Shown in pieces: positions 1 to 64,000 of a stretch of DNA of 64,000 nucleotides. The notes under the pieces were generated by a model. That model saw nothing but the letters and a program-made list of their open reading frames with translations, was not told the DNA's origin and did not search any database. Every line of letters starts with the position of its first letter. Within the stretch, counting starts at the first letter, position 1. The stretch comes from Octopus vulgaris (lineage: Eukaryota): assembly GCA_951406725.2 (NCBI GenBank), contig OX597814.1:32860001-32924000 (forward strand), written 5' to 3'. The translations under genes were made by a program, and so were the position numbers.

Positions 1-13403: not shown

Positions 13404-13438
<35 letters not shown>

Positions 13439-14444
13439 TGTGTGTGTGTGTACAAATGCGTGCGTACCTATGTGTATGCATGTGTGTATGTGCGTGTGCG
13501 CGCGTGTGTGTAGGCTGATTGATACGTAGACAGAAAGGTATATACTGATGAATTTCTATACAGATCTGATAATTGTATTCGGAGTAATCAAACATTTCTT
13601 TGTGTTCATTTTGCTCTTTTCAGCCATGCCACACGAATGTGCTTCCTCTAAACGTCTTCCCTCTGTACATTTTCTAGTTTGATTCCGTCTTCCACTTCTT
13701 TTTATCTCTCTCTTTCCCAACATAATTTTCGTAGCCTTCGCCTTCTTCGATATCTTCGTTATCGTCATTGTTACCCCACGCCCTACACAAATACATTCCT
13801 TTTATTTTTTTTTTTTATTTTATAAATTGCTTACTTTATCGGCAACACAATATTGCTACATATATAAATGTATACTTTGATATCTTAACAATCATAGTTT
13901 AATGTAGTCTTTTGTTATTTCGTTTCTTGGTACATTTCTTCTTCTATTCTGGCGACTAGCATGAAGGCTTTATCTAAAGTAAGCACCACATAATTACGCG
14001 ACACAGTCAATAGAACTATCGATTACGTCATATCTATCGGCAAAATGGCTGGACTGAACCCTACATCACCAACAATATACAATATTGAAATCAATGTTAG
14101 TATTTATGCTTTTTTTACCTGTTACCCATTGGTTATTTGACGAAAAACGGAAATAAAACGAAACTATATAAAAATAAATGCAAGATGCAAAGGACATAAC
14201 AACATGATACTGTAGATTTTTCTATACATTCTGCAAAACTTAATGATGAGAAAAGTAACTGCATTTCTTTATATTATTAGTGAAGTAGAAATTTGGCCGA
14301 TCTTATAATTATTTCATTTCCATTTTACATACACGCATACACAAGGGCAATACATAGAAACATATAAATGATTATGCACAAGCATATATAGAAATACAAA
14401 TGAATATGCGTGTGTGTACTTGTATATGTAAGCATGTATGTAAG

Positions 14445-14494
<50 letters not shown>

Positions 14495-14699
14495 AATATA
14501 TATATATATAATCATATATATATATAATCATATACATATCAATGTATGTGTGTAAGAATATAGACTTGGGTGCAGAGTATTTTATGAGTGTTCATCTTCA
14601 TTCATTAATATGCTCATAAATTTGTGTCCAATCTCATTATTACTGTATGTGAATACAATATCTATGAATACGAGATATGTAGACGTATTTGTTTATGGT

Positions 14700-14911
<212 letters not shown>

Positions 14912-15841
14912 GTATACGGTTAAATAAAAACGTGCAGATTGGAAAGAGACCAAATATCTGAATACAAGCTTCTATGTTTGAGTGTGAGTTTGTATGTGTG
15001 TGTGTGTACGTGTTTGTTTGTTTGTTTATTTGTGTATGTGTGTGTGTGTGTGTGTGTGTTTTTGAGTGTGTGTGTGCTTGTGTGTGTGTGTTTGGGCTTG
15101 TATGTGGCCTTAAACTAATCATGTTTTTGTTTCCTGTTGTTGAGGTTGTTACTATAGTTTCCCCATAGTATTGCATTGTCATTATCATTAGCCGCGATTA
15201 TGGTGAAAATATACTGCATGGGGCGAGTAGCAAAAAAAAAAGAAGAAAAAAAGAAAAAAACGAAAAGTAAAAGAAACAAATAAAATGAAAATGATAATAA
15301 AAATAATGATGCTATATTTCCAATATATATTGCAAAAAAAAAAAAAAATTACGATAATAAGAAATAAAAGAAAATGCATAATTGCATTGAAAAAGTGATA
15401 TCACGTACTAGCAATTGTAGCCACGAAAACACGCTCACACTCTATTCCCTTAGTTATTACCATCACCGCAAGCTCAGAAACGAGAACTGAAATTAAAAAT
15501 ACACTGAAAGTACAAAGCAAAATATGTATAAAGACAGGTAGGCAATATAATGATAGCAACAGCAGCAATGACAATGAAAGAAAACAGATGGAGCATAGAA
15601 ATGAAAAAAAAAAAAAAAGAATAAGCAAAAAAAAAACGAAAAAAACAAAATAAAAACAAAACAAAGAAAGAATGTAAAATGGGGAAATTAAACAATATAT
15701 AGGGACCTGTACGAAGCGTAATAAGCATTTACTGTATTGCTACATACACGTAGATACAATAGCTGGTGTATTGTCGCCAAACAAGCAGAAGTTTATAGCA
15801 AGTAGAAGGTAAAGACAATAAAATACCATCTGATAATAAAG

Positions 15842-15932
<91 letters not shown>

Positions 15933-15949
15933 TATATATATATATATAT

Positions 15950-16041
<92 letters not shown>

Positions 16042-16231
16042 CATGTATGTATATATATTTGTATATATGTCTATATATATATATGTATATATATATATGT
16101 ATATATGTATATATATGTGTGTGTGTGTGTATGTGTGCATACACAAACATATAGACATATATACATATATATATATATACGCACACATGCGCGCACACAC
16201 ACATATATATGCAATATAATATATTATATAC

Positions 16232-16485
16232 TATTTTACTCGTTTCAACCATGTGGATGCAGTCAAGCTGGAGCACCACCGTGGTCTTTCTGATTTCCTC
16301 AGTCTGGAGTGATTCAAATCACCACTCCTGTATGTGGATCTGTCCCAGCTGTTGGCCCATTTGGTGTAGAAGGGAGTTTGATTCCAATTCGCTTGTCAGC
16401 ACCTCACGTCGGGCTGTTGGTTCATCCGGCATTGTAGAGATGAGGATGTCTAGTTCCGTTTTGAAAAAACATCTACTTCCACCTA
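16232..16485 (-). mobile_element. CR1/L2-group LINE 3' end
   Basis: FKTELDILISTMPDEP...SNSLLHQ C-terminus followed by tail GGTGGTGCTCCAGCTTGACTGCA...TTGAAACGAGTAAAA, shared with SINE family D and the U6 tail. Confidence 0.7.
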
Positions 16486-16699
16486 TGTGAATATATGTAA
16501 GTGTATATATATGTATGTGTGTATATTTATGCATGTACATATATATCTATGTGCTATATACCATATACATACATTGGATACACACATATATACATCATAT
16601 ATATATATATATGATCATATATATATAATCATATACATATCAATGTATGTGCGTAAGAATATAGACTTGGGTGTAGAGTATTTTATGAGTGTATATGAC

Positions 16700-16843
16700 A
16701 AAATTGTCCGACGAACGGCAACGGGAAACTCAGAGTAACAGGTTTTGTTGAATTTTCTGCTGCTTTGAATAAAGCATATTACTCTACCACTGGTATTTGA
16801 GTACTCTTTTTTCCACCTTGTTTCACATTTATGTGTTTACTCC

Positions 16844-16846
<3 letters not shown>
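16700..16846 (+). mobile_element. PLE pseudo-LTR 3' remnant with hammerhead motif (16705-16740)
   Basis: TGT-CCGACGA-ACGGCAACGG-GAAAC-TCAGA-GTA-ACA; tail contains ACCACTGGT, a motif also near 27898 and 28424; ends in (TA)n. Confidence 0.6.
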
Positions 16847-16884
<38 letters not shown>

Positions 16885-16886
16885 AC

Positions 16887-16946
<60 letters not shown>

Positions 16947-17165
16947 CAATCCTTGGACTAACGCGGGTGCTACGTTCCAACGACCCCACACGATAGATGA
17001 AAATCTGCGAAGTAGAAACAGCACTGTACTATATATATATTTTCATTATTTTTATAATTTGTATATATTTATTTTATTATGAATGGAAAACAACACCACG
17101 GGGGAATCAACGTAAGCTAAAATAATAAACCGCAATAGGTGGACCGCTATACGAGGAGGGGTTAC

Positions 17166-17600
17166 TGGAGGCGTAGTGGCACTGTGGTTAGGGCTGCGGA
17201 TTCGCGCTTTCGATTCCCAGACCGGCCGTTGTGAGAGTTTATTGGGGGGAAAACACCCAACAAGTTCCACGTGGCTACGGTAGGTAAGGGATGATGTATT
17301 CTTTCAGCACAACTTTTTTCTCACTCTTTCTTCCTGTCCCTGTTGTACCTGTATTTGAAAGGGCCAGCCTTATCGCACTGAGGAAGGCGGCGAACTGGCA
17401 GAAACGTTAGCACTCCGGGCGAAATGCTAAGCGGTATGTCGTCTGTCTTTACGTACTGAGTTCAACTTCTGTCGAGGTTGATTTTGCCTTTCATCCTTCG
17501 GGGTCGATACTTAATTGTACCAGTTGCATATTTGAATCGATCTCATCAACTGGCCTCTTCCCCCAAAATTTTGGGTCTAGTGCCTAGAGTAGAAAATACT
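17166..17600 (+). mobile_element. Two adjacent diverged SINEs (family B then family A)
   Basis: Homology to 20323-20708 and 29798-30030. Confidence 0.75.
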
Positions 17601-18251
17601 TACTTTTGTAGAATGGCGGGAGAAATTCGCTATACTTTGTATAATACATATAAGGTATACATTATTCACTTGCTTGTCAGGATGCAGAATCATTTTACTG
17701 TCAATGTCAACGTAAGAGGGATATGAGGTCTCTTGTCCTGAGATTGGAGGATGTTGCAAATGATCGTCCACATCGGAGACAAATATTGCGAAAGGGGACT
17801 AAGTGAGTAGAAGAAATGCGTGAACTCGCCACCAAAGAAAAGCGTACTCGACGGAAGGGAAAAGCAGTAGTGCCGGCTAAGAGCTCCTTCCAAAGCAGTC
17901 GCTGTATGCGTGACAGATTCTCCTGTGTAAACCTGTACAGTAACAATATAATTAAGCATGCACACTCAAACGCACATGCGTACACGTACATACACATAAA
18001 CACATACGAATGGGACTGACCCTATCAAAATTAAATATTTATCTCTACTCTGGTACTCTTTATACCGACCATCAAAACCAAACACACATTTGTGTGTATG
18101 TGTGTGTGTGTTTATGTGTTTGTGTGTGTGCGTGTGTGTTTATGTTTGTGTATGTGTGCGTGTGTGTTTATGTTTGTGTATGTGTGCGTGTGTGTTTATG
18201 TTTGTGTATGTGTTTGTGTGTGTATGTTTGTGTGTGTGTGTGTGTGTGTGT

Positions 18252-18455
18252 GAGGGCGCATGGTCTAGTGAGCAGGGTTTTGCACTCACGACCTAGCGAT
18301 CGTGATTTCAATTCCTCGACTCGGTGGTGCGTTGTTTTCTTCAGCAAATCACTTCAGCTCGCGTTGCTCTGTGACCACTTCGACACCTGACGCATGACAC
18401 ACCGTGCATCTATCTATTCAGGCAACGTCGATTTGAGGGAGAGAATGAGCTAATG
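18252..18455 (+). mobile_element. Diverged tRNA-head SINE
   Basis: A-box-like TGGTCTAGTG, B-box-like TTCAATTCC, then a CORE-like TTCTTCAGCAAATCACTT segment. Confidence 0.6.
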
Positions 18456-18469
18456 TGGTTATTCTCTCC

Positions 18470-18870
18470 ATCTTAGGAAATCCCAAACAAGGCGAAAAGC
18501 CACTTAGTGTAGGAAACTATGAAAAAACGAATAATTTAGATGACGGCAATGAATTTACTTTAGACTTGAAAGCGTTCAGGAGGTCAAAAGGAGGGGGAAA
18601 ACAATGACATAGAAGAGAGTTCCAAAATCTGATAATTCGTGAGGAAAAAGCTCCGACCGTAGAAAAAAAAAACCCTCTTTATTTGTGGAAACATTCAGAT
18701 GAAGACGTAATGAGTTTCGAGTCAGGCGAGAGCTGACAATAACGAGATAAGAAAGGGTTCGCGATAAGTCACCCTACAGAAATTCATTCAGTTGTTAAAA
18801 CATAAATCATATCATGAAATTAAATGGTTTTGATTTACTGTCAGGTGACTTTTGGCCAATTCCTGTATAC
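18470..18870 (-). mobile_element. Old LINE ORF2 C-terminal remnant
   Basis: Minus frame FSSRIIRFWNSLLCHCFPP...LNAFKSKVN resembles the common R..WNSLP...FK LINE terminus. Confidence 0.55.
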
Positions 18871-18871
18871 A

Positions 18872-19372
18872 TAGAGAGAGGGAGTGAAAGAGATAGTGAG
18901 AGAGAGAGAGAGAGAGAAGAAAAAGAAGAAGAAGGAGGAGGAGGAGGAGGAGGGCAAGAGAAAGAAGGAGGAGAGAGTGAGAGAGAGAGAGAGAGAGAAG
19001 AAAAAGAAGGTAGGAGGAGGAGGAGGAGGACAAGAGAAAGAAGGAGGAGGGAGTGAGAGAGAGAGAGAAGAAAAAGAAGAAGAAGAAGAAGAAGAAGAAG
19101 AAGGAGTGGGAGGAGGTTGAGGAGGAGGAGGAGGACAAGAGAAAGAAGGAGGAGAGAGTGAGAGAGAGAGAGAAGAAAAAGAAGAAGAAGAAGAAGAAGA
19201 AGGAGTGGGAGGAGGTTGAGGAGGAGGAGGAGGACAAGAGAAAGAAGGAGGAGAGAGTGAGAGAGAGAGAGAAGAAAAAGAAGAAGAAGAAGAAAAAGAA
19301 GAAGAAGTAGAAGAAGAAATAGGAGGAGGAGGAGGAGGAGGAGGAGGACAAGAGAAAGAAGAAGAAGAAGAG
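18872..19372. repeat. Polypurine compound minisatellite, (GA)n-(GAA)n-(GGA)n higher-order unit
   Basis: Unit GAGAGAGAAGAAAAAGAAG...GGAGGACAAGAGAAAGAAGGAGGAGAGAGT repeated about five times. Confidence 0.9.
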
Positions 19373-20322
19373 GTAAATTTAAACAAAGCCCATGGTTACG
19401 TGCTTATATACATGCTTATACTTTTATGAATGATTGGTGGAAGCATTTGTTACAGTCAAAAACAAAACTTTAACCTGAGAGAAAACGTGAATAAGATTTC
19501 AATATTTTATATCTCTTGCTAATTGGTACTTATGGTTACATGTATTCTATGTCCCCCTTGCCTTTCTCTCTCTTTCACATATTATCAGTTCATATTAGAC
19601 TTTCTTTTTATAACCACAACCTTGACTTTAATTTTTCTTGTTCTTTACCTCCCGTATAAACAATGATTGAGTAGGTCTATGATCAAAAGCGTTTCGACCG
19701 CCATAGCAATTCAGTATACATTATTCAGTATACCTTCTTTTCTTAATACTTGAGAGAGATATAACTGTTATTTATAACAGGTTAACAATCTACAGGATTT
19801 CCTTCACGCAGAGACTCGATATTGGATTTGATGCTGCTTTTGTAGTAGTTGTTTTTGTTGTATTTTTTGTTTCTTGTTGTTACTTTATCTCTTGTGTCAA
19901 CACTGGGTAGTCACATGACGAAAGGCTTTTCAACTGTTGTGATTATTCCATGCAATTCTAAATCTATTATTTATCACATTAATTTAAATAACCATGTAAA
20001 TCTGGTAAACAACGACAGTCTGAGGAAGGCGTGGAATAACCCGTATATAAAAGAATAAACTAAAGCAAACGCACAAAAGGTAAAGGACAAAACAACACAC
20101 ACAAAGCAGCTAAATGTTTCTGTAGCTACACCTTTAGAAGCTCCAGGAATTGGAAGGTCTTCTATATGGGTTATGAACCTTTGGAAAATATACTGAATAT
20201 CCAGTGTTGGTCGTTTTTAAGACTGTTAAATATTCTCTCTCTGAGAATGGTAATTTTTGAACTGAAAGACATAATGCCATAAAGTTTCTGCAGTTTCCCC
20301 AAGAGTTTATATATGACTTTGT

Positions 20323-20708
20323 GTGGAGGCGGCGCAAGGGCCCACTGGTTAGAGCAGCGGACTCGCGGTCGTAGGATCGCGGTTTCGATTCCCAGACCGG
20401 GCGTTGTGAGTGTTTATTGAGCGAAAACACCTAAAAGCTCCACGAGGCTCCGGCAGGGGATGGTGGTGATCCCTGCTGTACTCTTTCACCACAACTTTCT
20501 CTCACTCTTACTTCCTGCTTCTGTTGTACCTGTATTTCAAAGGCCGGCCTTGTCACTCTCTGTGTCACGCTGAATATCCCCGAGAACTACGTTAAGGGTA
20601 CACGTGTCTGTGGAGTGCTCAGCCACTTACACGTTAATTTCACGAGCAGGCTGTTCCGTTGATCGGATCAACCGGAACCCTCGTCGTCGCAACCGACGGA
20701 GTGCTTCC
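20323..20708 (+). mobile_element. Full-length tRNA-derived SINE (family B, tail 1)
   Basis: Pol III A/B boxes (..CCCACTGGTTAG, GTTTCGATTCC); TSD ATATATGA(C/T)TTTGT. Confidence 0.9.
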
Positions 20709-21193
20709 ACATATATGATTTTGTACTAGCTGTTCATGAAATATACAACGAAATATGACGTGTTCGAACGCTAAAATGTTTTTGTTAACTTTCAATGTTT
20801 GATACATTTTGTATGCTTATGTTGATATATCTAATGTAGACAGTAAGCGAGACACCGCGATAGTCTATCACTAAATTCTTCCCAATATCTTTCCATTCCA
20901 GTCTTGTTAAATAGGCTTCCGATGGAAGATTTTAGAAATATTTAGAATGAAGCGTATATAAATTTTTTATAGCGCTCCACCATTTGCTAATTCATTTGCC
21001 TTCCTGTTTCCCTTAATATTAGAAGTACTAGTTACCAGTTCAGTATTTTCTGCTAAATAGTTATCTATTTTTAGAAGATTACTCTCTTGTATTCAATCCG
21101 ACCTCTAAAATAATGGTTTCAAGTTTTGCCACAAGGGCAGCAGTTTTTTTTGGAGGGGATAAGTCGATTACATCGACACCAGTGTTTCACTGG

Positions 21194-21242
<49 letters not shown>

Positions 21243-21267
21243 GATAATAATAATAATGATGATGATG

Positions 21268-21326
<59 letters not shown>

Positions 21327-21359
21327 TGATGCAGAAACAAGCGGTGGTTATCATGGCTT

Positions 21360-22010
21360 CTGGTACTTATTTAATTGAAACAGAAAGGATGAAAGGTAAA
21401 GTTGACCTCAGCGGAATTTGAACTCAGAACATAGCGGCAAGCGAAATAACTATTTCTTGACAAGAGAAACTAAACACAGAGAGGACAAACAAGGACAGAC
21501 AAACGTGTATTAAGCCGATTATATCGACCCCAGTGCGTAACTGGTACTTAATTTATCGATCCTGAAAGGATGAAAGGCAAAGTCGACCTTGGCGAAATTT
21601 GAACTCAGAACGTAGCGGCAGACGAAATACCTATTTCTTTACTACTCACAAGGGGACTAAACACAGAGAGGACAAACAAGGACAGACAAACGAATTAAGT
21701 CGATTATATCGACCCCAGTGCGTAACTGGTAGACTCCGAAAGGATGAAAGTCAAAGTCGACCTTGGCGGAATTTGAACTCAGAACGTAGCGGCCAACGAA
21801 ATACCTATTTCTAAACACAGAGAGGACAAACGAGGGCAGACAAACGGATTAAGACGATTATATCGACCCCAGTGCGTAACTGGTACTTATTTAATCGACC
21901 CCGAAAGGATGAAAGGCAAAGTCGACCTCGGCGGAAGAACGTAGAGGCAGCCGAAATACCGCTAAGCATTTCGCCCGGCGTGCTAACGTTTCTGCCAGCT
22001 CGTCGCCTCT
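21360..22010 (-). mobile_element. Tandem multimer of SINE family A
   Basis: Four partial head-to-tail units with a recurring junction of the type AAAGAAATAGGTATTTCG. Confidence 0.85.
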
Positions 22011-22167
22011 AACCTCTGAAATACTACTTGTCATAGATTGAGAGTGAACAGAAAAACCATGTCTCCATGGTATTTCTTTGGCTGAAACTAAGGATGATAT
22101 ATTTTTCACCATTCTGCATCAAATATTGTAAAATTAGGATGCAGTTTCATGCTCATAACTTGTTTTA

Positions 22168-22551
22168 GAAGCACTCCGTCGGTTACGACGACGAGGGTTC
22201 CGGTTGATCCGAATCAACGGAACAGCCTGCTCGTGAAATTAACGCGTAAGTGGCTGAGCACTCCACAGACACGTGCACCCTTAACGTAGTTCTCGGGGAA
22301 ATTCAGCGTAACACAGAGAGTGACAAGGCCGGCCCTTTGAAATACAGGTACAACAGAAACAGGAAGTAAGAGTGAGAGAAAGTTGTGGTGAAAGAGTACA
22401 GCAGGGATCACCACCATCCCCTGCCGGAGCCTCGTGGAGCTTTTAGGTGTTTTCGTTCAATAAACACTCACAACGCCCGGTCTGGGAATCGAAACCGCGA
22501 TCCTATGACCGCGAGTCCGCTGCCCTAACCACTGGGCCATTGCGCCTCCAC
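22168..22551 (-). mobile_element. Full-length SINE (family B, tail 1)
   Basis: Near-identical reverse complement of 20323-20708; TSD CTCATAA(C/T)TTGT. Confidence 0.9.
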
Positions 22552-24323
22552 TCTCATAATTTGTATTATAGTGATGACAGCATTATGTAATGTGCCTGCT
22601 TCTATGAGCACACTCAGTTTCTGGGAGATTAAGCTACTATTTATAGTAGGTACATCGTCTGCATTAAATCACCTATGTAAATTCGATGTGTTGTTGCTGC
22701 TACTAATTTTATTTATTTATTGCTGTTGTTGTTGTTGTTGTTGTGTAACATTGGACAGCTCTGATTGACGTCACGTAGGTAGACAGAAATTCGAAGACGG
22801 GGTTAAATATTCTATCGTGTGAAATGACCGCGTAGAGAAGGCATGTATTTCTTTGGTTTTGCTAAGTAATAATTTCCGTGCGCATGCGTCAGTTTCGTAC
22901 TTTGTTGTATTTCCTGCAAACCAATGACAAAAATACTATATAGTATATAAAATTGATGGTGAAATAATAAATAACTTGATATTGTAGTGTGTTTGAATAT
23001 AGTTTACTTTCATCATTTCAGTTCCCGTGCACAACCGATTGGAACCTCTATATTATTAAGTCATTTGTAAGTAATTCTCATCCACAACTTTTGATTGATT
23101 CTCCATGGTGAATTTTGTTATGAGTTCAAACGGGAATATAAGATAACATACATTGCGTCATATGATATTAGATAAAGCAATAACTCATTTAGTAACATAT
23201 CTAATATATATCGCCTGAATCTAAACGTGTATATAATCTGAAGCATCTGATGCGAAGAAAAGCTCGAAGATCACCTGAAAATTAAAGAAAATAAAATACT
23301 GAATATGATTAGACATTTTATGTCATCTTGTATAATATCCGATAAGAAACCTAATTCTTATTGAATTATCTAAGATTTTTCCTCTATGCGAAAAAATTAT
23401 TTTGCATCAAAACTGTACCTTGTTCTGTAACCTAGTGTCTTTTATTAGATTGTAGTCGCTTTTATGTCATCAAAAATTTTGTAACCTATTCTCATATTCA
23501 AAGCTGCCATTTGATGGAGACAGGCCACAATTGTTATCAAGACTACAGGCAGAATTTTATCTTGACATTTGGAGAATTATTTATCCGTGGGCATATAACG
23601 GTGACTGCCATTATCTGCTTGACAAATTCTTCCTTATATTCATGAAGTGATTTACTGTAAGTACGACTTCAATAAGGAATATGCCTACAGGCCTCTTTTT
23701 ATCTTTACGCTTGTGCCACCATTATGCTAAGGGCAAATCTGCAGCCTCTGCTGTGCATAAGGGCAATTTCCTTTTCATGCATACAAAGCCATTTTGCACA
23801 GGAAGGAATCTCAGTTACCAGGATCCCCTTCGGGTAGATTTTTACATCTGTATGCAAAAGATACCATTTTTCCTAGAGGCTGAAAACCAATAACTATTGT
23901 CTAAGTGGAAAGATTTTTTTTTTTTCCTTTACACAGTCTTCATGTCAGGAGAGAAGGAAGGACAGATATCCTTATTACTGCTGGCATTTGAAACTTTTCA
24001 TTTCACTCTACCTCAAAGCATAAGAAACCACCTCGAAAATTTTGGAATCTCTTATCACTAAACTTCTGAAAAAAAAAATCCATACGAATTGCAATTGTCT
24101 TTCGTATATGTGCACATATGTGTTTGTATATACATGTGACCATAGAACATATATATACATACACACGCGCACACACACATACATACATGTGTGTATAGAA
24201 TAATTTACATCGTGTTCAAGGACAAATTACAGCTAAAATTAGAACGTAATATAAATGCTGCTTAACAAACATTCTTTTCAGTGGTGTTGACCCTTCGAAT
24301 CAATTGTCGTGTTTACAACTGAA

Positions 24324-24395
<72 letters not shown>

Positions 24396-24703
24396 GTGTT
24401 ATTCATAATAAAATCTTAGCGGTTAAGGATTTTAAATCTGAATTAATTACTATACTTGGAATCAGGAGACTACATTTTTACATTTTTATCACAAAATACT
24501 GAAAAAGCAGAATACAGTACCCGTTTTTCAAAAATGTGTTTGCTTCGCTGCGTTAAAAGTGCAAGTCTGAACGTCGATCTAATTCTCTACGTTCTAACAA
24601 ACGTGATACTAACTGATCTGACTTCTGATCAAGAGTTGCAGTTCGATACATACATACATACATACATGCATACATACATACATACATACATACATACATA
24701 CAC

Positions 24704-24742
<39 letters not shown>

Positions 24743-25127
24743 TACAAATACACGCATACATATATGCATTACACACTTATACATATATATATATACGTAT
24801 ATATATATACACACACACACACAAATTTATGTATGCATATATATATATACATATATATAAACATATATCTACACACACATACACACACGCGCACACACAT
24901 ACACCGGCACAATTACACATTACACTCATACACATACGCGCACGCACAAGCGCAACACAAATATACATACACACATTTATCTATGTGTACATGAATACAT
25001 ATAAATATACTTCTACAATACATACACATATATACATATCAGATATACTTGTGTGGGCGAGTTTCAGTTTAAACATATAAACATAACTACACACACGCAT
25101 TTACACGCTCTTACACACGCACACACA

Positions 25128-25180
<53 letters not shown>

Positions 25181-25238
25181 TCAAATTTATCTATGCACAC
25201 ATGCATACATACATAAATATACTTCTACAATACAATGC

Positions 25239-25543
25239 GTGGAGGCGCAATGGCCTAGTGGTTAGGGCAGTGGACTTGCGGTCGTAGGATCGCGGTTTCG
25301 ATTCCCAGACCGGGCGTTGTGAGTGTTTACTGAGCGAAAACACTTAAAGCTCCACGAGGCTCCAGCAGGGGGTGGTGGCGATCCCTGCTGTACTCTTTCG
25401 CCACAACTTTCTCTCACTCTTTCTTCTGTTAGCCTACTCGCTTAGCCAGCAGGGTGGCGTCATTTGAAGGATAAAACAATGCAAAACGCATTGTGACCAG
25501 CGATGTGTAGCAACATCTGATAGCCTGGTCGGTCACGGTGATC
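25239..25543 (+). mobile_element. Full-length SINE (family B, tail 2)
   Basis: Same head and body as 20323 but a different 3' half; TSD ACAATACA. Confidence 0.9.
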
Positions 25544-25796
25544 ACAATACATGCAAATATATACATATCAGATATACCTGAGTGCATTAATAATTTATAA
25601 ATATTGTATTATTGGATTTTTGTTATTGACTCATTATAATAAACATTAATCGTATAACAAAAATCATACTAGTCATCATATAGATCTGTTTTCTTTTTTA
25701 AAATTATCAACGTTTTTCTTTAATTAAATTTACGTCAACTTGAATAAATATGGTTGTATATATGCATGCATAAATTGTTGTTGCTATTGTTATTAG

Positions 25797-26515
25797 ACGG
25801 CGAGCTGGCAGAAACGTTAGCGCGCCGGGCGAAATGCTTAGCGATATTTCGTCTGCCGTTATGTTCTGAGTTCAAATTCCGCCAAGGTCGACTTTGCCTT
25901 TCATCCTTTCTGGGTCCATAAATAAAGTACCAGTTACGCACTGAGGTCGATGTAATCGACTTAATCTGTTTGTCTGTCCTAGTTTGTCCTCTCTGTGTTT
26001 AGCCCCTTGTGAGCAATAAAGAAATACATCATCATCACCATCATCATCATCATCATCATTATGAGGGCAGCGAGCTGGCAGAATCGTTAGCACGCCCGGC
26101 GAAATGTTTAGCAGTATTTTGTCTGCTGTTACGTTCTGAGTTCAAATTCCACCGAGGTCGACTTTGCCTTTCATCCTTTCGGGGTCGATAAATTAAGTAC
26201 CAATTTCGTACTGGCGTCGATCAAATCGACCGGCCACCTCCCCAAAAGTTTCAGGCCTTGTGTCTATAGTAGAAAGGATTATTATTATTAGGAGGAGGAG
26301 GGCAGCGAGCTGGCAGAATCGTTATCACGCTGGGCGAAATGCTTAGCGGTATTTCTCCCATGCTACGTTCTGAGTTCAAATTCCGCCGAGCTCGACTTTG
26401 CCTTTCGTCTTGTCGGGTCGATTAAAATAAGTACCAGTGACACACTGGGGTCACTGTAATCGACTAATCTCCTCCTTCAAAATTTCAGGCCTTGTGCCTA
26501 AAGTAGAAAGGTATA
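25797..26515 (+). mobile_element. Three consecutive SINE family A copies separated by trinucleotide tracts
   Basis: Head GGCGAGCTGGCAGAA..GTTAG and B box GAGTTCAAATTCC at ~25797, 26065 and 26300. Confidence 0.85.
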
Positions 26516-26540
26516 TTATTATTATTATTATTATTATTAT

Positions 26541-26587
<47 letters not shown>

Positions 26588-27359
26588 AATGTAGCTGCGG
26601 CGGCAGCAGCAATAGTAGCATTAGTAGTAACTTATGACCGTTATACTATTTAATTGCTTACCGCTACCGTCTTGTGCAAATTGTATTTTTCTTTATCATA
26701 TTCAGTGCAGAAGTCAATACATACTTACCGTACGATGCGGTGACGACAGAGGGCGTCCATGGAGCAAACATTGTCCCTAGATGAATAACAAGTATTGAAG
26801 AACCAGTGAAGCACACTCGAAACGTAGATAAAATATCGAATAACTTTTACACACATTGAAGTACAATAAAAAGCAAAAATATTCCAATTGTCAAAACTAA
26901 TGGTAAGCTACTCAATGTACGCTTCAGTCATTTTCCCAATAATACTTCACATAAAGTGAGGTCCAGTTTTATTTATTCGCAAAAACACGCACAGTCACTT
27001 AAACACAAACAAATGCGTACATACCTACGTACATGTGAGTGTGGGTGTATGTGTGTGCGTGGGTGAGTATATGTTTGTGCGCGTATATATTTCTGTACTT
27101 GTGTGCCTTTGAGTGTTTGTGTGTGAGTGCCTTTGTATAAATATATATATATATATATATATTGACGGTAGTGACGAGTTGTAAGCTGTGGATTAGAACA
27201 TTATTTTTTATTTGTTTTAAGTATTGTTTTTAGTGACTTGTACGCCATTTTGTTGTTAGTTTGTGTTCTAGATACAATACATCACACCTTAATATATATA
27301 TATATATATATATAAACATATAACCAGACACACCGTAGTCTACAGCACGAATATATATA

Positions 27360-27439
<80 letters not shown>

Positions 27440-27458
27440 GAGAGAAGGAAATGTACCA

Positions 27459-27509
<51 letters not shown>

Positions 27510-27510
27510 T

Positions 27511-27945
27511 AGGACTGAACACGAAAAGGTGGACAGTCAACATGCTAGATATAGACGTCAAATCGCCATTCTCCACAAAGATTTTGTTCTCAAATAAAAA
27601 TAAAATTCAGCACGACCTAAAGCAATGGATGAGACAAAAGAAATATACGAAATGGAATAATCACCTACGTACCGTACAGTTTCAGCTATTAATATCACAA
27701 GGATATCTGTAGCTTCGTCAGCGTAGTTTGTTATGAGCATAATATGCTGTACTTTATTTTATTTGAGAACAAAATCTTTGTGGAGAATGGCGATTTGACG
27801 TCTATATCTAGCATGTTGACTGTCCACCTTTTCGTGTTCAGTCCTTAATTGGTATATATAAATATTTTAATTTTCGGATTCTTTTTAATGTGCTAGACCA
27901 CTGGTTTTAATTGACTAATATCAATTTTTACCCTTAATTTTTAAA
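27511..27945. mobile_element. Miniature PLE-like insertion: ~94-bp inverted repeat, hammerhead-containing spacer and one-sided tail
   Basis: 27511-27604 is the near-perfect reverse complement of 27753-27845; tail to ~27945; (TA)n on both sides. Confidence 0.8.
27665..27726 (-). ncRNA. Type I hammerhead ribozyme motif
   Basis: Minus strand CTACG-CTGACGA-AGCTA...TAGCT-GAAAC-TGTACG-GTA-CGTAG: perfect 5-bp helix I, helix II, full core and GUA cleavage triplet. Confidence 0.85.
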
Positions 27946-28037
27946 TATATATATATATATATATTTTATTTACTAATTTGTGTATTTTTCCCTCACGGGC
28001 TACTTTTTACTGGAAGGCAATACTTTGTATTGCATTA

Positions 28038-28097
<60 letters not shown>

Positions 28098-28183
28098 TAT
28101 GTGTGTATGTGTGTGTGTGTATGTGTGTGTGTGTGTACCAGTATGTGTATAAACATATACATTTCTATACATATGCTATGTAT

Positions 28184-28472
28184 ATACAAAATTAAGAGGA
28201 ATGACCGCTAAAGTAGACACCTAATATGCTAAACATAGACGTCAAAACGCCGTTACCACGAAGAGTGTGTTTTCAAGAAAAAGATTATTCTTGATAACAC
28301 ACTCTTCGTGGGAACGGCGTTTTGACGTTTATATTTAGCATATTAGGTGTCCACTTTAGTGGTCATTTCTCATAATTTTGTATGTAACAATTTTTAATCT
28401 TCGGGTTTCTGAAATATGCTAACCCACTGGTTTTAATTGATTAATGTCAATTTCTATCCTTATTATTTTATA
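28184..28472. mobile_element. Miniature PLE-like palindrome with one-sided tail
   Basis: 28184-28279 is inverted against 28288-28383; arm and tail are homologous to the 27511-27945 element (GACGT..ATAT.TAGCAT, CCACTGGTTTTAATTGA). Confidence 0.75.
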
Positions 28473-28485
28473 CTATGTATGTATG

Positions 28486-28516
<31 letters not shown>

Positions 28517-28619
28517 ATATATATATATATATATATATAGATAGATAGATAGATATAGATATATATATACATATATATATATACATGTATATATACATGT
28601 ATATATATATATGTATATA

Positions 28620-28733
<114 letters not shown>

Positions 28734-28778
28734 TAGATAGATAGATCGATAGATATAGATATATATATACATGTGTAT

Positions 28779-28826
<48 letters not shown>

Positions 28827-28829
<3 letters not shown>

Positions 28830-29160
28830 TCAGTGGTTAGAGCGTCGAGCTTACGATCGTGAGGTTGTGAGCTCGAATCCCGGACCGGGCTGCGTGTTGT
28901 GTTCTTGAGCAAGACACTTTATTTCACGTTGCTCCAGTTCACTCAGCTGTAGAAATGAGTTGCGACGTCACAGGTGCCAAGCTGTATCGGCCCTTGCCTT
29001 TCCCTTGGACAACATCGGTGGCGTGGAGAGAGGAGGCCGGTATGCATGGGTGACTGCTGGTCTTCCATAAAAAACAACCTTACCCAGACTTGTGCCTCAG
29101 AGGGTAACTCTCTAGGTGCAAACCCATGGTCACTCATGACCGAAGGGGGTCTTTACCCTT
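28827..29160 (+). mobile_element. tRNA-derived SINE with CORE-like segment (family C)
   Basis: GGCTCAGTGGTTAG / TCGAATCCC boxes and TTCTTGAGCAAGACACTT; inserted in (TA)n. Confidence 0.8.
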
Positions 29161-29197
29161 TATATATATATATATATATACATATAGACATATACTT

Positions 29198-29261
<64 letters not shown>

Positions 29262-29797
29262 CGTTTATCAATTTGTGTTGCAAGATTCCTGGTAGCAAAT
29301 TGTGTTGAAACAGATATTGTTGTATTTCAGGATGGTCATTCTTTTGCCAAATAAACATACGCACTATATATGTTTTCTTCAGTCGTTTATTACTGTTTCT
29401 TTTTAACGCATGTCCATTGTCCATTTCGTCACACATCTGTGACCTCTTCAGCGACACGTTTCGCTTTCGTGTGTTCTCTTGCTCCACTTACTCCATTCTG
29501 TTCTTCTAAGATATGTATCCTTATGTGCACATACGTTTGCGTCTATTTTTGTGTGTGTGTATGCGTGTGTGTGCGTCCGTGTGTGCGTGTGTGTGTGTGT
29601 GCATACGCGTGTATGTGTGTGTGTGTGTATGCTTGTGTCTGTCTCATCGTTCTTAGCAGCAGTATAGCCTTCCCTCAGTGTCATCCTCTCACCATTGTGC
29701 TGCTGCTGTCTTAAGACCCGAAAGTTGGTCCAGTTCCTGTATCTCTGTGTTTGTGTGTTCGGGCACGGTGTTGCCATCGTGGTATTTATTGTTATTG

Positions 29798-30030
29798 AAG
29801 GCGGCGAGCTAGCAGAAACGTTAGCACGCCGGGCGAAATGCTTAGCGGTATTTCGTATGCTGTTACGTTCTGAGTTCAAATTCCGCCGAGGTCGACTTTG
29901 CTTTTCATCCTTTCGGGGTCGATAAATTAAGTACCAGTTACGCACTGGGGTCGATGTAATCGACCTAATACCTATGTCTGTCCTTGTTTGTCCCCTCTAT
30001 GTGTAGCCCCTTGTGGGTAATAAAGAAATA
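29798..30030 (+). mobile_element. SINE family A, full length
   Basis: Perfect 17-bp TSD GGTATTTATTGTTATTG at 29781-29797 and 30031-30047. Confidence 0.9.
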
Positions 30031-30189
30031 GGTATTTATTGTTATTGCCATCGTTGTCACCGCCGCTGCTGCTGTTGTTGTTATTCGTGTTATTGATATT
30101 ATTGTGGCCGTCCGTGAAAATTTCTTGTGTGTGTGTTTGTGTGTATGGGTTCACTTCGTACGTTGTTTGTAACCATGCACTTTAAATGT

Positions 30190-30518
30190 TTTTTTTTTGT
30201 TCCTTCTCGAGCCATGCCTGGATCATAAGAGCCGGTTTCCCGGTTTCCGTGACGTATAGGTTCCCCACCTGGACGGGACGCCGGTCCGTCGCAGGTGGTC
30301 CGCCGGTCCGTCGCAGGTGAGCTGCAAGATGCAGGATGAAAGAGTGAGAGAAATTTGTGGTGAAGGAGTCAGCAGAAGTTCGCCATTACCTTCTGCCGGA
30401 GCCGTGTGGAGCTTAGGTGTTTCGCTCATAAACACACACATCGCCCGGTCTGAGATTCGAAATCGCGATCCCCCGACCGCCAATCCGCTGCTCTAACCAT
30501 TAGGCCATGTCCCTCCAC
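30190..30518 (-). mobile_element. SINE family B-like head with tail 3
   Basis: Reverse complement of 32431-32730; TSD CATGC(A/C)CTTTAAATG. Confidence 0.85.
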
Positions 30519-30627
30519 ACACATGCCCTTTAAATGGATTTATTTAGTTATTTTATCCATCTCTATTTCTTATACTTATCACAGGTATGCGACAAATATA
30601 TTTATTCATTTATTCCTTTACCTATTA

Positions 30628-30663
<36 letters not shown>

Positions 30664-31899
30664 TATCTATATTATATGTATCACAGATAAGTGCATGTAT
30701 GTCTATTGCGTGTGTATATACCTGTATGTATCTCTGTCTTATTTACGATTTTTTCCTCTCTCTTCTCTTTCCTTCAGTCTTTAGTCATGTGGTGTGTTAA
30801 AGTGGTGGGTGTTACTGTTCCATTCGTGTTTACTGTTGTGACTCGGTCTCTCTACTACTATGTGTGTACCATCTGTGATCTGTCTAATTGTCGTGTCAGT
30901 TCTATGTCTCAATAATACTTTAAGCTCTATGCTAAAAAAATTAGCCATTTTGGTCAGTTGCTGAAGCAATACAACTATCTACACTGGAGAGGCTGCACGC
31001 AGCATAGGAGAGCATATAGGTGGACATTGGCGAGAGCTCAAAGAAGAGAAAAGTTCATCATTGCTCTAACAACATGCTCAGACAGAACATAGAGGCTCGG
31101 TTAACAGCATAGAGGTTAAAGTATTATCGATGCATAGAAATGTCATGGCACTTAGACAAATCACAGAGGCTACAAACATAGTAGTAGATAGACCAAGCCC
31201 CAATAGAAAACACGAATGGAACAGTAATACCCATCACCACACCGCGCCACATGACTAAAGACAGAAGGGAAGAGAAGAGGGAGGGAAAATCGTAAATAAT
31301 ACACAAATACGTAAGGATAATACACACAATAGAATATATGCACTCATCTGTGATATAGATAAAAATTAGAGATCGATAAATAAAGATTTTTAAAAAAAAC
31401 TAAATAATTAAATAGATAAATAAATATATATTTGTCACATACTTGTGATGAATATAAGAAATAGAGATAGATAAAATAGATGAATAAATAAATAAATTCA
31501 TATAAAGGACATGGATACAAACAACACACGAAACGAACCCATACACACAAACACACACAATAAACTTCACAGTCAACCACAACACTATCAACAACTCAAA
31601 TGACGACAGCAGCAGTAGCAGCGGTGACAACGATGGCAGTAACAACAACAGCAACTACCACGATGGCAAAACCGTGGGGGACCACACAAACACAGAGAAA
31701 TACAGGAACTGTACTAAATTCTCGGGTGTTCGGATAGCAGCAGCTCAATAGCCATAAAGCTGCTAAGAACAATGACACGCGCACACATACACACACATAC
31801 ACACACATGCATACACACATACAAACACAGACGCAATGGCATGCGCACAAAGAAAAGAACATAGTACTGAATACATTGCGTAGTGTTTGTATATATATT

Positions 31900-32250
31900 C
31901 TTTTACTCTTTTACTTGTTTCAGTCATTTGACTGCGACCATGCTGGAGCACCGCCTTTAGTCGAGCAAATCGACCCCGGGACTTATTCTATCGGTCTCTT
32001 TAGCCGAACCGCTAAGTGACGGGGACGTAAACACACCAGCATCGGTTGTCAAGCAATGCTAGGGGGACAAACACAGACACACAAATACACACGTACATAT
32101 ATATATACACACATATACGACAGGCTTCTTTCAGTTTCCGTCTACCAAATCCACTTACAAGGCATTGGTCAACCCGGGGCTATAGCAGAAGACACTTGCC
32201 CAAGATGCCACGCAGTGGGATTGAACCCGGAAGCATGTGGTTGGTTTGGA
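31900..32250 (-). mobile_element. SINE family D (internal microsatellite, CR1/L2-like tail)
   Basis: Homologous to 48745-49156 and 55170-55551. Confidence 0.85.
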
Positions 32251-32430
32251 TACTTCATAAATCCATTATCTGACCATTCACATATTCATTCGCATACACT
32301 CACGCATGCACTCTCACACTGGTATGTAGTTATGTAGATTGGGAAAAAGCATACTTACATACATATACATATATACATAAACGCTACGCACACACACACA
32401 TCATATGTATGCATATATATGTGTGTGTGT

Positions 32431-32730
32431 GTGGAGGCACATGGCCTAGTGGTTAGAGAAGCGGACTCGTGGTCGAGGGATCGCGGGTTCGAATCTCAGA
32501 CCGGGCGATGTTTGTGTTTATGAGCGAAACACCTAAGCTCCACGCGGCTCCGACAGAAGGTAATGGCGAACATCTGCTGACTCTTTCGCCATAACTTTCT
32601 CTCGTCCTTTCCTCCTGCATCTTGCAGCTCACCTGCGGCGGACCGGCGTCCCGTCCAGGTGGGGAACCTATACGCCAAGGAAACCGGAGAACCGGCCGTT
32701 ATGATCCAGGCATGGTTCGAGAAGGAACAA
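32431..32730 (+). mobile_element. SINE family B-like head with tail 3
   Basis: A/B boxes TGGCCTAGTGG and GGTTCGAATC. Confidence 0.85.
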
Positions 32731-32744
32731 ACTATATATATATA

Positions 32745-35500
32745 TTTCTGAAGCCAAAACAATGCTCGTTGGAGAAAAATTATCATACAGGTCTATGGTT
32801 AGTAATATCACCTAGTATTTCAATATCTCGGAGTTAGGACCCCTTCTCGTACTCAGTTCCTTTCTTTGTTTACTTTTGAACTCAAAATCACAGACAACGG
32901 AAACATCTCTACTAACATTTTATGGAAGAGCGGTATTTTATAATCCATCCAAGTCCATCAGATATAACATACCCTACATTAAAAGCGACTTCCACAAAAT
33001 GTGCAGTAAATTCAGCGAACAAAAGCATAAACACTATACAATTCCCAAAGTTCTTGATCTAGAACGACTGTCCATATTCTTTCCTACAACCACAAACGCG
33101 TCAACCATGATAAACTACGTCCTACAAACAAATTCCGTTTGATTACTACTACCCCAAATTGTCTTATCACAGTCCCTATGAAACTCATAGCGGCACCATT
33201 AACACCACCACACATACCAACTCGACAGGTGGACAACTTCCTACAACAGGCTACCAACATAATAAGAACAAAGAAAATAATCTTGATTTTTCTACCACCA
33301 AAACAACCGCAAGCAATGACGACTTGGCTACTTCTGGCTACCACAAACAACGTACGATAGATCTGTCTGACACTGTCTCAACCGAGGAGATATGTCTACT
33401 AAATCTTGGTCGAAAATTCATTAAAGTGCAGTGATTTAATGGCAAACATATGCTTGGTATAAAAACTTACATCTGCAGAACAATTTACCAACTAAAATGG
33501 ATATCGGCTCTGAAGTCCTACTGCCTATCTTCCAGTAGTACTCTCTCTAGTACCATCCCTACTATGAGCGCCAATAGATTGTTCACCCACAACGCATACA
33601 TCCAACTTTACCCTCCTCCTTCTAATCCCGAACTTAATTCGAAGTTAATGAGATTTAAATATTCAGTTTTCAACGTCTTACAAAACAAAGCAAAACAAAA
33701 CAAAACATTCCGCTTTTAATCGCTCTATATTACAATTCTTCAATCTAAAAACAAACTAGCATAAATTCCTTCAAAAAAAGGGAGAGAATTCTGGGTTACA
33801 GGGAGGAATAATTACAACGAACTGGCATTCGAGCACTTAAACAACAGTACAATATTTGAAAAAGTCAATAACATCAGCCAGCTAGAAGCTACCGATTGAA
33901 CATCTCTGAAACAGCATATTCATCACCTACTACCTCATGAAAACACAAAATCTGGGACCAGATTTTAAAAAAATAGGCCTGTTGTATCCAGATTTACCGG
34001 ACCCATCTCATGATCGCTATCTAATATTCTCCTGCCAATACTTCACACCTTTTCAGGACATTTCGAAAGCTCCAGCGAAGTCATCAACAAACTGAGAGAA
34101 TACTCCCCAACCATGCTTAGAAAAAGTAACTATCCTTTTAGCTTAGGCGTTTGTTTACTTGTGCATCTCAGTTCCAGCAACCCTATCAATCAACTTACAA
34201 ATTAAACATAATGCCCTATCTCATAACCTTATTGCTTTGGGCTCACCGCTCCAGGTATTTTTTTAACTATTATAATGGAAAACACCTTCTTCCAGTTCAA
34301 ATCTCTCTGAAGGGCTGGTAGGTTCATGTTTGTCAGGCATATAGTCATTACATACATGAATCGGTTAGGACATACGACACTCAACAGCTTGGACTCCTGC
34401 ACTTTTTTTGGCAGATACTGGATGACATCTTCATATTAACATCATCTCGCAGGGAGGCCGTTAGAATATACAATATGTTGAACAATACTAACATATAAAA
34501 TATGGTGTGCAGAACCCAAATAACTTATCTTTGGTTTTCAACTCCAAATCACAGATCACAGACACATTTCCACTACCTTTACATCAAATCGGCATGCCAG
34601 TGTCTCTTACTTTATAATAATTCATCCCTGCTCCTCCGAGCTAACATGGCCTACATTAGGTATGTGATTCAAAGGATAAGCATAAATGTAGAAAAGCAGG
34701 AAGCTAAACAAATAATACCATACAATTCCAAAACGTCCTGATAGAGAATGGCTAATCATAACCCTCCACTTAATGCCAGGACATCTCCAGACCACCTAAA
34801 AGTACCCACACAGCCAAGGATAATGTGTTTTAACGAAGCAAGAAATGTTGTACTCTGCCGTGTGATCTGCAAGGAGAGATTTAACATATGATCAGTGCAC
34901 ACCCTGAGGAGGTTTCTGACTAAAAACATCCCAAGTCAAACATTATCTTATATACACTGCCCAACTGCCTGATTACACGTTATGCACATTACACAAGTGC
35001 CCAATCAATGATGAAAATATGTTTGAGGTCCTACTTGTATAAGCCACGCATAGCAAATGTAAGAAATTCTACACCAGCTGTACTATCAGAACAGTTTACA
35101 TACATGTAAAAGAACACGCCTGTACTAGTGCTTCCTCTATAAGTAAAACATTTAAAAAAAAAAAACCCAGCTGCCACACCAAGACATCCAGGTTTTAATT
35201 GCAGTAACAGAAAAAACATTGAGAATATGAGATTAAAAGGAGCTATTTTAGATAACAAGCACAGCCCATGAATTAATAACAAATCCGAACTACACACAGT
35301 TGACTAGTTACTTACTATAGCAAAACCGCAATCTTTCATACACACGCACTAGAGAACAAAGAATTCAGCTTACAACATATTTTCTCCTTGGATTTCTTGA
35401 AGAACAGGAGCTATCCCTGAAATATTGAACTACCAGTAATAGTACTAAACATCGTCTTGTATTGTTTAATTTTTCCAACTTGCATTGTTTTGGTTTAGAA
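32745..35500 (+). mobile_element. Heavily decayed Penelope-like element (RT + GIY-YIG remnants) with inverted terminal copy
   Basis: Remnant peptides LLNLGRKF, RPVVSRFTGP, MENTFFQF, an RY/DDIFIL-like motif and INNKSE; 32745-32860 is a diverged reverse complement of ~35390-35500, which has a decayed TTGAAGA..CAGG..CCTGAAA hammerhead-like core. Confidence 0.7.
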
Positions 35501-36067
35501 AACTAATTAAACACACACCCAAGACAATGCTTCATGAAAGCTATAGTATTCTACTGTATGTGTGCGTGTTTGTGGGTGTGTATTTGTGTGTGCGTGTGTG
35601 TGTGTGTGTTTTGTGTGCGTGCGTACGTGCGTACGTGTGTATGCGTGTTGGTGCGTGACTATGGGTGGGTGTGGGGGAGTACATACACAGATACACATCC
35701 ACATATACAAAGATAAATAGACAGACAGACAGATAGACAGACGAGCAATTAGTCTTTTTCTTTTTTATTCGCAAGGGAAAGGGCAGCACGAAAAAGGTTT
35801 TCTTTTCTCCAATTGTAAATGAAAGATAAAAAAAGCTTGCATGCTTTTAGTTATTCAAGTGATTGTTTCGCTTTTAAATAGGAAGGATGATACGAGAATG
35901 AAGAAGAAAGAATTAAAAATATATCATATTCCATACAGCTTGAGGGTTCAATAAAAACAATACTGAATATACCCTGATTTATCTTTTCTCTCATGAAACC
36001 GAATTCAATCAGTTAATTCGAATTCATTGTCATTTTCGAATTCGTTAAGTTATATACAGGATGATGA

Positions 36068-36298
36068 AGGTAGCGAGCTGGCAGAACCGTTAGCACGCCG
36101 GGCGAAATGTGTAGCCGTATTTCGTCTGCCGTTAAGTTCTGAGTTCAAATTCCGCCGAGGTCGACTTTGCCTTTCATCCTTTCGGGGTCGATTAAATAAG
36201 TACCAGTTGTGCACTGAGGCCAATGTAATCGACTTAATTCGTTTGTCTGTCCTTGTTTGTCCCCTCTATGTTTAGCCCCTTGTGCGTAATAAAGAAAC
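36068..36298 (+). mobile_element. SINE family A
   Basis: TSD ATATACAGGATGA. Confidence 0.85.
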
Positions 36299-36854
36299 AT
36301 ATATACAGGATGAAAATTTCTCACCCTGTATCTAGGTGGTAGAGCGCATCATATTTCTACACATTAATAAACAACCAAATTTCATTATTTCGTCTTTTAA
36401 TGATATTATTTTAAAAAATTCTATATATTTAAGAATTTCACGTAAGCCCGTATCATTTACATTTGGATTATGCATAGTTACACGTTTACAGGTAGTGTAT
36501 GATAAACATGAAAAAATTATCACTTTTTAAAATTAATTCTTAACTTTTTGTCTTGTGAGTTGCTAAGATTGCCTTTGGGTGAGGGATTTCTTTCTCCAAC
36601 TAAAGGGAAATTCAAATCAGTATGAATTTTGCGCATACTTCATTCAATACACCCACATTACTTCATTTATTTTAATCCAAGCTATTGGCAGATTCGCGGA
36701 ATCTCCTTTAGCACAATGTTTTTAAATATTATGCAAATTACTGCTCGCCAAAAGTGTTCCTAGCCACTTTTCTTCATTTTAGAAGTGCTTTCTGATAATC
36801 ACGTGCGTTTGTAATCAACGTATCGTGATTTAGAATTCTAACAAGATAATTTAT

Positions 36855-37490
36855 TCTTTTCTGCTCTAGGCACAAGGCCTGAAATTTTACGGGAGGGAGG
36901 CCAGTCGATTAAATCAACTCCAGTACGTAACTGGTACTTAATTTATCGATCCCGAAAGAATGAAAGGCAAAGTCGACCTCGGCGGAATTTGAACTCAGAA
37001 CGTAGCGGCAAACGAAATACCTATTTCTTTACTACCCACAAGGGGCTAAACACAGAGAGGACAAACAAGAACAGACAAACGGATTAAGTCGATTATATCG
37101 ACCCCAGGGAGTAACTGGTACTTATTTAATCAACCCCAAAAGGATGAAAGGCAAAGTCGACCTCGGCGGAATTTGAAATCAGAACTTAACGACAGACGAA
37201 ATACTGCTAAGCATTTCGCCCGGCGTGCTAACGTTTCTGCCAGCTCGTCACCTTATTTGAAATAATTATTGATGAGGTTGCGAGCTGGCAGAATCGTTAG
37301 CACGCTGGACGAAATCTTTAGTGGTATTTTGCCGGTCGCTACGTTCTGAGTTCAAATTCCGCTGGGGGTCAACTTTGCCTTTCATCCTTTTGGGGTTGAT
37401 GAAATAAAGTACCAGTGAAACACTGGGGTGGATGAGATCGACGAGTCCCCTTCCCTAAATTTCAGGCCTTGTGCCTTTAGTAGAAAGGAT
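36855..37490. mobile_element. SINE family A dimer (-) head-to-head with a monomer (+)
   Basis: Homology to the other family A copies. Confidence 0.85.
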
Positions 37491-37744
37491 TAATTATAGT
37501 TATTAATAATGGTATCAATAAAAGTATTTGAATGTTTAACTACAGCTAAAAGAATATTTTTTAACTGTTATTTTTCATTTACCACCTTTAATGATATGAT
37601 TACACATACTTGTCCCAGGCTATCCTCTGCAGAGTTGTTTCTCACCTTGTCTATTCTGTTCTTTTCGGTGTTCAGGGCGGTAGTGTGAAACCTAAGGGAG
37701 ATTTGACTGCTATTTCCAGCAGGTTGAATATTTAGTAACATAGT

Positions 37745-37995
37745 GAAGGCGAATGACTTAGTGGGTAGGGATTTCAGTAATAGAACTGATTACAGTTACC
37801 GGCAGCGCGTTGCTACAGTCCAATCAGTTCGCAGAAATGAGTAGTACCTGTATTCTGTGCTACGCTGAGTCTCCCTGAGAACTTCGTTAAGAGTACCTGT
37901 GGCGTGCTCAGTCATTGCACATTAAATTTCACGAGCAGGTTGTTTCGTTGCTGGGATCAAACCGAACCCTTGTCGTCATAACCGATGTAGTGCCA
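37745..37995 (+). mobile_element. Old SINE with tail 1
   Basis: 3' half matches 20560-20705; a similar copy lies at 46068-46380. Confidence 0.65.
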
Positions 37996-39085
37996 GTTTT
38001 AGTAACGCAGATTATTTACTTTTAATTCGATTTTGACTCGATTTTAAGTAATTAAAGTTCCGTCAACGGTCAATCATTTTTTTACCCAACAGATTCTTCT
38101 AATTTAGAAAAGTAATAAACCTTTGTCTATGCAGCTTTAAATGTTTAGATGTCGTCAGAGGGAAACCTTTGATAAAAACAGATATACATGTTATTTCTCT
38201 AGAACAGTCGAAGCTGTATCAGGACGGAAGCTGTATCTTCAAACCAATGTATATCTTGTTCTATGTGTAAAGATAATTGCAAACCAAATGAAATAACAAT
38301 CTAATGCACACATATATACACAACCACACATCCGCATAATAAAAAATAGGAACCCCAGCACTTATCAATTGAATATGTGAAAATAAAACATATGAAGGCT
38401 TCTTGTAGACGTTTTAGTACTTATAATGTAGCAGTTATTTCGGGAATATTATTAGTTAACATTCTTACCTGGAGAACACGAATTAAAATCATTCTAAAAC
38501 ATACTTCCATAAAAATAAGGGATATATGTCTTTAAAAGTAAAACAAAATTGCCGAGTAACATAGATCAACGAAGAAAATCGATATGTATTAGTGTATTCC
38601 TATAAAACTCTTACGGATAATTTCGTTTTTCAGCTTTTCACTGTTAGTTAATTATAGCTAGTGATATTATAAATATCGATACTTCAGGTAGTATTTTACA
38701 TATTTTCAGATGATTATAGCACCTTTAGGTTTCTTTAATAAGGTTCTTTAGATGAGGAAATGCGATCCTGGTGGTTAAAGATTTTACTTCAGCATCACCA
38801 GTCTCTGTTTCGGTTAATGTCATGAGAATTGAGAAACGTCGAGAAAACGAGAAATAATTCACTTTTAACGTTTGAAATAGATGTAGATAAAACTATATAT
38901 AAAAATAAATAACCTGCAAAAAAAAAAAGCAAGCACCTGAGAGAGAAAAATTCAAAGAATGCAAACTGTCCCCTTTCGAGTCGTTCTATCCAAGTTTTTA
39001 AACCCAATATTTTCACGCTATTATTTATAGTCTTATATACTTTAAGTCCAAATGTTAAAATGAAACATATATGTATAATTATAAA

Positions 39086-39315
39086 GGTGGCGAACTGGCA
39101 GAAACGTTAGCACGCCGGGCGAAATGCGAAGCTGTATTTCGTCTGCCGTTACGTTCTGAGTTCAAATTCCGCCGAGGTCGACTTTGCCTTTCATCCTTTC
39201 GGGGTCGATAAATTAAGTACCAGTTACGCACTGGGGTCGATGTAATCGACTAAATCCCTTTATCTGTCCTTGTTTGTCCCCTCTGTGTCAAGTCCCTTGT
39301 GGGTAGTAAAGAAAT
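39086..39315 (+). mobile_element. SINE family A
   Basis: TSD ATATATGTATAATTATA. Confidence 0.9.
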
Positions 39316-39466
39316 ATATATGTATAATTATAGTTATGGTCATAAAAAAATTTTGTTATATGCTGGGCACCGATAAAATTTTTAACGATTTTATCCTTTT
39401 TTTATTATATATATATATATATATATTTCGCCCAGCGTGCTAACGTTTCTGCCAGCTCGCCGCCCT

Positions 39467-39517
<51 letters not shown>

Positions 39518-39530
39518 CATACATACATAC

Positions 39531-40860
<1,330 letters not shown>

Positions 40861-40894
40861 GTATATATATATATATATACATACATACATATAT

Positions 40895-40959
<65 letters not shown>

Positions 40960-41068
40960 TAGAAATTCGGGGTGAGTACTTGATAATTATAAGCACCTGT
41001 GTATACCGTTTGGTGGTGTAGGTGGTGGAGTAAATTGATCAAAATAAAAACATGATGCGAAGGATTCA

Positions 41069-41146
41069 GCGGTACATATGTTTCGGGCCTTTATTAGACA
41101 GATTTATAACAATGCATAATGTATGTCTGTGGCCTTCTTCAGCCGC
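41069..41146 (-). ncRNA. Type I hammerhead ribozyme motif in PLE pseudo-LTR
   Basis: GCGG-CTGAAGA-AGGCC...GGCCC-GAAAC-ATAT-GTA-CCGC; palindromic ACATATGT helix III. Confidence 0.8.
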
Positions 41147-42989
41147 GCACAACAGCTTCCACAAGGACATGTGTTACATCAAAAATTCTTGGTTGGGGAT
41201 GCAAATCCTCCCATTCGCGTACGACATAATGCGGCAGCAGCATAGAATTGAAGCGTCCATCTCTTTCTTCTCTCAATGTAGGATGAGGAAAAATGGATGT
41301 TGAAGTAATGTAAATAAATAAATACATGTATATACGTGAAGATGGAGGGACGAGAATTCAGGATGAGGGATAAAAAATGTATAAAAAGTGTAAGTATAGA
41401 AAAATATAAAAATGTAGAGCATAAAGATATAAAGAGATATAAGGAGATGTAAAGGGGGTATAAAGAATATAAAGAAATATAAAGAAATATAAATAAATGT
41501 AAAGGCATAAGGTTATAAAGTAAAAATAGAAATAGAAATAAAAATAAAAGTAAAAAAACATGATAAAAATGTAACAAAATATAAAAAAATATAAAGATAA
41601 GGGATGTATAGAGGTTAAGGACCAAGCATGGTGGTCAGGAGATTGATAAAATTTAGTTGTAGAATTGTCAGTAAATCAACAGTTTCGTCTGGGGACCTAA
41701 TGCGTTGTAAATCAGAGCTGTTGAGCGTTTAATCTGGTTCCTTGAATTATTTGGACTTCTAGTACATACATACCAACATGGATACACACACCCATATACA
41801 CGCGTACATATACGCCTCCAAGCCTATAAGCATACACACGCACTCGCGTGTAAACATGCATATAAACACACACACACCCACACGCACGTGCGTACACATA
41901 CATACATACAACAGAATATCCGCATGTATACACGGACACTATACGTGTACACACTCACATGTACATACGCGCGCCCATCCCTACATACACACATGCATAT
42001 GCCCACGCTTCCAGGTCTAGATATAAGATATTAAAGGATGTATATAAGAGCGTATGTAAGGAATCACGTCTATGCGTGCACGCACACACGGCTGTGTGTA
42101 CGTATGTGCGTGCACATATACACCTACACACACACACAGAGACATATGGGTATAGCTATAAGATATCAAAATATGCATGTACATATATGCGCGCGTTTAT
42201 GTATGTATGCGTATACATACGTACACGGACGCTCGCATAGTCAAAAGTGGATCTATAGGTAAGTAAATAAACATATATAGAGATGTAAAGCGATAAGTTA
42301 GGGGTAAGAATGAGGGTAAGGGTAAAATTAGAGATAAAAGTAAGAAATACAGTATAAAATAAGAAATACAATGTAATAGTTAGAAATGAAATATAAAAAT
42401 TATAAAAATTATAAGAGTTAAGGTAAGGGATGAAAATGAAAATGAGAATAAATGGAAGTAGAATAAGAGTAAAAATAAAATAAAATAAAATAAGATAAAA
42501 ATATAATTTAACATGAGATGAAGGTGGTTGAAAGTTAGAGGTGTGTGTTAAAAGTGTCCACGTAGGGGCGGGCGGGGGGAACTGAAAATTGGAAGGGTGG
42601 GAAGTGGAGTTTGGCGGTGTGCGTTCAACATCCGAGTTAGAAATGTGAAAGGGTATAGATATAGGGAAGTAAAGAGACTATATAGGAAGGATATGGGTGT
42701 AGGAGAAGAAATATTTAGGGAAAAGAAGTCATGTATGGAGACAAAATTTGTATATATAGGAGGAAAATGCAGGGAAACATATATGCACATACACACACCC
42801 ACACACACACACACACACGCACATATATATATATATATATATATGTACATATACGTACACATATGTGCACATACATATACATACACACACACATACGCAT
42901 ATACACGCACATATAGGAAAGCGGGATGTGCTGGAGCCGACAGGTTGCACCGGGTGGGAGGAAATTGCATGGGGGAGTTGGTATAAAAC

Positions 42990-44953
42990 CTAAGCTTTGT
43001 AGTATTTGAAAGTATTAATAAGTTTGTGTATACAGGATGGTTTGAACTCTGACCTTTTGTTAATAAGATTGTGTTTGTCTTTGAATTTCAAGATGTTCAG
43101 GAGTTCTACACAACATAGTTGGCATCCTGCTCTATTATTTAAATAAGGTGCAGCTGATCCGATGATGGACCATCTGAGTTTGAAGCCTATACATTTGTCT
43201 TTTAATTCCCAAATTCTTTTAGAAAGGGAGGTGCTGTTAGCCTTATGTCTGTGTCTCAGCGAGGACCGGTGGTTGTAGTATCTGGATTTCCAGGAGGTTG
43301 AGCAACCAATATAGGTGAGTGTGTTAAACTGAGTACTCACCTCACATGAATATATTACGTTTTTCGCCCTACATGCGCCCTGCAGCGGGCACTCTGATGC
43401 ACATCTGCAGTTGCATTGCATTGCATTATTCGGTCGTGTGCTGCTAATCCTAGGCGGAGGTGTTGCAATACGAGTGGGGGCGTTGATATCCTCCTGGTTG
43501 TTGATGGGTGTAGTATTTCCTCTGTTGTGTTGGCGGGTGTTATTACTAACTGTTTGGGTAGTATGGCTGCCAGTCTGGTTATATTGTCTACTGTCTAGAT
43601 GAGGGGGTTCTGTTGGTCGCTATGGTTTGCTCTTGATCTAGCTGTTCTAATATTAATATAGTTATGTTTAGCTATGAGGCAGCTCATGTTGGGCAGGGTA
43701 GAGTAGGAAATCCTAATGGTTTTGTTGGAGAAGATACTTCTATACTTGTGGGTGGGTGGGAAGTTGTTGGAAATGATAGAGAATATTCTCTTACATAACT
43801 TACCCCTAACTGCTAAGTTGTAAGGTAAGTTGAACCATATGTATTTGCGTAATCTATTATCCCTTCTATTTCTCCTAATAGGATCTATATTGCTCTCGTC
43901 GGGAGGGTTACTATTGTGTGCTATTCTATTAGTTCGCCTATTTCCTATACGTTGTTTGGAGTTTAAATTAGAATTATCGCTAGTGTGAGTTGAGTGCTGA
44001 GTTCGATTATAATTGGGAGTTTTATGGCAGACGGACGCTCCCGGGTGGTCTACATATGATATTCTCTGGTTATACCCGGCACTATAGAGAGCCTGGTTGT
44101 AGTGTTGTGCGTGATTATTGAAAATTTCTCTATTAGAGGATAGTTTTGTCAGTCTGTTGAGATGGCTTGGACCGTGGTGCTAATTATACAGGGTGGATGG
44201 TTGGAAGAGGTATGGATGTATTTGGTAGTTTCTTCGGGTTTCCTATACGGGTGGTGAAGGTGCTTATTCAAGTCTAACGTAACATCTAAGAAGTTTACTA
44301 TTTTAGTATTGGTCATAAATTCTAGTTTAAGATTGAAGGATTTGAAAAAAGCCTGATCTTTTTCCTAATTCTTTCTAGTTTACTCCTATTGTTGGTGAGG
44401 TATATGAAGAGAGCGTCGTCTCTGTATAGACCCCCCTGAAGATCCGGTACCTCGGAGAAAAGCTTCTTGAGCAGGTAGGCCCCGACCAAGTCAGTCACCT
44501 GAGCTGAATCGCTCGAGCCCATAGCCACATCAAAATTGTCGGGGGTATCGGATCTGGTCCAGAGTCTACCGTCGAATTCTATTATGGTTTTTCTAGCTAA
44601 TAGTATTATGTCAATTTTTTCTCTGTCTATGAGTGAAAGGTTGCGGGCAAATATAAGGGATTTGTTAAGTAAGATGGGGGATATACTGGCGTAGTAGCTA
44701 GCTATGTCGAATTGGATGAATGAGTAGTCGGGCCTATTGGTGATAGTGTTAAACCATTCTAGCACATCGTCGGTGTTAATCCATAGTTGGAGTGGGATGT
44801 GGGGTTTGATGTGTGGGATCACCTTGTCCAGGATAGTCTTGCTAAGTCTGCCGATATCCGATTTAGTCGGACAGATTAATCGTACTCCTACATTATCTGG
44901 GAAGTCTTTCTTATGGTCTTTAATAGTAATTTTGGGTACTTGTGGTTTAATAA
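42990..44953 (-). pseudogene. PLE reverse transcriptase + C-terminal GIY-YIG endonuclease, with a few frameshifts
   Basis: IKDHKKDF, FDIASYYASI, AMGSSDSA, LYRDDAL, NFLDVTL, SNHPP, WFNLPY, SYSTLPN; endonuclease CNCR..CPLQGAC..VIY..YIG..R..H..CQLC..NKRSE. Confidence 0.92.
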
Positions 44954-45263
44954 CCCTTTACATCTCCTTATATCTCTTTATATCTTTATGCTCTACATTT
45001 TTATATTTTTCTATACTTACACTTTTTATACATTTTTTATCCCTCGTCCTGAATTCTCGCCCCTCCATCTTCACGTATATACATGTATTTATTTATTTAC
45101 ATTACTTCAACATCCATTTTTCCTCATCCTACATTGAGAGAAGAAAGAGATGGACGCTTCAATTCTATGCTGCTGCCGCATTATGTCGTACGCGAATGGG
45201 AGGATTTGCATCCCCAACCAAGAATTTTTGATGTAACACATGTCCTTGTGGAAGCTGTTGTGC

Positions 45264-45341
45264 ACGGCTGAAGAAGGCCACAGACATACATTATGCATTG
45301 TTATAAATCTGTCTAATAAAGGCCCGAAACATATGTACCGC
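45264..45341 (+). ncRNA. Type I hammerhead ribozyme motif in the inverted pseudo-LTR
   Basis: CGG-CTGAAGA(45268-45274)...GAAAC(45326-45330)-ATAT-GTA(45335-45337)-CCG. Confidence 0.8.
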
Positions 45342-45356
45342 TGAATCCTTCGCATC

Positions 45357-45577
<221 letters not shown>

Positions 45578-45588
45578 CACATGTATAG

Positions 45589-45770
45589 GGCGGCGAGCTG
45601 GCAGAAACGTTAGCACGCTGGGCGAAATGCGTAGCCGTATTTCGTCTGCCGTTACGTTCTGGGTTCAAATTCCGCCGATATCGACTTTGCACTGGGGTCG
45701 ATGTAATCGACTTAATCCGTTTGTCTGTCCTTGCTTGTCCCCTCTGTGTTTAGCCCCTTAGCAAAGAAAT
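45589..45770 (+). mobile_element. SINE family A with internal deletion
   Basis: Head and tail present; central part missing. Confidence 0.85.
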
Positions 45771-47639
45771 ATATATATACACACACATGTAAATATCTAC
45801 TTACATATAGAAGCGTGTGTGTATGCATATGTTTGTGTATATGTGTGGGGGTATGTATTTGTGTGCAAGTATGACTGCGTGATTAAGAAGAGTTGTTCGC
45901 TACTATATGGCTTTGGTTTGGTCTTATAACATAGCACATTGAAGAAGAGCCTTCCATTATAGCCCCCGCTTAACCAAACCCATATCAGTGAAATTTATAA
46001 GACTCGAAGTGAAAACCCATGTACATACAGCTCTTTGTTACTGAGAGTGTTTGAAAGACTTCAGCGAAGGCGCGTGACCCAGTGTCTCGGATATTCGCCT
46101 CACGATCGTGAAGTCATGAGTTCGATTCTCAGCAGCGTATTGTATCCTTGAGAAAAACACTTTATTTCTCGTTATTCCACTTAACTCGACAAAAATTAGC
46201 TGTGTTTGTATTTCAAACGTCTTGCCTTGTCACACTCTGAATCATGCTAAATCTCCCTGAGAACTACGTTAAGTGTATGCATATCTGTGGATTGCTCAGC
46301 CACTTGGGCGCTAATTTAACGAGGAAGCTGTTCTTTTGATCTTATCAACCAAAACACTCGTTGCGTAACCGACGGGGCGCGATTAAAAGATTTCACACAA
46401 TTACACGCATTCGTGCCACATCCTTTTCATGATTATTTTAGGACAATTTCATCTCTTTTCTTCGCGAGTCTCGTAAGCCTGGGACAGTTCTTGACGCTTA
46501 CCTTCTTTCTCTGACGTCGCGAAAAAAACAAAAGCAGAAAATATAATGAAACATTAATGAAATGTTCATATTTAAGTAATGCATCTCAGACAAGTTAACC
46601 CGATTTACCAATCTCTCATAATTATAGCCATGCTACGGTTTAAACATAATCATAAAGTGAATGAAATAATGATTAATCATATGAAATGATATTTAAATAT
46701 GATACTCGCTAACAGGTAAATAGATGTAATCAATAAGATTTGGGCCTTTTTACTATCGACGTAGCGTAGTGTCAAGATACGAACCATTAACTTTTTGGGA
46801 GGTAGCTTGACAATCTACCAAATTGCCCAGTTGTATTTCTAGAACAAAAGATTAATAAAGTGCTGTGAGGCTTTAGTTTGTAAACAAAATGAAACCAAAC
46901 AAAAGAGAAAAGAGTAAATTCTAGTCGGTATTGAAAGAAAAAGAACAAACAAAAATTAAATTAGTAGATTTTATTTCTATGCCTTGGTTGTTCTCACATG
47001 AAATGTGTATTGAGGGTAGAATTACAAATTGCATTTTCTGCTTGACAGTTGATGGATTATTTCCTGTACTGTTCAATTTCTGTCAGGGGAATATTACTGA
47101 AACACTATAAATTGAAGTAATTATCCGATAACCGAAGGCTTGTCCAGGTTATCCTTCACACTATAACTACTATATAGTTATAAATCCACTATGAATCTGT
47201 GAGTTCTATTTCTATATTTTTTAACCAAACATTTCTTCTACTTTCTACTCTGACATTCAGTTACATACCATTCCCTGTTATAATATTTACTTAACCATTC
47301 GTTATGATTCTTTTTCTGTTGTGTGTAGGTGCGTGAGACGGGGTATTTTTATATAAATTTATCTTCTATATTTCTATCATGAATTTTTTTCTTTACATGG
47401 TTCTCTATAATTTATATATCGCACAACTTTTCCTGCATATATGTATGTTTGGGTGAGTGTGTGTGTGTGAAATACGACCTTAACTTCTAATGATTTTTAT
47501 CATTATTATAATTTCTGTTCAACATTTGGTAGTTTCAGGCAAATTTCTACAGCATCATCTGCTACACTGCATTGCTGAAGTATGTGCAGCAATATGTTCT
47601 CGATTTTTCTTTTCTTTAATTTTTTGGTTTTGTTTTATT

Positions 47640-48410
47640 TAGGAGAGGACAAAACATTCCCGGTGTTCCATTGGATCAGTTTGTCTTGTTATGGGGTTTC
47701 GCTTGTGTTTTTTTTTTTGGTTTGCTGTATGAGTGTTTGTATTGTATTGTGTGAGTAAGGCAAGCTGTGTTCTTTTGTTGCGTATCCGACCTGTAGAATA
47801 CATGTTGTGGAGGTTGTTCAGTTCATTTGATATTTACTGTATAGTGTGGTGTGCCCATTGTTTGTGGGTTGTACTCTTAAATTAATAGTATTTTGTGTAG
47901 AATCTGTGCTGCTTCTAGCAAGGCAATTTTCTGGATAGTGTTTAGTGTTGACTGTCCAGATATAGCTTCTAAGTTTTAATTCATACCTTTTGTATTAACA
48001 TAACCGACGCCTCAGTCCTTGATGGTATTGTTTTCACCTACATGCCCCATATCTTGAATACTTCAATATCGAGATCTTTGTACTTCACTTCTGTTCGAGA
48101 AATATTTTGTTCAGAATGTGTTTATTTTCCTTGATTATTATGTCTGGGGGATTAGCTTTGATTTCTTTATCACTTTGAACTGGCATATCCCAGATGTTCG
48201 TAGCCTGGTCATTGTCGTGTACCTTGTTTAGCACGCGTTAATACGATTTCTCGTTAGATTTTATATTGTAGTGTTGGCATATTGTCCAGTGGATATAGTT
48301 ATTTACGCGGCCATGTCTGTATATAATGTAGACTTGGCTAGGACTGGGCAACCGGAGATGATGCTGTCAACTATCTCATTGTTGCACATTCTGCATTTGG
48401 TGTTAGGGCC
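47640..48410 (-). mobile_element. R4/Dong-like retrotransposon 3' fragment (CCHC + RLE + 3' UTR)
   Basis: KCRMCNNEIVDSIISGCPVLA, IWDMPVQSDKEIKANPPDIIIK, KYKDLDIEV. Confidence 0.75.
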
Positions 48411-48414
48411 TTTA

Positions 48415-48961
48415 TTTTACTGGTACTTAATTTATCGACCCCGAAAGGATGAAAGGCAAAGTTGACCTCAGTGGAATTTGAGCCCAGAACGTTAGTGACA
48501 AACGAAATGCTGCTAATCACTTCGCCCGGTGAGCTAAGGATTCTTTTCTACTCTAGGCACAAGGCTCGAAATTTTGGGTGAGGGGGCCAGTTGATTAGAT
48601 CGACCCCAGTAAGCAACTGCTACTTAATTTATCGACCCCGAAAGTATGAAAGGCAAAGTCGACCGCGGCGAAATTTAAACTTAGAACGTAAAGACAGACG
48701 AAATACCGCAATGTATTTCGCCTGGTGTGCTAACTCTTACTCTCTTTTCTCTTTTACTTGTTTCAGTCATTTGACTGCGGCCATGCTGGAGCACCGCCTT
48801 TAATCGAGCAACTCGACCCTAGGACTTAATCTTTGTAAGCCCAGTACTTATTCTATCGGTCTCTTTGCCGAACCGCTAAGTGACGGGGACATAAACACAG
48901 CAGCATCGGTTGTCAAGCGATGTTGGGGGACAAACACAGATATACAAACACAGATATACAA

Positions 48962-48996
<35 letters not shown>

Positions 48997-49156
48997 CGAC
49001 GGGCTTCTTTCAATTTTCGCCTACCAAATCCACTCACAAGGCTTTGGTCGGCCCGAGGCTATAGTAGACGACACTTGCCCAAGGTGCCACGCAGTGGGAC
49101 TGAACCCGGAACCATGTGGTTGGTAAACAAGCTACTTACCACACAGCCACTCCTGC
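48415..49156 (-). mobile_element. Cluster of SINE family A fragments and one family D SINE (48745-49156)
   Basis: Homology to other copies in the window. Confidence 0.85.
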
Positions 49157-49170
49157 ACCTAACGTTTCTA

Positions 49171-50270
49171 ATTTCTTTATTACCCACGAAGGGGCGAACA
49201 TAGAGGGGATACTACACATGTGGGGACATGCAAGCAGAGAAAAAAAATTAGAACCAACGTTTAAAAAAGTGACATGGAAAGTGAAATGAAAAATGGAATG
49301 AAGCCACTCTGCACTACTTCATAGCAGCTTCATTTATACCTTTTAAACTTCGTTCCCGCTTGAATATCGATTCCAAATTATTCCACCACTTCTTCATATG
49401 TGGAATACTGTCGTAATTCGTCCCAATCCAATTTCACCTCCCAGTACCTATATCCACTTTTGTATCTTGTTATTTTTCTTTCTGTTTATCCGAGCACAAC
49501 GCGCAACAATACCAAGCCTTAATGCTGTCAAAATTCGTTGTTTCAGTTGCTTTAAAGTCTTCCCAAGATGACACTTCTTTGCAAAGTTTTTCATTTGCGT
49601 CATCATACATGACTGCGTGGCATTTTTTCTTTCTTTTTTGTCGGGGTGGGGGTGGGGGAGTTTGAGAGTTCTTGTCTGTTTGTATATTTTTCTGTGTCAG
49701 CGGGGGATGGGCAGGTTTGGTCTCTGTAGGTCGAAGAGGGTGTGGGTGGGAGTTGGATGATTATGAGGCTTAGGTTTTTGTCTCTTTCTCTTGTTACTTT
49801 TTCCTATAGTCTCCCATTCGTTGTCTGTTTCTTTCTTTTCTACTTCTGTTGATATTTTCTTCCTCTTTATTTTCTTCCTCTTTATTTTCTTCCTCTTTAT
49901 TTTCTTCCTCTTTATTTTCTTCCTCTTTATTTTCTTCCTCTTTCTGGGGCTCTACTCTGTGTTTTTGATCGTTGAAGGACAGTCCGCTCTGATGTGGCCA
50001 TTCAGGCCACATTTAAGGCATCAAGAAATTCTGCCCTCCACCCTCACCCTCATTATCACGTCGTCCATAATTATTGTTTCTGTAAGGTTTTCTAGGGTTT
50101 CGGTTGAACCTTGAATATTCATGTCCAATATCTGTTCCTTTCATATAAAACTTTACGTTTTTGTGGCCTGGAGAACCACTATGTTGTCCTCATTTCCCAG
50201 AAGGTCAGCGGCTGCTATCCAGGCCACATCTATCTCTGGCAGAATTTCATCCACCCTAACTCTGGTCGCA
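49171..50270 (-). mobile_element. LINE ORF1 remnant followed directly by a short 3' UTR and retroposon tail
   Basis: Intact knuckle CLKCGLNGHIRADC (~49977-50020); RVRVDEILPEIDVAW resembles KVRIGRVPPEIDEAW at ~2880; 15-bp tandem repeat 49855-49943; ends CCCCTTCGTGGGTAATAAAGAAAT. Confidence 0.7.
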
Positions 50271-51210
50271 CGGAAATACTCCATTCTCAGTTGCTCTTTC
50301 ATTTCTTTTTCCATTATCTCGTTGAACTCCAGAACACTAAGGTATTCGTATCCTTCTATTTCAATATGTTTAATCAAGTCTCTATTCGATAATTCTGTCC
50401 CTGCCAGGGACTGTACTTTGCCTCGTTTTAGATAGATTATTCCGCACTTCTTGAGTTCACATTCCATTCTAATATTAGTACTAGAACAGTGAACCGTGTT
50501 AACCTGGGAACTCACTTGTATCTCATCTTTGTCTTACAGTTCTGAATCATCCATGAAGATGAGGTGGTTGATTGTTTGGGATTTTCCCTTTAGTTGGTAC
50601 CCCAAGTTCATTGTCAGGGGTATCATGCAGAGAACAAAAAGCAAGCGAGAAAGGCTATTACCATGGAAAATACCCCTTCTGATATCCAAGATACCCAAAC
50701 TTTTTTCCGTAAGATGTCAGTTCAGTTTTCCATCCCACCATACTTCTCTTCAGGAAACACGTTACTTTCCTCGCAGTTCCAAACAGGTCTAAGCACTCGG
50801 TGATCTACGAATGTGGAATCATATTATAAGCTTTGTGATAGTCAATCCAGGCCATTCCCAAGTTTGTTCTCTTTCGTTTACTATCTTGCCCTACCATTTT
50901 GTCTATCAATGGTTGATCTTTGGTACCTCTGCAGCTCCTTCACCAGTCTCTTTCTTCCGTAGGTAATATATCGTTCTCATCGAGAAATTTATACAGTTCT
51001 TCTGCAATTCTTCTAGACAGTAACTTCCAAATTAATGAGAGGCAGGAAATTGCTCTGTGTCAGCAGCATTTTCCTTTGATGCATCCTTCAGACACAACAC
51101 CGTTCGTCCTTCGGTCAACAATTCCGAGATTTTTTCTTCTCCATTGATCAATGCATTAAATTGCTCGGCGATCAATTTATGGCAACTACTGAACTTAACT
51201 TTTTCATCCA
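50271..51210 (-). mobile_element. R4/Dong-like reverse transcriptase fragment
   Basis: [56 protein letters not shown]; 5' end abuts an (AAT)n tract. Confidence 0.85.
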
Positions 51211-51228
51211 AATTATTATTATTATTAA

Positions 51229-51261
<33 letters not shown>

Positions 51262-51479
51262 CATTACTGTAGAACAAGTAGAAAATAAATTTTATTCAAC
51301 GCATCGATACTGAACGGAATATATATAAAGGATAAAATATTGTTATTTTCCTACTGATTTGCATTATTATTATTTCTATTATACAAAATTATATATTGAA
51401 CATCTGTTATGGTTTTATAGTTAACCTAACCAAAACTTTAAGGAGCTGGTTAGATTTCTCTCCTTGTAGCCTGAGGGGC

Positions 51480-53752
51480 TAAATTATAATTGTTTAGCAA
51501 ACAAGGCCGCTGAACGGAACAGTGAAATCGTAAAAATCAGTGAGAGAAGTAGCAGCAGTTACAAAAGCAACAGCTGCAGTAGCAAGAACAACACAGCTCG
51601 GGAAAAGTATGAAGCTAAGTATCTGCTACTAAAAGTTTCAACACAACCATCACCATTAAGGGAACCATAAAAAAGTGAAACATGTCAGCAAAAAGCGAGA
51701 ACACTACTAGCAAGAACACTGCTACCACCACGGCCAGATGTAACAGCAAATCCACCACCACCACCACCCCACCACCATTTTGTCTGGTGAGAATTGACCT
51801 GTCGGGAAAACGTTAAGTGACGCCAAAGCGCTCTTGCTAAAGAATGGGAGAAAATATTTGTAAATACACAAAAAAACAAGAAGTTACTGAAAAAAAAAAC
51901 TATTGTCTACAAGTGTATTTCATCAAAAACAAGGAGATTGGCACGAGAAACACAGGCCTACATCTAAAAATGCTTAAGATCAATCTAAGAGATAAAAACT
52001 GTCGCCCATTGGAGGCACTTTGGTACAGTTGAGTTGAGATACCCAACTGAAGAAAAAGCCCAAGAATGTGCAAAAAAAGCCCTGCAAGTTGGGGATTTGT
52101 GGATAATTCCGATATACCTTGAACGGAGTGTGGTGAAAATAAGCATGGAAGATGTACCACCAGAAGTGGACATTACTTTGCTGGTGGCAGTTGTATTATA
52201 AGGCAGAGAGAATACAATAATAATTCTCCAATTGCGCAAACTGGGTAAGGAAAATGAGTCAATTATAGGAATCGAATCATTGATATACTTCGATGAGGAC
52301 ATATCGAAGCTATCCCTGATCTGATCAACCTGTTCATGATGCACAGCTATTTGTAACAGTCGAGAATATAAAGACCACATGCCACATTTGTGACGAGACA
52401 AACCACTTAAAGACTTTCTGCCTATGCACAGAAAAGGAATATTATTGCTACTGCAGACGCCTCTAACACAGCATCAGCATAAAATGCAACAGAAGCAGCA
52501 CCAACAGCAACATCAATGTCAAGAACGGCAGCGTCCAATTCAACAACAAATAAAGGAGCAGCAGAATAGATTCATTAAACAACATAAGCAGCAAGCACCG
52601 ACACCAAACCCGAGAAAAACAACATCACCTGCAGCTTCGCAACCGAAAGAAGACCCACCCGCCCAAGCCAACAAGATCACCAATTTAGAAATGCACGACT
52701 GTACAGACATACCGCTACCCATGCCACACATTTCTCATACCGTGAAAACTCGTCTAGCGAGGAAAATAGTTTGGAAAAAACACCAGAATGGATCTTGGTG
52801 AAAGGTAAAACAAAGTAAAAATTCAAAATGAACAGCACGGTACAAAACTAGAGCGAAAGAGACTAGAGAAAGAGAAACAGAAAGCAGCAAACCATCACAC
52901 ATACACACGCTCTACACCATACAAATGGAAACATTTCCAACACTAGAAACACCACCATTACAAACACCTCAACACATGAAAACATATAGCAATCCAGACA
53001 AAGATATAGCAGTCGCTCCCAAGGCATCATCAATAACACGATAATAGTCACAAATAACAAAACTAGATAAAACATTCCAAAATAGACAGACATTATTCTA
53101 AACAAATATATCGCATCTCCCCATAATACATGTATTCATTTAAAAATTATAAATACAACGCAATAAACTACAAGGAAAATAACCCAAAGGAATGGAAGAT
53201 TCCCTTGGGACCATAAACAAAGGACACTAAAGCAATGCTTGTCGATACAGAACGGCAGAACACATTTCTCTCCACAGAAATAGGGTAGGTATTCTCTTTG
53301 CTCTTCGTCTTTCTGGCAAACATGACCTTGCTCCGAATCGCCAGTATAAATGCAGGCGTCCTGGGGTCGCCTTGGAGGCAGGGCCGCCTATACATTGACC
53401 TCAGGTTATTAAGTATATATGTCGTGGCTGTCAGTGAGACCACAGCTTCCAGTTGACAAGCTTTCATGTCTATTTTCTGCGCGTACAAGATTTACTTATT
53501 TATCTCTGTCAACAGGGAATGGTGGGGTATAACTGGTGTGTAGTTTCGGGGACATTTTGATCTCAAGATATGGGCCACCTTACTTGACTCAAAAGGTAAA
53601 TTGGTGACCATGAATACGAACAGTAGCAAGAGGAGTACTCTTAGACAGGTCGCTGTTTCTGCTCCAACAGGGGAAAAACTGCTGAATTTCTTCAGATGTC
53701 CAGAGGTTTTCGTGGGAACATCTCGATCTCTAGTGGTAATTGGTGACTGCAG
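51480..53752 (+). mobile_element. Decayed Tx1/L1-like LINE 5' half: 5' UTR, ORF1 and start of ORF2 (APE endonuclease from 53322)
   Basis: ORF1 remnant EDVPPEVDITLLVAVVL and TCHIC..NHL..FC; ORF2 RIASINAG, VAVSET, AVSAPT, LVVIGDC. Confidence 0.75.
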
Positions 53753-54537
53753 TATTCAAATTCTGCTGTCATTCTTTCGGGGTCGATAAATTAAGTACCA
53801 GTTAGCATTGGGGTCGATGTAATCGACTTATCCTCACTCACAAAATTTCAGGCCTTGTGTCTAGGGTAGAAAGGATTATTATTATTATTATTAGTAGTAG
53901 TAGTAGTAGTAGTAGTAGCAGTACTAGTAGTAGCAACAGCAGCAGCAGTAGTAGTAGTATTGTTATAAGGCCGTGAGATGGCAGATACGTTACCACGTTG
54001 AACGCCATGCTCAGTAGTTATTTCGCCCGTCGCTCCGATCTGAGTTCAAATACCACCGAGTTCAACTTTGCCTTTCATCCTTTCGGGGTCGATAAAATAA
54101 GAAACAGTTGAACACTAGAGTCGATGTGATCGACTTATCCCCCACCTCCTCCAAGCTGCCCTCGTGGCAAAAATTTGAAATAATTATTATGATTATGATT
54201 GTCATTATTAAAGCACGCTGGACGAAATGCTTAGCAGTATGTCACCCATCGGTATGTTGAGTTCAAATTCCGCTGATTTCGAATTTGCCTTTCATCCTTT
54301 CGGTGTCGATAAATTAAGTACCAGTTGAGCACTGGGGTTGCTGAAATCGACTTAACCCCTCCCCAAAGATCCAGACCTTGCGCCTATAGTAGAAAAGATT
54401 ATTATTTTTTTCTTTAATCAAATTCCGCCGACTTTACCCTTCATCCTGTCGAGTTCGATAAAATAAGTGCCACTTAAACACTGAGGTCGCTATAATCAAC
54501 TTACATCCTCCCCCAAACTTGCTGGCATCGTGCAAAA

Positions 54538-54540
<3 letters not shown>
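53753..54540 (+). mobile_element. Cluster of four partial SINE family A copies
   Basis: Repeated TTTCGGGGTCGATAAA..AAGTACCAGTT cores separated by (ATT)n/(AGT)n. Confidence 0.8.
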
Positions 54541-54571
<31 letters not shown>

Positions 54572-55169
54572 TATTGTTTACAATTGGTTGAGACGGTTAA
54601 CACGTGTGGCTTTTTTTTCTTCTGTTTTTCCCTTTCACTGAACAGATAGAAAATTTTTGCCGCTAGGCTACGAAGTTTTAACAGATTTTAAAGAAAAGCC
54701 TACAGGATATTGACAGATGTCATTTCCAGCAATATTGCAGAATCGTATTCAAAGTTTCAATCTTCAACAACGAGACAATACTAATTAAAATTTAAAAATA
54801 AAGAAAATTGGTATTTCAAAATTTATATTGATACTTGCAATAATTAAAATAACTGCGTTTAATTACTATGTGAATATCAAGAAATTGATCGCTAACTAAT
54901 GTAATTACTAATTATTCTCTAACACGCTGTTTTAATATTATACTAGTATGTTATAATTTTGAAGAATTACATTGCGATCCTATAACAAAGTGAAATCGCT
55001 ATTTGCGTTTCACTGAACGCGGTCAGTTGTCAACCTTTTGCTCCTGCATATATTTCTATGGTATAAAATAATTTTTACCCACCCTAGTAGAATAGGCTCA
55101 AGAACAGGGTGTACAGTGGGTAAAGTACACTCCTCAACTGTTTTGATGAGATGAGGCAATGAAACACTT

Positions 55170-55551
55170 TGCAGGAGTGGCTGTATGGTAAGTTGCTTGC
55201 TTACCAACCACATGGTTCCGGGTTCATTCCCACTGCGTAGCACTTTGGGCAAGTGTCTTCTACTATGGCATCGGGCCGACCAAAGCCTTGTGAGTGGATT
55301 TGGTAGACGGAAACTGAAAGAAGCCCGTCATATATATGTATATATATATGTGTGTATATGTTTATGTTTGTTCCCCCAACATCGCTTGACAACCGATGGT
55401 GGTGTGTTTACATCCCCGTAACTTAGCGGTTCGGTAAAAAAAGGGACCGATAGAATAAGTACTAGGCTGCCAAAGAATAAGTCCTGGTGTCGATTTGCTC
55501 GACTAAAGACGGTGCTCCAGCATGGCCACAGTCAAATGACTGAAACAAGTA
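55170..55551 (+). mobile_element. SINE family D
   Basis: tRNA-like head, CORE-like TTGGGCAAGTGTCTT, tail GGTGCTCCAGCATGGCCACAGTCAAATGACTGAAAC. Confidence 0.88.
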
Positions 55552-55661
55552 CCATCAAAGCTTCGGAGATATTCCTTGTGGTGCTTTCTCATGCCGACTA
55601 CGATCCACGTTCAAATATCACTGAGGTCAGCGTTCCATTCCTCTCGCCGGAGTCTATAAAT

Positions 55662-55892
55662 AATCCAGGCTCATGGGCCCGGTTTCTCGGTTTCTATGAC
55701 GTATGTATTCCCCAGCTGGACGGGACGCCAGTCCATCGCAGCGTTACTCATTTTGTGCCAGGTGTGTGGACTGGAGCAACGTGAAATGAAGTGTTTTGCT
55801 CAAGAGCACAACGCGTCGCCCAGTCCAGGAATCGAAACCACAATCTTCTGATCATGATGCTGACACCCTAACCACTAAGCCACGCGCCTCCA
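55662..55892 (-). mobile_element. SINE with C-type head and tail-3-like end
   Basis: Perfect 15-bp TSD CCGGAGTCTATAAAT at 55647-55661 and 55893-55907. Confidence 0.85.
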
Positions 55893-56745
55893 CCGGAGTC
55901 TATAAATTGAAGTAATATTCAAGTACCGGTGTCAATCAATTATTTAACTGTAAATCAAGTATGATGAAATAAACACTTAACCAAAGCGTTCTGACCATGA
56001 CCATTGCGTCTTATTTTCAGACAACTTATCCACAGCCCAAGCTATATCTTTTTTTTTAAGGTTTAGATGTAGCTTGAGGGGAATCTGACGACTATTTCTT
56101 GCCGGTCATTCTCCCACGTAAACCTGTTACCCTGTTCTTCAGTTTTGTTACATGAAGTAAAGAAAAATAGAGTTAATTTTCTTTCGAAAAGTAGTGAAGC
56201 AAACAAACAGACTCATAAACGAAAAATATATATGATTTAATCGTAGAAAAGGTTCTTTTAATTCAAATAGTCACATTTTCTACGTACGAGTTAAAGTATG
56301 ATAGATTCTCAATAACTCATATTGAAGTTAATAGAAGTATAAATTAAATGTAGCACTGCTGTTTTCATTTCAATGATATGATTTTTATTGTGATGGATAC
56401 TAATCTGTTAACGGATGAAGTCACATAGTATTCATCTCTTTGAGATTTTTTCACGTGTGAATAAGCTTATCTATTCCAATAATCCTCGGGGGCCTTTCCC
56501 GCTAAAGTTACTGCAGTTGGAATTCAATATTGGGACAATCAAAGACAGCCACTTCCTTGATAGCTATACAGACGTAATATCACATCACAGACAATGGATG
56601 CCGAAAGGGAGATATTTTAACCATTTTCTTTCTTCTTTCTTTTCTTGTCTTTTATTTGACAAGAGTTTTTCTTTTTTCGGCATATATTCGATATCACTGT
56701 AAGAATATTAATAGATTATTATTTCGTTTCGTGCAACACTCTTTC

Positions 56746-56816
<71 letters not shown>

Positions 56817-56883
56817 CGTGTGTGTGTATGTATGTGTGATTATATATACTCACGCACATCAGTACATATATACATACATCTCT

Positions 56884-56958
<75 letters not shown>

Positions 56959-57018
56959 TATATATGCATATATGTATATCATATATACACACACATATAT
57001 GTATATATTCTCTTTGGA

Positions 57019-57049
<31 letters not shown>

Positions 57050-57179
57050 TTATATGTGCGAATATATACATATATATATTCCATACATATATGTATATAT
57101 GTATTTGTATGTATATATATGTATATGTATGTATACATATATGTATGTGTATATACATATATGTATATATATATATACG

Positions 57180-57236
<57 letters not shown>

Positions 57237-58461
57237 TAATAAAAGAGTCATATAATAATAATTTGTCCTGTGGCACATATAACGCTTTCTTTTTTCGTCT
57301 GTCAGGCAAGAAGCCAATATGCTGAGAAAACCATTCAATCAATGATTATAGCTCACAGTCATACATTGACTGAACCGAAGATAATTCGTGTCTAATAATG
57401 ACTTGTAGAATTATGACCTGACGGGAAAAAAAGTTTTTCATTTGCATTATAGTTTCCTATAAATTTTGTTACATTGACCAAGAATGCTGTATGAAGAGAG
57501 TTCCATTCGAAAACAAAAACAAAAAAAATAACAAATATAAATGTAGCTTAAGTTACATATTTTGTTATACTTCTTTTTTTTTTCCTTTATTGTTATTGGT
57601 TTTTCTGATTGTTATTTTATTTATTTACTTATTTTTGGGTGAGAATCGTGAACAATTCTGCAGAATTTGTAGATTGACTCTTGAAGGTTAGTACAATATA
57701 AGTTATAAGTTAAGGTGGCAAGGATAAAGAAGTAAAACTTACTCGTAAGCATAATTGGTGGAAAGAATACAAAGAAGAGGTCACATATCAACCAACTGTT
57801 TGAAATAATGTCATGTCTCTTGTATTTATCATGACACAAATACAATAGACCTTACTAAAATTACCCTATCCATTTATACATAGAATTCTGAAGCATTTAA
57901 TTGAAAGCTGACATCAGCCCACTACAATTATATTTGCACCCATTGTTTATATCTTACTTCGTTTCTCCCATTCGGGTCAAATGCCTCAGCTTTAAGTATA
58001 TGTTCGGAAAGCATATGTGAACAATCACATATTGCTTCAGAGCAATAATGTTGGTGGTAAGACTAATCAGCCAAAAGTTTTGGCACCAATACTTGGAACT
58101 GGGAAGCTTTAGAGTTAATCACACTATTACAATTATCCGAGCTGCACTTCTGTTTTCTCCACTTCTAAATTATTCGTGCAAACATCAAACGCGCTAATGC
58201 TCAGAGTGAGCATTCTTTATATCAATCTCACTCTTCTAAGTGGGCTTTCAAATGCCATGTTCACTACACATCCTCTCTCACTAACTTAAGAAATAATATA
58301 GAAAGTAAGGATTGCTGCTAAGGCCTACTTGACAGTTGGTAAGTCTTAGCATTTAAATTAATCTAATCAGTGGACTGTGTTTCGATCCTGGCAGCTGTAA
58401 GCATTGTTTAGTTTATCTAAATTGGGTGTTGTTACAGCCACCACATTTCCAACGGTTCACA

Positions 58462-58504
<43 letters not shown>

Positions 58505-58648
58505 CTTAAGGATGAGTCACAAATGTGTGTGGGAGGTGTACACATCCGCACACACAAACGCAACTTTGTCTTCCTGGTCACCTTTTCTTTTCATCGTTTT
58601 GGGGTGGACAAAATGTGCTGCTCCAAGGTAGTGAATAATGTCATACCC

Positions 58649-58880
58649 ATTTCTTTACTACCCACAAGGGGCTAAACACAGAGGAGGACAAACAAGGACA
58701 GACAAACGGATTAAGTCGATTATGTCGACCCCAGTACGTAACTGGTACTTAATTTATCGACCCCGAAAGGATGAAAGGCAAAGTCGACCTCGGCGGAATT
58801 TGAACTCAGAACGTAACAGCAGACGAAATACCGCTAAGCATTTCGCCCGGCGTGCTAACGTGTCTGCCAGCTCGCCGCCT
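58649..58880 (-). mobile_element. SINE family A
   Basis: TSD ATGTCATACC. Confidence 0.9.
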
Positions 58881-59110
58881 TATATGTCATACCTTATATG
58901 TTTCTTTGTGTTCTGAGGTCAGATCTTGCCGTCACCTATGCCCAGTTGATTACCAACAACTGCTACATTGCGTGCCTTTTCTGAGTCAAATCAGTTGCGA
59001 GTGTTCTGCTTAGTTTTCCGGTGTGAGGATACCTTCCTCCCTCAATCACATTTATTACTCAGTGTATTAAATTATATATGTATGGTATGGTGTATGTGTG
59101 TCTGTCTGTA

Positions 59111-59164
<54 letters not shown>

Positions 59165-60284
59165 CGTGAACAACCCGTGGAAGTGTTATATCAATCAACA
59201 TGTTGGGTTAAAAATTGGTGGGGACAGCTTTGAAAGACAAGCGAGACAAAATAAATTATTCACACACACAACAAAGATCTTTTAAAATGCTTGGCAGAGG
59301 TCTTTTGTAATGCCTGTTAGAGATTGAAATCTTTACCTTTATATTATGTCATTACTGATAAACACCTTTACACACAGAGCCACTTTACATAGGATACTTC
59401 GAATTTCACGTTCTCCATCATCAGATTGGATACGAAAAATACTGTCTTGGTTTCAGAATATTATATTGGTATTTTCGGGAGATAATTCTGATTGATACCG
59501 TCTTCAGTTATGCAATCAGAGCTGATACAGTCGTAAACAACACTTTCTCTTGGCATTATGCAATGTGCATTTTTGTCTTTGTACTCACTTGCTGAAAGTA
59601 AATTACTTCTATTTCTTCTTTCTTCATTTCTTCATTCATAAATATCTACTGTGGTACTTCTGGTCGTTTTAAACTTCCTTGTTCTTCGTAATTTTCCTCT
59701 TCGTTTTTTTAATTCGTTCTTTTAATTCTTCGTTCTTTAATTTTTCATCAGCAATACCAGCAATCATTAACATCGTCATCATTATGACTGTCATTGGCGT
59801 AATCGTCGTAACCGTCATCGTTTGTCCCCTCCTCCTACTCTATCACCACCACCACCTCCCCTCTTCCTCCTTCTTTTTCTCTTCCTCATCATCATCATCA
59901 TCGTCACCGTCAACTTCATCGATTTCTAATTTCCACGATTTGTTTGGATTTTCTTTCTGTATATCGACGCGAATTTTTATTCTTAGATTTGTTTCTTATA
60001 TTTCAAATCAATCTCGATATTTTCTTTATATTTTCTTCTTCCCTCGTTATCACTTTCCCTATTCGTATCTTTACTTCTTTGCCTCTCTTATCTCGTTCTC
60101 TCTTTTTGCAAGACACCTTAAGTGAATCAAAAATAATTTTCCATCAATTTCTAATAACTTACTACTCTCTCATCAATGTCGGTTACTCCCTCAACACAAT
60201 TGCCAATTATAATAAAAAGTTGTGTAGACATTTTGACATTTCAAAATAATTCTCTCCAAGACGTAAAACATTAATAATAATAAT

Positions 60285-60686
60285 AATCCTTTCTACTAGA
60301 GGCACAAAGCCTGAAATTTTGGGGCAGAGGGATAGTCAATTACATCGACCCCAATGTTTCGTTGGTACTTAATTTATCGACCCCTGAGAGGACTGTGGAC
60401 AAAGTAGACCTCGGCGGAATTTGAACTCAGAACGTAAAGACGACGATATACCTATTTCTTTATTAGCCACAATGGGCTAAACATAGAGGGGACAAACAAA
60501 GACAGACATAGGTATTAAGTCGATTACATCGACCCCAGTGCGTAACTGGTACTTAATTTATCGACCCCTGAGAGGACTGTAGACAAAGTAGACCTCGGCG
60601 GAATTTGAAATCAGAACGTAGTGACGACCGAAATACCGCTAAGAATTTCGTCCAGCGTGCTAACGATTCTGCCAGCGTGCTCGCCT
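60285..60686 (-). mobile_element. SINE family A dimer
   Basis: Same two-tail architecture as 36855-37252. Confidence 0.85.
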
Positions 60687-60714
60687 TAATAATGATAATA
60701 ATTATTATTATTAT

Positions 60715-61279
60715 TGCTCTGTGATGTATTTTCAGCTCCAGGCAGTGGCTCTCATGTCTTCTGATCTAAACTAATTGGAAGTGTTATCATGTACATTGTT
60801 TTGTCGTGGTTTAAAAGATGGGCTACAGCAAATATTCTGCTCAAAACCACATATTTGTTTGTTAGTTGTTTGACATTAACCAGTTGAGCATGTCTCTTAG
60901 TGGCTGACGATATGTGCATCTCTGATCACGAACAGAATTAATGGGAGAGCATCATCGCTATTTGTTGAGAGGATTTATTTGGAGTTTGGATAATTCATCT
61001 CTGGAAACATCGATATGTCGTTCAATATCATTAAACAACTCTTATTCAGGAACCTTTTGAGTGGGATGGGCTACTCGACCTGAAGCAAATTCTAACTGGG
61101 CCTCACCTGCTAGGTCATGCGCTCTTAATCTTGATATGAGACCACCATGTCGCACAGATATCGTTGTGATGCATGTATGTGGTGTACCTTTATCAGACGG
61201 GTAGCCAGGATGGGTATACTGCACATCGTATATTTTGCCCCAGTGTTACTTTGATGGCATGTACTGCTCTCGCATTCAG
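60715..61279 (+). mobile_element. AAT-associated non-coding repeat, copy 4 (older)
   Basis: Homologous along its length to 7641-8196. Confidence 0.85.
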
Positions 61280-61559
61280 CAACAACAATAATAATAATAA
61301 TAATCCTTTCTACTAAAGGCACAAGACCTGAAATTTGCGGTGAAGGGACTAGTCGATTATATTGACCCCAGGGAAACACTGATACTTAATTTATCGACCC
61401 CGAAAGGATGAAATGCAAAGACGACGCAGAACGTAGCGATGGGTGAAATACCGCTAAGCATTTCGCCCAGCGTGCTAACGTTTCTGCCAGTTCCCTGCCT
61501 TAATAATAATAATAATGATAATAATAATAAGAAGGAGAAGAATGATGATGATGATGATA

Positions 61560-63530
61560 ATATTTCTTTTATTTGCCACCATGGGGAAGGATGAGGTTGA
61601 AATACAAAGACAGGCATAAATTGTTGGGGTTTACATATAATGTAATGATAAAATAATAAGTATACACAGTATATATTAGGAGATAAGTATTCATAGTATA
61701 TGTCAATAGAAAAAGAGGTGGAAAACAGTGATTGTGGTGTTATCCCCTGATACAGGAGAACCTCTATGGAAATCAAGGAAGCCCAACATCCAAGGACGCG
61801 AGCCCTTTCCAACTTCTTCCGACTCACTGAGAGTGGTACCACCCACTCTTATAATTTTCGCGACTTTCACTCGCCTTTTCATAAATTCACTCGAGGACAG
61901 CACCTCCCTCTCCGACTTCAATTTCCTTTTCAAGAAAAAACTTGAAAACGTCGGCTAGGGCTTTACCAAAGAGGTAAATTTCTGTCCTCATTCCTTTCAG
62001 CTACGTCCACCAAATAACCTATTTCGCCACAGCCATCAGACAAAGGAGGAAAACTGCCTTGCTAGCCTGATTAAAGGAGGGCAGCGAGGTAATCATCATT
62101 ATGGACTCGGCTGACAGACGAATCTGTCCTATACGCGACAGCAGCCGTTCGACATAACTCCACAAGTCAGCAATGACCAGGCACTGAACGAGTGTATGCA
62201 GAACGGATTCGTCGCTCTGCGTGCACCTTGGACAAGCCCGTCTGAAAGTACATCCGTACTCGTAAAGTTTATCTTGAACCGGTAGTGCCCCCCACCCCTG
62301 GTAGCACTGTTAAGCCAAAGACATCTGGAAATTATCCGTAACAGTCCCCGACCGGAAAGATCTCCGGAATAGTCTTGCAAGTTCGTCTTCGTTGACGCCT
62401 AGGGTCTCCCCGAGGATGTTGTCGCACTTCCCTGCACCTAATCCCCTGTAAATTTCTAAAGTGGAAAACCCACCGATCCTATTGCCCCACTTGTAGAGGA
62501 CAGTGAGTGCCCACGGCCTATCCTATACCCAGGACTACAGATTCGTCATGGAGATGAGCTGCGGAAAGGCGTGTCTCACAAACGAAGCCCACACACGTTC
62601 ACCTTCTAGAAATTGCTGCAGGTGGCGCAACCTGAGTGCATGTCGGCGTATTTAAAGTCATATCATGCCTAAGTCACCATGCAAAGGCGGTTAGCAGCTG
62701 ACTGAACGCCTGACCATCGGAATGAGTCCCTTCCACAAGAAAATAAACAGGATACTCTCCAATCTAATCAAGCTGTACCTGGGACAAGGCACGACGGTCA
62801 TACGATAAATAATAACAAAGGCGATGTAGGCATTCGCCACCTCTGCCCGAACTTTCAAGGACAACTTCCTCTCTGCCCATTTCTGGGTAACAGAGATCAC
62901 CCTTTTCGTAACCTCTTCCTAATTCTTATTTACCTGGGGATCAGGACTAAACCAGACGCTGAACAGTTTAACTGGTCCGTCAGTCCAGCATCCAGCGACG
63001 CCGTCCGACGGTGTCGATCTGCCTTTCTGAGTGCCCAGTCGCAATTCCACTGACTTTTCGGCATTAATTTTAGCCCCTACAACCCACAAACCTTCTCTTC
63101 GTAGGCGTCCGACAACATGACAGTGACATCATCCGCGTATGCAGATTCAGCTCTCTCAAATCCAATTTTGAAAGGGAGGCTTCTTAACTGTTCCAACTTC
63201 CACAGCAGTGGCTCGAGAGCCAGCACATACAGAAGGGGTGACAGGGGACAGCCCTGACGGACCTAACGTGCGATACTAAACGGTTCCGATAGGTGGCAAT
63301 TTACCTTGACCACCGAGCAGGTGTAACTGTGCATTGCAGTAATACATCCTCTGAGAACGTGTCCCAAACCGACTGCTTTAAGGACGGCTTCCAAGTAGCG
63401 ATGTTCTACCCTACTGAAAGCTTTCGGCTGATCTAAATTGATCAGGGCCCCACGGAAGCCAGCTTTAGTTCTAGCCCTCTCTACGATGTATCGCATAAGG
63501 TGGAGTGCAATGACACGGAGAAAGAAGAGC
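61560..63530 (-). mobile_element. Decayed Tx1/L1-like LINE: RT, C-terminus and 3' UTR
   Basis: LDQPKAFSRVEH, VRQGCPLSPLLYVLALEPL, AYADDVTV, LSLKVRAEV, FLWKG; tail CCCCATGGTGGCAAATAAAAGAAATA next to (GAT)n. Confidence 0.88.
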
Positions 63531-64000
63531 TGAACGATCAATGGATCACAGTAACAAAAGGGGGAAGCGAAAGAGGAGGAGAGTACATAGCTTTACTCCA
63601 AGAAATCAACAAAAACTTATTCTGAAACCATAGCTGCAACACAATTCACACGACTCCAACAAAAACAACAAGAACAAGATCAACAATTTCAAAAACAGCA
63701 ACAGTATCAAAATCACAGAAAAAACAGAAACAACGAATTACAGAACTTCAAAAATATTCATCAGACCGTAGACGAAATGTATCCATCAATTTCACTGTTG
63801 TGAACAAGTGTAACAGTGATCTGATGGATTTTGTAAGTCAAAACAAACACAAATTAGAGACAGAGAGAAAGGAATTTGAGTATTTCATCCTCAAAACGCC
63901 ACAAGACAGTCTTTCAATTAAAACGTCATTAGACGTTTATAAAACTACAATAAAAAAAAATTCCCAGGTAGTGTGAGACTGCTACGTCGATTATTAGACA

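Follow-up and report, generated by a model that had tools for sequence, protein, structure and literature searches.

Two foldbacks in 64,000 nt of Octopus vulgaris DNA (contig OX597814.1; this whole stretch is hereafter the window) are, judged by sequence, truncated insertions of a tandem hammerhead unit of the non-LTR retrozyme kind. We consider it quite likely that both are 5′-truncated, head-to-head retrozyme insertions written into (TA)n by the RT/GIY-YIG protein of a Penelope-like element (PLE) acting in trans. The octopus unit is a new retrozyme family, and its insertion anatomy makes the route of mobilisation testable. The case for how animal retrozymes move has so far rested on co-occurrence and pLTR phylogeny; the dispersed octopus copies bear their own PLE-type insertion scar, with its start sites mapped, alongside young and intact Hydra-clade ORFs.

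Two incomplete copies of a tandem unit

Both foldbacks of the original prediction were found in TA-rich DNA, related but diverged (74–78% alike) and 232 bp apart, close to the 240 bp first given. The predicted layout, an inverted repeat of ~95 bp with a tail on one arm only, was also recovered, but the tail of element 1, put at 90–100 nt, measures about 82 nt. The arms of element 1 (27491–27612 and 27745–27865) are 94% identical over 123 bp and 96% over a 107-bp core. Those of element 2 (28181–28282 and 28291–28386) are 89% identical, and its tail extends to about 28471. The features of the window are listed below, where E1 and E2 are the two fixed 3′ ends and U and U2 are the tandem units described thereafter.

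27462–27505, strand not applicable: (TA)n target tract preceding element 1
27491–27753, − strand: element 1, E1-ending arm (U 162–424), 98% to the unit from tandem locus L010; its last 7 nt (TATATAT) are indistinguishable from the TA flank
27665–27726, − strand: type I hammerhead motif with intact core; predicted cut after GUA, between 27670 and 27669
27745–27948, + strand: element 1, E2-ending arm (U 303–506), 97% to U
27866–27948, + strand: element 1 tail, the 82 nt separating E1 and E2
27965–28040, + strand: 3′-end fragment of a third hammerhead-bearing and unrelated family, lying within the same TA tract; matches the end of the L147 element at 81% (E 9e-19)
28181–28282, − strand: element 2, E1-ending arm (U2 339–440), lacking the hammerhead, 87% to U2
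28282–28471, + strand: element 2, E2-ending arm and tail (U2 336–527), 86% to U2
27948–27964, 28041–28100 and 28469–28826: other TA-rich tracts
40962–45363, − strand: PLE assigned to the Hydra clade (RT, CxCX5C linker, GIY-YIG; a frameshifted copy)
41069–41146, − strand: hammerhead of the 40962–45363 element, intact core
45265–45340, + strand: hammerhead of the 40962–45363 element, intact core
12463 (−), 16708 (+), 26816 (+) and 39817 (−): degenerate or minimal hammerhead-like candidates in other repeat families

The fragment at 27965–28040 sits between elements 1 and 2, and the hammerhead of its family (L147, L150) has a GUC site; TA tracts gather the ends of several families. Elsewhere, the window contains a U6 snRNA match (1644–1747, + strand, 102 bits) and frames at 179–919 (−) and 2536–2997 (+), which we take to be like LINE 3′ zinc-knuckle and ORF1-like regions.

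In the genome, matches to element 1 stop at the junction and recur at a spacing of 507–508 bp. At locus L010, a 507-bp unit, U, is repeated in direct tandem; it has 35% GC, a hammerhead core at 194 and a predicted cut after 246. Arrays of this unit reach about three units, with consecutive intact hammerhead cores. Element 2 belongs to an older subfamily whose unit, U2, is ~530 bp long (534-bp period) and has its own hammerhead, though element 2 has none. Element 1 contains 345 of the 507 nt and one ribozyme motif. Both elements stopped early and therefore neither could give a full monomer: they are incomplete stumps.

The longest ATG-initiated ORFs in the units of the two subfamilies are 56 aa, in U, and 53 aa, and no RT or endonuclease (EN) was found inside the arms of the loci screened. 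On these two grounds, the unit appears to be non-coding and without an LTR layout, and the prediction of no coding sequence held. In the assembly searched (2.8 Gb, 227 contigs), the young helix II motif has at least 57 exact matches and a 29-nt tail motif at least 1,341, consistent with the large, non-autonomous, hammerhead-bearing family originally proposed. Young copies have a median identity of 96.8% to U. Contigs from four runs that we guessed to be RNA covered parts of the unit, the hammerhead region in two of them; strand, ends and circles are invisible in these contigs.

Conservation of the hammerhead

The hammerhead on the minus strand (27726–27665) was the sole match of a strict scan of the window and is as had been described, with helix I CTACG/CGTAG, core CTGACGA, helix II AGCTA/TAGCT, GAAA and a GUA site. 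Its helix III, CTGTACGG, is weak and self-complementary. A relaxed scan detected three cores in the window versus one in total over 20 shuffled windows, a count that is not a probability. Against the "about nine" motifs claimed for the 64 kb, we found these three intact cores and the four degenerate or minimal candidates listed above. According to Rfam, no hammerhead family lies on 27665–27726, nor does one occur among 150 of the 172 rows for the window.

Helix covariation, whose absence, along with a lack of cleavage, was to count against the original prediction, was found. In a set of 20 variants hand-picked from 59 rows, a choice that favours paired variants, 95% of cells were paired and both sides had changed in 8 of 14 pairs, spanning three helices; slid controls were 23–37% paired. 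This covariation points to a conserved hammerhead structure. In the predicted fold of the monomer, helices I and II form and helix III does not (z −1.8), while the helix III segment is predicted to self-pair as a dimer (−14.0 kcal/mol). Such a weak, self-pairing helix would fit the dimer model of hammerhead activity as given in the available text of Cervera and de la Pena 2014 (PMC4209133). In the accessible part of a recent preprint, only one of nine Xenopus retrozyme dimers cleaved (Li, Clavereau and Pollet 2026, bioRxiv 10.64898/2026.07.22.740005).

Insertion anatomy across the genome

Across copies, the 3′ ends fall at two fixed positions, E1 (U424) and E2 (U506), 82–90 nt apart, while the 5′ ends and inversion points vary from copy to copy. 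We scored two sets of loci. The young set comprised 53 loci selected through hammerhead or unit matches. The tail-motif sample was blind to 5′ ends and comprised 80 of the first 100 listed matches, after omission of 8 loci already examined, 4 second matches falling within an already sampled locus and the last 8; it is blind to short E1-only or E1/E1 copies and can detect E2/E2 copies.

Among the 53 young loci, 27 were single-armed, 22 of them ending at E1 and 5 at E2; a tiny inverted E1 stub was present in 2 of these 5. The remaining 26 were inverted: 20 E1/E2, 1 E1/E1 and 5 with one eroded or rearranged end. The tail-motif sample yielded 47 simple two-armed, 30 single-armed and 3 complex loci, and an intact hammerhead core in 17 of the 80. 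The simple two-armed loci divided into 39 E1/E2, 1 E2/E2 and 7 with eroded ends. TA-rich DNA adjoined 67 of 76 E1/E2 ends. The copies thus have the AT-rich or (TA)n target of a PLE-type insertion, together with its inverted truncated copy and one-sided tail bounded by two fixed starts. At one locus (L006, C11:60396651–60398739), the inverted duplication includes flanking DNA and the E2 arm lies 627 bp later.

Whether the inversion points were fixed or variable had been posed as a check, and they proved variable: the junctions of independent copies are unlike one another. The foldback must therefore be made afresh at each insertion and, because the junctions differ between copies, is not the self-propagating miniature element that had been suggested. 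Of the 132 arms in the tail-motif sample, 23 cross the unit boundary, and all re-enter the previous unit. Only 6 of the 132 have a 5′ end within 6 nt of the predicted cut site; the young set, where selection on the hammerhead introduces a bias, had 0 of 84. Since arms cross the cut site without a pile-up, the template would be an uncut multimer or a ligated circle. Exact microhomology showed no excess at the inversion junctions scored (10 of 19, values −14 to +6).

The passes inside one insertion differ at 97 of 9,285 positions (~99% agreement), and a private variant common to all passes was present at 9 of 35 loci. This agreement fits one template molecule, and equally a single unseen donor or gene conversion. 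In the old subfamily, the arm-versus-arm comparison gave 52 shared versus 556 arm-only variants, later mutation swamping the signal. Five of the nine all-pass private variants, numbers too small for a conclusion, are T>C on the ribozyme strand (L004, L029, L130, L133 and L135).

Coding Penelope-like elements of the Hydra clade

The original prediction likened the layout of the foldbacks to that of the coding PLE at 40962–45363. The layout does match, as this element has an inverted end and a tail of ~85 nt, but the two have no detectable sequence in common. Coding Hydra-clade elements have a two-end, (TA)n-targeted layout like that of the retrozyme, with a similarly long tail: 16 of 18 ends lie either 22–33 nt or 107–153 nt past the element's own hammerhead. 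The 40962–45363 element illustrates what sort of enzyme source we have in mind, its role as partner being putative.

According to the available text of Craig et al. 2021 (PMC8557442), the Hydra clade is defined by DKT, CxCX5C, CxxC..CxH and RWK-like motifs and a (TA)n target, and only a few of its families are reported outside cnidarians. The octopus coding elements carry DKT and CxCX5C, and CxxC..CxH was present in the five ORFs checked; RW[KR] is absent from the 842-aa ORF of the 40962–45363 element's own family. From the motifs in intact ORFs, we assign this element and its relatives to the Hydra clade. Neptune had been considered as the partner and was dropped for Hydra because of the motif check. 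Pfam and PDB sequence searches with the coding PLE returned nothing informative. Young families have intact ORFs of 842 and 717 aa; copies of the 842-aa family are 96–98% identical, a level similar to that of the young retrozyme copies, and all 150 scored matches to the 717-aa family were at 99–100%. A hammerhead pattern scan yielded no motif assignable to the latter. Besides window 40962–45363, Hydra-clade families were seen at L139, L142, L145 and L280–L285.

Weighing the alternatives

The inverted arm could have arisen by an antisense-template or snap-back route of the kind proposed for Penelope, as far as the available text goes, by Arkhipova et al. 2013 (PMC3846280). The retrozyme and enzyme would be the same, but the inverted arm would be self-primed, templated by the first cDNA or by an antisense strand, and would end at a TA-like, target-annealing E1. 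Near-palindromic junctions, found in 15 of 39 pairs where permutation gave a mean of 6.2 and never as many as 15 in 5,000 trials, are explained equally well by this route, and the containment of the E1 arm within the E2 arm in 24 of 39 pairs and the near identity of the arms of a single insertion also favour it. However, the E1 arm outreaches the E2 arm on the 5′ side by >20 nt in 15 of these 39 unbiased pairs, and reaches past it in 8 of 20 young pairs and in element 1. An E1 arm that extends further 5′ could not have been made by folding back on the tail arm and copying it, and element 1 therefore needs two RNA-templated starts. Moreover, the finding that 22 of the 27 single-armed young insertions end at E1 implies that E1 is itself a priming site. 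We therefore regard self-priming as unlikely.

Another proposal, that the foldbacks are extreme 5′ truncations of a coding PLE, would require an unsampled full-length family, with the tandem units as pLTR-derived by-products. The shared layout speaks for it, as does the Xenopus precedent, in which annotated repeats, almost all of them PLE pLTRs, match 24 of 57 retrozyme families (bioRxiv 10.64898/2026.07.22.740005, available text). No pLTR homology to U was detected in 26 coding PLE loci (20 related to the 40962–45363 element and 6 of a second, very young family), a sample drawn from thousands of candidates, which leaves this proposal some room. The best local likeness to the end of a coding element was reached in 2 of 200 shuffles, in 1 of 10 comparisons, and was non-significant after correction. 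The suggested check, whether arms link to an RT ORF, gave no link: a co-linear RT and GIY-YIG ORF was found in none of the 80 tail-motif loci, 30 subfamily-2 loci and young loci screened. In 3 of the 80 loci, non-homologous RT/EN fragments occur nearby, either with TA in between or in a head-to-head joint. Because the long arms re-enter the previous non-coding unit and no homologous parent was found among the 26 coding loci, we consider truncation of a coding PLE improbable, more so than self-priming. An origin at the DNA level, as a foldback or MITE-like family or by local tandem amplification through unequal crossover, the hammerhead being simply carried along, is very improbable and already largely refuted. 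The elements do look like short inverted repeats, and the best 29 distinct matches to element 2 are similar in size, though chosen for that. Yet every independent copy has another junction, the ends are asymmetric (E1/E2), many copies are one-armed and the arrays are dispersed, each with fresh TA flanks. A fixed foldback family was rejected, no constant internal junction being found across copies.

One head-to-head joint stands apart. At L199:2490–4350, an E2-ending retrozyme arm abuts, without intervening TA, the endonuclease and 3′ end of a diverged coding PLE. No close relative of this PLE piece was found (best 79%), and the junction, at 1 of 80 loci, is a possible two-template chimera.

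A model for retrozyme insertion

Insertion by a PLE enzyme in trans, the reading we prefer, could proceed as follows. Transcripts of the tandem arrays would be cut by hammerheads acting as dimers, and the resulting monomers may be closed into circles. An enzyme, probably of the Hydra clade, would nick both strands of a TA tract, and each freed 3′ end would prime cDNA synthesis on the RNA, in most cases with E1 as one start and E2 as the other. The cDNAs would extend over variable distances, beyond the cut site into the next unit, and then be joined head to head, whereas priming from one end alone would leave a single arm, mostly E1. The available text of Frangieh et al. 2024 (PMC11167929) describes a PLE protein that, in vitro, cleaves and extends the two strands of AT-rich DNA, initiating on the RNA at the two sites between which the tail lies; ribozyme cleavage was dispensable. 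By analogy, we infer that the same two-start chemistry may act on the retrozyme in trans.

More tentatively, and with rather less than even confidence, we suggest that a dimeric Hydra-clade RT/endonuclease captures circular retrozyme RNA unrelated to its own element and copies it from both DNA ends, starting at two fixed sites and continuing through the ligated ribozyme junction. If so, the unit would be a minimal 500-nt substrate accounting for the Penelope tail and inverted end generally, and a circular RNA would be seen being written into an animal genome.

Comparison with known systems

In L1 twin priming, two target ends prime cDNAs that are joined head to head. By comparison, the two start positions in the octopus copies are fixed, and arms overlap on the unit in most cases; the strict end-to-end geometry occurs in 3 of 39 pairs.

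Cervera and de la Pena 2020 (PMC7229834) described metazoan non-LTR retrozymes, with molluscan examples among them, together with the proposal that PLEs mobilise them, and in the available text of the 2026 preprint (bioRxiv 10.64898/2026.07.22.740005) a PLE origin of vertebrate retrozymes is supported by distribution and pLTR phylogeny. Like these, as far as the sources extend, the octopus family consists of non-coding tandem units of low GC (30–35%) with one type I hammerhead each, is dispersed as monomers to multimers and co-occurs with PLEs. Its unit is 507–534 bp, versus 150–450 bp (PMC7229834) and 51–972 bp (the preprint). No pLTR homologue was found here in the 26 coding loci. Paired fixed 3′ ends, a tail, inverted arms and (TA)n targeting are present here and are described for no published retrozyme in the available texts; in that of the preprint, 'tail' is absent and 'inverted' occurs once, in a reference title. 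A search of literature that lacked most subscription journals and preprint supplements yielded no description of paired fixed ends for retrozymes or of an octopus retrozyme. Thus the retrozyme class and its Penelope link are already published, and the insertion anatomy described here was not found in print. The preprint text does not decide between local growth of arrays and fresh insertion.

The octopus unit also resembles Chlamys elements such as MRC1, which, in the available text of Craig et al. 2021 (PMC8557442), are non-coding and have pLTRs and head-to-tail multimers made through PLE machinery. In these non-autonomous elements, the 3′ end resembles that of the autonomous partner, and most Chlamys elements lack hammerheads, whereas the octopus unit has a hammerhead and no matched partner.

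The closest correspondence is to insertions of EN+ PLEs (PMC8557442, PMC3846280 and PMC11167929, available texts), which share with the octopus copies partial tandems, an inverted 5′-truncated copy, (TA)n targets, a one-sided tail between two RT start sites and a sense hammerhead upstream of the ends. Unlike EN+ PLEs, the octopus unit has no ORF, its hammerhead lies 178 nt upstream of E1 versus about 30, and its tail is 82–90 nt versus 30–40 nt in the published elements. The pairing of E1 with E2 is relevant to how the unexplained tail and inverted end of PLEs arise.
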